DNA from: an uncultured delta proteobacterium | GTDB lineage: Bacteria; Desulfobacterota; Binatia; DP-6 | Direction: 5' to 3' | Length of the DNA: 64,000 nt | Assembly (NCBI GenBank): GCA_963815115.1 | Contig: CAWFFN010000012.1 | Coordinates: 576,001 to 640,000, forward strand | Shown: piece after piece, positions 1 through 64,000 of the stretch | Position numbering within the stretch: the first letter of the stretch is position 1 | Layout: every line of letters starts with the position of its first letter | Translations under genes and position numbers: made by a program | Notes under the pieces: generated by a model | Database searches by the model: none | The model's input: only the letters and a program-made list of their open reading frames with translations | What the model was told of the DNA's origin: nothing

Positions 1-914
1 TCGCGCAGCTCGACAACCCGGCGGCGATACTCGGCTCTCGCTTGCGCGTCGAGTACCTCGCCGCCGTCACCGGGCAAGGGAAGTATCCCTGCATCCGGCG
101 CAGGAGCGTCTCTCGCCACCGCGGATCCGCCGGAGGGCGTGATGGAGTCGAGCTCGCGCACGTGAATGTCCCGGCCCGGACAATGCACGAGGTGCGCCAG
201 GAGCGCGAGACCGCGAGAATGGCGCAGCAGCACGGTCGTCCCCCCATATCCGATCCGCCAGAAGTCTCCGTCCTGCTCGAGGACGGGCGACGCGGCCTCC
301 GGACTGGCCGATATGGCTTCCTCGGTTTCACCGGTCGCTTCGCGGCGTGCCGCGAGCGCTCGCTCGAGAAGCCAGCGAAATCCGGCGCCGGCCTCCTCTT
401 CGGCGGCGAGGTTGCCGCGTGCAACGCGCCTCCGCTCCAGCACGTGGGCAACCGCCACGGCGATCGGCAACAGCACCCAGCCAGCGACCGGCATGTTGCC
501 CGCGTGTGACACTGCGAGCAGGGCGGTGGCCGCGACGAGCCCGGCGATCACGGCGGGGGCCGGACGGGCGGCCTCAGTCCAGGACACGGTGTACTCGCAG
601 GCTGGCTGGTCCTCTGCCAGGCATCCTTCTTCTCGCAGCGTGGCCCGCTTGCCTCCGTGGCGCTCCACGACGCCGAGTGCCCAGGCCTGCCGCCCGAGGC
701 ACGCCGCCCGATCGCCCTTGTCGGATGAGCTGTAGCGCAGGTGTGCCCGGCCCGGACCGTGATCGACGACGACGAGGTGCCCGCTCGCCGCCCCACGCGA
801 TCGCCGCCGCGCCGCCATCCGGTACGTGACGCCGGGCGCCACCAGACGGAAGAGGAGACGCCGCCACCCATGCGCGCGCTGCCGCGCAACGTCGGCTGCA
901 ATCGCGTGACCCAT
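1..914 (-). CDS. Membrane-anchored putative transcriptional regulator (V4R-like N-terminus, 2 TM, C-terminal DNA-binding-like domain); runs off window start, absent from ORF track
   Basis: Manual translation from ATG 914 is open to base 1: MGHAIAAD...LREEGCLAEDQPACEYTVSW (V4R-like CxxxxxxxC), hydrophobic pair, then LEQDGDFWRIGYGGTTVLLRHSRGLALLAHLV...GEVLDAQARAEYRRRVVELR, typical of the C-terminal domain of AAA/LuxR-like regulators. Confidence 0.65.
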   Translation of the reverse strand, partial: MGHAIAADVARQRAHGWRRLLFRLVAPGVTYRMAARRRSRGAASGHLVVVDHGPGRAHLRYSSSDKGDRAACLGRQAWALGVVERHGGKRATLREEGCLAEDQPACEYTVSWTEAARPAPAVIAGLVAATALLAVSHAGNMPVAGWVLLPIAVAVAHVLERRRVARGNLAAEEEAGAGFRWLLERALAARREATGETEEAISASPEAASPVLEQDGDFWRIGYGGTTVLLRHSRGLALLAHLVHCPGRDIHVRELDSITPSGGSAVARDAPAPDAGILPLPGDGGEVLDAQARAEYRRRVVELR

Positions 915-1064
915 GGAACCGGACACGACCCGAAACTTAGCAGGCTTACCGTTCTCGGACCCGCCTTGTCTACCCATTGGCACGTGGAGCTGATCCGTCT
1001 AGAAGTCATCTTGTGTGTGGCGCCGGGCCGTGCGATGTTCCGCACGGTCGGCGGGAGGGTGATC

Positions 1065-2312
1065 ATGTCTGCCCCGGGGGGTGGCCGAGCGCGTCCTTGC
1101 GGCGGTCGCCGCCGGCCTCGCCGCGTGATGGGCTGCCTCACCCTGGCCTGCACTCTCCTCGGCGTGATCGCGGGATCGGCCGCCGCCAGCCAGTCGCTGT
1201 CCGACATCTTCCGCAGCCCGCGCTTCGCCCACCTGGGACTCGCACCGCTCGGCCCCGTGCTCGCGAGCACCGTCGCGTCGACGTATCCGGTGGCGTCGGC
1301 GAGCTCCAGCGTCACCTTCGTCTACAATCGCGACCTCGACACGGTCGAACGCCGCTCCGGTCCGCTCGGTCCCATCCTGGGCGAACGTGCGGAGACCATC
1401 GGCAAAGGCCAGTTCGACCTGGCGCTCACCTACTCGTTCGTCGACCTCACCACCATCGATGGAGAGCCGCTGAACCACCTCGTCAACAAACCGCTGGTCA
1501 ACGGGCGTTTCCTGTTCTTCCGGATCCCGGGCGGCACCACGCTGAAGGACGGTCGCTTCGCCACCGTGCTCCCCGTTCACGTCGCTCTCGATCTCGGCGT
1601 CGAGGCGCACATCGTCTCACCGAGCGTCACCTATGGTGTCACCCCGAACCTGGACGTGAACATCACCGTTCCCATCGTCCGCACGTCCCTCGACCTGAGT
1701 ACGCGCAGCCGCATTCCCGACCCGCGATTGCCCGCGTTCATGCTGGCGCGCGGCAATCCGCTGGCGGGCACCGACGTGCAATCGGCCTCGGGGAGCAGCG
1801 TCGGCGTGGGCGACCTCCTCCTGCGCGCCAAGTACGTCGTGCATCGCGGAGACCCCGTCGACGTGGCGGGTGGTTTTGCCCTCAGCCTGCCCAGCGGCCG
1901 CGCCGACGACTTCCAGGGCGCGGGGACGACGCGCGTCGAGCCCGGAATCATCGCGTCGCGTGTCTTCGGCGGCTGGCTCGAGCTTCTCGCCAACGCCGGC
2001 ATCGCGCTCGACGCGGAGGATGTCGGCCGGAGCGTGGTGCAGTGGGCGATCGGGGGAACGGTGATGCCGGTCGAGCAGGTGGCGGTGCCGATCGTTTTCT
2101 TCGGGCGCGATCAGCTCGGCGCTCCGGCGGAGCCGATCGCCAATCCGTTCTTCTTCCAGATCGAGCGCAGCGACATCTTCGAGGCGTCCGTCGGTATCCG
2201 ATGGCAGTTCGCGCGCGCGGCCGTGGTGTCGGCGAACGCGCTCATGCCACTGAATCGCCAGGGCCTCCAGGCATCCTTCATCCCGACGCTCGAGGTTGAG
2301 TGGACGTTCTGA
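1065..2312 (+). CDS. Putative outer-membrane beta-barrel transporter (MetA-pathway/phenol-degradation-like)
   Basis: GGAGGG upstream of ATG 1065, signal peptide, GVGDLLLRAKY and LSLPSG..DDFQGAG motifs, C-terminal EVEWTF beta-signal. Confidence 0.65.
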   Translation: MSAPGGGRARPCGGRRRPRRVMGCLTLACTLLGVIAGSAAASQSLSDIFRSPRFAHLGLAPLGPVLASTVASTYPVASASSSVTFVYNRDLDTVERRSGPLGPILGERAETIGKGQFDLALTYSFVDLTTIDGEPLNHLVNKPLVNGRFLFFRIPGGTTLKDGRFATVLPVHVALDLGVEAHIVSPSVTYGVTPNLDVNITVPIVRTSLDLSTRSRIPDPRLPAFMLARGNPLAGTDVQSASGSSVGVGDLLLRAKYVVHRGDPVDVAGGFALSLPSGRADDFQGAGTTRVEPGIIASRVFGGWLELLANAGIALDAEDVGRSVVQWAIGGTVMPVEQVAVPIVFFGRDQLGAPAEPIANPFFFQIERSDIFEASVGIRWQFARAAVVSANALMPLNRQGLQASFIPTLEVEWTF

Positions 2313-2381
2313 GCTGCGGGATCCCACCCGATTGACAGCGCGGTCGCGGGTGCGGTCTAAGCCCGCCGTCCACGAAGCGCC

Positions 2382-3986
2382 ATGCGCGGCATCCGTCTCG
2401 CCGTCCTCGTCCTGTCCCTTGCCCTCGCGGCGACCGCCCTGGCCGAGCCGCGCATCGTGAACGGCGTGTTCACCTCGCTCTATCCCTCCACGGGCGCGCT
2501 GCTGTTCGGCAACGACCCGGCCACCGCCTTCACCTACTGCTCGGGCACGCTGATCGGGTGCGACACCTTCCTGACGGCCGCCCACTGCGTATGCGATACC
2601 ACGGGCCCGGACTGTCAGTCTCTCGATCCGGCCAGCCGCATGGTCTTTCTCCAGCACGCCGGCTTCTTCCAGCTGTCGAGCATCGCCGTGCGGACGGATT
2701 TCAACTTCCCGGTGGGTGATGTCGCCGTCCTGAAGCTCGCGACTCCCGTCACGGCCATCCGGCCGTCGCCGATCGCCCAGTCGGCTCCGTCGATCGGGAC
2801 GGCGGGGACGATCGTCGGCTTCGGTCGGAGCGGCGGCGGAAACCTGGACTACGGCCTCAAGCGTGCCGCCTCGGTGACGACCGCGGGGTGCTCGTTCGGC
2901 ATCTCCAACACCACCTCGGTGTGCTGGAGCTTCACCGGCGCCGGTGGCAACACCTGCAACGCCGACTCGGGCGGCCCTCTCTTCATCGGCTCCGGCGGTG
3001 GCCTCACCGTCGCTGGCGTGACGTCGGGGGGCTCGTCGAACAGCTGCCTGCCGACGGACAACAGCTTCGACGCGAACGTCGCGCACTACGCGTCGTACAT
3101 CGCCCAGCAGGGCGGCTCGGACCTGAATCACACCACCTGCGGCGCCGGCCCGCAGGCGGGCGATCCGGGAGCGACCATCGACGCCATCGTCGGGGCGCTC
3201 TCGGTCGACGTGCCGGCGCAGCTGCAGGCCTTCAAGGTGACGGCCGGCACGCAGGAGCTGCGCATCGCGATGAATGCGGTCGACGACGGCGTCTCCGATT
3301 TCGACATGTACGTGAAGCACGGTGCTGCGCCGACGATGACCGACTTCGATTGCCGCCAGGACGGCCAGGGCCAGTTCGGGTTCTGTGACTTTCCGGCACC
3401 CGCCACGGGCATCTGGTACGTCATCGTGCAGCGATTCTCGGGGCAGGGCACCTACCAGCTGACGGCGACCATGATCGGCGGGCAACCCACTGTGTGCGGC
3501 GACGGCGTGCGCGAGGGCAGCGAGCAGTGTGACGGTGGCGACGATCTCGCCTGCCCCGGCTTCTGCGGCACCGGCTGCACCTGCAGCCCGGCGTGCAACC
3601 TGACCGACCTCACGGTGACTCGCCTGCGCGCGAGCCGCAGCCTCAGCGCGCGCCTGACGCTCGCCAACACGCACGGCACCTACGACGGCCTCGATCCGCG
3701 CAGCTCGCCGCTGACGCTGGTGCTCGACGACGGCGGGACGCCCGTTCGCATCACCATCCCCGCGAACGATCCCGGCTGGGAGAGGTCGAACCCCGCGCGC
3801 GGCTCGTACCAGTGGCGTGGGGACGGAACGCTCGCGGGCCTGCGACGCGTGACGGTCCGCGACAAGACCGCGTCCCGGGGACGCCTCGAGATGCGCTTCA
3901 CCGGGCGCGACACGCCGACGATCGACGAGACGAGCGCGCGGGTGACGCTCGTCCTCGGCGGGTTCTGCGTCGCCAGCGCGCCGTGA
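2382..3986 (+). CDS. Secreted trypsin-like (S1) serine protease with PPC domain and Cys-rich repeat
   Basis: Signal peptide; TAAHC, DVAVLKL, CNADSGGPL catalytic motifs; DFDMYVKHG..PT...FDCR PPC domain; CGDGVREGSEQCD repeat. Confidence 0.9.
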   Translation: MRGIRLAVLVLSLALAATALAEPRIVNGVFTSLYPSTGALLFGNDPATAFTYCSGTLIGCDTFLTAAHCVCDTTGPDCQSLDPASRMVFLQHAGFFQLSSIAVRTDFNFPVGDVAVLKLATPVTAIRPSPIAQSAPSIGTAGTIVGFGRSGGGNLDYGLKRAASVTTAGCSFGISNTTSVCWSFTGAGGNTCNADSGGPLFIGSGGGLTVAGVTSGGSSNSCLPTDNSFDANVAHYASYIAQQGGSDLNHTTCGAGPQAGDPGATIDAIVGALSVDVPAQLQAFKVTAGTQELRIAMNAVDDGVSDFDMYVKHGAAPTMTDFDCRQDGQGQFGFCDFPAPATGIWYVIVQRFSGQGTYQLTATMIGGQPTVCGDGVREGSEQCDGGDDLACPGFCGTGCTCSPACNLTDLTVTRLRASRSLSARLTLANTHGTYDGLDPRSSPLTLVLDDGGTPVRITIPANDPGWERSNPARGSYQWRGDGTLAGLRRVTVRDKTASRGRLEMRFTGRDTPTIDETSARVTLVLGGFCVASAP

Positions 3987-3999
3987 GCCGCCGCGGGGC

Positions 4000-4965
4000 T
4001 CAGACCAGCAGCTGCAGGAACCCCTGCTTCCGCAACGCCTCGACGAACGACTGATCGTAGGCCGTCTCCGGCGATTCACGGACCTGGTGGTCGATCGCGC
4101 GAGCGTCGTCGCCGACGAGGATGCGCCAGGCGTCGTTGCGGACGCCGTCGAGGATGATGGTCGCCGCCTGATCCGCGCTCAGCGGCGCGTTGTCGCGGAA
4201 GCCGAGCGCGAGCTGGTGCACCAGCGATCGGATCTGATCGTCGTCCAGGTCGGCGGCGGGGAAGCCGCGCTTGAGCATCTGCTCCCGCACCCGGGCGACG
4301 TCCTGCGCCGACATCTCCAGCGCCGGTTTCCCGAGCTGCTTCATGGTGTTGATCACGATCGACGTGCCGACGTGTCCCGGCATCACGACCGCGGCCTTGA
4401 CGTGCGGCGCCTCGAGACGCAGCTCGACGAGCAGCGCTTCCGTGAATCCCTTCACCGCGAACTTGGCGGTGCTGTAGGCGGAATGCGCGGTGCCGGGTCC
4501 GAGGCAGGCCCAGAAGCCGTTCACGCTGCTCGTGTTGACGATGTAGCCGTCGTCACTCGCCACCAGTAGGGGCAGAAAGGCGCGCGAGCAGTAGTAGACG
4601 CCGAACCAGCAGACCCCGAACGTCCGCTCCCACTCGGCGCGGTCGTCCAGCAGGAAGCTTGCGCCGCCCCCGATGCCGGCGTTGTTGAACAGCAGGTTGA
4701 TGTGATCGGTCTCGTGGGTCGCCTTCACGGCATCACGAAAGGCCGTCACCTGGCGTTCGTCGGAGACGTCGCAGGCATGGGTGCTGACGCGCACGCCCGA
4801 GGGTGCCCGCGCCTCGCATAGCCGTCGGGTCTCCTCCATGTTCTCGGTCGAGACGTCGCACATCGCGACGTGACAGCCCTCGGCCGCCAGCTGCTCGGCC
4901 AGGGAACGCCCCATGCCCGTTCCGCCGCCGGTGATGACGGCGATCCTGCCTCGAAAGTCCTTCAT
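4000..4965 (-). CDS. SDR family oxidoreductase
   Basis: TGGGTGMG, NNAG, YSTAK motifs. Confidence 0.92.
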   Translation of the reverse strand: MKDFRGRIAVITGGGTGMGRSLAEQLAAEGCHVAMCDVSTENMEETRRLCEARAPSGVRVSTHACDVSDERQVTAFRDAVKATHETDHINLLFNNAGIGGGASFLLDDRAEWERTFGVCWFGVYYCSRAFLPLLVASDDGYIVNTSSVNGFWACLGPGTAHSAYSTAKFAVKGFTEALLVELRLEAPHVKAAVVMPGHVGTSIVINTMKQLGKPALEMSAQDVARVREQMLKRGFPAADLDDDQIRSLVHQLALGFRDNAPLSADQAATIILDGVRNDAWRILVGDDARAIDHQVRESPETAYDQSFVEALRKQGFLQLLV

Positions 4966-5063
4966 CCGTACACGTCCCTTCGCCGCCCGGGATCCCGGCG
5001 AGGGTGACCTGGCGCGCGCGCCGGCCTCGCCGCGCCGGTCGTTCTCGAGAGTCGCTGCAGCGC

Positions 5064-5534
5064 CTACGATTTCGGCGGGATGCGGAGGACCTGACCCGGG
5101 TAGATCTTGTTCGGGTCCTTCAGCATCGGCTTGTTGGCCTCGAAGATCGCCTGGTACTTGTTGCCGTCGCCGTACTGCGCCTTGGCGATCGCCGACAGCG
5201 TATCGCCCTTCTGGACCGTGTAGAGGTTCGCCGCGGTCGCCGCCGCCGCGCCCTCGACGACGAGCTTGTCGTCGACCTTCCCGACGCCGGGCGTGTTGCC
5301 GACGGCAAGGACGATCTTCTCCTTGTCGCTGCTCGATCCCACGGTCCCGCCCACCGTCGCCACCGGATCGGCGAAGTCGACCTTCAGGTCCTTCACCGGG
5401 ATGCCGAGGATGTCGACCTGCTGCTTCAGGATGTCCGTGGTGACCGGCTTCGCGTGCGTCGCCGCGATGGCGTTGCCCGCGCCAGCGCCGAACAGATAGG
5501 CGCCGGCTTCCTTGATGAAGCTGATGAGGCCCAT
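5064..5534 (-). CDS. kbp: BON + LysM protein (Kbp/YgaU-like)
   Basis: MGLISFIKEAG N-terminus, BON domain, YTVQKGDTLSAIAK...KIYPGQVLRIP LysM. Confidence 0.88.
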   Translation of the reverse strand: MGLISFIKEAGAYLFGAGAGNAIAATHAKPVTTDILKQQVDILGIPVKDLKVDFADPVATVGGTVGSSSDKEKIVLAVGNTPGVGKVDDKLVVEGAAAATAANLYTVQKGDTLSAIAKAQYGDGNKYQAIFEANKPMLKDPNKIYPGQVLRIPPKS

Positions 5535-5641
5535 GTGTAGTCCTCCCTTCGGCGACGAGGCTACGTCAGCGCGTGCTCTCTGCCTAGCCGGGTCTGCGGG
5601 ACGCTCGAACCGCGGCGCGACGCCCCCCGTTGACGGGATGC

Positions 5642-6616
5642 ATGGAACATGCGAACGGCGACGGCGTGCACGGCGCGAGCATCTTCGCCCCCGCCGGCGC
5701 TCCGGCTGACGCGATCCGGACGCTATCGCTCCTCGTGTTGGCGATCACCGGCGTCATCTTCGTGATCGTCGGGGGGTTGCTCGTCTACTGCCTCGTTCGC
5801 TACCGACGCCGCCCGGGCGACGACGGACGCGAGCCGCCGCAGGTCTACGGCAGCAATCCGGTGGAGCTGGCGTGGACCGTCGTCCCGATCCTCATCGTCT
5901 TCGTCCTGATCACCACGGCGACGCGCACCACCTTCGAGATCCAGGCCGCCCCGCCGCCCGCGGATGCCATCCAGGTGCGCGTCGTCGGCCACCAGTGGTG
6001 GTGGGAGTTCCAGTATCCTGCGCTCGGGGTGATGACGGCGAACGAGCTGCACATCCCGGTGAGCGACCCGGCGCGGCCGACCCCGACGTACCTCACCCTC
6101 GAGTCGGCCGACGTCGCCCACAGCTTCTGGATCCCCCAGCTTTCCGGCAAGACCGACCTCATCCCGAATCGCCGTAACGTCATGTGGATGGCGCCCGCGA
6201 AGCCCGGTACCTACCTCGGGCAGTGCGCCGAGTTCTGCGGCACCCAGCACGCCAAGATGCTGCTGCGCGTGGTGGTGCATCCGGCCGACGAGTTCGCTCG
6301 CTGGGTACAGGCGCAGAGCCGGCCCGCGGCGAAGCTGCCCCAGGCCGAGGCGGGACGGCGGCTCTTCGAGACCACGGCCTGCGTCAGCTGCCACACGGTG
6401 CGCGGCACCAGTGCCGACGGCCGCTTCGGACCCGACCTGACGCATCTCATGAGCCGCGACACGCTCGGTGCGGGCGCGGCGCAGAACGACTCGACCACCC
6501 TGCGCGCGTGGGTGGAGGATCCGAGCCGGTTCAAGCCGGGGGTGCTCATGCCGGCGATGCAGCTCACGCAGCCCGAGCTCGACCAGGTGGTCTCCTACCT
6601 GGCCTCGTTGCGCTGA
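5642..6616 (+). CDS. coxB: Cytochrome c oxidase subunit II with fused cytochrome c (caa3 type)
   Basis: GHQWWWEF, DVAHSFW, CAEFCGTQHAKM CuA motif, CVSCH heme motif; start approximate. Confidence 0.95.
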   Translation: MEHANGDGVHGASIFAPAGAPADAIRTLSLLVLAITGVIFVIVGGLLVYCLVRYRRRPGDDGREPPQVYGSNPVELAWTVVPILIVFVLITTATRTTFEIQAAPPPADAIQVRVVGHQWWWEFQYPALGVMTANELHIPVSDPARPTPTYLTLESADVAHSFWIPQLSGKTDLIPNRRNVMWMAPAKPGTYLGQCAEFCGTQHAKMLLRVVVHPADEFARWVQAQSRPAAKLPQAEAGRRLFETTACVSCHTVRGTSADGRFGPDLTHLMSRDTLGAGAAQNDSTTLRAWVEDPSRFKPGVLMPAMQLTQPELDQVVSYLASLR

Positions 6617-6618
6617 CG

Positions 6619-8298
6619 ATGGGCGTCCTCGATCGAGCCGTTCCCGCTGCCGAGCCGGTCGTCGAGGGGCCGTCGCTCGCCACCCGTCTGCACGGCTGGG
6701 TGGTCACGGTCGACCACAAGCGGCTCGGGATCATGTACATCCTCAGCGGCGTCCTCTTCCTGCTCGTCGCCGGCACGATGGCGACGGTCATCCGGCTGCA
6801 GCTCGTGATCCCCAACGCCCAGCTCGTGCCTCCCCAGGTGTTCAACCGCCTGATGACCATGCACGGCACGACGATGATCTTCTTCGTCGCCGTCCCGATC
6901 CTGTTCGGCTTCGGGAACTACCTGTTCCCGCTCATGCTCGGCGCGCGCGACGTGGCCTTCCCGCGGCTCAACGCCTTCGGCTTCTGGCTCTTCCTGTTCG
7001 GCGGGCTCCTGCTCTACTTCAGCTACGTCGCCGGCGACGGCCTCTATGGCGCGGGCTCGGCGCCCGACGTCGGCTGGTTCGCCTACGCGCCCCTCACCGA
7101 GCGGCCCTTCTCCCGCGGCAGCAGCACCGACTACTGGATCCTGGGCATCGCGCTCGCCGGGATCGGGACGACCGCGACCGCCGTCAACCTCCTCGCGACG
7201 ACGGCGTCGATGCGCTGCCGGGGCATGACGCTCGGGCGCATGCCGCTCTTCGTCTGGCTGGTGCTCGTGGCCGCGGCGATGCTGCTCATCGCCCTGCCTC
7301 CGCTCACGGCGGCGCAGGTCATGCTGCTCCTCGACCGCTTCCTGGGCGCGCACTTCTTCGACACCCAGGCCGGAGGCTCGGCGGTACTCTGGCAGCACTT
7401 CTTCTGGCTCTTCGGGCATCCCGAGGTCTACATCCTCGTCCTGCCAGCGTTCGGCATCGCGTCGGAGATCATTCCGGTGTTCTCACGAAAACCGATCTTC
7501 GGTTACCCGATCATGGTTGCCGCGTCGGTTGCGATCGGCACCATCAGCATCTCGGTGTGGGCCCACCACATGTTCGCCGTCGGCATGGGTCCCGCGGCCA
7601 ACAGCTTCTTCATCACCTCGACGCTGCTGGTGGCCGTGCCGACGGGCATCAAGCTCTTCAACTGGCTCGCCACCATGTGGGGCGGGAAGATCCGCTTCGC
7701 CACCCCGATGCTCTTCTGCGTCGCCTTCCTCTTCCAGTTCCTCTGTGCCGGTCTCACCGGCGTCATGCTCGGCGTGGCGCCGTTCGACTGGCAGCTGACG
7801 GACTCGTACTTCGTGGTCGCGCACTTCCACTACGTCGTCGTCGGGGCGATCCTCTTCAACATCTTCGCCGCCGTCTACTACTGGTTCCCCAAGATCACCG
7901 GGCGCCTGATGAGCGAGCGCCTCGGCCGCTGGCATTTCTGGCTGATGGTGGTGGGCTTCAACCTCACGTTCGGTCCGCTGCACATCGCGGGCATCCTCGG
8001 CATGCCCCGGCGCATCTATACCTATGACGCCGGACGGGGCTGGGAGATCTGGAACCAGCTGGCGTCGCTCGGGGCCCTCATCCAGGCGGCCGCGGTGCTC
8101 GTGTTCGCCTGGAACGCGATCGTCTCGCTGCGGCGAGGAGCGATCGCCGGCAACGATCCGTGGGACGCCTGGACGCTCGAATGGAGCACGACGTCGCCGC
8201 CACCGGAGTACAACTTCGCTTCCCTCCCGGAGGTGCGTAGCCGCCGTCCGCTCTGGGATCTGAAGCACCCCGACGATCCGGACTGGCCATATGAGTGA
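6619..8298 (+). CDS. coxA: Cytochrome c oxidase subunit I (A1 type)
   Basis: DHKRLG, MHGTTM, GHPEVY, WAHHM, HFH, MPRR; ATG 2 nt after coxB stop. Confidence 0.97.
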   Translation: MGVLDRAVPAAEPVVEGPSLATRLHGWVVTVDHKRLGIMYILSGVLFLLVAGTMATVIRLQLVIPNAQLVPPQVFNRLMTMHGTTMIFFVAVPILFGFGNYLFPLMLGARDVAFPRLNAFGFWLFLFGGLLLYFSYVAGDGLYGAGSAPDVGWFAYAPLTERPFSRGSSTDYWILGIALAGIGTTATAVNLLATTASMRCRGMTLGRMPLFVWLVLVAAAMLLIALPPLTAAQVMLLLDRFLGAHFFDTQAGGSAVLWQHFFWLFGHPEVYILVLPAFGIASEIIPVFSRKPIFGYPIMVAASVAIGTISISVWAHHMFAVGMGPAANSFFITSTLLVAVPTGIKLFNWLATMWGGKIRFATPMLFCVAFLFQFLCAGLTGVMLGVAPFDWQLTDSYFVVAHFHYVVVGAILFNIFAAVYYWFPKITGRLMSERLGRWHFWLMVVGFNLTFGPLHIAGILGMPRRIYTYDAGRGWEIWNQLASLGALIQAAAVLVFAWNAIVSLRRGAIAGNDPWDAWTLEWSTTSPPPEYNFASLPEVRSRRPLWDLKHPDDPDWPYE

Positions 8299-8866
8299 GG
8301 AATCGGACGGCTGGACGCTGCCGTCCCGCGGGCGTGCCGGGATGGTCGGGCTCATCATCACGGAGGCGGCGTTCTTCGCGATCTTCGTCGTCGCGTACCT
8401 GTTCTACGTCGGGAAGAGCGTGAGCGGTCCCACGCCCGCCGCCGTGCTCCACACGCCCGTCCTGGCGTCGATCCTGCTGCTCTCGAGCAGCTGGACCATC
8501 GTGCTCGCCATGCGCGCCCTGCGCGCCGGCGCCACCGGCCGCTTCGCACGCTGGTGGTCTGCCACCCTCCTGCTCGGCGTGGGCTTTCTCGCGCTGACGG
8601 CGCGCGAATGGGCGCGCCTCATCGGCCACGACGGCCTCACCATCGCGACCAACCTCTTCGGCACCACCTTCTACACCCTGGTGGGCCTTCACGCGCTGCA
8701 CGTCACCCTGGGCCTGACGCTCATCGCGCTCGTGCTGGCGCTCACGCTGCGCGGGCACGTCGACGCGCGGCACGCGGAGCGGACCGAGATGCTGTCCTGG
8801 TACTGGCACTTCGTCGACGGGGTGTGGGTGATCGTGTTCCTCACGGTCTACGTGGTGGGGCGGTAG
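8291..8866 (+). CDS. coxC: Cytochrome c oxidase subunit III (short)
   Basis: FYTLVGLHALHV, YWHFVDGVW; overlaps coxA stop. Confidence 0.93.
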   Translation: MSEESDGWTLPSRGRAGMVGLIITEAAFFAIFVVAYLFYVGKSVSGPTPAAVLHTPVLASILLLSSSWTIVLAMRALRAGATGRFARWWSATLLLGVGFLALTAREWARLIGHDGLTIATNLFGTTFYTLVGLHALHVTLGLTLIALVLALTLRGHVDARHAERTEMLSWYWHFVDGVWVIVFLTVYVVGR

Positions 8867-8872
8867 GCGGCC

Positions 8873-9685
8873 ATGGCACCGGCCAGCCGCATCGAGGTCC
8901 CGGCGCCCACCGCGTGGCCGATGATCGCCGCATTCGGCATCACGCTCGTCTGCGCGGGTCTGGTGACCGATGCGCTCGTGTCCGTCGTCGGGGTCGTCGC
9001 CATGCTGGCCGGCGCGGTCGGCTGGTTCCGCGCCGTCCTGCCGGTGGAGGACTGCGAGTCGGTGGCGGTCGAGCCCGAGGTCCCGGTCGCGATCGCGCGC
9101 AGCGAGGTGACCCATCTCGAGATCGGCGAGGCGGGGCACCGCGCGCGCCTCCCGATCGAGATCTACCCCTACTCGGCGGGCGTGAAGGGCGGGATCGTCG
9201 GCGGCATCGCCATGGCGTTCCTCGCCATGCTCTACGGTGTGCTCTTCCATGGCAGCGTCTGGTACCCGATCAACCTGCTGGCGGCGGGCACGATGGCCTC
9301 GCTCGCGAGCGCCGACACGGCGGAGCTCATGCGATTCAATGCCGGCGCGCTCGTGGTCGCGGCGGTGATCCACGGCCTGGGGTCGCTGCTGGTCGGGCTG
9401 CTCTACGGCGTGCTGCTGCCGATGTTGCCGAGACGTCCGATTCTCTTCGGCGGAATCGTCGTGCCGGCGCTCTGGACGGGGCTGATCTGGGCGTCCCTCC
9501 GCATCGTGAACCCGACCCTCAACGCGCGCATCGACTGGCCGTGGTTCGTGGCCTCGCAGATCGCCTTCGGCATCGCCGCCGGGATGGTGGTCGCGCGCTC
9601 GGAGAAGATGGCCACCCTCCAGTCTGCCCCGTTCGCGGTGCGCGCGGGGATGGAGTTCCCGCGCGAGCGGGGCGGGGCATCGTGA
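8873..9685 (+). CDS. Multi-TM membrane protein in oxidase operon (subunit IV-like N-terminus)
   Basis: PTAWP N-terminal motif, about 6 hydrophobic helices, operon position. Confidence 0.7.
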   Translation: MAPASRIEVPAPTAWPMIAAFGITLVCAGLVTDALVSVVGVVAMLAGAVGWFRAVLPVEDCESVAVEPEVPVAIARSEVTHLEIGEAGHRARLPIEIYPYSAGVKGGIVGGIAMAFLAMLYGVLFHGSVWYPINLLAAGTMASLASADTAELMRFNAGALVVAAVIHGLGSLLVGLLYGVLLPMLPRRPILFGGIVVPALWTGLIWASLRIVNPTLNARIDWPWFVASQIAFGIAAGMVVARSEKMATLQSAPFAVRAGMEFPRERGGAS

Positions 9686-10356
9686 GACCTGCCGCCGCCG
9701 TGCTGCTCGCGGCCGCACTCCTGGCGGCGTGCGACCGGTTGCCCGGCCGGCCGCGCGAGGCGGACCGGCCTCTGCGCCCGCACGACGTGACCAGCTTCGC
9801 GGAGCTCTACGGAGCGAACTGCGCCGGCTGCCACGGATCGAACGGCACGCTCGGCGCGGCCGCTGCCCTCGCCAACCCCACGTACCTCGCCTGGGTGGAC
9901 GACGCGACGGTGCGGCGCGTGATCACCGAGGGCATCCCGGGCACGTCCCAGCCCGCCTTCGCCATCAGCGCGGGGGGATCGCTCACCGACGCCCAGGTCG
10001 ACGTCCTGGTGCGCGGCATGCGGACGCAGTGGCCGGCGCCGCCGCCGGCCGGCACGTTGCCGCCGTACGCGGCCGACGGCGGAGGTGACGTCGCGCGCGG
10101 CGGAGCGCTGTACGCGCAGCGCTGTGCACTCTGCCACGACCCGGGTGGCAAGGGGTCGCCGAAGGGTGGCTCCGTGGTCGATCCGGACTACCTCGCGCTG
10201 GTGAGCGACCAGGCGCTCCGCACCGCCGTGGTGGCGGGCCGACCCGACCTCGGCATGCCGGACTGGCGTGGCGCGCCCCCGTGGCCGGCGCTCGCGCCGC
10301 AGCAGGTCTCGGACCTGGTCGCATGGATGGCGTCGCATCGGAAGGGAGGAGCATGA
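9682..10356 (+). CDS. Di-heme c-type cytochrome lipoprotein
   Basis: GTGA overlap start, LAAC lipobox, CAGCH and CALCH. Confidence 0.88.
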   Translation: MRPAAAVLLAAALLAACDRLPGRPREADRPLRPHDVTSFAELYGANCAGCHGSNGTLGAAAALANPTYLAWVDDATVRRVITEGIPGTSQPAFAISAGGSLTDAQVDVLVRGMRTQWPAPPPAGTLPPYAADGGGDVARGGALYAQRCALCHDPGGKGSPKGGSVVDPDYLALVSDQALRTAVVAGRPDLGMPDWRGAPPWPALAPQQVSDLVAWMASHRKGGA

Positions 10357-10853
10357 GCGAGGAGGGAGTCAGCCGGCGCGGCGTCCTGCTCACCCTGGGG
10401 ATCGCCCTCAACGCCGTCGCGGCGGCGCTGCTCGCCGTGCCGCTGCTGGGGTTCATCCTGTCACCGGCACGACGCTGGTCATGGCAGCGGTGGGTGCCGC
10501 TCGGGCCCGTGTCCGACTTTCCGGAGAACCAGACACGGCTCGCCACCTATCGAAACCCGTTCTCGCGTCCCTGGGACGGCGAGACGGCGAACATCCCGTG
10601 CTGGGTGCGGCACGTGTCGGGTGACGAGTTCCTGGTCTTCGCCATCAACTGTACCCATCTCGGCTGCCCGGTGCGCTGGTTCGAGGGCGCCGGTCTGTTC
10701 ATGTGCCCGTGTCACGGCGGGGTCTACTACTCCGACGGCGAACGGGCGTCGGGGCCGCCGCCGCGCGCGCTCTACCGCTACGAGCACAAGCTCGAGAGCG
10801 GACAGCTCTGGGTGCTCGGCGGGCAGCTGCCCACGCTGTCGGAGCACGTCTGA
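10353..10853 (+). CDS. Rieske iron-sulfur protein (QcrA/PetC-like)
   Basis: SRRGVL Tat anchor, CTHLGC and CPCHGG boxes; ATGA overlap. Confidence 0.93.
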   Translation: MSEEGVSRRGVLLTLGIALNAVAAALLAVPLLGFILSPARRWSWQRWVPLGPVSDFPENQTRLATYRNPFSRPWDGETANIPCWVRHVSGDEFLVFAINCTHLGCPVRWFEGAGLFMCPCHGGVYYSDGERASGPPPRALYRYEHKLESGQLWVLGGQLPTLSEHV

Positions 10854-10854
10854 C

Positions 10855-12312
10855 ATGGAGCCGCTGCGCGCGTTCGCCGACTGGATCGACCAGCGCCTGG
10901 GCCTCGGCGAGCCGCTCGCCGAGGTCGCCGGGCACCGTGTCCCGCGCGACACGGCGAGCTGGTGGTACGTCTTCGGCAGCGGGACGCTCGTCCTCTTCAT
11001 CATCCAGGTCGTGACCGGCATCTGTCTCGCCACGGTCTACGTTCCCTCGGCCGCCGGCGCCTGGCAGAGCCTCGAGGTGCTCAACTACGAGCAGCCGCTC
11101 GGCTGGTATCTCCGCGCCGTGCACGGCTGGGGCTCGAACTTCATGGTCGCGATGATGAGCGTCCACGTCGCCCAGGTCTTTCTCTTCGGCGCCTACAAGT
11201 ATCCGCGCGAGCTCACCTGGATCGCCGGGGTGTTCCTGCTGCTGTGCACGCTCGGCATGGCGTTCACGGGGCAGGTCCTGCGCTTCGATCAGGACGCCTA
11301 CTGGGGCCTCGGCATCGGGGCGGCGATCGCGGGGCGGATGCCGCTGCTCGGGCGCGAGGTCGTCCACCTGCTGCTCGGCGGCCCGATCATCGCGGGCGAG
11401 ACCCTGTCGCGCTTCTTCACCATGCACGTCTTCGTGGTGCCCGGGCTCCTGATCGCCTTCGTCCTGGTGCACCTCCTGCTCGTGCTCCGTCTCGGCGTCA
11501 ACGAGTGGCCCATGCCGGGCCGGGTGGTGAGCCGCGCGACCTACCGCCGCGACTACGAGGAGCTGGTCAAGCGCGACGGGGTGGCGTTCTTCCCGCACGC
11601 AGCGAAGCGCGACATCGTCTTCGCGGGAATCCTGATCTGCGCTGTGCTCGCATGCGCCGCGATCTTCGGGCCCTTCGGGCCGAACGGCCAGCCCGATCCC
11701 ACCATCATCCAGACCACGCCGCGCCCGGACTTCTACTTCCTCTCGCTGTTCTCGGTCTTCGCGCTCCTGCCGCCGTGGACCGAGACCGTCCTCATCCTCA
11801 CCGCGCCGGTGCTCGGGATCATCGCGCTCTTCGCGCTGCCGTTCATCTCCGGCACCGGCGAGAAGAGCTGGCTCCGCCGCCCCGTGTCGGTCCTGGGCAT
11901 CGTGCTCGTCTTCCTGACCCTGGCGACGCTCACCTGGCTCGGGCTCTCCTCGCCGTGGTCGCCGCACATGGAGGCGTGGAGCGAGGCGCCGACGCCGGTC
12001 GAGTACGTGCGCGGCCGCTCGCCGCTCGAGCTGCAGGGTGCGCTCCTGGTGCAGAGCAAGCAGTGCCGGAACTGCCACGCGCTCGGCGGCGAAGGCGGCC
12101 TGCGCGGGCCCGCGCTGGACGACGTCGCCACGCGGCTCACGCGCGACCAGCTGGTGCGTCAGATCATCCAGGGCGGTGGCAACATGCCGGCGTACGGCAA
12201 GAACCTGAGTCCGGCCGAGGTCACGGCGATCGTCGCCTTCCTGCGCACCATGCACCCGCCGGAGCAGGCGCCGGCGCAAGACGCCTCGCAGCTGCTGCGC
12301 TCCGCCCGCTGA
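10855..12312 (+). CDS. Cytochrome b with fused C-terminal cytochrome c
   Basis: Heme-b His pairs (RAVHGW...SVHVAQ; TMHVF...LVHLL), PDFY Qo motif, CRNCH. Confidence 0.93.
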
Positions 12313-12314
12313 CG

Positions 12315-14498
12315 TTGGTCGTGGGTTCCGTGGCGCAGGCGGTTCTCGCGTCGTGGTCGCTCGCTCCCGGGCTCGCCGCCGTCCTGCTCGTGCTCGCCAC
12401 GCTCTATGTCCGCGGCTGGGGCGTGTTGCGCCGCCAGATGCCCGAGCGCTTCCCGGCCTGGCGGCTCGGCTGCTTCCTCGTCGGGCTCGCGACCCTCTAC
12501 GTGGCCGTGGCCTCGCCGATCGACGCCTTCGCCGGCCTGCTGCTCCAGGTGCACATGCTCCAGCACCTGCTGCTCATGATGGTCGCGCCCCCGCTGGTCC
12601 TCCTCGGGGCGCCGGGAGTGCCGCTGCTGCGCGGGCTGCCGCCCCGCCTGGCGAAGGACGCGCTCGGGCCGTTTCTCGCCTGGCCAGCGCTGCGCCGCGT
12701 GGCGGCGGCGCTCACCCATCCCGTGGTGTGCTGGTGCGGGCTCGTCGCGGCCACCTGGCTGTGGCACCTGCCCGCCCTCTACCAGCTCGCGCTCCGCAGC
12801 CCCGCCTGGCACGCCGTCGAGCACGCGACCTTCCTGTCGACGGGCCTGCTCTTCTGGTGGCCGGTGGTGCAGCCGTGGCCGAGCCGCGCTCGCTGGCCGC
12901 GCTGGACCATCCCCCTCTACCTCCTCCTCGCCGACGTGCAGAACACGATCTTCTCCGCCCTGCTCGCGTTCTCCGAGCGCCTCTTCTACCCCGTGTACGC
13001 GGGCGTCCCCCGGCTCGGCGGTCTCTCCGCGCTCGACGATCAGGTGGCGGCTGGCGCGCTCATGTGGGTGCCGGGGTCGATCGTCTTCCTGGTGCCGACC
13101 GCGCTGATCACGGCGCGCCTGCTGTCGCCGCAGCCGCCCCCGCTGCCCGCGGCGGCTCGCCGGAGCGTTCACGTGCAGCGATCGCCCCGCGACGTGCTCC
13201 GCATCCCCGTGATCGGACCTGCGCTGCGCCAGCCGCTCGCGCGGCGCGCGGCGCAGGCGGTGATGCTGCTCCTCGCCGCCGCGGTGGTCGCCGACGGACT
13301 GCTCGGACCCGCGATGAGCCCGATGAACCTCGCCGGCGTGCTGCCGTGGACGGGCTGGCGTGCGCTCACCGTGCTGGCGCTCCTCGTCGCCGGCAACGTC
13401 TTCTGCTTCGCCTGTCCCTTCATGCTGCCGCGGGAGCTGGCCCGCCGCATCGCCGCGCCCGCTCGCCGGCTTCCCCGCCTGCTGCGGACCAAGTGGCTGG
13501 CGATCGGACTGCTGATCGCCGGCTTCTGGGTGACGGAGACCTGCGCGCTGTGGGATGGACCGCGCGCCACCGCCTGGCTGATCGTCGGGTACTTCGCCGC
13601 TGCGACGATCGTCGATTCCACCTGGCGGGGCGCGAGCTTCTGCAAGTACGTCTGCCCGATCGGACAGTTCCACTTCGTCAGCTCCCTCGTCTCGCCGCTC
13701 CAGGTCCGCGCCCGGGCGCCGGCGGCGTGCGCGTCCTGTACGACCCACGACTGCCTGCGCGGCAATCCTGCTCGGCGGGGCTGCGAGCTCGACCTCTTCA
13801 TGCCGCGCAAGGTCGGCAACCTCGACTGCACGTTCTGCCTCGACTGCGTGCATGCCTGCCCGCACGACAACGTCGGCCTCTTCGTCGCCGCTCCGGGAAG
13901 CGATCTCGTGCACGATGCCCGGCGCTCGTCGATCGGGCGGCTCTCGCAACGGCTGGACGTGGTGGCACTCGCCGTCCTGCTCGTGGTGGCCGCCTTCGTC
14001 ATGGCGGGCGTGATGGTCGTGCCGGTCTCCGCGCCGTGGCTGCTCGCCTTGCTGGCGGCTGCGCCGATCGCGGTGGGGGCGCTCGTCCTGGTCGCGCCGC
14101 CTCGCCGCGCGCGGGTGAGCCGCTTCGCACTCGCGCTCGTGCCGCTCGGGGTGTCGATGTGGGCGGCGCACTTCCTCTTCCACCTGCTCACCGGCTGGCA
14201 CGCCTTCGCCCCCGTCCTGCGGCGCCCGCTGGCCGACCTGGGACTTCTCGATCCGCCGAGCTGGACGGCCGCGGCGGGCGCGGTCGCGCCCGGCGGCGTG
14301 CTCGGGCTCGAGCTGTTGCTGCTCGACCTCGGGCTTCTCCTGACGCTGTGGGTGGTCTGGCGCGTGGCCCGCGATCGCGGCCCGGGCCCGCTCGCACCGC
14401 TCATCCCCTGGGCGAGCGCCGCGACGGCGCTGTGGGCGGCCGGCGTGTGGATCGTCTGCCAGCCGATGGCGATGCGGGGGATGATGTCGCATCCGTGA
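12315..14498 (+). CDS. CtaG-type caa3 assembly factor fused to membrane 4Fe-4S polyferredoxin (NapH/CcoG-like)
   Basis: [32 protein letters not shown] (CtaG); [25 protein letters not shown]; start TTG 12315 or GTG 12321. Confidence 0.82.
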
Positions 14499-14534
14499 GC
14501 CCGCGCGCGCTTGCCGGACCGCATCCGACGTGCC

Positions 14535-15506
14535 ATGAGCCGACTCGTCGTGGCGCAGGCGCGCATCGTCGAGACGACGGTCGACGGCTTCATGGCGCGC
14601 AAGCTCGTGTCGCCGAGCGGCACGCTGGACGCGACGTTCGTGGTGGGCGCCGGCATGGTCGGCAGCTCGCTGCGACACGAGGGGGCGGAGCTGCTCGACC
14701 CGCGAGGCGGCGTGACACGTTACGCCGCGCAGGGGGCGACCATGGGCCTTCCGCTGCTGCACCCCTGGGCGAACCGGCTGGACGGCCTTCGCTACGCCGT
14801 CGCCGGGCGGCAGGTCGTCCTCGGCCCCGACTCGGGCGTTCTGCACCTCGACGGCAACGGCCTGCCCATTCACGGCCTGCTGCCGGGACGCTCGCGCTGG
14901 GAGCTGGTCCACGCGGAGGCGACGCCCGCCGCCGCGCGGCTCGAGGCACGTCTGGTGTTCTCGCCCGACCCCGCGCTGCTTGCGGCCTTCCCGTTTCCGC
15001 ATCGGCTGCAGCTCGGGCTCTTGCTGCGCGACGACGCGCTCGTGGTCGAGACCACGCTGGCGGCGGCCGGCGACGTCGCCGTGCCGGTGGCGTTCGGGTT
15101 CCATCCCTACCTGCGGTTGCCCGGCGTCCCGCGCGAGCAGTGGACGGTCGAGCTGCCGGTGCACGAGCAGCTCGTGCTCGACGCGCGCCAGCTTCCCACC
15201 GGCGCGCGCGAGGCGGTGCGCATCGATCCGGCACCGCTCGGCGAACGCACCTTCGACGACGCCTTCGTCGCGCCGCGCGACGCGGCGCCCTTCGTCGTCG
15301 CCGGGGGCGGACGGCGCATCGCGGTGGAGTTCGTGCGCGGCTACACGGTCGCGCAGGTGTTCACCCCGCCGCGCGCGTCCTTCATCTGCTTCGAGCCCAT
15401 GACGGCGCCCGCGAACGCGCTCGTGCGCGGCGGACCCGATCTGCGGCTCGTCGAGCCCGGAGAGCGCTTCACGGCCGCGTTCGCGATCCGTGTCGGGCGC
15501 GCCTGA
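14535..15506 (+). CDS. Aldose 1-epimerase family protein
   Basis: [25 protein letters not shown]. Confidence 0.88.
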
Positions 15507-15565
15507 CGAGGGCGTGCCACCGCGACCGGGGTCATGCTAGGAGAAGAGCCTCGGAGGTCGTCGTC

Positions 15566-16237
15566 ATGGCGGTGTTCGCGCGCAAGCTGAGGGTTCCGTC
15601 TGCCGCCGAGGCGCTGCCCGGCCGCACCGAGCGCATGCGCGTGCCGGCCCGGCACTTCGTTCTGGGCACCCCGCTCGAGCCGCCGTTCCCCGAAGGGCTC
15701 GAGCGAGCGGTGTTCGGCATGGGCTGCTTCTGGGGCGCCGAGAAGACGTTCTGGCAGGCAGACGGTGTGTACACCACCGCGGTGGGATACGCCGCCGGCC
15801 ACACCCCGAACCCGACCTACGAAGAGGTGTGCTCCGGCCTCACCGGGCACTCCGAGGTCGTACTCGTGGTCTTCGATCCACGACGCACGAGCTACGGCGA
15901 GATGCTTCGCATCTTCTGGGAGCACCACGATCCGACCCAGGGCATGCGACAGGGCAACGACGTCGGGACCCAGTACCGCTCCGGCATCTACTGGCACTCC
16001 GAAGCGCAGCGCGCAGCGGCCGAGTCGTCGCGCGCCGCGTATCAGCACGCCCTCGCAGCGAGCCGGTTCGGCACCATCACCACGGAGATCCTGCCTGCCT
16101 CCGAGTTCTACTACGCCGAGGACTACCATCAGCAGTACCTGGCGAAGAACCCCGCCGGCTACTGCGGGCTCGGCGGGACGGGTGTCAGCTGCCCGGTCGG
16201 ACTCGTGTCTGCGCCCGGCTCGGGCTCGGCGTCCTGA
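15566..16237 (+). CDS. msrA: Peptide-methionine (S)-S-oxide reductase
   Basis: [40 protein letters not shown]. Confidence 0.97.
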
Positions 16238-16309
16238 GCCGGACCGCGCTCGCTTGCTTCGGCACTCCGCGTCCGGCTCATCTCAGAAAACCGCCGGACA
16301 GGAGGGGAC

Positions 16310-16942
16310 ATGATCGATCTCTACACATGGACCACGCCGAACGGACGGAAGATCTCCATCATGCTCGAGGAGACGGGCCTTCCGTACAAGGTGATCCCGG
16401 TCGATCTGGGGAAAGAGGAGCAGATGACCCCGAGCTTCACCGCGCTCAACCCGAACCGCAAGATACCGACCATCGTCGACCACGACGTCCCGGGCGGTCC
16501 GCTCGCGCTGTTCGAGTCGGGCGCGATCCTGATCCACCTGGCCGAGAAGACGGGCCGCTTCCTGCCCAGGGACGTGCGAGCCCGCGCGCTCACGATGCAG
16601 TGGCTGATGTTCCAGATGAGCCAGGTCGGGCCGATGATCGGCCAGGCAGGGCACTTCGTGAACCAGGCGCCGGAGCGCATCCCCTACGCCATCCAGCGTT
16701 TCATCGGCGAGTCCGTGCGGATCCTCGGAGTCCTCGAGACCGCGCTGCGCGACCGAGAGCATCTCGCCGGGGACTACTCGATCGCGGACATCGCGACCTA
16801 TCCGTGGGTCACCGCGGCGTGGGGCCCGCTTCAGGCGACCTTGCCCGACGAGATCGGCAAGCTCGGCGGCGTGAAACGCTGGCTGGACCTGATGGCCGCG
16901 CGGCCGGCGGTGCAGCGCGGGATGGCGGTACCGGCCGCCTAG
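16310..16942 (+). CDS. Glutathione S-transferase (YfcG-like)
   Basis: WTTPNGRK, NPNRKIP, FESGAIL, YSIADIA; AGGAGG RBS. Confidence 0.92.
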   Translation: MIDLYTWTTPNGRKISIMLEETGLPYKVIPVDLGKEEQMTPSFTALNPNRKIPTIVDHDVPGGPLALFESGAILIHLAEKTGRFLPRDVRARALTMQWLMFQMSQVGPMIGQAGHFVNQAPERIPYAIQRFIGESVRILGVLETALRDREHLAGDYSIADIATYPWVTAAWGPLQATLPDEIGKLGGVKRWLDLMAARPAVQRGMAVPAA

Positions 16943-16972
16943 GCGTTGTCGCGTCTCGCGTGACGGGTGAAG

Positions 16973-17068
16973 TGGCGGAGAAGGGAAGGAGTCGAACCTT
17001 CCATCCCGCACCAGGCGGGACATCGCGGTTTTGAAGACCGGTGAGGCCACCGGGCCTCTTCCTTCTCC
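16973..17068 (-). tRNA. selC: tRNA-Sec (UCA)
   Basis: Reverse complement GGAGAAGG...CCTTCTCC-GCCA 8-bp acceptor stem, 6-bp D stem GAGGCC/GGCCTC, loop CTTCAAA, long variable arm, GAAGG-TTCGACT-CCTTC T arm; 96 nt. Confidence 0.95.
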
Positions 17069-17236
17069 ATCCGGGGAACGTCGCGGAGTAGCGTGCCTCC
17101 CGGGCGACGGCAAGGCACCCGGTCGCGGTCCGCGACTCTTGCCAGTACCTCGCGGCGATGCGGGGAACGATCACGACGTCGACTTTCCTACCCGCTCGAC
17201 TAGGGCTAGAATCCTTCCGACAAAGCTCTGCCCGTC

Positions 17237-17569
17237 ATGATTCCCGAGACCCTCGCACAGATTGAAGCCCGCGTCCGGCAGGCCGGATCGTTGTCCGAGG
17301 ACAACAAGGCCGAGTTGCTGAAGTTGCTCGCGGCGCTGAGAACCGAGATTGGTGATCTCGCCCAGACGAAGAGCGACGAGGCGCACCGGATTGCCGCCAT
17401 CGCCCGCATCTCGACCGAGGCGGCGATTCACGATCAGACCAATCCCGAATTGGTCAAGCAGTCGCTGGACCGGCTCGCGTCGACGGTGTCTGAATTCGAG
17501 GAGTCACATCCGCGGCTGGTGGAAGTCGTCAACCGTATCGCCACCATGCTCGCGGGCGCTGGTATCTAG
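17237..17569 (+). CDS. DUF4404 family protein
   Basis: Helical protein ending [24 protein letters not shown]. Confidence 0.8.
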
Positions 17570-17778
17570 GCCCGCGACGGATGGTCAGGCGACCGTGGGG
17601 CGCGTCGGATGGCGCGCTTGCGCGCGGCGATGGCCTTCTTCTTCCGTCGCACGCTCGGCTTCTCGTAGTGCTCCCGCTTGCGGAGCTCCTTCAGGATACC
17701 AGCCTTCTCGCACTGCTTCTTGAAGCGACGGATGGCGCTGTCGATAGGCTCGTTCTCTTTGACCCGAATCCATGCCAT
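17566..17778 (-). CDS. rpsU: 30S ribosomal protein S21
   Basis: [37 protein letters not shown]. Confidence 0.96.
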
Positions 17779-17796
17779 GCCCGGTACTCACCCCCC

Positions 17797-18399
17797 TCAA
17801 GGAAGAGGAACGCCAGATGAGAGGCTCACCTGGAGACACTTTTGGCGCCCGACACGCAACCGCCCGGCCAGGCCGTCACGGGCCATTGATCTGGTAGTGG
17901 AAAAATCGGACCCGCTCCCCTGGCGGCTGGCGTGACGTCGGGCTCGAGCAGGGTCGCCCTCGTCGAAGTACAGCGTGCCGGGCTCGTCGTCGGATTCCTC
18001 GTCCGGCTCGTCGTCCGAGTCCTCGTCGGGCTCGTCGTCGGGTTCCTCGTCTGGCTCGTCGTCGGACTCGTCGTCGGGCTCGTCGTCCGGCTCGGACACC
18101 ATCGCCTCGATGGTGCCGACGAGCTCGTTTCCCGGAGCCGGCCGGGACCCGTCGCGGCGACGGAGGGGGAGGTGGCCCATGGGATCACCGGCGCGGCTTC
18201 CCGATGGCGACGGTCTCGATGCGAGCCCCAGCGCGTCGCCGAGGCCGCCCTCGTAGGGCCGGCCCAGGGTCGGGCGATCTCGTTCCTCGACGATGGCCTG
18301 CACCCTCCCTTCGGCTCGCGCGCGCTCGGTCATCACCTTCCCAACCGTGGACGCCCTGAAGGATACCGTCGTGCCTCCCGCGATGGCGGCCTGGATCAC
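17797..18399 (-). CDS. Hypothetical protein with acidic (P/S)D(D/E)(E/D) repeat; start uncertain
   Basis: Open frame containing EPDDEPDDESDDEPDEEPDDEPDEDSDDEPDEESDDEP. Confidence 0.4.
   Translation of the reverse strand: MIQAAIAGGTTVSFRASTVGKVMTERARAEGRVQAIVEERDRPTLGRPYEGGLGDALGLASRPSPSGSRAGDPMGHLPLRRRDGSRPAPGNELVGTIEAMVSEPDDEPDDESDDEPDEEPDDEPDEDSDDEPDEESDDEPGTLYFDEGDPARARRHASRQGSGSDFSTTRSMARDGLAGRLRVGRQKCLQVSLSSGVPLP
17980..18095. repeat. 12-bp degenerate tandem repeat (about 9-10 units, consensus GGCTCGTCGTCG)
   Basis: Directly visible tandem units. Confidence 0.85.
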
Positions 18400-18637
18400 A
18401 CCAACCGCGCGCAGGCCAGTGAGCGCGAGGCGGTCTTGGGGGCTCCGCCGAGGTCAGCGGAGACGACGGGATCACGCTAGTCTCAACCGCACCCCCCGTC
18501 AAATTTCCGGCGCGACGGTCAGTGTGACGGCCCTGAGGGCGCTTCGCGCCGTCAGCACGCGCCGGGACACTCCACTCCCAGCCGTTCACAGCCCCCGCTC
18601 TGGCACGCACCCTGGGTCCGGAGCGCGCCCGGGAGCA

Positions 18638-18832
18638 TCAGGCAGCCTGGGACGTGAAGCTCGCGCCCAGCGCGTCGAGAACGTCCTTCGGCGAGCCAGC
18701 GACGTTGTAGACCTTGCCATCGACAAGGCGCATCGCGGTCGTGTGGGTCGACTCCCGGGCGACGCCGATGACGGCGCTCGGACGCAGCCAGATGTCCCCG
18801 TGGTTGGTCTTGAACTGGATGAAGTCGGTCAT
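18638..18832 (-). CDS. Small FlbD-like protein (64 aa)
   Basis: GAGAGGAG RBS; FIQFKT...IWLRPSAVIGV...LVDGKVYNVAGSPKDV pattern. Confidence 0.6.
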   Translation of the reverse strand: MTDFIQFKTNHGDIWLRPSAVIGVARESTHTTAMRLVDGKVYNVAGSPKDVLDALGASFTSQAA

Positions 18833-18845
18833 GGTCGGTCTCCTC

Positions 18846-19253
18846 TCAGTGGCCCGGTTGCTCACCGCTCGTCTGTGGGCTGGCGGTTCCAGCGGGAGAG
18901 GGTTCAGGTGTGACTGCGGTCATCGCGCCGTGGAGGGCTCCACTCATGGCGCCCTTGGCGGCGCCCGTCGCGGCCCCGACGAGGGCTTTTCGGACCGTGG
19001 TGGCGGCGTGCGCAATGGCGGCGCCCGCCCTCCTCGTGACCGTTTGCTTACCTGCCCGCGACTTCGTGCTCGTGCCTTTCGCTTGCTTCGCGCCGGCCCG
19101 CTTGGTGGCGACCCTCGTCGTCGCTCTCCTCTTGCGAGCGGGTGGCTTCTTGGCGGAAGGCTTCTTCCGCTTGGAGCGAACGGCTCGTGCTCTGGACGTC
19201 CTGCCTCGCGAGGCTGCGGCGCCTCTCTTCTTTTTCGGTTTTCGCGTCGGCAT
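18846..19253 (-). CDS. Histone H1-like Lys/Arg/Ala-rich basic protein
   Basis: AGGAGG RBS; PTRKPKKKRGAAASRG...KKPSAKKPPARKRR. Confidence 0.65.
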   Translation of the reverse strand: MPTRKPKKKRGAAASRGRTSRARAVRSKRKKPSAKKPPARKRRATTRVATKRAGAKQAKGTSTKSRAGKQTVTRRAGAAIAHAATTVRKALVGAATGAAKGAMSGALHGAMTAVTPEPSPAGTASPQTSGEQPGH

Positions 19254-19514
19254 GGCCATCTCCTCCTGCGCCGGGTGGAGCGCGATCGTCACGGCGCCTT
19301 GGCAACCCGCACGGGGACGAGCTGTCCCTCGCCGTCTTCCCCTCTTCTCATAGCTCTCCAGGGACGTCACCTGCCACACGCGGTTCCTGTCTTCTTCGGC
19401 CGTCGCCGCGCGCACTCGGTGATCGGGTGCGGGCTTGCCTTTTGGCGCCAGGTTCCCTCCAGACCTGGCGCGCGGTAGCGCCGCCTGGTAACTGATCTGG
19501 TGGAGGAGGCGCGG

Positions 19515-20330
19515 ATGCGGCGAGCAACGGCGATGGCGGTGCTGGTGGTCGGCGTCCTGTGGGTGGCGGTGGGGCATGCGCAGCGCAGGGAGCCTCCTGC
19601 TTCGCCCTTCGGGTACGCCGTGTTCTCCCTGGGTGACGTCCAGCTGCGCGACGGGGTGCGTGCCGTGGACGGGGACGTCGGCTCCAACAACGGCACCGCC
19701 AACGTCGGGAAGAACGTCCGCGTGGCGGGGTCGATCGTCGGCAGGACGGTCAAGCTGCGGCAGGGTGCCCGGCCCGATTCGCTCTTCTGCCTGCTGCTGC
19801 AGGGAAGCATCGCCGGCCTGTCCTGCCAGGCAGTCGACCTGCCAGTGGTCAACGCCAGCCAGCTTCCGCCGGTCCAGGTCGTACCCGGTGCCCAGGCGGT
19901 CAAGGTCCCCGCTGGCAGCAGCACGTCACCCATCCCGGCCGGCGCCTACGGCAATGCCAGGGTTGCCTCCCGGGCCACGCTGGTGCTGGAGGGCGGTGTC
20001 TACGTGTTCCGGTCGATCCGGGTGCGATCGCAGGCCCAGCTGCTGTGCGCCGCTCCCTGCCAGATCGGTGTCGCCGACACGGTCCAGGTACAGTCCAACG
20101 CCGTGCTGGGTGGCACCGGCGGCACGCGCGCCGAGGACATCCGCGTGAATGTCGCGAGGACATCCAGGAACACGGTGTTCTCGGCCGGCCAGCGCTCGAC
20201 TGTCTCCGCGGTCGTGTACGCGCCCGGTGGCCGTATCGAGCTGCGCCGGCGTGGCAACTTCGTCGGGTCGTTCGTGGGCGGCGTCGTCAAGGTCGACAAG
20301 GCCGCCATCGTGCAGGCCAGAAGCCCCTGA
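19515..20330 (+). CDS. Secreted beta-rich hypothetical protein (beta-solenoid/ice-binding-like)
   Basis: GGAGG RBS, signal peptide, GDVGSN, VVYAPGGRIEL...FVGSFVG motifs. Confidence 0.7.
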   Translation: MRRATAMAVLVVGVLWVAVGHAQRREPPASPFGYAVFSLGDVQLRDGVRAVDGDVGSNNGTANVGKNVRVAGSIVGRTVKLRQGARPDSLFCLLLQGSIAGLSCQAVDLPVVNASQLPPVQVVPGAQAVKVPAGSSTSPIPAGAYGNARVASRATLVLEGGVYVFRSIRVRSQAQLLCAAPCQIGVADTVQVQSNAVLGGTGGTRAEDIRVNVARTSRNTVFSAGQRSTVSAVVYAPGGRIELRRRGNFVGSFVGGVVKVDKAAIVQARSP

Positions 20331-20367
20331 CCTCGTCGAAACGTTGTCGCCACGGCTCTTCCGGTGC

Positions 20368-21189
20368 GTGCCGGCGCTCCTCGCCGTCCTGCTGCTCGTC
20401 GCGCGGGGGGCGCACGCCGTGGAGGGTGCGACCCGGCTCCCGGCCTCGGAGGACACCGCGAAGGAGCGACTCGAGCACTCCCCGCGCCACGGTGAGTTCG
20501 TCAACGTCGACGTGGCCGGCACGCCGGTGCGCGTGTGGGTGGTCTACCCCGAGCGCAAGGACAAGGCGCCGGTCGTCGTCGTGATCCACGAGATCTTCGG
20601 TCTGACCGACTGGATCCGCGCCGTGGCCGACCAGCTCGCGGCCGACGGCTTCATCGCGGTGGCGCCCGACCTGCTGTCGGGCAAGGGCGCGAGCGGCGGT
20701 GGCACCGAGGCGTTCCCGAGCCGTGACGACGCGGTCAAGGCGGTCTCGGCGCTGCCGCGCGACGAGGTCGTCACGCGGCTGAACGCCGTCCGCGATCATG
20801 CGCTCTCGCTTCCGGCGGCGAACGGCAAGAGCGCCTCGGCCGGGTTCTGCTGGGGCGGCTCGACCAGCTTCGCCTACGCCGTCGCGCAGCCCGCCCTCGA
20901 CGCCGCGGTGGTGTACTACGGTGCTGCGCCCGAGGACCTCGGGACGCTCGCGGCGGTGAAGGCGCCGGTCCTCGGTCTCTACGGCGGAAGCGACGCGCGC
21001 GTCGGCGCGACGCTCGATGCGACGCAGGCCGCCATGCAGGCCAAGGGCAAGTCCTACGAGCGCCACGTCTTCGACGGCGCGGGCCACGGCTTCCTGCGCG
21101 CACAGAGCGGACAGGACGGCGCCAACCTGCGTGCCACCCAGCAGGCGTGGCCCCTGACGCTCGCCTTCCTGCGCAAGCACCTGCACTAG
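20368..21189 (+). CDS. Dienelactone hydrolase family protein (exported)
   Basis: HEIFGL, GFCWGG, GAGHGF; start approximate. Confidence 0.9.
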   Translation: MPALLAVLLLVARGAHAVEGATRLPASEDTAKERLEHSPRHGEFVNVDVAGTPVRVWVVYPERKDKAPVVVVIHEIFGLTDWIRAVADQLAADGFIAVAPDLLSGKGASGGGTEAFPSRDDAVKAVSALPRDEVVTRLNAVRDHALSLPAANGKSASAGFCWGGSTSFAYAVAQPALDAAVVYYGAAPEDLGTLAAVKAPVLGLYGGSDARVGATLDATQAAMQAKGKSYERHVFDGAGHGFLRAQSGQDGANLRATQQAWPLTLAFLRKHLH

Positions 21190-21242
21190 CCGCTCCGGAC
21201 CGGGGTTGACTTCGTCGCCCGGCCGACCGTACCTCCGCCCCG

Positions 21243-22238
21243 ATGCGACAGACGACGCGCGGTCTGACGGCTGCCGTCATCCTCGTCGGGGCAGCCGCGG
21301 CCCACGCCGAGGGGCTGGAGCGAAACGCGCTCGGTCCCCGCACCGTGCGCTACACCTACGAGGTGACCGTCGCACCCCCCGCGCAGGCGAAGCTGGTCGA
21401 GATCGCCATGCCGATGCCTCGCGAGGACGATCAGACGGTGCTCGACATCGACCTCGCCGGTCCCGGCGCGGCGAGCGTGCGCCCGCTTCCGGGCGGCGAT
21501 CGCATGGCCTACTGGCGAGTCGAGGAACCGAGCGACCCGCTGGTGATGCGGCAGACCGGGACGGTGGCTCGACGCGAGGTACACGGCGAGACGGCGCGTG
21601 CCGACGGCACGGCGATCGATCCGGACGTGTTCGCCGCCGCGCTGGCCGCGTCGCCGTCGGTGCAGATCAACGACGAGATCCGCGCCATCGCGCAGCGCCA
21701 GACCGCCGGCAAGGAGGGCGTCGTGGGTCGGGCGCACGCGCTCTACGACTGGGTCTACGAGCACATGGCCTACGACAAGACGGTTCCGGGCTGGGGGCTG
21801 GGTGACATTCCGTACTGTCTCAAGGTGGGAAAAGGGAACTGTACCGACTTCCACACCCTCTTCATCGCGCTGGCACGCGCGAACGGCATTCCCGCGCGTT
21901 GGAACATCGGGTTTCCGCTGGCCTATGCCGACGGCACGCCGCGCCCTGCAGATCCCGTCCTGGTGGCCGGCTATCACTGCTGGGCCGAGTTCTTCGCTCC
22001 GGGAGCGGGCTGGGTGCCGGTCGACATCTCGGAGGCGCGCAGGCATCCCGAGCTGCGCGACTACTTCTTCGGTACCCTGTCCGGAAACCGGATCCTCTTC
22101 AGCCGCCTGCGCGACGGTGCGCTGGCGCTCGGCGACGCTGATCCCGCTCGCAACTACTTCATCTACCCCGTGGCCCGTGCCGACGGCGCCGAGCTGAAGG
22201 ACGGCGTCACCTGGCGCTTCACGTACGAGGATCGCTGA
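21243..22238 (+). CDS. Secreted transglutaminase-like protein
   Basis: Signal peptide; GNCTDF, YHCWAEF, WVPVD catalytic triad motifs. Confidence 0.9.
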   Translation: MRQTTRGLTAAVILVGAAAAHAEGLERNALGPRTVRYTYEVTVAPPAQAKLVEIAMPMPREDDQTVLDIDLAGPGAASVRPLPGGDRMAYWRVEEPSDPLVMRQTGTVARREVHGETARADGTAIDPDVFAAALAASPSVQINDEIRAIAQRQTAGKEGVVGRAHALYDWVYEHMAYDKTVPGWGLGDIPYCLKVGKGNCTDFHTLFIALARANGIPARWNIGFPLAYADGTPRPADPVLVAGYHCWAEFFAPGAGWVPVDISEARRHPELRDYFFGTLSGNRILFSRLRDGALALGDADPARNYFIYPVARADGAELKDGVTWRFTYEDR

Positions 22239-22317
22239 CTCGCTACCGGGCGACGATCTCGACCCGGCGGTTCTGCCAGCATCGCCGGCGAACACGAAGC
22301 TCGGACCGGTGAGAGTC

Positions 22318-22650
22318 TCAATCCCCCCGCCGATTCGTGACCGGAGCAGGCGGGGGCGGCGGAGGCGGCGGCGGTGGCGGGACCTCGGGGGGCAGCTCGC
22401 AGAAGTAGGAGTTGCCGAGTGCCCACCCGACCAGCCCGCCAACGATCGCTCCCCCGACGCCCGCGCCCGCGCCGGCGGCTCCGTTCTTCGCACCGATGCC
22501 GACGCCCGCGCCGACGCCGGCGCCACCGATGATCGCACCCAGCACCGTCGCGCTCACCACGCATGAATCCTGGTTTTCGCGCGTCGGGGCGCAGCCGGTC
22601 ATCGCCAATGCCACCAGGGCCGCGATCGCAGTCCGTCCGCCAGCATCCAT
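22318..22650 (-). CDS. Glycine-zipper lipoprotein with poly-Pro tail
   Basis: MTGC lipobox, GxxxG repeats, PPPPPPPPPP. Confidence 0.7.
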   Translation of the reverse strand: MDAGGRTAIAALVALAMTGCAPTRENQDSCVVSATVLGAIIGGAGVGAGVGIGAKNGAAGAGAGVGGAIVGGLVGWALGNSYFCELPPEVPPPPPPPPPPPAPVTNRRGD

Positions 22651-22852
22651 CCTTGCCCTCCGTTCTTCCGTCCGGCGCCTTGCCAGCTGCGCGAGTCCGT
22701 GAAGCGCCTAGCGGGACGGACCGGTGCCGTTCAAGGGCCACCATGCCGCCCGTCGTTAAATGTTGATGACGTTTTGCGGAGGCGGAATGAGCCTGCTTGC
22801 TCCGGGTCGGTCCCGCGTCAGCCCGGGAGCGAGACCTCTACCGGCACGCCGC

Positions 22853-23137
22853 TCAGAAGCATCGGTTCTCCGGTGCGCGCTCGACCGTCAGCGGCTCCGG
22901 ACCGCGCGCCCGAACCCGATCGAGGATCGTCTCCACGGACCGGATGTCGCGGTCGTCTGCGGCGGCCGCAGGCATCTCGACCCCGCGCATCGGCGCGACG
23001 AAGGGATGCAGCAGAAGCCCCGACACCGCGCGGACGATCTCCGTCGGCTCGGGCCGGATCTCCGCCACCAGCGACGCCAAGCGGCCCGGGTCCGACCAGC
23101 GGCTCTGGGTGCGATAGACGTCGACGTTCTCTGCCAT
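22853..23137 (-). pseudogene. Truncated transglutaminase-like gene (N-terminal 94 aa only)
   Basis: YRTQSRWSDPG...GLLLHP...PLTVERAPENRCF* resembles the N-terminus of a transglutaminase-like family and stops at the catalytic Cys region. Confidence 0.6.
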
Positions 23138-23154
23138 GGAAGGCCTCCTCGCGG

Positions 23155-25086
23155 TCACCCGCCGAGCAACTGCCGCATCTGCCGGACGCCCGCATCGGTC
23201 GGAAACAGCCGCTCGGCGGCGGCCTGCGCCGATCGTGCGTCCTGCTCGCGGCCCGCCGCGCGCAGGAAGGTCACCAGGCCCACCCGCACGGCCGGATTCC
23301 CGGGGAGCAGGGTGACGAGGACCTCGAACTGGTCCGCGGCCTCGGCATACCGTCCCGCTCCGCGGAGCAGCGTCGCGTAGTTCATCCGCGCCAGGGCGTT
23401 GCGCGGAGCGAGCCGGATGGTCTCGAGATACTCGACCTCCGCCTCGGCCTGATGCCCCTGGCGCAGGAGGGCGTTGGCAAGGTTCAGGTGCAGGTCCGGC
23501 ATCCGGGGATCGATGGCGAGCCCGCGGCGGAACACGGCCTCGGCCGCGGCCTCGTCGCCGTGCTCGCTGAAGGCACCGCCCAGATTGACGTAGGCGCTCA
23601 CCAGATCGGGCTGGCGGTCGAGGGAGCGTTGGTATGCGTCGATCGCCTCCGCATAGCGTTTCGCCCGGACGAGAACGTTGCCGAGATTGTACAGGGTCAT
23701 CGGCTCGTCGGGGGCGAGCCGGAGCGAGGTCTCGATCTCCGCGACCGCCTCGTCGTTCCGGTTCTCCTCGCTGAGAAGGAGCGCCAGCTCGCGGTGGCTG
23801 CGCGCGCTGCGGGGCGCGTCCGCCACCATGGTCCGAAAGAAGATCGGCGCGTCGCGCCACACCGTGTTGCGCTCGATGGTACGCGCGCCGTACAGCGCGA
23901 CGACGAGCGCGGCGAGTGCGGCCGTCAGCCTCGTTCCGCGTCCGATGGTCGTGATCCCGAACGCCAGCAGCAGACAGAATCCGGCGGACGGGAGATAGAG
24001 CAGCCGCTCCGCCATGATCGTGCCGATCAGGACGACGGCGTTGGACACGATCGAGAACGTGAGCGCGGAGAAGGCGATCGCGAAGCACACGTGGCGCTCG
24101 CGATACCAGCCCCACGCGGCGAGGCCGCCAGCGACCAGGAGCACGGCGACGCCCGCGCCGACGCGCGGGTCGGCGAGCGAGGTCGCGAGCTCGAATTGGG
24201 GGAACGAGTAGTCTGCGGACAGACGGACCGGCCAGATCAGGAGCCGGGCGTACGCTGCGACGATCGCGAGGGCGCTGTACAGCCGCGATCCCGGCGACGC
24301 CGTTCCGAGCGGGTTGTCGAGCTGCAGCGGGAGCGGGGCGACACCATGCATGACGGCGGTGCGGATCAGGAGCGCGGCGATCGCGCCCAGCGCGAGCGCT
24401 CCGTATCCCCGGACGTCGAGCCGGCGCCGGTAGATCAGATCGGCCGCGATCGCGACCGCGACGATCGTGATCGCATTCTCCTTCGCGAGCACGCCGGCGA
24501 ACAGCGTCAGCGCGGCCGCGGCATGCGCCGGCACGCTGCGCCGGGTGAGAACGATCCACCACGCCAGGAGGGCGAGGAGGGCCGCCAGCACCTCGGCGCG
24601 GCCGACGACGCTCGCCACCGCCTCGGTGTGCACGGGATGGGCGGCGAACAGGAACGCCGCCAGGAGCGCGAGCGTCGCATCGCGGGTGACTCGAGCCAGC
24701 AGCAGCGCCAGCACGACGCACACGGCCGCGTGCAGGACGACGTTGACCGCGTGGTAGCCGAGGGGCGCCGCGCCGTGGATCGCGTAGTTCGCCGCGAAGC
24801 TTGCCGTCGTCACCGGGCGGTAGACGTCCATGTAGCCGTTCGGCGTGAACCATGATCCGGTCGTCACGATGCGCGCCAGGTCGACCTCCGCCACTGCCGG
24901 GTTCCGGACGATCGCGTTCACGTCGTCGTAGATCAGCCCCCCGCGCAGCGTGTTCAGGTAGCAGCCCAGCGCCACCGCCACGAGCAAAGCCAGGAGCAGG
25001 CCCGGGGGATGCCCGGCCGCCCGCACGCTCCCGGAAGGCGGCGGCGCACCGGTCCGGACGTGCCGCCCGCCGCGGACGGCCGTCAT
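23155..25086 (-). CDS. TMTC-like (DUF1736) GT-C glycosyltransferase with C-terminal TPRs
   Basis: IYDD..AI..NP, YRPV, HPVHTEAVASVVGRAEVL, KENA, LSADYS, AERLLYLPS, TPR array. Confidence 0.9.
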   Translation of the reverse strand: MTAVRGGRHVRTGAPPPSGSVRAAGHPPGLLLALLVAVALGCYLNTLRGGLIYDDVNAIVRNPAVAEVDLARIVTTGSWFTPNGYMDVYRPVTTASFAANYAIHGAAPLGYHAVNVVLHAAVCVVLALLLARVTRDATLALLAAFLFAAHPVHTEAVASVVGRAEVLAALLALLAWWIVLTRRSVPAHAAAALTLFAGVLAKENAITIVAVAIAADLIYRRRLDVRGYGALALGAIAALLIRTAVMHGVAPLPLQLDNPLGTASPGSRLYSALAIVAAYARLLIWPVRLSADYSFPQFELATSLADPRVGAGVAVLLVAGGLAAWGWYRERHVCFAIAFSALTFSIVSNAVVLIGTIMAERLLYLPSAGFCLLLAFGITTIGRGTRLTAALAALVVALYGARTIERNTVWRDAPIFFRTMVADAPRSARSHRELALLLSEENRNDEAVAEIETSLRLAPDEPMTLYNLGNVLVRAKRYAEAIDAYQRSLDRQPDLVSAYVNLGGAFSEHGDEAAAEAVFRRGLAIDPRMPDLHLNLANALLRQGHQAEAEVEYLETIRLAPRNALARMNYATLLRGAGRYAEAADQFEVLVTLLPGNPAVRVGLVTFLRAAGREQDARSAQAAAERLFPTDAGVRQMRQLLGG

Positions 25087-25262
25087 CGTGCCCGGGCGCC
25101 CCGGGCCGGGATGCCGGCGTCACCGTGAGGGACTCGTGGAACCCCAGGCGCGCGTCTCGTCATGGTTCTCCACCCGAGCCGCGGCCATCCCGGGCGCGAC
25201 GCGACCGTGGCTCGGTTCGGATGCGAAACGCTGGCAGCGATCGCTTCGTCTTGTCAACGCCC

Positions 25263-25478
25263 TCAGCCGCGCAGTCGGTCCTCGATCGCCTCGCGCACGA
25301 AGTCGTCGAGGGTCTTGGCGCCGAGCGCGGCCTGCAGGCGGATCGATCGTAGGCGGGAGATGGGGAGGCGGATGTCGAGGGAGGAGAAGTCAGGGAGGAA
25401 GCCGGTCGTGCCTGCGTGGTCGTTCGTCGCGCGCGGTCGTGGCTTCTTGGTTCTCACCGGGACCTTCTTGCTGGGCAT
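25263..25478 (-). CDS. Small ribbon-helix-helix-like protein
   Basis: LDIRLPISRLRSIRLQAALGAKTLDDFVREAIEDRL beta-alpha-alpha pattern; start uncertain. Confidence 0.5.
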   Translation of the reverse strand: MPSKKVPVRTKKPRPRATNDHAGTTGFLPDFSSLDIRLPISRLRSIRLQAALGAKTLDDFVREAIEDRLRG

Positions 25479-25564
25479 ATGGTATGGTGCTCGATACCCG
25501 TGGCGCACGAGCCGCGTCTTGTCCGTGGGGGCCATTCTGTTGTCTAAGTGGGCCAAGTGCCGGG

Positions 25565-26117
25565 ATGGCAGAGCGGACCGTAGGCGTCCTGCAGCTGCTC
25601 GACCTGCTGAAGGCCTTGCGTTCGGTGGGGGCCGATTCCGGCCGCTTGTGCCGCGCGGCCGGTCTCGCGCCGGGTACGTTGCGGGATCTCGGCGCGAGGG
25701 TGCGGGGCTCCGACCCCATCGGTGTTTGCCAACCCGCTGGCGGCCGAACGGATCGAGGATCTCGCCATCACCCTCGAGAAGCGGGCCGCTCGGACAAGTG
25801 AACGGGCCAGGGTGACGGACGTGGTGCGCACGATGGCGATCTCGGGCGTTCGCGCGCATCGCCTGCGGGTCGCGCGCCAGCTCGGCATGAGCGGGCGAAC
25901 GCTCCAGCGCGCCCTCGCCCGGGAAGGCGTGACCTTCACGGACGTCCGGGCCGAGGTGCTCTGGGACGCAGTGCCTTCGCTGCTCGCGAACCCGTCGTGC
26001 AAGGTGCAGGCGGTCGCGATGCAAGCCGGCTTCGCCGATGCGGCGGGCTTCTCGAAGGCGTTCCGACGGCGGATGGGCTGCTCGCCCAGCGACTACCGGA
26101 AGCGGCTCGCCAGGTAG
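25565..26117 (+). pseudogene. AraC-family regulator (OruR/Arabinose_bd_2 type) with internal deletion and frame change
   Basis: N-terminus MAERTVGVLQLLDLLKALRSVGADSGRLCRAAGL...RV in one frame; HTH VARQLGMSGRTLQRAL...AGFADAAGFSKAFRR in another, with the central domain largely missing. Confidence 0.7.
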
Positions 26118-26190
26118 CGAGGCGCGCTGCGGGGCGCATCTTGACCTCGATCGGGGGAGGGGTGAAGGTCCAGTCGAGGAGGTGATCGAC

Positions 26191-26814
26191 ATGGCGACCT
26201 GGGCGGCCAAGGGGCAGTACATGGAGGCGTGTAGCTGCGATTTTCTCTGTCCGTGCGTTCCAAAGAACGCGACCACGCCGGCGACCCACGATTTCTGCAA
26301 GGTCGCCCTGACGTTCGCGATCGATTCCGGACGGTACGGCGACGTCCCGCTCGACGGGGTGCGTTTCGTCTTCTTCGCGCAGTCGAAGGCCATCATGACC
26401 CACGGCGACTGGATCGGCGGGGTGGTCATCGATTCCGCCGCCAGCGACGCGCAGGCCGAGGCCGTCGGGGCCCTCGCCAGCGGCGCGGCCGGCGGTCCTC
26501 TCGGGCTGTTCGCACCCTTGCTCGGCGATTTTCGAGGCGTGCAGCGGCATCCCATCCACGTCACGCAGGACGGCCACAACGTGAGCGTCAGGATCGACGG
26601 CCTGCTCGATCAAAGCGTCGTCGGGGTCGAGAGCGTGTCGGTGCCGGGCGCGTGCGTCGCCATCGACAACACCTTCCACCCGGTGAACAAGCGGCTGAAC
26701 CTCGCCACCGCGCTGCGCAACGTGATCAGCGCCTTCGGGATCGAGTGGAAGGGAGAGCCGGGAAGGACCAACGGACACTTCGCGCCCTTCGACTGGAGGG
26801 GCGAGACTGCGTGA
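26191..26814 (+). CDS. DUF1326 domain protein
   Basis: W..KGQYMEACSCDFLCPC motif; GGAGG RBS. Confidence 0.88.
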   Translation: MATWAAKGQYMEACSCDFLCPCVPKNATTPATHDFCKVALTFAIDSGRYGDVPLDGVRFVFFAQSKAIMTHGDWIGGVVIDSAASDAQAEAVGALASGAAGGPLGLFAPLLGDFRGVQRHPIHVTQDGHNVSVRIDGLLDQSVVGVESVSVPGACVAIDNTFHPVNKRLNLATALRNVISAFGIEWKGEPGRTNGHFAPFDWRGETA

Positions 26815-27569
26815 ATGTCCGGTTCTCGCGGCTCCTGACCTTCGCCGTTCTCGTCGCGATCGGCGGGATCGCATGGGCGTTCCTGGTACGCAGCGAGGAG
26901 GCCATGACGACCATGGCGGGCGACGGGCCGATCGTCCGGCTGATGTGGCTGATGATGCGGCCGGCGGAGTTCCTGCCATACTTCTTCGCCGCGGCGCTCA
27001 TGTGGGTGATCATGATGATCGCCATGATGGTGCCTGCCGTGGTGCCGATGGTCATGGTGATGCGCGGCGTCGACGGCGGCCCGCATCGCGAGCGCGACAC
27101 GCTGCTGTTCGCCGCGGGGTATCTCATCGGATGGAGCGCGTTCGGCCTGGTGGCGGCATTCCTCCAGCTCTGGCTGCACGCCCGCGGCGTGCTCGGCGGC
27201 GATCGGCTGGCGGTCGGCGCGCTCGGCGCCGGACTGCTCCTGCTCGCGGCGGGCATGTACCAGCTCACTCCGTGGAAGGCGGCCTGCCTGCGTCACTGCC
27301 GCAGCCCGGCGAGCTTCTTCCTCGAGCACTGGTCGCCCGGTGGCCGCGGCGCTCTCGCCATGGGGCTGCGCCACGGCCTCTACTGCGTCGGCTGCTGCTG
27401 GGTGCTGATGCTGCTGATGTTCGTCGGCGGCACGATGAGCGTGCTCACGATGGCGGCGCTGTGCGCCTTCATCCTCGCCGAGCGCCTGCTGCCGGACGGG
27501 CCGTGGGTCTCGCGCATCCCCGGCACGGCGATGATCGTGTCGGGCGCGCTCTTGATTGCGTCGCGCTGA
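26811..27569 (+). CDS. DUF2182 putative metal-binding membrane protein
   Basis: MWVIMMIAMMVP, YQLTPWKAACLRHCRSP, GLYCVGCCWVLMLLMF; GTGA overlap. Confidence 0.9.
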   Translation: MNVRFSRLLTFAVLVAIGGIAWAFLVRSEEAMTTMAGDGPIVRLMWLMMRPAEFLPYFFAAALMWVIMMIAMMVPAVVPMVMVMRGVDGGPHRERDTLLFAAGYLIGWSAFGLVAAFLQLWLHARGVLGGDRLAVGALGAGLLLLAAGMYQLTPWKAACLRHCRSPASFFLEHWSPGGRGALAMGLRHGLYCVGCCWVLMLLMFVGGTMSVLTMAALCAFILAERLLPDGPWVSRIPGTAMIVSGALLIASR

Positions 27570-27577
27570 GGCGACGG

Positions 27578-27613
27578 ACCCCGGCGCCGGCCAGGAGAGC
27601 CGGCGCCGGGGGT
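27578..27613. terminator. GC-rich 13-bp hairpin, 3' of paralog copy 1 (probable bidirectional terminator or stabiliser)
   Basis: CCCCGGCGCCGGC-caggaga-GCCGGCGCCGGGG between convergent genes; no clear U-tract. Confidence 0.6.
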
Positions 27614-27640
27614 TGGGGTCGCTAGAACCGCAGCGTGTGG

Positions 27641-29791
27641 CTACGGCACGGCGAAGAACTGCGCGTTCCCGGGCAGGCTGAGCGAGCCCGGGCCCGGCAG
27701 ATCGGCGAGCCCGTCGAGGGCCAGGCTGCCGGTCTGCGGGATGCAGAAGTTGCTCACGAGCACGCCGGCGTGCGGCGCGCCGTCGGAGAGATCACCCGCC
27801 GGCGATCCGTTCTGCGTGATCGCCTGCGTCGCCGCCTGCCCGAAGGCGCCCGCGTGCGGCTGCGCCGGGCAGAAGAGCCCGTCGGCCGCCGTGGTCGTCA
27901 CCGGGGCCGAGGTCAGCGGGTTGAGGCTGATGGGCAGCGTGGCCACGAAGGTCCCAGGATCCGGTAGACAATCGACCGACGTCTGCGTGCTGTTGCCGGT
28001 CGTGCAGGGCTGGCCGGCGCTGGGGCCGGAGTTGCAGAACCCGCCGTCGCAGATCGGGCAGATGGTGGGCTTGCCGAGCGTCAGGTAGACGAACGACGCC
28101 AGCTCGATGTCGACCGTCGACTCGCCCGTGGCGACGTTGAGCGTCCCGCTGGCATCCTGCGCGAAGGCGTTCACCACGCAGCTCGGCGGGAAGCCGTTCA
28201 CCAGGACCGGCGGGCCGAAGTAGCAGGTCGGATCGGTCTGGCAGCCGCCCGGCGCGAAGCATGCCGAGTCGTCGGTGCACTCGACCGCCGGGTTGTTGAC
28301 GCAGTGCTTGACGGAGCCCTGCGGCCCCACCGAGCAGTCCGTCCGGCTCGTCCCCAGGCTGCCGGACAACGTCGTGCCGTCGGGGCTGTCGAGGACCGTG
28401 GTGGCGTTCTCCGGAATGATCGACGGGTTCACCGTCGCCGCGCCGCCACCGATGTAGAGGCAGCCCGCTCCGAGGTCGACGAGCTTCGTGCCGACGAGGT
28501 CGGAGTCGAGCTCACCCGAGAAGGGCGGATCGGCCGGCGTGCCGAACCCGTTCGCGCCGCAGTTGGCCGTGCCTGCGCTCGTCGTGAACGACAGGTGCTG
28601 GCCGAGCGGCGGCGGGGCGGTCGTCGTCGTCGTGCTCGTCGTGGTGGTCGTGGTGCTGGTGGTGGGCACGCTCTGCTGGCGATTCAAGTCGATCGAGAAC
28701 TGGTCGATGAGCTGCTCGAGCGGCGCGAGCTGCGTCGGCGTGCCGCACGCCTTCAAGGACGAGTTGAACGACGCGCCGGCCTTCGTCACACACGCCGGGT
28801 CCGTCGCGGTGCCGCTCTTGGCGCCCGACGAGAAGCACTTGGCGACGGCCTGGAGCTTCTTGCCGATCGACGTGAGCTTCTTGCCGAAGCAGACGTCCGG
28901 TCCCGGCGACCCGCCGGTCACGATCTGGATCGCCTGCCCGATGACGGCGTTGACCGACGCCCCGGTGGCGTCGGCGTCCGGGCTCACCAGGCAGTCGCCC
29001 TTCTTCTGCGCATTGGTGAAGCCCTTGGTCAGCGTGTCGGTCGCCTTCTGGAGACAGGCGTCGTCCACCGGCAGGCCCTTCTGGAGGGCCTTGGCGTAGC
29101 AGCTCGCGACCGCCTTCGCCTGCTTCCCGGCGGCGTCGTCGAGGCCCTGCGCGCACTTGCTCGCCGGCTGGGCCACCGACACGAAGGCGACGTTGTCCAT
29201 GCTGAAGATCTCGACCCCGAAGAAGAGATCGCCCGGCACCCCGCAGCTGTGGCTGCTGGTGACGACCACCTGCTCCGCGCCCGGCGGTGGCAGTGTGAGG
29301 GAGAGGGTCTCGCCCGCCATGTCGGCGGTCTGGGTGTCGGAGTCCAGGAGGGTGCCGTCATGCGCGAAGCCCTGGATCGTCACGATGCTGGCTCCCATGC
29401 AGTCGATCCCGAACGTCCCCGTGTCGAACTGGAAATACTGGATCGGCGGATAGAAGGTGAGGAACTCGGGCGATTGGGCGAGTCCGCCGGTGACCACCGG
29501 GAACGCGCTCAGGAAGTAGATGTTGTTCGGCAGGGAGATGTACGGCACTTCCTCGGGGTTGAACGCTGGGTTGAAGAGACCGCCGCTGTTCTGTCCGAAC
29601 CCGGCGAACTGGACTCCCCGGTTCACGTACTGGTCGGTGACGACGAGGAAAGGGATCTGCTGGTTCGGTCCGAGATCGATGTCGTCGAAGTTGACCAGCG
29701 TCGCGGTCACCGGCGGAGGCATGAGCTGCGCCCCCGCGCTACCGGCGAGCGCCGTGAGCAGCAGGGCGCTCGCGATCCGTGAGATTCTCAT
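27641..29791 (-). CDS. Secreted Cys-rich surface protein, paralog copy 1 (716 aa)
   Basis: Signal peptide, beta-rich N-domain (TLVNFDD), Cys-helical repeat, poly-Thr linker, Cys-rich C-domain. Confidence 0.9.
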   Translation of the reverse strand: MRISRIASALLLTALAGSAGAQLMPPPVTATLVNFDDIDLGPNQQIPFLVVTDQYVNRGVQFAGFGQNSGGLFNPAFNPEEVPYISLPNNIYFLSAFPVVTGGLAQSPEFLTFYPPIQYFQFDTGTFGIDCMGASIVTIQGFAHDGTLLDSDTQTADMAGETLSLTLPPPGAEQVVVTSSHSCGVPGDLFFGVEIFSMDNVAFVSVAQPASKCAQGLDDAAGKQAKAVASCYAKALQKGLPVDDACLQKATDTLTKGFTNAQKKGDCLVSPDADATGASVNAVIGQAIQIVTGGSPGPDVCFGKKLTSIGKKLQAVAKCFSSGAKSGTATDPACVTKAGASFNSSLKACGTPTQLAPLEQLIDQFSIDLNRQQSVPTTSTTTTTTSTTTTTAPPPLGQHLSFTTSAGTANCGANGFGTPADPPFSGELDSDLVGTKLVDLGAGCLYIGGGAATVNPSIIPENATTVLDSPDGTTLSGSLGTSRTDCSVGPQGSVKHCVNNPAVECTDDSACFAPGGCQTDPTCYFGPPVLVNGFPPSCVVNAFAQDASGTLNVATGESTVDIELASFVYLTLGKPTICPICDGGFCNSGPSAGQPCTTGNSTQTSVDCLPDPGTFVATLPISLNPLTSAPVTTTAADGLFCPAQPHAGAFGQAATQAITQNGSPAGDLSDGAPHAGVLVSNFCIPQTGSLALDGLADLPGPGSLSLPGNAQFFAVP

Positions 29792-30150
29792 ACGAAGCCC
29801 CCCTGACGTTGTGCAGCGTTGGACGAATGCTTCGTCGCCGGCGCGTGAGGCGCCGGCGCGATCCCCGGGGCCTCGGGTCAGGCAGCTCCCATGGGTTCAC
29901 CCTCCTGAAGGCGCCTGACCTGGATACATTCGCTGCGTGTCCCGGAGGGCTCAGCATGCGCCGCGGGCACCTTCGTCACACGAGACGGCGGGCTGGCTGC
30001 GCTCGAGCGAAGTGACAGCTTCGCCCGGTCTCCGGCTGCTTCGGGGTGAAGCCGAGCGCTCGAGATCGTCCGGGATGCACCGACGAACATGCCGTCGACA
30101 TCCCGTCGAGCCCCGGCGGAGCAGGTGGATACTGACACGTCAGTTTCCGG
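29792..30150 (-). ncRNA. Putative structured 5' leader RNA, copy 1
   Basis: Conserved in three copies with paired segments and covariation (see findings). Confidence 0.6.
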
Positions 30151-30185
30151 GGTGGCGGGTACTCCCCCTCGGAGACGGATGTCAA
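30131..30185 (-). promoter_or_regulatory. Putative promoter (TTGACA-N18-TACCCG) and palindrome ACTGAC-GT-GTCAGT, copy 1
   Basis: TTGACA at 30185-30180; palindrome at 30131-30144; both conserved across copies; -10 weak. Confidence 0.55.
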
Positions 30186-30256
30186 GCATCCTACCGCCTG
30201 GACCGAGCCACCCGGCGCGTGAACGTCGCCCATTCTCCAACGAAGTGAGGCGACGG

Positions 30257-30292
30257 ACCCCGGCGCCGGCCAGGAGAGCCGGCGCCGGGGGT
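30257..30292. terminator. GC-rich hairpin 3' of copy 2
   Basis: Identical to the 27578 hairpin. Confidence 0.6.
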
Positions 30293-30319
30293 TGGGTCGC
30301 CCAGAACCGCAGCGTGCTG

Positions 30320-32470
30320 CTACGGCACGGCGAAGAACTGCGCGTTCCCGGGCAGGCTGAGCGAGCCCGGGCCCGGCAGATCGGCGAGCCCGTCGAGGGC
30401 CAGGCTGCCGGTCTGCGGGATGCAGAAGTTGCTCACGAGCACGCCGGCGTGCGGCGCGCCGTCGGAGAGATCACCCGCCGGCGATCCGTTCTGCGTGATC
30501 GCCTGCGTCGCCGCCTGCCCGAAGGCGCCCGCGTGCGGCTGCGCCGGGCAGAAGAGCCCGTCGGCCGCCGTGGTCGTCACCGGGGCCGAGGTCAGCGGGT
30601 TGAGGCTGATGGGCAGCGTGGCCACGAAGGTCCCAGGATCCGGTAGACAATCGACCGACGTCTGCGTGCTGTTGCCGGTCGTGCAGGGCTGGCCGGCGCT
30701 GGGGCCGGAGTTGCAGAACCCGCCGTCGCAGATCGGGCAGATGGTGGGCTTGCCGAGCGTCAGGTAGACGAACGACGCCAGCTCGATGTCGACCGTCGAC
30801 TCGCCCGTGGCGACGTTGAGCGTCCCGCTGGCATCCTGCGCGAAGGCGTTCACCACGCAGCTCGGCGGGAAGCCGTTCACCAGGACCGGCGGGCCGAAGT
30901 AGCAGGTCGGATCGGTCTGGCAGCCGCCCGGCGCGAAGCATGCCGAGTCGTCGGTGCACTCGACCGCCGGGTTGTTGACGCAGTGCTTGACGGAGCCCTG
31001 CGGCCCCACCGAGCAGTCCGTCCGGCTCGTCCCCAGGCTGCCGGACAACGTCGTGCCGTCGGGGCTGTCGAGGACCGTGGTGGCGTTCTCCGGAATGATC
31101 GACGGGTTCACCGTCGCCGCGCCGCCACCGATGTAGAGGCAGCCCGCTCCGAGGTCGACGAGCTTCGTGCCGACGAGGTCGGAGTCGAGCTCACCCGAGA
31201 AGGGCGGATCGGCCGGCGTGCCGAACCCGTTCGCGCCGCAGTTGGCCGTGCCTGCGCTCGTCGTGAACGACAGGTGCTGGCCGAGCGGCGGCGGGGCGGT
31301 CGTCGTCGTCGTGCTCGTCGTGGTGGTCGTGGTGCTGGTGGTGGGCACGCTCTGCTGGCGATTCAAGTCGATCGAGAACTGGTCGATGAGCTGCTCGAGC
31401 GGCGCGAGCTGCGTCGGCGTGCCGCACGCCTTCAAGGACGAGTTGAACGACGCGCCGGCCTTCGTCACACACGCCGGGTCCGTCGCGGTGCCGCTCTTGG
31501 CGCCCGACGAGAAGCACTTGGCGACGGCCTGGAGCTTCTTGCCGATCGACGTGAGCTTCTTGCCGAAGCAGACGTCCGGTCCCGGCGACCCGCCGGTCAC
31601 GATCTGGATCGCCTGCCCGATGACGGCGTTGACCGACGCCCCGGTGGCGTCGGCGTCCGGGCTCACCAGGCAGTCGCCCTTCTTCTGCGCATTGGTGAAG
31701 CCCTTGGTCAGGGTGTCGGTCGCCTTCTGGAGACAGGCGTCGTCCACCGGCAGGCCCTTCTGGAGGGCCTTGGCGTAGCAGCTCGCGACCGCCTTCGCCT
31801 GCTTCCCGGCGGCGTCGTCGAGGCCCTGGGCGCACTTGCTCGCCGGCTGGGCCACCGACACGAAGGCGACGTTGTCCATGCTGAAGATCTCGACCCCGAA
31901 GAAGAGCGTGCCTGGCAACCCGCAGCTGTGGCTGCTGGTGATGACCACCTGCTCCGCGCCCGGCGCCGGGAAGGTGAGCGCGATGGTCTCGCCCGCCTCC
32001 GTGGCGGTCAGCGTCTGCGAGTCCAGGAGGGTGCCGTCATGGTCGAAGCCCTGGGCCGTCACGATGCTGGCCCCCGCGCAGTCCGCGCCGAGCGTTCCGG
32101 TGTCGAACTGGAAGGACTGGATCGGCGGATAGAAGGTGAGGAACTCGGGCGTCTGGGCGAGTCCGCCGGTCACCACGGGGAACGCGCTGACGAAGTAGAT
32201 CACGTTCGGCAGGGAGATGTACGGGACCGAGGCGGGGTCGAACCCCGGGTTGAACAGGCCGCCTGCGTTCTGGCCGAACCCGGCGAACTGGACCCCCCGA
32301 TTGACGTACTCGTTGGTGACGATGGGGAAGGGAATCTGCTGCCCCGGTCCGAGAGGGATGTCGTCGAAGTTGACGAGCGTCGCGGTCACTGGCGGAGGGG
32401 TGAGCTGCGCCCCCGCACTGCCGACGAGCACCGTGAGTAGCAGGGCGCTCGCGATCCGTGAGGTTCTCAT
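30320..32470 (-). CDS. Secreted Cys-rich surface protein, paralog copy 2 (716 aa)
   Basis: Start MRTSRIASA by homology to copy 1; exact 2679-bp offset. Confidence 0.9.
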   Translation of the reverse strand: MRTSRIASALLLTVLVGSAGAQLTPPPVTATLVNFDDIPLGPGQQIPFPIVTNEYVNRGVQFAGFGQNAGGLFNPGFDPASVPYISLPNVIYFVSAFPVVTGGLAQTPEFLTFYPPIQSFQFDTGTLGADCAGASIVTAQGFDHDGTLLDSQTLTATEAGETIALTFPAPGAEQVVITSSHSCGLPGTLFFGVEIFSMDNVAFVSVAQPASKCAQGLDDAAGKQAKAVASCYAKALQKGLPVDDACLQKATDTLTKGFTNAQKKGDCLVSPDADATGASVNAVIGQAIQIVTGGSPGPDVCFGKKLTSIGKKLQAVAKCFSSGAKSGTATDPACVTKAGASFNSSLKACGTPTQLAPLEQLIDQFSIDLNRQQSVPTTSTTTTTTSTTTTTAPPPLGQHLSFTTSAGTANCGANGFGTPADPPFSGELDSDLVGTKLVDLGAGCLYIGGGAATVNPSIIPENATTVLDSPDGTTLSGSLGTSRTDCSVGPQGSVKHCVNNPAVECTDDSACFAPGGCQTDPTCYFGPPVLVNGFPPSCVVNAFAQDASGTLNVATGESTVDIELASFVYLTLGKPTICPICDGGFCNSGPSAGQPCTTGNSTQTSVDCLPDPGTFVATLPISLNPLTSAPVTTTAADGLFCPAQPHAGAFGQAATQAITQNGSPAGDLSDGAPHAGVLVSNFCIPQTGSLALDGLADLPGPGSLSLPGNAQFFAVP

Positions 32471-32836
32471 ACGAAGCCCCCAGTTTGATGACGTTGTGCA
32501 GCGTTGGACGGACGATTTCGTCACCGGTGCATCAGCGCCGGGACGATGCCCCGGGCCTCGGGTCAGGCAGCTCCCATGGGGTCACCCTCCTGAAGGCGCC
32601 TGGGACCTGGACGGATCCGCTGCGTTTTCCGGAGGGCTCAGCATGCGCCGCGGGGCACCTTCGTCACGCGAGACGGCGGGCTGGCTGCGCTGGGACGAAG
32701 TGACAGCTTCGCCCAGTCTCCGGCTGCTTCCGGGTGAGGTCGACGGCTCGGCGATGTCCCGGATGCATCGGCACGCGGGCCGTAGACATCCGGCGTGGCC
32801 TCGGCGGAGCAGGTGAGTACTGACACGTCAGTTTCG
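32471..32836 (-). ncRNA. Putative structured 5' leader RNA, copy 2
   Basis: Homologous to the copy 1 leader. Confidence 0.6.
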
Positions 32837-32870
32837 GTGGCCGGTACCCCTCCTCCGAGACGGATGTCAA
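32819..32870 (-). promoter_or_regulatory. Putative promoter and palindrome, copy 2
   Basis: TTGACA at 32870-32865; ACTGACGTGTCAGT at 32832-32819. Confidence 0.55.
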
Positions 32871-32887
32871 GCATCTTCGGACGACGG

Positions 32888-32924
32888 ACCCCGGCGCCGG
32901 CCGCGAGGGCCGGCGCCGGGAGGT
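32888..32924. terminator. GC-rich hairpin 3' of copy 3
   Basis: CCCGGCGCCGGCC-gcgag-GGCCGGCGCCGGG; same stem, different loop. Confidence 0.6.
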
Positions 32925-32949
32925 CGATCGCCAGGACCGCAGCGTGTGG

Positions 32950-35079
32950 CTACGGCACGGCGAAGAACTGCGCGTTGCCGGGCAGGCTGAGCGAGCCCGG
33001 TCCCGGCAGATCGGCCAGCCCGTCGAGTGCCAGGCTGCCGGTCTGCGGGATGCAGAAGTTGCTCACGAGCACGCCGGCGTGCGGCGCGCCGTCGGTCAGA
33101 TCACCCGCCGGCGATCCGTTCTGCGTGATCGCCTGCGCCCCCGCCTGTCCGAAGGCCCCCGCATGCCCCTGCGACGGGCAGAACAGCCCGTCCGCTGCCG
33201 GGGTCGTCACCGGGGACGAGGTCAGCGGATTGAGGCTGATCGGGAGGGTGGCTACGAAGATTCCCGCGGTCGGCAGACAGTCGAGGCTCGTCTGCGTGCT
33301 GTTGTTGGTGGTGCAGGGCTGCCCGGCGTTGGCGCCCCAGTTGCAGGCACCGCCGTCGCAGATCGGGCAGACCGTCGGCTGGCCGAGGGTCAGGTAGACG
33401 AACGACGCCAGCTCGATGTCGACCGTCGACTCGCCCGTGGCCAGGTTGAGGGTTCCGCTCGCATCCTGCGCGAAGGCGTTCACCACGCAGCTCGAGGGGA
33501 AGCCGTTCACGAGGACCGGCGGCCCGAAGTAGCAGGTCGGGTCGGTCTGGCAGCCGCCCGGCGCGAAGCATGCCGAGTCGTCGGTGCACTCGACCGGCGG
33601 GTTGTTGACGCAGTGCTTGGTGGTGCCCTGCGGCCCGACGGAGCAGTCCGCCCGGCTCGTCCCCAGGCTGCCGGACAGCGTCGTGCCGTCGGGGCTGTCG
33701 AGGACCGTGGTGGCGTTCTCCGGAATGACCGACGGGTTCACCGTCGCCGCGCCGCCGCCGATGTAGAGGCAGCCCGCCCCGAGGTCGGCGAGCTTGGTGC
33801 CGACGGTGTCGGAGTCGAGCTCACCCGAGAACGGCGGATCGGGCGGGATGACACAGTTCGCCGTCCCCGCGCTCGTCGTGAACGACAGGTGCTGGCCGAG
33901 CGGCGGCGGGGCGGTCGTCGTCGTGGTGCTCGTCGTGGTGGTCGTGGTGGTGGTGGTGGGCACGCTCTGCTGGCGATTCAGGTCGATCGAGAACTGATCG
34001 ATGAGCTGCTCGATCGGGGCGAGCTGCGTCGGCGTGCCGCACGCCTTGAGAGACGAGTTGAACGACGCGCCGGCCTTCGTCACACACGCCGGGTCCGTCG
34101 CGACGCCGCTCTTCGCGGCGGACGAGAAGCACTTGGCCACGGCCTGCAGCTTCTTGCCGATGGACGTGAGCTTCTTGCCGAAGCAGACGTCCGGCCCCGG
34201 CGACCCGCCGGTCACCATCTGGATCGCCTGCCCGATGACGGCGTTGACCGCCGCCCCGGTGGCGTCGCTGTCCGGGCTGACCAGGCAGTCACCCTTCTTC
34301 TGCGCATTGGTGAAGCCCTTGGTGAGACCGTCGGTCGCCTTCTGGAGACAGGCGTCGTCCACGGGGAGCCCCTTCTGGAGCGCCTTGGCGTAGCAGCTGG
34401 CCACCGCCTTCGCCTGCTTCCCGGCGGCGTCGTCGAGGCCCTGCGCGCACTTGCTCGCCTGTTGGTCGACCGGAATGAACGCGACGTTGTCCATGCTGAA
34501 GATCTCGACGCCGAAGAAGAGCTCGCCCGGCAGTCCGCAGCTGTGGCTGCTGGTGACGACCACCCGCTCCGCGCCCGGTGGCGGCAGGGTCAGGGCGAGG
34601 GTCTCGCCCTCCACGGTGGCGGTCAGCGTCGTCGAGCCCAGGAGGGTGCCGTCATGGGCGAAGCCCTGGATGGTCACGACGCTGGCGCCCTCGCAGTCCT
34701 GCCCGAACGTGCCGGTGTCGAACTGGAAGTACTGGATCGGCGGATAGAAGGTGAGGAACTCGGGCGATTGCGCGAGGCCGCCGGTGATCACCGGAAACGC
34801 GCTCAGGAAGTAGATGTTGTTCGGCGGGGAGATGTACGGCGCCTCCCCGGGGCCGAACGATGGGTTGTAGAGCCCGCCGCTGTTCTGACCGAACCCGGCG
34901 AACTGGACGCCCCGGTTCACATACTCGTTGGTCACGACGTTGAAGGGGATCTGTCCATTCGGGTTGAGATCGTCGAAGTTGACGAGGGTCGCGGTCACCG
35001 GCGGAGAGATGAGCTGCGCCCCCGCACTGCCGGCGAGCACCGTGAGCAGCAGAGCGTTCGCGATCCGTGAGATTCTCAT
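32950..35079 (-). CDS. Secreted Cys-rich surface protein, paralog copy 3 (709 aa)
   Basis: Same architecture; AGGAG RBS. Confidence 0.9.
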   Translation of the reverse strand: MRISRIANALLLTVLAGSAGAQLISPPVTATLVNFDDLNPNGQIPFNVVTNEYVNRGVQFAGFGQNSGGLYNPSFGPGEAPYISPPNNIYFLSAFPVITGGLAQSPEFLTFYPPIQYFQFDTGTFGQDCEGASVVTIQGFAHDGTLLGSTTLTATVEGETLALTLPPPGAERVVVTSSHSCGLPGELFFGVEIFSMDNVAFIPVDQQASKCAQGLDDAAGKQAKAVASCYAKALQKGLPVDDACLQKATDGLTKGFTNAQKKGDCLVSPDSDATGAAVNAVIGQAIQMVTGGSPGPDVCFGKKLTSIGKKLQAVAKCFSSAAKSGVATDPACVTKAGASFNSSLKACGTPTQLAPIEQLIDQFSIDLNRQQSVPTTTTTTTTTSTTTTTAPPPLGQHLSFTTSAGTANCVIPPDPPFSGELDSDTVGTKLADLGAGCLYIGGGAATVNPSVIPENATTVLDSPDGTTLSGSLGTSRADCSVGPQGTTKHCVNNPPVECTDDSACFAPGGCQTDPTCYFGPPVLVNGFPSSCVVNAFAQDASGTLNLATGESTVDIELASFVYLTLGQPTVCPICDGGACNWGANAGQPCTTNNSTQTSLDCLPTAGIFVATLPISLNPLTSSPVTTPAADGLFCPSQGHAGAFGQAGAQAITQNGSPAGDLTDGAPHAGVLVSNFCIPQTGSLALDGLADLPGPGSLSLPGNAQFFAVP

Positions 35080-35354
35080 GTGAGAGCTCCTGGTTGCATG
35101 ACGTTGTGCAGCGTTTGACGAACGACTTCGTCACCGGCGCGGAGCGCCGGGCCGATTCTCCGGGCCTCGCCTCAGGCAGCTCCCATGGGGTCACCCTCCT
35201 GAAGGCGCCTGACCTGGACGGAGTCGCTGCGTTTTCCGGAGGGCTCAGCATGCGCCGCGGGCACCTTCGTCACGCGAGACGGCGGGCTGGCTGCGCTGGG
35301 ACGAAGTGACAGCTTCGCCCAGTCTCCGGTGAGTACTGCCACGTCAGTCTTCCC
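35080..35354 (-). ncRNA. Putative structured 5' leader RNA, copy 3 (lacks one ~90-nt domain)
   Basis: Homologous to copies 1 and 2. Confidence 0.6.
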
Positions 35355-35389
35355 GGTGGCGGGTACTCCTCTCGGTAGACAGGTGTCAA
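35335..35389 (-). promoter_or_regulatory. Putative promoter and palindrome, copy 3
   Basis: TTGACA at 35389-35384; ACTGACGTGGCAGT at 35348-35335. Confidence 0.5.
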
Positions 35390-35500
35390 GAACCTTGATG
35401 CGGACTCGGTGGTTATCCGTGTGCGACGCTTCCGGTGGTCGCCCAGCGATCGGCACGGACGCCGCTTCTGGCCACAGGCCCCGCGTGCTAGACGGCCCGG

Positions 35501-37798
35501 ATGTCGAAGCCGCTCGTGTATCGCGACGGGGAGCCTTTTCCCGGCCGCGCCGCCGCATCCTTGAACGAGTCCCTCCCGGCCTGGCCGGTGCCCGCGCGGG
35601 CTCCCGCGGGCGCTCCCAACGTCGTCCTGATCGTGCTCGACGACGTCGGCTTCGCCCAGCTCGGCTGCTTCGGCTCGGACATCGACACGCCACGTTTCGA
35701 TGGGCTCGCGGCGGACGGCCTGCGCTACCGCAACTTCCACACCACGGCGATGTGCTCGCCGACCCGCGCCTGTCTTCTCACGGGACGCAATCACCACACC
35801 TGTGCCATGGGCGGGATCACCGACCTCTGCATGGGGTTCCCCGGCTACAACGGGCGCATCCCGAAGTCGTGCGGGTTCGTCTCCGAGGTGCTCCGCCAGG
35901 CAGGGTGGGCGACGTTCGCCGTCGGCAAGTGGCATCTCGCTCCCTCCGACGAGCAGCATGCCGCCGCGCCGCGTGATCGCTGGCCGCTCGGGCAGGGCTT
36001 CGAGCGCTACTACGGGTTCATGGGCGGCGAGACCAACCAGTTCGCGCCCGACCTGGTGTGCGACAACTCGCCGGCACGGTTCACGCCGCGCGACGGCTAC
36101 CATCTCACCGAGGACCTCGTCGATCATGCGATCCAGCGCGTGACCGACGTTCGCACGGCCGATCCCGACAAGCCGTTCTTCCTCTACCTGGCGCTCGGTG
36201 CGTGCCATGCGCCGCATCAGGCGCCGCCCGAGTGGATCGAGCGGCACCGTGGGCGCTTCGACGGGGGCTGGGATGTGTGGCGCGAGCGCACGCTGGCGCG
36301 CCAGATCGCCGCCGGCATCGTTCCGCCCGGCACCACGCTGTCGGCCCGTCCGTCGTGGGTACAGGAGTGGGCCGCGCTGCCGGCGGACGAGCGGCGCGCC
36401 TACTCGCGCATGATGGAGGTCTACGCTGGCTTCCTGTCGCACACCGACCATCACGTCGGCCGCCTGCTCGATTTCCTCGCCACGAGCGGCGAGCTCGACC
36501 GCACGCTCGTCCTCGCGCTCAGCGACAACGGGGCGAGCGCGGAGGGCGGCGCCCAGGGCACGTTCAACGAGAACTTCATCTTCAACGGCCTGCCGCACGA
36601 CGTCGAGGCGACCCGTGCCATGCTCGACAAGCTGGGCAGCGCACAGACCTACGGACACTACCCGTGGGGATGGGCGCTGGCCGGGAACACGCCGTTCCGT
36701 CGCTGGAAGCGCGAGACGCACGAGGGCGGCATCGGCGATCCGCTGATCGTGCGCTGGCCGGCGATCGCCGACCGCGGCGCGGTACGCGCGCAGTACGTCC
36801 ACGCCATCGACGTGGCGGCGACCGTTCTCGACGTCACGGGCACCGAGATGCCGGCGTTGCTGAACGGCGTGCCGCAGGAGCCGCTGGCCGGCGCCAGCTT
36901 CGCCCGCTCGCTCACAGACGCGGCCGCACCGGAGCACCGCGAGACGCAGTACTACGAGCAGTTCGCCTGCCGCGCCATCTACCATCGTGGCTGGAAGGCC
37001 GTGACGTACCACGCGATGATGGATGGACTGTACACCGACGAGGACGATCCCGATCGGCCCTTCGACCAGGACCGCTGGGAGCTCTACCACGTCGCCGAGG
37101 ATCCCTCCGAGTCGCACGACCTCGTGGCGGCGGAGCCGGAGAAGCTGCGCGCGCTGCAGGAGCTGTGGTGGAGCGAGGCGGGGCGCTACGGGGTGCTGCC
37201 GCTCCAGTCGCGACGCATGTTCGCCGTCGGGCGGCCGCATGCGGTGCGGCCGCGCGAGCGGGTCGTGCTGCGATCGGGCGCCGCGCCTCTGCCCGAGGAT
37301 CTGGCGCCGAACGTCAAGATGCGGCCGCACCGGATCATCGCCGACGTCGAGATCGCCAGCGGCAGCGAGGGCGTCCTCGTGGCCCAGGGCGGTCGCTTCG
37401 GGGGCTTCAGCCTGTACCTGCACGGCGGGCGCCTGCACTACACCACCAACTTCGCCGGCATCGAGCGCACCACCGTTTCGAGCCCGCAGCCGCTCGCTCC
37501 CGGGCGTCACCTTCTGGGTGTCGCGCTCGAGCCCGCCGGCGGCATGGGCATGCGTGCCGAGCTGGTCGTCGGGGACCGGGTGGTCGCCGTGGCCGAGGCG
37601 GCGCGCACGGCGCCGTTCCGCTTCGCCCTCGCCGGCGAGGGTCTCTGCTGCGGCTACGACGACGGCACGCCCGTGGCGGACGTCTACGAGTCGCCCTTCG
37701 CGTTCACCGGAACGATCCACGAGGCGGTGATCGACGTCTCCGGCATGCCGGTGGTCGATCTGGTGGCGGAGCTGCGGCGCGCGTGGATGACCCAGTGA
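35501..37798 (+). CDS. Arylsulfatase (formylglycine-dependent)
   Basis: LDDVG, CSPTR..LLTGR, GKWHL, SDNG, HEGG. Confidence 0.95.
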   Translation: MSKPLVYRDGEPFPGRAAASLNESLPAWPVPARAPAGAPNVVLIVLDDVGFAQLGCFGSDIDTPRFDGLAADGLRYRNFHTTAMCSPTRACLLTGRNHHTCAMGGITDLCMGFPGYNGRIPKSCGFVSEVLRQAGWATFAVGKWHLAPSDEQHAAAPRDRWPLGQGFERYYGFMGGETNQFAPDLVCDNSPARFTPRDGYHLTEDLVDHAIQRVTDVRTADPDKPFFLYLALGACHAPHQAPPEWIERHRGRFDGGWDVWRERTLARQIAAGIVPPGTTLSARPSWVQEWAALPADERRAYSRMMEVYAGFLSHTDHHVGRLLDFLATSGELDRTLVLALSDNGASAEGGAQGTFNENFIFNGLPHDVEATRAMLDKLGSAQTYGHYPWGWALAGNTPFRRWKRETHEGGIGDPLIVRWPAIADRGAVRAQYVHAIDVAATVLDVTGTEMPALLNGVPQEPLAGASFARSLTDAAAPEHRETQYYEQFACRAIYHRGWKAVTYHAMMDGLYTDEDDPDRPFDQDRWELYHVAEDPSESHDLVAAEPEKLRALQELWWSEAGRYGVLPLQSRRMFAVGRPHAVRPRERVVLRSGAAPLPEDLAPNVKMRPHRIIADVEIASGSEGVLVAQGGRFGGFSLYLHGGRLHYTTNFAGIERTTVSSPQPLAPGRHLLGVALEPAGGMGMRAELVVGDRVVAVAEAARTAPFRFALAGEGLCCGYDDGTPVADVYESPFAFTGTIHEAVIDVSGMPVVDLVAELRRAWMTQ

Positions 37799-38133
37799 TC
37801 GGCGCGATCGCGCTGCTCGCCGGCGATGCAGCGGTGCTCGGTCTTCATGCAATCGAGGGCTACGTTCGTTGAACAATGTACAGTGAGCGCAGAAACGATC
37901 GCGGGCGTCGACGCTCGCGACCCGTGCAGCGGCCACGTGCACGACGGCCTGGCGGGCGGGATTGCTGAATGTTCTCGATGGCCGCACGAAGGGCGCATTC
38001 GACGGGGTAATCCCACTGTCATCATCCAGTAGACGCCGGCTGCCATGGCCCATTTCTTGCGGAAGGTACGGGTCCGCGCCGTTCGCGGTGCGTGTCTTCA
38101 CACCGAAAACCAAACAGATCGGCCCCCGTCTTC

Positions 38134-41100
38134 ATGCATCGCGAACGCTTGATCTTGCACTTGCGCAGCCTTCTCCTGGCTGCACTGCTACCTGTAGGCC
38201 TCGTCTCTCCGCTGTACGCCGCGGTGCCAGCGGGCTTCCAGGACACCACGATCGCGTCCGGGCTCTCGCAGCCAGCGGGCATGGCGTTCGCGCCCGATGG
38301 GCGCCTGTTCGTCGTAGAGAAGACCGGCGATCTCCGTATCGTCAAGAACGGCGCACTCCTCGCGACGCCGTTCCTCGACGTCACGCAGGTCGCGCAGTTC
38401 GACGACTTCTCCGAGCGAGGATTGCTCGGTGTCGCCTTCGATCCCGGCTTCCCCGCGTCGCCGTTCGTCTACGTCTACTACACGGTGTGCAAGGTTCCCG
38501 GATCGGGATCCTGTCAGACTGCGAAGAACCGCGTGGCTCGCTTCACGGCCGGCTATCAGGGGAATCCCGATCGCGCCGATCCGACGAGCCAGGTCGTTCT
38601 CCTCGACGACATCGACTCCGACGCCGGCAATCACAACGGCGGGTGGTTGGACTTCGGTCCGCTGGACGGCAAGCTGTACGTCTCTACTGGAGATGGAGGC
38701 TCCGTCCACACGAAGTCGCAGGACGTGAGCTCGCTCAGCGGCAAGATCCTGCGGTTGAATCCCGACGGAACCGTGCCCTTCGACAACCCCTTCGTCGGTC
38801 TCTTCGGCGCCCGTCCGGAAGTGTATGCGCTCGGCTTCCGGAATCCCTGGCGCTGCCGGTTCCATCCCGACGGCCGCCTCTTCTGCGGTGACGTCGGGGA
38901 GAACACCTGGGAGGAGATCGACTGGGTCGTGCCGGGCGGCAACTACGGCTGGCCGACCACCGAGGGCGACTTCAATCCCGCCACCTACCCGGAGTTCGTC
39001 CGGCCCATCGCGACCTACAGCCACGCCAGCGTCGGCGGTGGCGCATCGATCACGGGCGGCGACTTCGGCTCCGAGACGAATTTCCCCGGCGACTACCAGC
39101 AGAGCTACTTCTTCGGCGACTACGTCGTGGGATTCATTCGCCGGGTGATTCTCGGCGCCGACGGCGTCAGCGTCATCGGATCGGCCGCCGGCTTCGCGAC
39201 CGTGCAAGGGGTGACGGATCTGATCGCGGGTCCGGACGGGGCACTCTACTACTGCGACCTCCTCGGAGGGGGCATTCATCGCATCGCGACGACCGGCTCG
39301 AACCGCCCGCCGGTCGCGCGCGCCACGGCGACCCCGTCGCAGGGCCCTCCGCCACTCACCGTCCAGTTCTCGAGCGCCGGATCCACCGACGCCGACGGCG
39401 ACCCGATCAGTTTCCTGTGGAACTTCGGCGACGGCACCCCGACCTCGACGGCAACCGCACCGACCCATACCTACGGCGCGCTGGGCGAGTACACCGCCAC
39501 GCTCACGGTGAGCGACGGGCGCACGCCGACGCCGGGAACCGACACGACGACCCTCCCGATCACGGTGGGCACTCCTCCCGTCGTGACGATCACCCAGCCC
39601 GCGCCGAGCTCGCCCTTCCAGGGCGGTCAGACGATCACGATCGCCGGCACCGCCACCGACGCCGAGGACGGCGTGCTGCCAGCGTCGGCGCTGGTGTGGG
39701 AGGTGCGCTTCCAGCACGACACCCACTGGCATCCCTACCTGAGCGACGTCGCCGGCTCTCCCCAGTCGTTCGTCACCGCGACGACCGGCGAGACGTCGGC
39801 GAACGTGTGGTACCGTATCTTTCTCCGGGCGACCGACTCTGCGGGGCTCACGGGGGAGACCTTCGTCGACATCCTGCCGCGCACGGCGACGGTCCGGCTC
39901 GATACCACTCCGTCCGGGCTCCAGCTCACGCTCGACGGCCAGCCGGTGACGGCGCCGGCACAGTTCACCGGCGTCGTCGGCGTGGTACGGACGATCGGCG
40001 CTTCCTCTCCGCAGGGCCAGTACACCTTCAACCGATGGTCGGACGGCGGCGTCCAGGTGCACACGATAAGCACGCCGGCCTCCAACACCACGTACACCGC
40101 CATCTTCAACGGTCCCACGACGACCACGGTCGCGACCACGAGCACGACGAGGCCGCCGACCACCACGACCTCGACCTCGACCTCGACGTCGACGGTGCCT
40201 GCAACCTCGACCACCAGCACCGGAGCGCCGACGACCACGACGACGCTTGTGCCCCGCTTCGGCAACGCCACCGTCGGCAGCGCGACCAGCATCAACACGG
40301 CGGACTACGAGCGGGCGTCGCCCTTCACGCTCGGCGAGAGCGGGACGGTGACGCGCCTGGTGATCTACCTCGCGAGCCCCGCGGGTGGCACGCAGCGGAT
40401 GCAGCCGGTGATCTACCGCGACGCCGCCGGGAGCCCGGGGGCCCTTGCCGCCACGGGACCGGAGCGCGTCGTGACCGCGGCGCCCGGCGGCGAGTGGATC
40501 GGGCTGCCGCTGGCGTCCCCCGTGACGCTCGCACCCGGGACCTACTGGCTCGGGCTGCTCACCGGCGACACGAGCCAGGCGACGGTCCACTTCCTCGACA
40601 CCACGCCCGGATTGAAGGTCCACGCCTGGGATGCGTACAGCAACGGCCCCGCCGATCCCGCGCCTGCGGGTACGGTCGCAGCGGGGCCCATGTCGGTCTA
40701 TGCCGAGTACTCGCCGACGGCGGCCACGACCACCACCGCGCCGCCGACGACCACGACGACGTCCACGACACCGGCGACCACGAGTACGACGACGCCGCCG
40801 ACCACCACGACCTCGACGACGACGTCGACGGTGCCCACGACCTCGACCACCGGCACGACGGCGCCCACGACCACGACGACGTTGCCGCGCTTCGGCAACG
40901 TCGCGGTCGGCAGCGCGACGAGCATCAACACGGCGGACTACGAGCGTATGTCACCCTTCGCCCTCGGCGAGAGCGGGACGGTGACGCGCTTGGTGGTCTA
41001 CCTCGCGAGCCCGGCGGGTGGGACGCAGCGGATGCGGCCGGTGATCTATCGCGACGCCGCGGGCAGCCCTGGGGCACTTGCAGCCACTGGCCCGGAGCGG

Positions 41101-41913
41101 GTCGTCACGGCGGCGGCGGGCGGCGAGTGGATCGCGCTGCCGCTGGCGAGCCCCGTGACGCTCGCGCCGGGGACGTACTGGCTCGGCCTGCTCACCGGCG
41201 ACACGAGCCAGGCGACGGTGCACTTCCTCGGCACCACGCCGGGGCTGAAGGTGCATGCGTGGGATGCGTACGTCAACGGACCTACCGATCCCGCGCCCGC
41301 GGCCACGGTCGATGCGGGACCGATGTCGGTCTACGCCGAGTACACGCCGACGGCGGCCACGACCACCACCGTCCCGGTTACGACCACCACCGCACCGCCC
41401 ACGACCACGACGACGTCGACGGTGTCCGCGACCTCGACGACGCTGCCCCGCTTCGGCAACGCCACGATCGGCAGCGCGACCAGCATCAACACGGCGGACT
41501 ACCAGCGCGCGTCGCCCTTCGCGCTCGGCGAGAGCGGGACGGTGACGCGCCTGGTGATCTACCTCGCGAGCCCGACCGGCGACGCGCAGCGGGTACGGCC
41601 GGTGATCTATCGCGACGCCGCGGGGAGTCCGGGGGCGCTCGCGGCCACCGGCCCGGAGCGGGTGGTGACGGCGGCGGCGGACGGCGAGTGGATCGGGCTG
41701 CCGCTGGCGAGCCCCGTGAGCCTCCCGGCGGGGATATACTGGCTCGGCCTGCTCACCGGCGACACGAGTCAGGCGACGGTGCACTTCCTCGGCACCACGC
41801 CGGGCCTGAAGGTCCACGCGTGGGATGCATACGTCAACGGACCAGCCGATCCCGCGCCCGCAGCGACGATCGACGCCGGGCCGATGTCGGTCTTCGCCGA
41901 ATACACGCGGTAG
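38134..41913 (+). CDS. Secreted PQQ-dependent sugar dehydrogenase (GSDH) + PKD/Ig domains + three C-terminal repeats
   Basis: ERGLLGVAFDP, HNGG, GKILRLNPDG..P.DNPF, GFRNPWR, WNFGDG PKD, poly-Thr linkers. Confidence 0.9.
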   Translation: MHRERLILHLRSLLLAALLPVGLVSPLYAAVPAGFQDTTIASGLSQPAGMAFAPDGRLFVVEKTGDLRIVKNGALLATPFLDVTQVAQFDDFSERGLLGVAFDPGFPASPFVYVYYTVCKVPGSGSCQTAKNRVARFTAGYQGNPDRADPTSQVVLLDDIDSDAGNHNGGWLDFGPLDGKLYVSTGDGGSVHTKSQDVSSLSGKILRLNPDGTVPFDNPFVGLFGARPEVYALGFRNPWRCRFHPDGRLFCGDVGENTWEEIDWVVPGGNYGWPTTEGDFNPATYPEFVRPIATYSHASVGGGASITGGDFGSETNFPGDYQQSYFFGDYVVGFIRRVILGADGVSVIGSAAGFATVQGVTDLIAGPDGALYYCDLLGGGIHRIATTGSNRPPVARATATPSQGPPPLTVQFSSAGSTDADGDPISFLWNFGDGTPTSTATAPTHTYGALGEYTATLTVSDGRTPTPGTDTTTLPITVGTPPVVTITQPAPSSPFQGGQTITIAGTATDAEDGVLPASALVWEVRFQHDTHWHPYLSDVAGSPQSFVTATTGETSANVWYRIFLRATDSAGLTGETFVDILPRTATVRLDTTPSGLQLTLDGQPVTAPAQFTGVVGVVRTIGASSPQGQYTFNRWSDGGVQVHTISTPASNTTYTAIFNGPTTTTVATTSTTRPPTTTTSTSTSTSTVPATSTTSTGAPTTTTTLVPRFGNATVGSATSINTADYERASPFTLGESGTVTRLVIYLASPAGGTQRMQPVIYRDAAGSPGALAATGPERVVTAAPGGEWIGLPLASPVTLAPGTYWLGLLTGDTSQATVHFLDTTPGLKVHAWDAYSNGPADPAPAGTVAAGPMSVYAEYSPTAATTTTAPPTTTTTSTTPATTSTTTPPTTTTSTTTSTVPTTSTTGTTAPTTTTTLPRFGNVAVGSATSINTADYERMSPFALGESGTVTRLVVYLASPAGGTQRMRPVIYRDAAGSPGALAATGPERVVTAAAGGEWIALPLASPVTLAPGTYWLGLLTGDTSQATVHFLGTTPGLKVHAWDAYVNGPTDPAPAATVDAGPMSVYAEYTPTAATTTTVPVTTTTAPPTTTTTSTVSATSTTLPRFGNATIGSATSINTADYQRASPFALGESGTVTRLVIYLASPTGDAQRVRPVIYRDAAGSPGALAATGPERVVTAAADGEWIGLPLASPVSLPAGIYWLGLLTGDTSQATVHFLGTTPGLKVHAWDAYVNGPADPAPAATIDAGPMSVFAEYTR
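40255..41910 (+). repeat. Three intragenic ~455-bp repeats (about 40255-40710, 40888-41345, 41449-41910)
   Basis: RFGN.TVGSATSINTADY...GPMSVYAEY repeated three times. Confidence 0.9.
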
Positions 41914-41948
41914 ACCCTCGCGGCTGCCGCCGCGCTCCCGCCCCGACG

Positions 41949-42749
41949 CTAGGCGCCGGTGCGCTCCTTGAAGAACTCGATCACGCGCTGCTCGGCCCGC
42001 TTGGTAGGCCCCTCGGGATCGTCGTCCTTGAGATGGATGGTCAGCACCGAATGCGGCCTCATCCGTGGATCGTGCCTGGCGTCCGCCGGGTCGATCTCGA
42101 TGGCCTCGAAGCGCTCGCCGAAGGTGCGCTTGTAGGTGTCGAACCGCGCGCCGGGAACGGCGGCGTCTCCGTGGAAGCGGAGGCCGAGCAGGGACAGGTC
42201 CTCTGACTCGAAGCGCCGCTTCGCGCACGCGATCTCGTCGGGTGAGACGGCGATCGCCGGCTTGCGCCGGGCGCCGAGGGGGAGCGGCAGCGACGGCTGC
42301 GACAGCACGGGAGCGACCACCGCCGGCTCGGTCATCATGGCGAGCGCGAAGTTGCCCGTGAAGCACATGCCGACCGCGCCCACCCCCTTGCCGCCGCACT
42401 CGGCGTGGACCTTGCGGGCCAGGGCGCGCAGCCAGTCGACGATGGGGCTCGACTCGTCGGTCGCCCAGGCCCTGAACTCCCGGCTGATGCAGAGGGTCTT
42501 CAGTATCGTGCCGAGCACGTACCCCGTCGTGACCTCACGACCCGGCTCGCCGAAGAGGCTCGGACAGAACGCCGTCATGCCCGCCGCCGCCACCCGGTCG
42601 GCGAAGCGGACCACCAGCGGATGCAGCCCCGGCATCTCGTGGATGATGATCACCCCTGGACCCGTTCCCCTGCGGTAGACCGGCCGCGTCCAGCGGCCGT
42701 CGTCGAACGTGAACTTCTCGTACTCGGCGAGTGCACCTTCGCTCTTCAT
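41949..42749 (-). CDS. Dienelactone hydrolase family protein
   Basis: HEMPG, GMCFTG, HSVLT; GGAGG RBS. Confidence 0.9.
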   Translation of the reverse strand: MKSEGALAEYEKFTFDDGRWTRPVYRRGTGPGVIIIHEMPGLHPLVVRFADRVAAAGMTAFCPSLFGEPGREVTTGYVLGTILKTLCISREFRAWATDESSPIVDWLRALARKVHAECGGKGVGAVGMCFTGNFALAMMTEPAVVAPVLSQPSLPLPLGARRKPAIAVSPDEIACAKRRFESEDLSLLGLRFHGDAAVPGARFDTYKRTFGERFEAIEIDPADARHDPRMRPHSVLTIHLKDDDPEGPTKRAEQRVIEFFKERTGA

Positions 42750-42789
42750 GGCGGTCCACCTCCCGGATCGACCCTGAGGGCGCCCCGTA

Positions 42790-43118
42790 CCGCCGGAGCG
42801 CCTAGGAGGGCGACCCGAGACTTCGTCTCGGGTCGAAAGCGGAGGCGAGCGTGTGGCGTTCGGCGAATCGAGCGGGCGCCGTGCCGCGGCCGGCAAAGCC
42901 GGCGCGGCAAAACGTGGCATGCCCAAAGGCTCCGTCCCAATCCGTCCTCCGCCGACCCGAAGCATGCTGTTCCAGCTACGGGCTCGTCCTCCGGAAGGCT
43001 TGCCGCGGCGGCTTCGCCGCTCGGGGCACGACGAACGCACTGTTCATCGAGTCTGATTCTCGCCCTCCGTCTCGACCCGAGACGAGGTCTCGGGTCGCTC
43101 TCCTAGCCCGCCGCCGGC
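42790..43118. repeat. Inverted pair of ~60-bp REP-like elements with core palindrome CGACCCGAGAC-N3-GTCTCGGGTCG (42811-42835, 43073-43097)
   Basis: Direct inspection; third copy at 56370-56394. Confidence 0.75.
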
Positions 43119-43226
43119 GGGAGACGCAAGCAGGCCGATCCCCGGCCACCTCGCGGGCCTGCTGGGCGAGCAACGAACAATGTTCGACCCCTTTGAACAC
43201 CTCCCGGGCAAAGGGAGGACGCGACC

Positions 43227-46200
43227 ATGTCGTCGATCCGAACGTTCCGTAGCCTCGTGTCGCCTGTCATCGCGATGGCCGTGCTGGGCACGCCTGCTCG
43301 GGGGCATGGAAGAGCCGTCGTCTTCCCGCCCTGTCCCGCCGGGCGGTACCAGGTCGCGGGACCGGCGCTGGTCCCGGGTGGCGCGGCCGACGGGATGGAC
43401 GCGGTCGTGCTCGAGACGCCGGGCGACGGGGAGGGAACCGGCCCGCAGATCGCGATCGCCAGCGGCTGCCCCGACACCCCGGTCAGGCTCCGGGGGACGG
43501 TGAAGGGGACACGGCTCAGCGCCGTCTTCGCCTCGTGTCGTTCCCTCGGCAGTCGCGTGCGAGTGAGCGGGAAAACGGATGCCTCCTGCCAGACGCTCAC
43601 GGGAAAACTGAAGGCCAAGCGCCAGAAGACGCGCGCCTTCACCGCGACGCGCGTCGTCGGATTCGACGCCCGGGTCGTGGGCACGGTCTCCGCCGTCCAG
43701 GGGACGGCCTCGGTCCCGCTTCCGGGCGCCACCGTCTACCTCCGGGAGCACACGACGCACGCCCGCAACCCGCTCGGCGCCGTCACCGACGCCGGCGGCC
43801 GGTTCAGCCTGCCTCCGCAGCCGCCCGGCACCTACGACGCATGCGCCGAGGCGGCCGGGTTCGTTCCCACCTGCGACCCGACGCCCGTCGAGCTCGGGCC
43901 GGGTTCACCCGACTACAAGCATCGCGCGCTCCAGCTCCCGCCCGCCAGCGGCGCGATCCACGGCCACGTGCTGCTCGGCGATGGCAGCGCCTGCTACCGG
44001 GAGAACCCGGGCTACGACTCGCACGTCGCGGCCACGGTGAGACTCGGCTCTCGCGTCGTGACGGCGAACAGCAGCGGCGAATACGTCCTGACGGGCCTCC
44101 CCGGCGCCGGTGTCTACCTCATCGACGCGGCGTGCGCCGCGGCGTACGCCGCTCGCAGCGTCGAGGTCGGCGCCGGCCAGCTCTCGGGCGCGGTGCCGGT
44201 CGATTTCCGCATCGCGAACACACCGCCGACCATCATGCTGCTCTCGGCCAGCGACGCGAGCGGGCCGCTGCGCACCGGCATGCCGGGCGAGACCGTCACC
44301 GTCACCGTGCAGGCGACCGACCCCGACGGCGATGCGCTGCACTACGCGTGGCGCGACGGCAACGATCTCGTCGACTCGATCGACGGGCCGACCATCGCCT
44401 GGCCGCTGCTCGGCGTCGAGGCCGCCAATACCCTCAACGTGCAGGTGACGGACGGCAAGGGCGGCTTCGCCGAGCGCCAGCTCGTCGTGGGAACGAGCCC
44501 GACGGGCGACCGCTTCATCGGGACCGTCGTGGACGGCGCGACGGGCGCCGTGCTGCCGGGCGTGCAGGTGGACGTCGACGGGAGCGGCGCGACCACCGAC
44601 GAGGCCGGCGCGTTCCGCATCGCGGTGACCGAGGGCGAGCGCCACCTGCTCACGGTGCGCCACCCGGGCTACGCGCTGATCTCGCAGGTCCACCACGGCA
44701 ACGCGATCGGGCTCCGGCTTGGCCTCAGCCCCGCGAGGCGGACGCTCGTCGACCCGACGCAGGACATCGACCTCGCCGACGGCCGCAAGGGCGCGACCGT
44801 TCACATCGACGCCAACTCCCTGGTCGACGCGAAGGGCCGGAAGCCCGGCGGGCCGCTCACCATCGATCTCTCGACCTACGACCCGCTGCGGGGCGACGTC
44901 CCCGGCGACCGCGGCGCGCTCGACGCCGGCAGCCAGGTCATGATGGTCCATCACGTGCAGGCCATGTCCGTCGAGATCACCGACGCCGCCGGCGAGCGCT
45001 ACAACATCGCGCCCGGACATCGCGCGACGGTCGGCTTCCAGGCGCCGACCATCGCGTCGCTGCCGCGCACGCTCACGCTCTCGCACTACGACGAGGCGAG
45101 CGGCCAGTGGGCCGAGGCGGGCCAGGCGAGCCGGCGCGGCGCGCGCTACCTGGCGTCGGTGCCCAGCTTCTCGTCCTGGGATCTCGGCAAGTACGCCGGC
45201 AACGACACGGGGTGCATCCGTCTCTTCGCGGACGACACCGAGTTCGAGCGGCCGTTCCACCTGCGCGTCGGCATCAGGCCCGACCAGGTTCACGAGGAGA
45301 TCGTCGGCGACTACACGGTCACGGACCCGCTCAACGTCATCTACGGGCTGCCGGTGAACACCGAGGTCGTGCTCCACGTGAGCCCGCAGAGCGATCCGGA
45401 GCACGAGATCCAGGTCCTCACGACCAACTCCGGCCCGCTCGCCTTCCAGTCGCTTCCGCCATATCCCTACGCGGGCTGCTTCCCGGTCCAGCTGAAGACG
45501 TTCCTGCCGACGGACACCTGGCTCAACCGCTACGGCTTCGGCAGCGATGCGGATGCGGAGAAGTACTACGCGGAGATCGGTGCGCGTCCCGACAAGGACA
45601 CGTTCAAGAAGTGGCGCGCCGCGAACGGCTTCCAGCCCGGCGACTCGACCACCGACGTCGTCTTCTTCAACCCCAACGAGATCGGGCTCGGCCGGCGCGC
45701 GAACTGCCATCAGACGCTGGCGGGCGGCGTGGTGTTCTACGTCGCCTGCTACGTCACCAAGTTCGGCCACGTCGGTGGCGCACCGGACGAGATGCTGGAC
45801 GACACCGCGGACTCCCTGAACCCCGGCGATACGGTCGCGATGGAGTTCAGCCCCGGGCCGAACGCGGGCCCGCGCTTCGCCAAGTTCTACGTCTACGGTC
45901 CGGACGGCAAGCTGAAGACCCACACTGCCTTCGATCCCGAGGGGGACATCAAGCACGTGCCCAACGTCTGCCTGCACTGCCATGGCGCGTCGGATCTCGG
46001 TGGCGGCGGCAACTACGACCACAACGGCGACCGCAACGCGCGGTTCGTCACGCTGGATCCACAGGCCTACAAGTTCCCGGCGTCGGGACCATACACCCTG
46101 GACAACCAGCAGGAGCGCTTCCGCGAGCTGAACGCCATGATCTCGTACGCGCACCGCCACGACGGGCCGGGATGGGAACTCATGGACTCGCTCTACCCGC

Positions 46201-47387
46201 AGGACGTCCACACCCCCGGCTCGAAGGCCGTCCCTGCGCCGCTGCCTGCGGCCTGGGCGGGCTATGACGACATCTACTTCAAGGTCGTCAAGCCGAGCTG
46301 CCGCACGTGTCACATGTACCAGGGAAACACCTGGAACTTCACCCAGCCGCTCGAGTTCGGCACCCTTCTCGGCGTGCAGGAGGTGTGCCAGGGGCAGATG
46401 CCGAACGCGCTCTCGCCGATGCTGCGGCTCTGGCGCACCTCGGACCCGCACCTCCCCGATCTCTTCGCCAACACGGTCGGCGGCTTCCACCCCTTCTGCG
46501 GCGTCGAGAACACGCTGCCCGCCGTCCAGATCGTCACGCCCGCCAACAACGCCAGCGTCGCCTACGGCGGTCTCGGCATGGTGCACTTCGAGGCCACCGC
46601 GAGCGACGCCGAGGACGGGCCGAGCTGCTGCAGCATCAAGTGGTCGACCGACGAGGGCGCGATGGGCTACGGCCGCGCGATCGACTACGTCTTCGCGACG
46701 CCCGGTGATCACATCGTGACGGTGTGGGCGACCGACAAGGACGGCGGGCGGCGCTCGGCGGCGATCCTGGTCACCGCCGGCAACGACCCGCCGACGATGA
46801 GCATCATCAAGCCCACGGCAGGGCAGCTCCTCTTCCCCAACGTGACGTACACGTTCTTCGGCTCGTCGTCCGACCTGAACGAGCCCTATTTGAACCTGCC
46901 GTGCAAGAACCTCCTCTGGATCAGCAGCAAGCAGGGCGATCCCGCCGGCTCGGGCTGCCAGCCGCAGTTCACCTTCAGCACCCTGGGCCCGCGTACGATC
47001 ACCCTCTACGGCATGGACTCGGACGGGGCCATCGGCACGGCGACGCAGACCTTCACGGTCGGGGTGCCGCCGGCGAACTCTCCGCCGATCGTCGTCATCA
47101 ACCAGCCCGGCGACGGGGACGTCGTCCAGCCGGACGACCTGGTGACGCTGTCGGGGAGCGCGATCGATCCCGACGGCCAGGTGACGCCGACCGTGGCGTG
47201 GACGGCGAAGATCGGTGCGGCGCCCGAGGTGCCGCTCGGCAACACGCCGGCCATCTCGTGGACGCCGAGCGATCAGGTGCCGAACGCGTGCAGCTTCGTT
47301 CAGGTCGTGCTCCGGCTCTACGCGACCGATCCGGACGGGACCAGCTCCGACGCGATCACGGTGTCGGTGCAGTATCCCGCCTGCTGA
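43227..47387 (+). CDS. Large secreted protein with carboxypeptidase-regulatory-like/Ig/PKD domains and two c-type heme motifs
   Basis: Signal-like N-terminus, TDAGGRFSL, ATDPDGDALHYAW, CLHCH, CRTCH, repeated Ig-like C-terminal domains. Confidence 0.85.
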   Translation: MSSIRTFRSLVSPVIAMAVLGTPARGHGRAVVFPPCPAGRYQVAGPALVPGGAADGMDAVVLETPGDGEGTGPQIAIASGCPDTPVRLRGTVKGTRLSAVFASCRSLGSRVRVSGKTDASCQTLTGKLKAKRQKTRAFTATRVVGFDARVVGTVSAVQGTASVPLPGATVYLREHTTHARNPLGAVTDAGGRFSLPPQPPGTYDACAEAAGFVPTCDPTPVELGPGSPDYKHRALQLPPASGAIHGHVLLGDGSACYRENPGYDSHVAATVRLGSRVVTANSSGEYVLTGLPGAGVYLIDAACAAAYAARSVEVGAGQLSGAVPVDFRIANTPPTIMLLSASDASGPLRTGMPGETVTVTVQATDPDGDALHYAWRDGNDLVDSIDGPTIAWPLLGVEAANTLNVQVTDGKGGFAERQLVVGTSPTGDRFIGTVVDGATGAVLPGVQVDVDGSGATTDEAGAFRIAVTEGERHLLTVRHPGYALISQVHHGNAIGLRLGLSPARRTLVDPTQDIDLADGRKGATVHIDANSLVDAKGRKPGGPLTIDLSTYDPLRGDVPGDRGALDAGSQVMMVHHVQAMSVEITDAAGERYNIAPGHRATVGFQAPTIASLPRTLTLSHYDEASGQWAEAGQASRRGARYLASVPSFSSWDLGKYAGNDTGCIRLFADDTEFERPFHLRVGIRPDQVHEEIVGDYTVTDPLNVIYGLPVNTEVVLHVSPQSDPEHEIQVLTTNSGPLAFQSLPPYPYAGCFPVQLKTFLPTDTWLNRYGFGSDADAEKYYAEIGARPDKDTFKKWRAANGFQPGDSTTDVVFFNPNEIGLGRRANCHQTLAGGVVFYVACYVTKFGHVGGAPDEMLDDTADSLNPGDTVAMEFSPGPNAGPRFAKFYVYGPDGKLKTHTAFDPEGDIKHVPNVCLHCHGASDLGGGGNYDHNGDRNARFVTLDPQAYKFPASGPYTLDNQQERFRELNAMISYAHRHDGPGWELMDSLYPQDVHTPGSKAVPAPLPAAWAGYDDIYFKVVKPSCRTCHMYQGNTWNFTQPLEFGTLLGVQEVCQGQMPNALSPMLRLWRTSDPHLPDLFANTVGGFHPFCGVENTLPAVQIVTPANNASVAYGGLGMVHFEATASDAEDGPSCCSIKWSTDEGAMGYGRAIDYVFATPGDHIVTVWATDKDGGRRSAAILVTAGNDPPTMSIIKPTAGQLLFPNVTYTFFGSSSDLNEPYLNLPCKNLLWISSKQGDPAGSGCQPQFTFSTLGPRTITLYGMDSDGAIGTATQTFTVGVPPANSPPIVVINQPGDGDVVQPDDLVTLSGSAIDPDGQVTPTVAWTAKIGAAPEVPLGNTPAISWTPSDQVPNACSFVQVVLRLYATDPDGTSSDAITVSVQYPAC

Positions 47388-47399
47388 CCGGCGGGTCGT

Positions 47400-48245
47400 T
47401 CACTTCGCCGGCGCGGGCTGTTCTCCGGGTACCGACACGCTCCCGAGGTGGATGTCCAGGTCACCGCGCGGCGCGGAGACCTCGAGCCGCACCGGAACCG
47501 GTGCCAGCCCGGGCCGGACCGGCATCAGCCAGGCGGTGATCCGGGTGAGCGCCTCGGTTCGCTCGTCCTTCGACTTCCAGAAGCCGGCGATGGCCCGGAT
47601 GTGGGACCGGCACACCCGCGCCAGGCCCCGGAAGGGGTCGCGGCGCGATGGCTCGAGGGTCCGCTCGCCGAGGTCCTCGTACACCGTGTCGTAGCGCCTG
47701 AGTCCGTCGAACACGTGCCGCGTGCCCGTGCAGCTCTCACCGTGCGCCAGATCGTGGGCCAGCGCGGTGATCTCGGTGAGGGGGTCGATCGTCCCGGCGC
47801 GCAGCTCGGGCGGTACCTCGTCGCGCTGGTAGCCCTTGCCGAGGACGTCGTTCGAGAACGCTTCGAGCCTGTCGACGACGGGGTCGGCGCCGTCGTAGCG
47901 CAGGTCGACCTGCTGCACCCGTCCGTGGAACTCGCTCCGGCTCTGGAAGCGGTCGGGGGCGAGGCGGCCATCGTCGATCCGGCCCTGCACCTCGGAGCGG
48001 TAGGTCCAGGGAAAGAGGGTGCCGATGAGGCCCACCGTCTCCATCGTGGAGTGGACGTCGTAGGCATCCCGGTCGATGCGCGAGCGTGACTCGATCGTGA
48101 GCACCCGGAGCAGCGAGTAGTAGACGTCGTAGCGGAGATCGAGATCGCTCTCGCTCGCCGCGCCGGCGGCTCCGCCTCTCCCCAGCACCAGCAGCGCCAG
48201 GACGATGGTGGCGATCCCCCGCGTCTTCACCCGGCGCGCCTGCAT
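47400..48245 (-). CDS. DUF3108 domain protein
   Basis: Signal peptide; GTIDPLT, VFDGLRRYD, PVPVRLEV motifs. Confidence 0.75.
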   Translation of the reverse strand: MQARRVKTRGIATIVLALLVLGRGGAAGAASESDLDLRYDVYYSLLRVLTIESRSRIDRDAYDVHSTMETVGLIGTLFPWTYRSEVQGRIDDGRLAPDRFQSRSEFHGRVQQVDLRYDGADPVVDRLEAFSNDVLGKGYQRDEVPPELRAGTIDPLTEITALAHDLAHGESCTGTRHVFDGLRRYDTVYEDLGERTLEPSRRDPFRGLARVCRSHIRAIAGFWKSKDERTEALTRITAWLMPVRPGLAPVPVRLEVSAPRGDLDIHLGSVSVPGEQPAPAK

Positions 48246-48468
48246 CCCGGTGCCGAGTCTTCCCGGCCCGGGGCAGGCTGGCAACCCTCGATGTGCCCCG
48301 CCGGGGTGAAGGGCGGTGGCCGACCCTCGCAGAGGCCTGGGTGCGGCGCCTGCCGTCGGAACGAAGTTCCCCATCGCATGAAGATGGGATGGCCGGCCGC
48401 TTCGGCTGGATGGTAGCACCCAGAATCGTCGTCAGGGAGGGCCCTCGGCCCCGGGAGGTCTCAATTCA

Positions 48469-49825
48469 ATGGACTCGTGGAAGCATCGTTCGGTTTTCTG
48501 GATCGGCGGCACGCTGCTCGCGCTCTCGGCAGCTCCGGCCATGGCAGGCATCGCCGGTACCGGCACGGCGAAGGTGGACGTCAACTTCATCACGCAGAAG
48601 CTCGGGGTCACCGCGACCTTCGCGGACCAGGGCGGTGACATCCCGGGCGTGAATCTGGGAACGCTCGCGCCCTTCATGGCCACCGGCGTGAAGCTCACCG
48701 ACGTGGACGTGCTCACGGGAGGATCGTTCGTCGTGCCGTTCACGAACGGCACGAGCGGCTTCGAGGCGGACGGCGACGCCGCCTGCCCCGCCGCCGGCTG
48801 CGCGACCATTCCGGGCAAATTCGCCTTCGTCGGCGGCCTCAACCAGGCAAACCTCGACGTCGGCCTCCTGCCCTCCGACAAGATCTACACCTTCGACGGC
48901 TCGGTCGACTGCACCGGCAACCCCTTCGCGGGCGTCAGCTGCACGGGACCCTTCGCGCTCAACTTCTTCGAGCCGAGCGATTTCCCGGCAGGCGCCCGGG
49001 TGGTGATCCCCGGCTCGGCGACCTACTTCGATCCGCTGCTCGGCGTGACTCGCCAGCTCGACACCCGCGTGACGCTGACCAACGCCTCGGCGGGCACGCT
49101 CGACGTGACGGCCTTCTCGCGCCGGCGTGGCGCGATCCCGCCTCCGTACCTGACCAGCACGGACGGCTTCAACGCCATCTACTTCGACGTTGCCACCGGA
49201 GCCATCTTCACCGACGCGGAGATCTGCGTGGTGGTGGACGCCGACCATGACGGCATCGTGGACGGCACCCAGACCGCCGTCAGCCGGCTCGAGGGCCTGC
49301 ACTTCGTCGGCAAGGCGTTCGTGCTCGAGACCATTCGCATCGACGACATCTACGCCTGTCTCACGGTGAACTCGCTGTCCCCGTTCGCGCTGGTCGCGAG
49401 CCCGCCGCCGGCCACGGTCAACGACCACGACCACCCTGCCGTCGTCCGGTCCCACCACGACGACCCCCACGTCGCCCGGTGCGGGAGGGACGACGACCAC
49501 CACCATTCCCGCGTGCACGACGGCGCGAGATTGTCTCGGCCGCCTGAAGGCCAGCGTGGACTGCCCGGAGGGCCTCGATCCCAAGCTCGGCTCGTTCATC
49601 GACAAGAAGATCGGCGCAGCGTCGGCGCGGCTCGCGAAGGCCGAGGCCAAGCCCACCAAGGCGGCGAAATTCGGCAGGCAGGCTCGCATCCTGGTGACGG
49701 CCATCGATCGCAAGGCCGCGGTGCTGCTCAAGCGAAAGAAGAAGCCGATCTCCGCCGAGTGCCGGGCGAGCATCGGCGAAGCGGTCGCCCCCGTTCTCCA
49801 AGCGATCGGCGCCGGCCAGCTCTAG
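48469..49825 (+). pseudogene. Secreted Thr-linker protein with +1 frameshift at ~49416 (pseudogene or sequencing error)
   Basis: Frame 1 reads ...NSLSPFALVASPPPAT; the next frame continues STTTTTLPSSG...DCPEGLDPKLGSFIDKK to the stop at 49825. Confidence 0.7.
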
Positions 49826-51004
49826 CGCTGCGCGGTCCTGGCAGCCTCCGTCGCCGACGTCCCGCCGAGGGCGTCGGCGACGGCGGCGCTCAGGAGGTCG
49901 GCCGAACGATCCTCGGTGGCCAGGGCGGCGCCCGCCGCCTGCGCCGCCGCCGGACGCTCCTTGCCGGAGCGGATCGCGGCGGCCAGCTGCTCGAGCGATG
50001 CCGTCAGCCGGAAGTCGTGGCCGCCGAGCACGGCCAGTCGCGCGGCGGCGTCGTCCCCCCGCCCGTCGGCCGCATCGTACGCCGCCAGCAGCATCCCCGC
50101 CGCCGCGTGCACGTAGGCCTCGTCGCTGGCCTCCGCCTTCGCGGCTTCCGGCGCTGCTGCGGCAGGCCCTTCCAGCCGCCAGAGGGCGAGCGCGCGCCGC
50201 AGGCGGACCCAGCGCAGCTCGCGCTGCACGTTGCGCCACGCGCCATCCACCCCTCCCTCGTCCAGCCCGCGCGGCACCTTGCGCTCGCTCGCCCGCAGCA
50301 GGGCTTCCGCCTTCTCCCAGTCCCCGCGCGCGAGGAGCAGGTTCGCGCGGACGGAGTCCTGGATCATCTGCGCCACCACCTCGGCCGGGACACGGTCGAG
50401 CTGCCGCCGCGCGGCCGTGGAATCGCCGGCGAGCAGCTGCCAGCGCGCCAGCTCGAGACGGGGGCCGTCGCTCCAGGCGCTCGACGCGGCGGCGAGGCCC
50501 TTCAACGTGACCCGCGCCGTGGTCCGATCGCCGGAAGCGACGAGCGCACGCGCCAGCAGCAGACCGCTCCGCTCGTCGCCCGCATCGAGCTTGGTCGCCG
50601 TGCGGGCGTAGCCGACCGCCACGGCAGGCGCCCCCGCCGCGAGCGCCGTCGAGGCGCACAGGGCGGCGGTGTGGCCGCCGGCAGCTCCGCGAGCATGCGG
50701 GCTGGTCTGGTCCTCGGCGAGCAGCTGGTCGAAGACCGCACGCGCCTCGGACTCGCGACCGGCGCGCAGCAGGGCCCCGGCCCAGCGCAGCCGGTCGCCC
50801 TGGGCGAGCGTGTCCTTGGCGCGCGTCTCGTAGACCGCCAGGGCCTCCTTCAGCTTCCCGTCCCGGTCGAGCTTCAGGGCCATGTAGAAGGGCGGAGGGC
50901 CGGCTTCGGACTGTACCGGTGCGTCGCCCGGTGTCGGCCCAGGACGGCGCGGCCAGGAGCAGAACGAGGCAGGGGAGGTTCGTGAGCACGCGTCGGATCG
51001 TCAT
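49822..51004 (-). pseudogene. Exported TPR-like helical protein with single-base frameshift at ~50928 just after the signal peptide
   Basis: MTIRRVLTNLPCLVLLLAAPSWADT signal peptide in one frame; GDAPVQSEAGPPPFYMALKLDR... body in another. Confidence 0.6.
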
Positions 51005-51078
51005 GTCGGGTGGCCCGGGTAGTGTCCGGGACCCGGCGCACAGGGGAGGACGCCGGGTCCCGGAGCAGGTTCTGGGGT

Positions 51079-52488
51079 TCAGATCGTGTTCAGGAAGTCC
51101 ACCACCGCCTGTTGATCGGTGGCGGAGAGTCCGTTGAACCCGTTTCGAGCTGCGGTTGCCTGACCGTCGTGCAGCTTGATCGCGTCGGCGATCGACTCGC
51201 CGCGGCCGTCGTGCAGGAAGCGGCTCTTCCCCCGGACGCCCCAGAGCGGAGCCGTCCGCATCATGCGAGGTCCGGCCGCGCCCGACGTGATGCCGTCTCC
51301 GAGCGCTCCCATGTCGTGCAGCAGGAAGTCGGAGTAGGGATGGATGGTCTCGTTCCCGAGGAACTGGTTGAGGCTCGCGCTGATGGGGACGCCTCCGGTC
51401 GTCTTCGGGATGAAGGCCGCCGGGTTGGCCGCCGTCTGGATGGTGGAGACATGGCAGCCCGAGCAGCCGAGGGACGAGAACAGGCCCGCGCCACGCCGGG
51501 CCGAGCTGGTCTGCGCCAGCACCGGGGGCGCGTCCAGCATGCGCATGAAGTCGGCGAAGTGGTCGATGTCCGCCCGACCGGTCTCGTCGGTGGTGTCCTC
51601 CGGATCGTCGTTCGCGTCGAGCAGGACGCCGAACTGGCTCCTGTTGAGCGCGCACCTGCTGCGCTCGTTGGGCTGATCGGGGCTCGTGATGCCCATCTCG
51701 TTCAGATAGGCGTCCGAGGCGAATCCGCGCAGGGTCGCGATGTCGTCCTTCCATCCGAAGCGTGCGACGCGCGTGGCGCCGAGCTCGTTGACCTGCTTGA
51801 CGGTGCCCCGGATCGACGACGGCTGATTGGCGGCGATGGCGGTGAGCGTCGAGTCGGCGATCGCCTCGATGAAGCCGAAGCCGAAGAGCGGCGTCGACTG
51901 GCGCTCGGCGGTGCAGTTCCCGCCGTTCAGGAACGCGGTGCTCGTCGGATCGCAGATCGGCAGCGTGGTGAGGAACGTCGTCCGGGTCGCTTCCTCGTTC
52001 TGGCACTTCGAGAGGTTGCACCTGGGCGAGCTGATCTGGCAGCCGATCGGCGTGGCCTCGACGCCCGTCGGGAAGATGGTCTGGTTGCCCTGCTTCTGCG
52101 GGCCGAGGCGCAGGATGTTGTCGCTGGCGAAGAGGTGCAGCGGTCCGCCGGCGTTGTTGTTGCGTACGCGGATCTCGTTGATGAAGCCGCCCGAGCCGCC
52201 GAGCGCGGGCTGGAAGTGGCAGCTTCCGCAGGCGCGGCTGTTGAAGATCGGTCCCATCTGCGGCAGGGTCTCGACCTCCGAGAAGTCGATCTGGCCGTCC
52301 GCGAACAGTGCGAAGTTGGCGGTGTTGCCGTTGGCCACCTCGCCGATGACGCCGAGCAGGGGGATGCCGAACCCGGACAGGTTCGGGATGTTGGTGTTGA
52401 GCGGGAGCTGAGCGCGGGCCGGTGCGGCGAGGGCGACGAGCCCGACGACGGCGCCCGCTACGGTCGAGTTCCAGAAACTGTGTCGCAT
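51079..52488 (-). CDS. Di-heme oxidoreductase/putative peroxidase (DHOR family)
   Basis: Signal peptide, GPIFNSRACGSCH, RFGWK, CSGCH, YSDFLLHDMG, RTAPLWG, FLHDGR. Confidence 0.9.
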   Translation of the reverse strand: MRHSFWNSTVAGAVVGLVALAAPARAQLPLNTNIPNLSGFGIPLLGVIGEVANGNTANFALFADGQIDFSEVETLPQMGPIFNSRACGSCHFQPALGGSGGFINEIRVRNNNAGGPLHLFASDNILRLGPQKQGNQTIFPTGVEATPIGCQISSPRCNLSKCQNEEATRTTFLTTLPICDPTSTAFLNGGNCTAERQSTPLFGFGFIEAIADSTLTAIAANQPSSIRGTVKQVNELGATRVARFGWKDDIATLRGFASDAYLNEMGITSPDQPNERSRCALNRSQFGVLLDANDDPEDTTDETGRADIDHFADFMRMLDAPPVLAQTSSARRGAGLFSSLGCSGCHVSTIQTAANPAAFIPKTTGGVPISASLNQFLGNETIHPYSDFLLHDMGALGDGITSGAAGPRMMRTAPLWGVRGKSRFLHDGRGESIADAIKLHDGQATAARNGFNGLSATDQQAVVDFLNTI

Positions 52489-52861
52489 GTACTCCTCCGG
52501 CTGTCGTATCGATGTTTCGTGCATCGACCAGCTGACGGGGCACCGTCCTCGGCAATCGGGCCGGCCCCCCGGACAAGGCTCGCTTCCGTGCCGGGCGGGG
52601 CGCGTCCGCGACCGCAACCACTGCGACGTCCGTGGCACGCGACACCCGTGCTCACCCCGGCTTCGCTCAGGGATGCACCGATCATGAATTTTGTGATTGA
52701 GCGCCGCTGCGGCGCTCGACTCACGTCACGCAAGATCGATGCCGCGCTTCGAGTCCCGAATTGCGGTCAGATCGCGTGAGCCGGGCGGCGGACTGCTTCC
52801 ATCGGACACACCTCGGCTGCTCCTCGCTGTGTCCGCCGGACGCAGATGGCGGCGCGCAGGG

Positions 52862-54361
<1,500 letters not shown>

Positions 54362-54784
54362 GGTCTCGGACGCGAACGGCTCCAGGTGATCGCCGCCGCC
54401 GCGAGCGGCGCGTGTTCGACACTCGTCGCGTGCGTGGGCTGGCGTCGGTGCCGCCAAATCCCGTGACCCCCCGTGCATGTCCAGTGAACCTGCGTGAAGC
54501 GCCGCACGTTTACTCTCGGAGTGCGCGCGCAGTCAAGGTGAGCGCCGCGCGCGTTGCGCGCGCAAATCGAGGCGAAGCACCGCATTGAATCTTCATGCGA
54601 CGCTTGATGCGCGTCACCAGTGAATGACGCATCGCTATCGCCGCGAGGCGGGTGCGTCTGCGACGCAGCGGGACGCGATCGAACGCGGAGCGTCAGCGTT
54701 CGACCGCCATCCTGACTGCGACCTTTGGGCGGCTCCACCGCCCGATTGGACGTCAACGGAAATTGGCGTGCGCGCGTCGGTGCG

Positions 54785-54985
54785 ACGGAATCTGCCGAAT
54801 CCAGCTTCCCGACGCGCTGGAGAAGTAGTCAAGCGACCGATACACCGCATCGACGAGGCTCTGTCTCAAGTCGGTCGACAACCGGCTGCAACCTCCCGGC
54901 ATGCAGGACAGCGTGATCATGAGCGAGGATGCGTTCGGCCACTCGGGCTTCGGCGGCTCGATCGGATTCGCCGATCCGGAGGCCC
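54785..54985. pseudogene. Two head-to-head fragments of a beta-lactamase-like serine hydrolase C-terminus
   Basis: + strand KSVDNRLQPPGMQDSVIMSEDAFGHSGFGGSIGFADPEA; - strand RQSLVDAVYRSLDYFSSASGSW. Confidence 0.55.
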
Positions 54986-55191
54986 GTCCAGCAACGGACC
55001 ATCCGGCTGCACCGGGAGCTGCTCGAGGACGAGGTCCGGCGCGGGGGGCGCTCACCCTACCGGTCGACGTGCACACGATGGCCTACGCCCTGGTCCGCAT
55101 CGCCGAGTGGTTTCTCTACGCCGACGCCATCGCGGGGGAGCGGCCCGACCTCGAGAAGGCAGAGGAGATCCTCCGGCTCGTGCTCCGCTGA
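54986..55191 (+). pseudogene. C-terminal remnant of a QsdR-type TetR regulator, frameshifted in a G6 run (55043-55048)
   Basis: VQQRTIRLHRELLEDEVRRG / ALTLPVDVHTMAYALVRIAEWFLYADAIAGERPDLEKA. Confidence 0.6.
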
Positions 55192-55358
55192 GCGGGGTCG
55201 TCGGCGGCGTCGCTGTCGGGCCGCTGCTGGAGGGGATTTCTGCCACGCGATGCCGCCGGACGGGGCAGGGTGCCGCCCGCGTGGTGAGCACGCGTGACGT
55301 CCGGGTATCCACTCGAAAGGTCTCCTGCGTGGCCGCTGATTTGCTATGGTGGGACGAT

Positions 55359-56363
55359 ATGCTCGGAGTCGCACGAGCCGAGACGTCTGCACTCGTCATC
55401 ACCCGGCCGGCGGAACGGACCGCGCCGGCTCGCCGGCTCGCCTGCCTGGACGCCTGCCGCGGCATCGCCGTCATCGGCATGCTGGTTGCCAACCTGGTCA
55501 ACGTCTGCCTGCACGACGTCCCGCGGGTCCTGACGCACAACTACGGAGACACGCTCCGCCTGTTCGACCTCCCGGCACCCCTCTTCCAGTTCCTGGTCGG
55601 GGTGTCGCTGCCACTGTTCCTGAGGCAGCGCCGTCGGGCGGGACGTGGGGAGCGCGAGGCCGGTCTGGACGCCGTCCGGCGCTTCTCGTTGCTCATCGCG
55701 CTCGGCGTCCTACTCGACGGGGCCGGTGCGCTGTCGCTCGTGCCGCGCTGGGGCGTGCTGCAGACGCTGGGGCTCGGCGGTATCATCGCGACTGCGTTCG
55801 TCGGGCTGCCGCGATCGGCGAGCGTGGCGGTCGCCCTGGTATTGCTTGCGCTCTTCTCGGGCCTCGCGAACGGCGTCGTGCACGCGAGCCCCGAGGCCGC
55901 GCTGGCCTTCGTGCCGCTCACGTTCGCCGGCCTGTTCGTGGGAGAGGCGTTCGCTCGAGAGGGCGGAGCGCGAGTCGCCGCGCGGCGGGCCGCGTACCTT
56001 GCCGCCGTGACGTTCCCGCTCGCCGCCGGCCTCTGGGCGGGCGGCGTGCCGTTCAACAAGCTGATCGGCACCAGCAGCTTCGTCGCGCTGTCCACGGCAA
56101 CCTCGGCGACGGTGTTTGCACTCGCCGCCCGGGTGGATGCCGAAGGAGGCCGGTTCCCCGCCTGGCTGCTCGCGACCGGTCGCAGTGCGCTCACTGCCTG
56201 GGTGCTGCTCTACGTGCTGGTGTACTATCCTGCCTGGCTCGTGTTCCCGGGCTGGGAGCGCCTCGCGTTGTCGCGGGGGCTGGTGGCCGTCGCGGCGATC
56301 ACCGCCGTGCTGTGCGCCACGACGGTCTCGCTCGAGCGGCGCAGCATCCGCGTCCCGCTCTGA
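55359..56363 (+). CDS. HGSNAT/DUF1624-like membrane acyltransferase
   Basis: RRLACLDACRGIAVIGMLVAN, DLPAPLFQFLVGVS, WGVLQTLG, PFNKLIGTSSF. Confidence 0.85.
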   Translation: MLGVARAETSALVITRPAERTAPARRLACLDACRGIAVIGMLVANLVNVCLHDVPRVLTHNYGDTLRLFDLPAPLFQFLVGVSLPLFLRQRRRAGRGEREAGLDAVRRFSLLIALGVLLDGAGALSLVPRWGVLQTLGLGGIIATAFVGLPRSASVAVALVLLALFSGLANGVVHASPEAALAFVPLTFAGLFVGEAFAREGGARVAARRAAYLAAVTFPLAAGLWAGGVPFNKLIGTSSFVALSTATSATVFALAARVDAEGGRFPAWLLATGRSALTAWVLLYVLVYYPAWLVFPGWERLALSRGLVAVAAITAVLCATTVSLERRSIRVPL

Positions 56364-56369
56364 AGAACC

Positions 56370-56394
56370 CGACCCGACACGGAGTCTCGGGTCG
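56370..56394. repeat. Third copy of the REP-like palindrome, between convergent genes
   Basis: CGACCCGACAC-GGA-GTCTCGGGTCG. Confidence 0.7.
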
Positions 56395-56398
56395 CGCT

Positions 56399-56761
56399 CT
56401 ACTCGAGCAGCTCCAGGACGCGTTCCGACGGGCGTGCGATGACCGCACGCTGGCCCTGGATCACGACCGGGCGCTCCATCAGCTCTGGATGGCGGAGCAG
56501 CAGGTCGACCACCTGCGAGCGCGTGACGTAGTCCTCGGCGCGCAGGCCGAGCTCCCGGAAGCGCTTGTCCTTGCGGACGAGGTCTGCTGGAGGGCCGCCC
56601 AGCAGTCCGAGGATGCGCTCGAGCGTGGCTGGATCGGGCGGATGGTCGAGATACTCGATCACATCGGCCTCCAGGCCCCGCTGGCGCAGGATCTCGAGCG
56701 CTCCGCGCGACTTCCCGCACGCGGGGTTGTGGTAGATGGTGACGGAGCCGTCGGCGCTCAT
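56399..56761 (-). CDS. arsC: ArsC/Spx-family (glutaredoxin-type arsenate reductase-like) protein
   Basis: IYHNPACGKSR, LMERPVV, IARP. Confidence 0.85.
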   Translation of the reverse strand: MSADGSVTIYHNPACGKSRGALEILRQRGLEADVIEYLDHPPDPATLERILGLLGGPPADLVRKDKRFRELGLRAEDYVTRSQVVDLLLRHPELMERPVVIQGQRAVIARPSERVLELLE

Positions 56762-56856
56762 CCGTGCTGGTGGTACTGCGGATCGGCACGGACGTCCAGC
56801 CGCTGGCAGCGGCCGCACTTGCCATCGCCCCCGCGCATCAGTAGGTCGCGACGGGG

Positions 56857-58071
56857 ATGCGGCGCCTGCTGGAGCTGGTCGAGCTGGAGGACGTCGTCGA
56901 CATCCTGCTCGTCACCACGCTGGTCTACACCGCCGTGGTCTGGATCCGCCGCACCCAGGCGGCGTTCGTCGCCATCGGTCTCTTCCTCCTGGCCGTGCTC
57001 TACGTGCTGGCCGAGGCGTTCGATCTCCAGCTCACGACGGCCATCTTCCGCAGCTTCTTCGCCATCTCGGTGGTGATCATCGTGGTGCTCTTCCAGGAGG
57101 AGCTGCGGCAGCTCTTCGAACGCCTGGGCGTGTGGAGCATGCGCCGGGGACGGTCGACCGCCGCCCGGTCCGCGCCCGCCGACATCCTGGTCGAGGCGCT
57201 CACCGACCTCGCGCGCCAGCGCGTCGGCGCGCTCGTCGTGCTGCCGGGAACGCAGCCGATCGCTCGCCACGTGCGCGGCGGCCTCGCGCTCGACGGGGTG
57301 CTGAGCGTGCCGCTCGTGAAGAGCATCTTCGACCCCCACTCCCCGGGACACGACGGAGCGGTGATCGTCGACGGCGATCGCGTGATCCGCTTTGCGGCGC
57401 ATCTCCCGCTGTCGACCAACTTCCTCGCCCTGGTCGGCGTCGGAACCCGGCACAGCGCCGCGCTGGGGCTCGCCGAGCTGACCGATGCCCTCTGCCTCGT
57501 GGTATCCGAGGAGCGAGGCGAGATCTCGGTGGCGCGCGACGGCAGACTTCGACGCCTGACCGATCCCGCGACCCTGAGCGCGGAGCTGGGACGCTTCCTG
57601 CACCAGCTCCGGCCGGACGACGGCGAGCGACGCTCCTTCTGGCTTCAGCTGCTGCGCGAGCACTGGGCCGAGAAGATCGCCTCGCTCGTGTTCGTGTCGG
57701 CGCTGTGGCTCGCGGTGGTCCCCGGAGCGCGCCCGCTCGAACGGACCTTCCGGGTGCCGGTGCAAGTCGCCAACCTGCCGCCCGAGCTGGTGGTCGACGA
57801 GGTGAAGCCGAAGGACGTGGAGGTGAAGCTGGCCGGGCTGCGCCGGGAGTTCTACCTGTTCAATCCCCGCTTCCTCCGCATCACCGTCGATGCTCGCCTG
57901 GCAAGCGCCGGCCGGAAGACCTTCCAGGTCCTCGACCGCGATCTCCGCTACCCGAAGGCGCTCACGCTCGACGGGATCGAGCCGGACAGCGTGCGGATCA
58001 CGGTGCGGCGGGCCGAGACGCCCGCGCCCCCCGAGGAAACACCCGCCGAGCCCGAGTCGCCCGTGCCCTGA
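56857..58071 (+). CDS. cdaA: Diadenylate cyclase CdaA/DacA fused to YbbR domain
   Basis: 3 N-terminal TMs, FQEELR, GHDGAV, GTRHSAALG, VSEERG, then TM + YbbR. Confidence 0.88.
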   Translation: MRRLLELVELEDVVDILLVTTLVYTAVVWIRRTQAAFVAIGLFLLAVLYVLAEAFDLQLTTAIFRSFFAISVVIIVVLFQEELRQLFERLGVWSMRRGRSTAARSAPADILVEALTDLARQRVGALVVLPGTQPIARHVRGGLALDGVLSVPLVKSIFDPHSPGHDGAVIVDGDRVIRFAAHLPLSTNFLALVGVGTRHSAALGLAELTDALCLVVSEERGEISVARDGRLRRLTDPATLSAELGRFLHQLRPDDGERRSFWLQLLREHWAEKIASLVFVSALWLAVVPGARPLERTFRVPVQVANLPPELVVDEVKPKDVEVKLAGLRREFYLFNPRFLRITVDARLASAGRKTFQVLDRDLRYPKALTLDGIEPDSVRITVRRAETPAPPEETPAEPESPVP

Positions 58072-58077
58072 CGCCTC

Positions 58078-58779
58078 GTGTATCCGACCTGGAACACCTT
58101 CTATCACAGTGACGTCCAGGGGCTCTGGGGCCTCATCGTCCTGCCGGCGCTGTTTCTCCTCGTCCGGCCCTGGCGGCGTCCGCGGCGTGCGGGTGCCGAC
58201 CCGCGAGCGGCGGACTTCGTGTGTGCCTGGGCGACGGTGTTCACCCTCGAGACGATCGCCGATCCGCCGGCCATCGTTCTTCTCGGCCTGCCCGTCCTCC
58301 CCTTCGTTCTCCTCGGCGACTTCCGGGTCTTTCTCCTCGTGCTGGGCGTCGCCGAGCCCGACCGGCCGCTCGCCGGAACCATCGCGCGTGCCGCCGCCTG
58401 GACGATGGTCGTGCCGCTGATCGCGTGGTCGTCGTACCGGCTGGCGATCGTCCTCGCCGGCCCGATACCCGAGCTGGTGCTCTGGCTGGTCTACGAGATC
58501 GCCTTCGTCGCCCTGGCGCTCTGGTGGCGAGCGCGCCGCGTCCCGGCACGCCGGCCGATCGCGCTCCGCTACCTGCGCGCGGTGCTGGCGTACGTCGCCG
58601 TGTACTATGCCCTCTGGGGAGTGGCCGACGTGCTGCTCCTCGCGGGCTTCGACGCGGGCTGGGCGCTCCGCGTGATCCCGAATCAGCTCTACTACTCGTT
58701 CTGGGTGCCGGTCGCCTGGGGGCTGTTCTTCTCGCGCCGGTACGCCTCGACGAGGAGCCCGGTCCAGGCGCGGAGGTAG
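58078..58779 (+). CDS. Hypothetical multi-TM membrane protein
   Basis: About 6 hydrophobic helices, GC3-biased codons, follows cdaA by 6 nt. Confidence 0.7.
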   Translation: MYPTWNTFYHSDVQGLWGLIVLPALFLLVRPWRRPRRAGADPRAADFVCAWATVFTLETIADPPAIVLLGLPVLPFVLLGDFRVFLLVLGVAEPDRPLAGTIARAAAWTMVVPLIAWSSYRLAIVLAGPIPELVLWLVYEIAFVALALWWRARRVPARRPIALRYLRAVLAYVAVYYALWGVADVLLLAGFDAGWALRVIPNQLYYSFWVPVAWGLFFSRRYASTRSPVQARR

Positions 58780-60482
58780 CGCAGCCCGCGCGCCGCATCG
58801 GCGCCCCGCGGATCGCCGACGGTGCCCTCGGGCGCGTGCATCCGGAGATCGGGATGGAACAGCTTCTGGGCGTCGTCGGTGCCGGTGAGCAGTCCCGCCG
58901 ACAGCGCCCCGCTGCGCACGCGCGCGGGAGCGAGGGCGAGGAGGATGGAGGTCTCGACCTCGCCGGCGTGATGGCCGGCGGCCGCTGGATCGACTCCGGC
59001 CGCCGCGCTCTCGGCGTGCAGCACGGCCGTCAGACGATCCAGATCGGTGAAGGCATCGACCTCGACGGCGCCGCAGTCACGGCGCAGCGCGGGCAGCCCG
59101 GCACGCAGCGGCTCCGCGTTGCCGCCGTGCGCGGAGAAGATGAACGCCCGGGCAATGCCATGGCGGCCGAGGGCGCGGATCGTGTCACGCAGCACCGCCA
59201 TCAGCGTCGCCGGCTCCACGTGCAGCGTCCCCGGAAACGACAGGTGCTCGCTGGCGCACCCGATGGGCAGGGTCGGACACGCGACGGCGTCGCCCACCGC
59301 CGCGCACAGGCGCTCGGCCAGCGCGTCACCGATCGCGGTGTCGGTGTCGAGCGGCAGGTGAGGGCCGTGCTGCTCCGTCGAGCCGAGCGGCAGCACGGCC
59401 GTCCGGCAGCCGCGCGCGACCAGCGCCGCGACCTCGGGCCAGACGTGCTCCGCCATGCGCCGGCCCGCCGGCAGCGCTGCCAGGGCATAGAGCGGCTGCT
59501 CGCGGTCGCGTCCGGGCCAGCGCACCTGATCCACGGCGCGTGCCTCGAGATCGCGCAGCAGGAGCGTGTTCAGCTGCATCTCGTGCTCGAGCAGGGCAAG
59601 GGGCATCGGCAGCGTCGCAGGCAGGCGGACGAGCGCGTGGCGCTGCGGGACGAGCACGGCCTCCAGGCGCGCGAGGAGCGGCTCCTCGTCGCGCGCGTCC
59701 GGGCGGGTCAGCGCGAGAAAGGTGGCGGGTGCCGCGAACGCCTGCTGGAACGGTCCGTGCGCGAACTCGAGCGGGTCCCACACCGGCGGCAGCGGGCGGA
59801 GCATGCCTTCGAGCACCTTGCGCCGGAGGTTGCTCACCAGGTCGACGTAGGATCCCGACGCGACGAGCGCGAGAGGCGCGGCGAGCGTCGCGGGCGTGAC
59901 GGCGGCCACGGCCGCCGGGGCGGCCTCCAGCGCGGCCTCGAGGCCGCCGTGCGGCACGGGAACGCGGACGCCGAAGCTGCCCGCGAGCCGCAGCGCACAC
60001 ACGAGGCCGGTGAGCGGGCCGATGACACGAACCAGCGTCCCGTACTCGTCCTCGCCGGCAAAGTGCACCACCGCGATGCCGCGCCCGCGAAGCGGCGCCA
60101 GCCGACCGGGGTCGGTCACGGCCGTCGCCAGCACCAGACGCTGCCAGCGCGCGGCATGGGTGAGGACGAGCTGGGCGTTCGGCGACAGTCCCTGGGAGAA
60201 GACGACGAGGGCGTCGTCGGCGTGCTCCGGGCCGGGCGCGAGCAGTGCGCTGGGGGGAAGGAAGCGGGCGGGGAGGGTGGTGTGCTCCGCGACCAGGTGG
60301 GCGAGGAGACGGGCGTGCGCTTCGGAGCTGCCGATCCCGGTCGTCGCCAGCCGGCGAGCTCGCAGCGGGCCGAGATCGAGCGCCACGTCCGTCTCGCGGG
60401 CGGCGCGGGCGACGATCGCGGGCAGCCGCGCCACCCGTTCCGTGAGGATCCGGTGGCCCTCGCGCCAGCCGTCACCCGTCAT
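58692..60482 (-). CDS. Fusion of a double-SIS (GlmS/FrlB-like) domain and a creatininase/FAPy-deformylase domain
   Basis: TTGIGSS, VFSQGLSPNA, LEFAHGPF (SIS); LPLGSTEQHGPHLPLDTD, SEHLSFPGT, HGGN, HAGEVETS (creatininase); ATGA overlap with ribA-like gene. Confidence 0.85.
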   Translation of the reverse strand: MTGDGWREGHRILTERVARLPAIVARAARETDVALDLGPLRARRLATTGIGSSEAHARLLAHLVAEHTTLPARFLPPSALLAPGPEHADDALVVFSQGLSPNAQLVLTHAARWQRLVLATAVTDPGRLAPLRGRGIAVVHFAGEDEYGTLVRVIGPLTGLVCALRLAGSFGVRVPVPHGGLEAALEAAPAAVAAVTPATLAAPLALVASGSYVDLVSNLRRKVLEGMLRPLPPVWDPLEFAHGPFQQAFAAPATFLALTRPDARDEEPLLARLEAVLVPQRHALVRLPATLPMPLALLEHEMQLNTLLLRDLEARAVDQVRWPGRDREQPLYALAALPAGRRMAEHVWPEVAALVARGCRTAVLPLGSTEQHGPHLPLDTDTAIGDALAERLCAAVGDAVACPTLPIGCASEHLSFPGTLHVEPATLMAVLRDTIRALGRHGIARAFIFSAHGGNAEPLRAGLPALRRDCGAVEVDAFTDLDRLTAVLHAESAAAGVDPAAAGHHAGEVETSILLALAPARVRSGALSAGLLTGTDDAQKLFHPDLRMHAPEGTVGDPRGADAARGLRYLRAWTGLLVEAYRREKNSPQATGTQNE

Positions 60483-61588
60483 GGCGTGGCCGGCGTGACC
60501 CGCACGCCCGCGCGGGCGAGCCCCGCGACGGCCGGATCCTGCGCCCCGCCGAGCCAGCGCGCCCCCCGGCGCGGGAGATGACGGGCGAGCAGCGCCAGCG
60601 AGGCCGGCCCCGGCTTCTCGCCCTCGGCGAGGAACAGGACGCTGCCGGCGCCGTGGCGTCCGATGGCGGCACGAGCGCGCGCCCACGTCCGGGCGAGCCG
60701 TGGTCGGCGGAGCGGGAAGCGCTCGTGCAGGACGTCGTGCTGCACGTGGACGAGCGGCGCCGTGCCGGCGCGTCGCGGAGCGCCGTGGGTGAGCACGACT
60801 CGCTCGCGCCGCCGCGCGACGTCCAGGTAGAGGTGCAGGCGGAACCACGTCGGCGCCGGAGCGCGGAGCGGGATGAGATAGGAGGCGAGCCGGACGACGC
60901 CGGGCACCCCGCGGAGCGCGCGTGGCTCGAGCCGCCGCACGGTCTCCGGCGGCTGGGCGGCGGAGCCGCCCGCGGCGGCGAGGAGATGGCCGGAGCGCGA
61001 CTTCGCGTCCAGGTAATGGCGGCTGTACGGCGAGGCGCGGACGGCGAGCGGACGGTGGCCGGCGACGGAGACGCCGGCGGCGCGCAGCATGGCGAGCTTC
61101 TCGGGGTTGTTGGTGAGTACGCGGAGCGGTGCGTTCACCCCGAGCAGGCGGCAGGCGGCGGCGACCTCGTCGTAGCGCCGCTGGTCGGGCCACAGGCCGA
61201 GCTGGGAGTAGGCCTCGAAGGTCGTGAGACGATTGCGGCTCGCCTGCACCAGCATGCGGTCGCGTGCCTTGGCGGCGAAGCCGGCGCCCCGGCCCTCCTG
61301 CGTCAGGTAGAAGAGCACGCCGCGCCCGGCGGCGGCGACGGCCGCGAGCGCCGCATCGAGCTGCTCGGCGCAGTCGCAGTCGCACGCGCCGTACACCTCG
61401 CTCGTCACGCACGAGGAGTGCACGCGCGCCAGCACCGGGGCGCGCCCGGTGAGATCGCCGGTGGCGACGGCGAGCGCCGGTTGCCCGGTGGTCAGGTTGT
61501 GAAAGCGGTGGGCGCGGAACGGCCCGTGCACGGTGTCGAGCGGGCGCTCGCCGAGCGCGAGCAGCGCGCCCTCGATGGTCGGCTTCAC
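60479..61588 (-). CDS. ribA: GTP cyclohydrolase II-like protein with degenerate C-terminal duplicate domain
   Basis: ARVHSSCVTSEVYGACDCDC, QEGRG, LTNNPEK, YLDAK..SGH; GTGA overlap. Confidence 0.85.
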   Translation of the reverse strand: MKPTIEGALLALGERPLDTVHGPFRAHRFHNLTTGQPALAVATGDLTGRAPVLARVHSSCVTSEVYGACDCDCAEQLDAALAAVAAAGRGVLFYLTQEGRGAGFAAKARDRMLVQASRNRLTTFEAYSQLGLWPDQRRYDEVAAACRLLGVNAPLRVLTNNPEKLAMLRAAGVSVAGHRPLAVRASPYSRHYLDAKSRSGHLLAAAGGSAAQPPETVRRLEPRALRGVPGVVRLASYLIPLRAPAPTWFRLHLYLDVARRRERVVLTHGAPRRAGTAPLVHVQHDVLHERFPLRRPRLARTWARARAAIGRHGAGSVLFLAEGEKPGPASLALLARHLPRRGARWLGGAQDPAVAGLARAGVRVTPATP

Positions 61589-62421
61589 CGGGTGACTCCC
61601 GGGTCGTGCTTCTGGGTCTTCATGACCTGGAAGTACGCGATGAGGGCGTCGAGGTCGCGCGCGGTGAGGTACTCGTGGGGCGGCATGTTGCCGTATCGGA
61701 AGGTCGCCGGATTGCGGATGTAGGCCTTCAGCTGCTCGATCGGGCGATACTCGACGACGCTCTGCGGGACGTTGAGATCGGGTCCGACCTTGCCGCCCTC
61801 GCCGTTGACGGCGTGGCAGGCGATGCACTCGTCGCGAAAGATGTCGAAGCCCGCCCAGGCGGCCGAGTCGTGGGGCACGTCGCGCGGCACGGTGTGCGGA
61901 AAGCGCCGCGTCAGGTCCGTGACCTCGATCGCTTCGAGCTGGTACGGCCAGGGATACGTGTTGGTGTCGCGCTGCGCGGGCTTGGTCCACACCAGGTAGA
62001 ACGGTCCCGGATCGATGCCCTTGCGCCCGAGCGGCGCGAAGCCGGCGGCGCGATCGGCATCGGCGAACGCGACGTAGCCGCCATCCTCCGTCAGGCGGCT
62101 GCCGGGCACCGGTTTGACGTAGCCGTCGAGCGCCCGGAAGAGCACGTCGTGTCCGCCGAGCGCCGTCGCCTCGGCGCCCAGCCCGATCCGGAGCACCTCG
62201 CGCAGCGGGCAGGCGCGGTAGCGATGGCGCCCCTCGTACTGCGGGTCGTCGACCGTGACGACCTCGACGGGACAGCGCCGCTCGAGCGCCGCGACGTCGA
62301 GCCGCCCGACCTCGGTGTCGTCGCGCAGGAAGCGCAGCGTCGCGCTGCCCGCGGCCCCAGCCCAGAGCGCGCAGGCGAGAAGGAGGGCTCCCCCGACGAG
62401 GACCCGCGATGGCCCGGGCAT
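61585..62421 (-). CDS. Exported c-type cytochrome with N-terminal molybdopterin-oxidoreductase-like domain
   Basis: Signal peptide, FRALDGY, GPFYLVW, WPYQL, CIACH..NGEGGKVGPDLN, MP axial Met. Confidence 0.85.
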   Translation of the reverse strand: MPGPSRVLVGGALLLACALWAGAAGSATLRFLRDDTEVGRLDVAALERRCPVEVVTVDDPQYEGRHRYRACPLREVLRIGLGAEATALGGHDVLFRALDGYVKPVPGSRLTEDGGYVAFADADRAAGFAPLGRKGIDPGPFYLVWTKPAQRDTNTYPWPYQLEAIEVTDLTRRFPHTVPRDVPHDSAAWAGFDIFRDECIACHAVNGEGGKVGPDLNVPQSVVEYRPIEQLKAYIRNPATFRYGNMPPHEYLTARDLDALIAYFQVMKTQKHDPGVTR

Positions 62422-62474
62422 CGAGCCCGATGTAGCCAAAAGCGAGGCGGAGCGATACCCGAGCCGGCGCACGG

Positions 62475-64000
62475 TCACGACAGCGGCGTCACCCGATCCA
62501 GCTCGCGTGCGAAGGCTCCCGGTTCGCTCGTCGGTCGCTGGCAGACGCGGCGCTCGCAGACGTACGCCGTCGCGCGCCCGTCCTGCGCCGTTTTCTCCTC
62601 GACCAGGGGCACGGTCGCTGCGAGCGCACGCTGCGCCGTGCCCTCCGCGACGACCACCAGCACGCGGTTCGGCACGAAGCGCGCGTGCAGCGCGGCGAGC
62701 AGGGGGCCGGCTCCCTCGCCGCCGGCGGGCGTGACGATGACGATCTCCTTCGGCCGATCGAGCGCGAGCTCGAGCCCGCAGAGCATCCGCGGGAGCATCT
62801 GCGGCTCGGCGGCGAGCGCCGGCGCGAAGGCGCGCAGCAGCTGCTCGGCCCGCGTCCGCCAGCGCTCGTCGCCGGTGAGCTCGTCGAGCCGCAGCAGGTT
62901 CTCGAGCGCGACCGAGTTTCCCGAGGGCTCGGCGCCGTCGAAGTCCGGCTTCTCGCGTACGAGGAGCGTCTCGTCGTCGGCCGCGGTGTGGAAGTAGCCG
63001 CCGGCGGGATCCGCGAAGCGCCCGTCGAGCGTGGCCTGCAGCGCGAGGGCACGCTCGAGCCAGTGCGGGTCGCCGGTCGCCTCGAAGAGATCGAGGAGGC
63101 CGGCGATGAGGAAGGCGTAGTCCTCCAGGTACCCGTGCCCCGTCGCCACCCCGTCGAGGGCGCTGCGGCGGAGGCGTTCGCCGTCGGCCAGGCTCGACAG
63201 CAGGAAGGTGGCGGCGCGGATCGCCGACTCGGTGTAGCGCGGTTCGTTCAGGGCCTGCGCGGCGCGCGCGAAGGCCGAGATCGCGAGCCCGTTCCATGCC
63301 ACGATGATCTTGCGGTCGACGGCCGGCGGCACGCGCCGGGCGCGAGCCTGGAGGAGCGACGCCTGCGCCGCGGCGAGGAGGGCGCGCGCCCCCTCCGCGT
63401 CCATCGCCTGTCGTGCGGCGAGGTCGGCGATCGGCTCGGGAGTGTGGAGCACGCTCCGTCCGTCCACCGGACCGTCCGCGGCGACGCCGAAGTACGCCGT
63501 GGCGAGCACGGCGCTCCGCGGATCGAGGACCGCGGCGATCTCGTCGGGCGTCCAGGTGTAGAAGCGCCCTTCGATGCCCTCGCTGTCGGCGTCGACGGCG
63601 CCATGGAAGCCCCCGCCGGGAGCGCTCATCTCGCCCGCCATCCAGTCGAGCGTCCGGCGGCCGACCGCGGCGAAGTCGGCGCGGCCGGTCGCCTGAGCCG
63701 CCTCCACGTACACGGTGGCGAGGAGCGCGTTGTCGTAGAGCATCTTCTCGAAGTGCGGCACGAGCCACGCCGGATCGGTGGCGTAGCGGTGGAAGCCGCC
63801 GCCGAGCTGGTCCTGGATGCCACCCGCCGCCATGGCCTCGAGGGTGCGCACCACCATGGCGAGGGTGTCGGCATCGCCGGTGCGCCGCTGGTAGCGCAGC
63901 AGCAGCGCGAGCGTCGCCGGGCTCGGGAACTTGGGCGCCCTGCCGAACCCTCCGTGCTCGGCGTCGAAGCTCTCCCGCAGCTCCGCCTGGGCATGGCGCA
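62475..64000 (-). CDS. YyaL/SSP411 thioredoxin-domain protein (partial, 5' end outside window)
   Basis: GGFGRAPKFP, GGGFHRYATD..WLVPHFEKMLYDNA, DADSEGIEGRFY, DGAEPSGNS, AYVC. Confidence 0.93.
   Translation of the reverse strand, partial: RHAQAELRESFDAEHGGFGRAPKFPSPATLALLLRYQRRTGDADTLAMVVRTLEAMAAGGIQDQLGGGFHRYATDPAWLVPHFEKMLYDNALLATVYVEAAQATGRADFAAVGRRTLDWMAGEMSAPGGGFHGAVDADSEGIEGRFYTWTPDEIAAVLDPRSAVLATAYFGVAADGPVDGRSVLHTPEPIADLAARQAMDAEGARALLAAAQASLLQARARRVPPAVDRKIIVAWNGLAISAFARAAQALNEPRYTESAIRAATFLLSSLADGERLRRSALDGVATGHGYLEDYAFLIAGLLDLFEATGDPHWLERALALQATLDGRFADPAGGYFHTAADDETLLVREKPDFDGAEPSGNSVALENLLRLDELTGDERWRTRAEQLLRAFAPALAAEPQMLPRMLCGLELALDRPKEIVIVTPAGGEGAGPLLAALHARFVPNRVLVVVAEGTAQRALAATVPLVEEKTAQDGRATAYVCERRVCQRPTSEPGAFARELDRVTPLS

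Follow-up and report, generated by a model that had tools for sequence, protein, structure and literature searches.

A modular 5' control region with a conserved two-hairpin RNA domain precedes secreted-protein genes in uncultured soil bacteria

The three non-coding regions that precede the secreted-protein paralogs in the window (the whole stretch of 64,000 nucleotides analyzed here) are copies of a modular 5' control region known from a limited number of uncultured soil bacteria with high G+C content. The parts follow each other in the order putative promoter and 14-bp operator, an RNA domain of about 100 nt (hereafter D1), and a strong first Shine-Dalgarno site (SD1) that is located 25-61 nt further on and leads into either the gene itself or a mini-ORF; in the mini-ORF-type leaders, a stretch of G+C-rich hairpins (about 100 nt) comes next, after which the gene has a second ribosome binding site of its own. 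Directly observed are the individual parts and the order in which they are arranged, as well as their conservation and the covariation within the D1 hairpins. The best reading of this arrangement, to which we assign a probability of about one half, is a lineage-specific cis-regulatory leader that acts on SD1, with the mini-ORF as a relay. The RNA motif is new, and the general kind to which such a leader belongs is already known.

Leaders of the three paralogs

The genes and the insert discussed in this section are located as follows.

27641-29791, minus strand: gene copy 1, 716-aa secreted cysteine-rich protein with no assigned family
30320-32470, minus strand: gene copy 2, 716 aa
32950-35079, minus strand: gene copy 3, 709 aa
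30044-30130, minus strand: insert of copy 1, holding the swap stem 30071-30105 (read from the sequence)
about 32732-32818, minus strand: insert of copy 2, with the swap stem 32759-32793 (from the alignment)

The initial annotation described conserved, structured leader RNAs upstream of three secreted-protein paralogs. The translations indeed contain typical signal peptides, and the upstream regions are alignable and near-identical from about 250 nt before each start codon. From D1 to the start codon, the three leaders are 86-90% identical, compared with 90-96% for the coding sequences and 78-94% for four-fold sites; to judge from these values, the likeness of the leaders is what recent gene duplication appears to yield. 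Given that leader identity is comparable to that of the coding and four-fold sites, conservation among the three copies alone proves little. The complementary segments listed in the annotation are present in the sequence, and its compensatory swap between the stems 30071-30105 and 32759-32793 is confirmed, the second pair reading G-C in copy 1 but C-G in copy 2; it falls within the insert of about 87 nt that the alignment places in copies 1 and 2 only and not in copy 3. The 381-nt leader of copy 1 has a folding z-score of -2.34, with 2 of 100 shuffles folding equally well.

The D1 domain

D1 was delineated in all three leaders with a covariance model.

29943-30043, minus strand: D1 copy 1, covariance model score 81.2 bits (R1) and 67.5 bits (R2)
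29999-30032, minus strand: hairpin A of D1 copy 1, hexaloop 30013-30018
29955-29989, minus strand: hairpin B of D1 copy 1, 13-nt loop 29966-29978
32630-32731, minus strand: D1 copy 2, covariance model match
35237-35337, minus strand: D1 copy 3, covariance model match

The alignment of 24 sequences from paralogs, related genomes and metagenomes reveals a fold of two hairpins with nearly invariant loops that differ from each other in sequence (6 nt in hairpin A, 11-13 nt in hairpin B). Paired cells amount to 86.3%, against 78.0% in shuffles, and 16 of the 23 pairs show double changes, against 8.4 expected, with none of 500 shuffles reaching the observed values; these measures are inflated by the relatedness of the aligned sequences and by the fitting of the alignment to the model. 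Slid registers of the model all score far lower. Both sides change in 12 of 14 pairs of hairpin A and in 4 of 9 pairs of hairpin B, and in one copy (L072) hairpin B is rebuilt as a fully paired helix. Of 8 single-sequence folds, all contain hairpin A and 4 contain hairpin B in its modelled form. Thermodynamically, D1 yields z-scores between +0.76 and -5.48 (for D1 alone, -0.47 in copy 1 and -1.14 in copy 3). The D1 RNA is real and conserved, and it combines covarying helices with conserved unpaired nucleotides, as riboswitches generically do.

Thus, covariation is found in the larger set of homologs for the D1 core, and the earlier notion of a structured leader holds for a conserved core, but not for the fold that had been proposed for it, since the homologs support another one. 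For the three nested stems originally drawn in D1, paired cells in the 24 homologs amount to 62.3%, against 60.3% in shuffles, and double changes occur in 4 pairs, against 3.8 expected.

Distribution and genomic context of D1

The covariance model identifies 9 D1 copies in this genome, so that the description of the leader as triplicated, correct for the window, was an undercount. There are 3 further copies in a related genome (G002), 2 in another (G003) and 1 in a third (G008); altogether D1 is present in 4 of 25 genomes of the family, and soil metagenome contigs contain 8 full matches and 1 truncated match. In one source, a protein of one of the relatives carries the label Candidatus Binatia. 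Among 150 sampled other genomes of the phylum, only one weak match was detected, and a model of hairpin B only (R3) added just the known leader L107 and two weak matches (E ~0.015). Two sequences that match the model, L101 and L103, were excluded from the alignments, their scores and lengths being identical to those of L067 and L065, as was L092 (32 bits, within coding-like DNA). L101 and L103 come from a set of six pattern matches in genome contigs, of which the other four (Pseudonocardia, two Streptomyces and Gemmatimonadales) are not matched by the model and were taken as chance.

A search of the whole window against Rfam 15 at the gathering score identifies tRNA-Sec alone. Positions 29600-35600 searched at E up to 10 yield five weak matches, none covering D1, SD1 or the mini-ORF, and eight other leaders searched at E up to 1 yield one weak, unrelated match, so that the leader core, as initially stated, matches no known family in these searches. 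No published description of the motif was found in the main text of papers on Binatota/Binatia and riboswitches or RNA.

D1 is retained between paralogs with only 56-69% protein identity, precedes unrelated genes for NHL-repeat proteins, and is also found inside operons and after genes, away from 5' ends. The top-scoring copies, L065 from G002 and L078 from this genome, have neither SD1 nor a paralog behind them; in the two species they form an island of about 92% identity within unalignable surrounding DNA, following an orthologous alpha/beta-hydrolase gene.

SD1 and the four-codon mini-ORF

29900-29905, minus strand: SD1 of copy 1, first Shine-Dalgarno site
29878-29892, minus strand: mini-ORF of copy 1, Met-Gly-Ala-Ala, four codons and TGA
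32585-32590, minus strand: SD1 of copy 2, with the mini-ORF at 32563-32577
35194-35199, minus strand: SD1 of copy 3, with the mini-ORF at 35172-35186

The purine-rich segment reported in the initial annotation is present, but its apparent role as a ribosome binding site for a conserved four-codon mini-ORF had been missed. SD1 follows D1 at the distance given above in 19 of the 23 copies. In 4 of these 19 (C5a, C5b, L093 and L083), SD1 directly starts the long ORF, and therefore D1 is placed where a translational regulator would be. In the mini-ORF-type leaders, the distance from SD1 to the gene start is 112-204 nt. The mini-ORF consists of four codons and a stop in the three window copies as well as in C7a, C7b, C8, C9a, C9b, L072, L082, L084, L089, L095 and L107, and of four or five codons, depending on the choice between two adjacent ATGs, in L085 and L088. 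Codons 3 and 4 are variable; the start codon and the in-frame stop are kept, with non-ATG starts in two leaders (ATA in G003; GTG one codon earlier, giving five codons, in G008). Genome-wide, the SD1 pattern followed by ATG and exactly three codons has 15 matches, 8 of them paralog leaders, compared with 2-7 matches for other mini-ORF lengths.

Four D1 copies lack SD1, and because two of them belong to the conserved island after the alpha/beta-hydrolase gene, D1 may act without SD1. The other two (L071 and L074) adjoin decayed gene remnants, so that this gene family appears to lose the downstream part often.

Putative promoter and predicted TetR-type operator

30180-30185, minus strand: putative -35 hexamer (consensus) of copy 1, with an 18-nt spacer to the -10-like hexamer 30156-30161
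30131-30144, no strand assigned: predicted operator of copy 1, 14-bp palindrome, one position off the perfect form, shortly after the -10
32819-32832, no strand assigned: predicted operator of copy 2, 1 mismatch; -35 hexamer 32865-32870
35335-35348, no strand assigned: predicted operator of copy 3, 2 mismatches, abutting D1; -35 hexamer 35384-35389

The same -35 hexamer, spacing and TA-initial -10 precede the operator in other paralog leaders and in relatives. A strict sigma-70 promoter scan produces no match, and hence we treat the promoter as putative. The palindrome occurs at 12 sites with at most 2 mismatches in the 6.9-Mb genome, 8 of them perfect, against 0 sites for a reversed-pattern control; the sites directly follow a -35/-10 pair, and most D1 copies have one upstream. 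Two sites precede TetR genes outside the window (C8:358804 and C7:865200), each encoding a TetR_N domain; the best full-length matches among solved structures are TetR proteins of the fatty-acid-regulator type, at only E ~1e-8. Over-representation of the palindrome and its location at promoters, including those of TetR genes, point to the operator of a TetR-family repressor. Since transcription is predicted to start at the operator, D1 would be part of the transcript. The 5' part of each region initially taken as leader RNA is the putative promoter and TetR-type operator, which had been overlooked.

Downstream hairpins, gene products and 3' ends

29837-29857, minus strand: G+C-rich 8-bp hairpin of copy 1, no T-run, in minimum-free-energy folds
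29822-29836, minus strand: small hairpin of copy 1, no T-run, in minimum-free-energy folds
29798-29803, minus strand: second ribosome binding site (G-run) for the long ORF of copy 1 (read from the sequence)
27581-27609, no strand assigned: 3' palindromic hairpin of copy 1, specific to the gene family
30260-30288 and 32891-32919, no strand assigned: 3' palindromic hairpins of the other two paralogs, specific to the gene family

The two leader hairpins of copy 1 correspond to those of the initial annotation. G+C-rich hairpins occur at the same place in other leaders but share no common aligned structure: the consensus of 12 leaders from SD1 to the gene start contains only a local 3-bp stem without covariation. 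Four candidate switch pairings were examined, and none shows excess complementarity or covariation, in tests whose power is low in G+C-rich sequence. For a kissing interaction between loops A and B, and for a linker-tail helix, the pairs are either invariant or poorly paired and do not covary; a helix closing D1 between its 5' flank and 3' tail has a duplex energy of -11.19 for cognate and -11.09 for non-cognate strands, with 919 of 2000 permutations equalling it; the D1 tail against the pyrimidine stretch before SD1 gives a mean z of -0.26 (11 of 14 leaders matching the pattern); and masking of the second ribosome binding site by sequence from the mini-ORF onward gives a mean z of +0.15 in 15 leaders, only copies 1 and 3 leaning that way. 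The pseudoknot-like complement and the pairing near the second ribosome binding site are confined to the near-identical window copies; the suggested pseudoknot and control through pairing at the gene's own ribosome binding site find no support, in view of this mean z and the lack of a common structure in 12 leaders. Of the proposed cis-regulatory RNA, the conserved structured leader stands; the qualifier riboswitch-like remains a guess, with neither a ligand clue nor a mutually exclusive pairing behind it.

The secreted paralogs match no Pfam family and have no usable Atlas match. A Foldseek search started with the predicted structure of one paralog (pLDDT 83.9) identifies weak beta-sandwich matches resembling carbohydrate-binding modules (E ~1e-4, TM by query at most 0.15). 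The downstream genes, which encode Pfam-less secreted proteins and NHL-repeat proteins, give no hint of a ligand. The secreted-protein genes frequently recombine and decay. The 3' hairpin is present 11 times in the genome, each time directly after a paralog; in the C8 cluster, the promoter and D1 precede only the first of three tandem paralogs, and family-specific hairpins lie between the genes.

Proposed mechanism and alternative explanations

Under the preferred reading, a ligand or protein bound by D1 would set the rate of initiation at SD1, and translation of the mini-ORF would relay the state of D1 to the long ORF, possibly through ribosome-driven remodelling of the downstream hairpins or through protection of the transcript. 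A bolder version, put forward tentatively as possible rather than probable, is that D1 either functions as the aptamer of a riboswitch class not described before or is recognized by a novel RNA-binding regulator, and that it is limited to uncultured Binatia-like soil bacteria, with its output through the fixed four-codon mini-ORF; together with the TetR repressor at the same promoters, it would form a two-layer sensor for a rapidly diversifying secreted-protein regulon.

Bacillus has stabilizing leaders with a Shine-Dalgarno-like element far upstream, and the leaders described here could likewise hold a ribosome, by means of their 5' hairpins, a strong ribosome binding site and a minimal ORF well ahead of the gene, and so protect a highly expressed secreted-protein mRNA from decay, with no sensing involved. 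The long distance from SD1 to the gene start, the minimal mini-ORF with its variable residues and the switch pairings not detected in the tests are compatible with this explanation, as are the secreted nature of the gene products and the 3' hairpin particular to this gene family, an indication that mRNA ends are under selection. We consider it rather unlikely, however, given that in 4 of 19 copies the gene itself is initiated from SD1, that D1 also occurs in operons and after genes and not at the 5' end, and that the conserved loops of 6 and 11 nt exceed the needs of a protective hairpin. An action of D1 on transcription, that is, processive antitermination at the G+C-rich hairpins that occur in the leader and separate tandem paralogs, or attenuation involving those hairpins, would fit two adjacent hairpins close to a promoter, the mini-ORF followed by G+C-rich hairpins, and the single promoter and D1 serving three tandem paralogs in the C8 cluster; it is improbable because all these hairpins lack a T-run, so that a terminator role is only putative, every window copy has its own promoter and D1, and the fixed closeness of D1 and SD1 is left unexplained.

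Equally doubtful is a standalone RNA module, one that binds or sequesters a protein or another RNA or at which processing takes place, and for which proximity to SD1 is secondary. The best-scoring copies in the island have neither SD1 nor a paralog, and hairpin loops that are conserved typically contact a protein or RNA, but 19 of 23 copies do carry SD1 at 25-61 nt, and two of the exceptions (L071 and L074) are beside decayed genes. Finally, the leaders could have no RNA function at all, their likeness reflecting gene duplication or conversion and the hairpins being incidental in DNA of 70% G+C. That the window leaders are no better conserved than coding DNA, that half of the single-sequence z-scores are unremarkable and that the family often recombines and decays all fit this null explanation, which nevertheless appears very improbable: D1 is kept across divergent paralogs and before unrelated NHL-repeat genes, its stems change on both sides while the loops stay constant, it forms an island of conservation amid non-conserved DNA, and the mini-ORF keeps its start and stop while the inner codons vary.

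If D1 is a sensor, as in the preferred reading, it would represent a new regulatory RNA class from a phylum-level lineage without a cultured model and a clean natural case of an RNA domain acting via a minimal upstream ORF of fixed length. The known distribution (4 of 25 family genomes and soil contigs) is narrow and therefore limits the general reach. The operator, D1, SD1, mini-ORF and 3' hairpin define a regulon of expanded, recombining secreted proteins and give direct handles for testing what induces them.

Comparison with known systems

Guanidine-II (mini-ykkC) riboswitches consist of two hairpins with the same conserved tetraloop, and the loops meet on ligand binding. Like them, D1 is a small element in which two hairpins lie side by side, their stems covary and their loops are conserved, and a ribosome binding site follows closely. 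It differs in that its loops, of 6 and 11-13 nt, are unlike each other and their possible pairing is invariant, without covariation; with no shared tetraloop and no Rfam match, assignment to a guanidine-II-like riboswitch was rejected. In ANTAR-target RNAs, each of two short hairpins has a hexaloop that follows a fixed pattern, and the second hairpin overlaps with a terminator or a ribosome binding site. This candidate was rejected too: of the two D1 hairpins, A alone carries a hexaloop, whereas B has a loop of 11-13 nt and its end is 25-61 nt away from SD1, and there is no Rfam match. An amino-acid leader-peptide attenuator, whose peptide would be rich in codons for the regulating amino acid and which would alternate between terminator and antiterminator structures, does not agree with a mini-ORF of four codons in which residues 3-4 vary freely, nor with hairpins that are not T-run terminators.

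A documented precedent for the proposed order of events is provided by metE and ppe2 of Mycobacterium tuberculosis, where a riboswitch controls a short upstream ORF and, through it, the gene (PMC11260477). In both cases a structured leader domain is followed by a short ORF, which is translated and modulates the gene in M. tuberculosis and would do so here, and one of the controlled mycobacterial genes, like those described here, has a product of uncertain function that belongs to an expanded family. The mycobacterial sensor is described in the same source as a cobalamin riboswitch, a known class, whereas D1 matches no Rfam family, cobalamin included; furthermore, the ORF of the system predicted here has a fixed length of four codons and is separated from the gene by about 100 nt.

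TetR-family systems likewise have a palindromic operator over the promoter start region, before the TetR genes themselves (autoregulation) and before their targets; for the operator predicted here, the candidate repressor genes are located outside the window. Stabilizers of the Shine-Dalgarno type share with these leaders a near-perfect site more than 100 nt before the gene start and the location ahead of a secreted-protein gene. In the leaders analyzed here, in contrast, a conserved start codon after this site opens a reading frame of four codons that ends in a stop, and a conserved two-hairpin domain precedes the site.

Organization of the leaders and distribution of the D1 domain

The source genome of the window (G000, 6.9 Mb) encodes about 15 full-length paralogs of a 716-amino-acid secreted protein (56-100% identical), and their upstream regions contain three recurrent modules, each of which was tested separately: an RNA domain of about 100 nucleotides (D1), a putative promoter with an operator, and a Shine-Dalgarno site (SD1) followed by a short open reading frame (mini-ORF). 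Three paralogs belong to the window, and their upstream regions were inspected by eye and aligned:

27641-29791, minus strand: copy 1 gene
30320-32470, minus strand: copy 2 gene
32950-35079, minus strand: copy 3 gene

The three window leaders are near-identical starting about 250 nt before the start codons, and copies 1 and 2 contain an extra segment of about 87 nt that is absent in copy 3. The complementary segments listed in the initial annotation, which described a structured, probably pseudoknotted leader, can be read directly in these sequences, and the compensatory swap reported there (30071-30105 versus 32759-32793) is genuine and maps to the extra segment. The genes are 90-96% identical in coding sequence (78-94% at four-fold sites) and the leaders, from D1 to the start codon, are 86-90% identical; likeness among the window leaders alone counts for little because these genes are recent duplicates.

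Covariance models of D1, the first built from 11 copies and refined from 23, identify D1 in 4 of the 25 genomes of the family (nine copies in G000, three in G002, two in G003 and one in G008). Model R1 yields one additional weak match, in G022, and a sample of 150 other genomes of the phylum yields a single weak match. An exact-pattern scan retrieved 16 metagenome contigs, with D1 complete in 8 and truncated in 1; the contigs listed all come from soil-type records. A second pattern scan retrieved six genome-contig records, two of which match the D1 model and four of which do not. The initial annotation could assign the leader to no known family, and indeed Rfam 15 has no family matching D1 or any other part of the leader. 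The distribution of D1 is narrow, which limits the general reach of these findings.

Structure of D1

The model-fitted alignment of 24 sequences resolves D1 into two hairpins. In hairpin A, a stem of up to 14-15 pairs closes a nearly invariant hexaloop, with changes on both sides at 12 of 14 pairs. Hairpin B has 9 modelled pairs, 4 of them with changes on both sides, in a helix interrupted by two conserved C-C mismatches, and a nearly invariant loop of 11 nt (13 nt in the window copies); in one leader, L072, the entire helix, both mismatch positions included, is rebuilt from Watson-Crick or wobble pairs. Paired cells amount to 86.3% versus 78.0% in shuffled alignments and double-change pairs to 16 versus 8.4 expected, not one observed measure is reached in 500 shuffles, and pairing is 30-48% in slid registers; this covariation comes from related sequences in an alignment that is itself structure-fitted and includes near-identical members (the three window copies, L093/L083, L082/L095 and L088/L085). 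When eight sequences are folded singly, all eight show hairpin A and four show hairpin B in its modelled form, with z-scores from +0.76 to -5.48; for the whole copy 1 leader the z-score is -2.34. The three nested stems originally proposed for the D1 stretch do not rise above shuffles when counted on the same 24-sequence alignment.

SD1 and the mini-ORF

A conserved element is located 25-61 nt downstream of D1 in 19 of the 23 D1 copies: a stretch of pyrimidines and, after a short spacer, a near-perfect Shine-Dalgarno site. The next ATG starts a long ORF in four of these (C5a, C5b, L093 and L083), and the next start opens a mini-ORF in the other 15.

Mini-ORFs following SD1 (C-numbers, loci of G000; L-numbers, individual leader or contig sequences)
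Four codons and TGA: the three window copies, C8, C7a, C7b (counted from the better-spaced ATG), L072, L082, L084, L095
Four codons and TAG: L089
Four or five codons (two adjacent ATGs as alternative starts): L085, L088
Four codons after ATA: G003
Five codons, start GTG: G008

All three window mini-ORFs encode Met-Gly-Ala-Ala; across the set, Gly or Arg occupies the second position, and the third and fourth are variable. Across G000, 15 sites have the SD1 pattern with an ATG, exactly three further codons and a stop behind it, and 8 of these sites belong to paralog leaders; control lengths of 1, 2, 4, 5 and 6 codons give 2, 5, 2, 3 and 7 occurrences. SD1 with a four-codon mini-ORF is also found at C9a, C9b and L107 without a match to the D1 model, L107 retaining a hairpin-B-like element. 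The gene start follows SD1 by 112-140 nt (about 200 nt in three cases); in between come G+C-rich hairpins, which are those of the initial annotation, followed by the ribosome binding site of the gene itself.

Putative promoter and operator, and TetR-family regulators

The upstream module comprises a consensus -35 hexamer, a spacer of 17-18 nt, a -10-like hexamer beginning with TA and, 2-13 nt further, a 14-bp palindrome, the putative operator. Because a strict sigma-70 scan finds no promoter, we infer the promoter and transcription start from this conserved arrangement. G000 has eight perfect operators and four with 1-2 mismatches, the three in the window being among the latter; across the family, perfect sites number eight in G000, four in G003, two in G002 and one in G013, and the reversed-pattern control has none. 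Two operator sites precede TetR-family genes (Pfam TetR_N; C8:358804 and C7:865200), and others precede secreted-protein paralogs and an alpha/beta-hydrolase gene. Most D1 copies have an operator upstream, at 0-200 nt or, where a TetR gene intervenes, at 700-780 nt. The operator-linked TetR regulator has four close paralogs in G000, none of them in the window. Two further close paralogs of it, adjoining each other (49-50% identity), are encoded at C9:891816-892493 (plus strand) and C9:892622-893308 (minus strand), with no perfect operator listed nearby.

By eye, five bases of the copy 1 hexaloop (30013-30018) equal five bases of one half-site of the operator at 30131-30144, so that within the transcript the loop would be complementary to the remaining half-site; the match may be coincidental.

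Proposed mechanism and alternatives

We observe the parts of the leader, the order in which they stand and the D1 hairpins. The best-supported reading, to which we give roughly even odds (about 0.5), combines an operator gate, control of initiation by D1 and a relay through the mini-ORF. A TetR-type regulator at the operator would gate transcription; the transcript would contain D1, to which a ligand or protein would bind; bound D1 would set initiation at SD1; and, in leaders whose SD1 serves the mini-ORF, translation of the latter would pass this state on to the gene. We infer the transcription, binding and relay steps. Systems of this kind, in which a structured cis-acting leader is combined with an upstream ORF and an operator for a repressor, are already known. 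Riboswitch-plus-uORF control, documented in Mycobacterium tuberculosis (PMC11260477), is analogous to the proposed mechanism. Rfam contains neither the D1 family nor its coupling to a fixed four-codon ORF, and the literature searches yielded no description of them.

An alignment of 12 leaders downstream of the mini-ORF reveals no common structure apart from a local stem of 3 bp at SD1, and none of four candidate pairings linking D1, SD1, the mini-ORF and the second ribosome binding site exceeds controls. A leader that stabilises the mRNA or loads ribosomes is a possible but unlikely explanation of the same modules, and control of transcription read-through by the leader is improbable.

Four D1 copies lack SD1. 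Two of these (L071 and L074) adjoin decayed paralog fragments. The other two, L078 (G000, C5:465962-466058) and L065 (G002, L065:1501-1599), are orphans located behind an orthologous alpha/beta-hydrolase gene, without a downstream SD1 or paralog, and form an island of about 92% identity within otherwise unalignable intergenic DNA. No D1 copies score higher than these orphans, suggesting that the domain can be retained in its own right. That D1 is an autonomous RNA module is as improbable as read-through control, and a complete lack of function is the least probable of all.

Genes downstream of the leaders, and 3' hairpins

The 716-amino-acid proteins contain signal peptides, as judged by reading of the translations, and match no Pfam family; their relatives are unnamed soil-metagenome proteins, one of them labelled Candidatus Binatia bacterium. 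In a confident structure model (pLDDT 83.9), an N-terminal beta-sandwich is followed by a helical region rich in cysteine, then by a Thr-rich linker and finally by a beta-rich domain at the C terminus; the only likeness found is a weak one to sandwiches of the carbohydrate-binding-module type. The leader is also found upstream of NHL-repeat proteins in metagenome contigs and, in G002, of a further, unassigned secreted protein.

Several loci contain decayed members of the gene family: a 56-amino-acid ORF in which a signal peptide is joined to the last ~30 residues (L085:657-824), a C-terminal gene fragment fused directly to D1 (L074:1501-1900) and a pseudogene fragment separating D1 from the next paralog (L071:1600-2100). 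Recombination and loss of internal parts are frequent in this family.

Each paralog ends in a palindromic hairpin that is specific to the family and whose two 10-nt arms are identical; G000 has 11 of these hairpins, always directly after paralogs, and their sequence is conserved even among distant paralogs. The window contains three:

27581-27609: 3' hairpin
30260-30288: 3' hairpin
32891-32919: 3' hairpin

This element, which has a weak sub-threshold Rfam match to a miRNA family, may be a family-specific terminator or 3' stabiliser.

Other features of the window are the following:

26253-27569, plus strand: neighbouring gene, convergent with copy 1, that encodes a PpoB2 copper-chaperone domain
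35501-37798, plus strand: sulfatase gene, divergent from copy 3
32977-33066, plus strand: weak Rfam Cyano-2 match (E = 0.0023; 26 bits, gathering score 40), antisense to the 3' end of gene copy 3 and judged a chance hit
16977-17068, minus strand: gene for selenocysteine tRNA (Rfam tRNA-Sec, 65.8 bits); selenoprotein synthesis is presumably a trait of this organism
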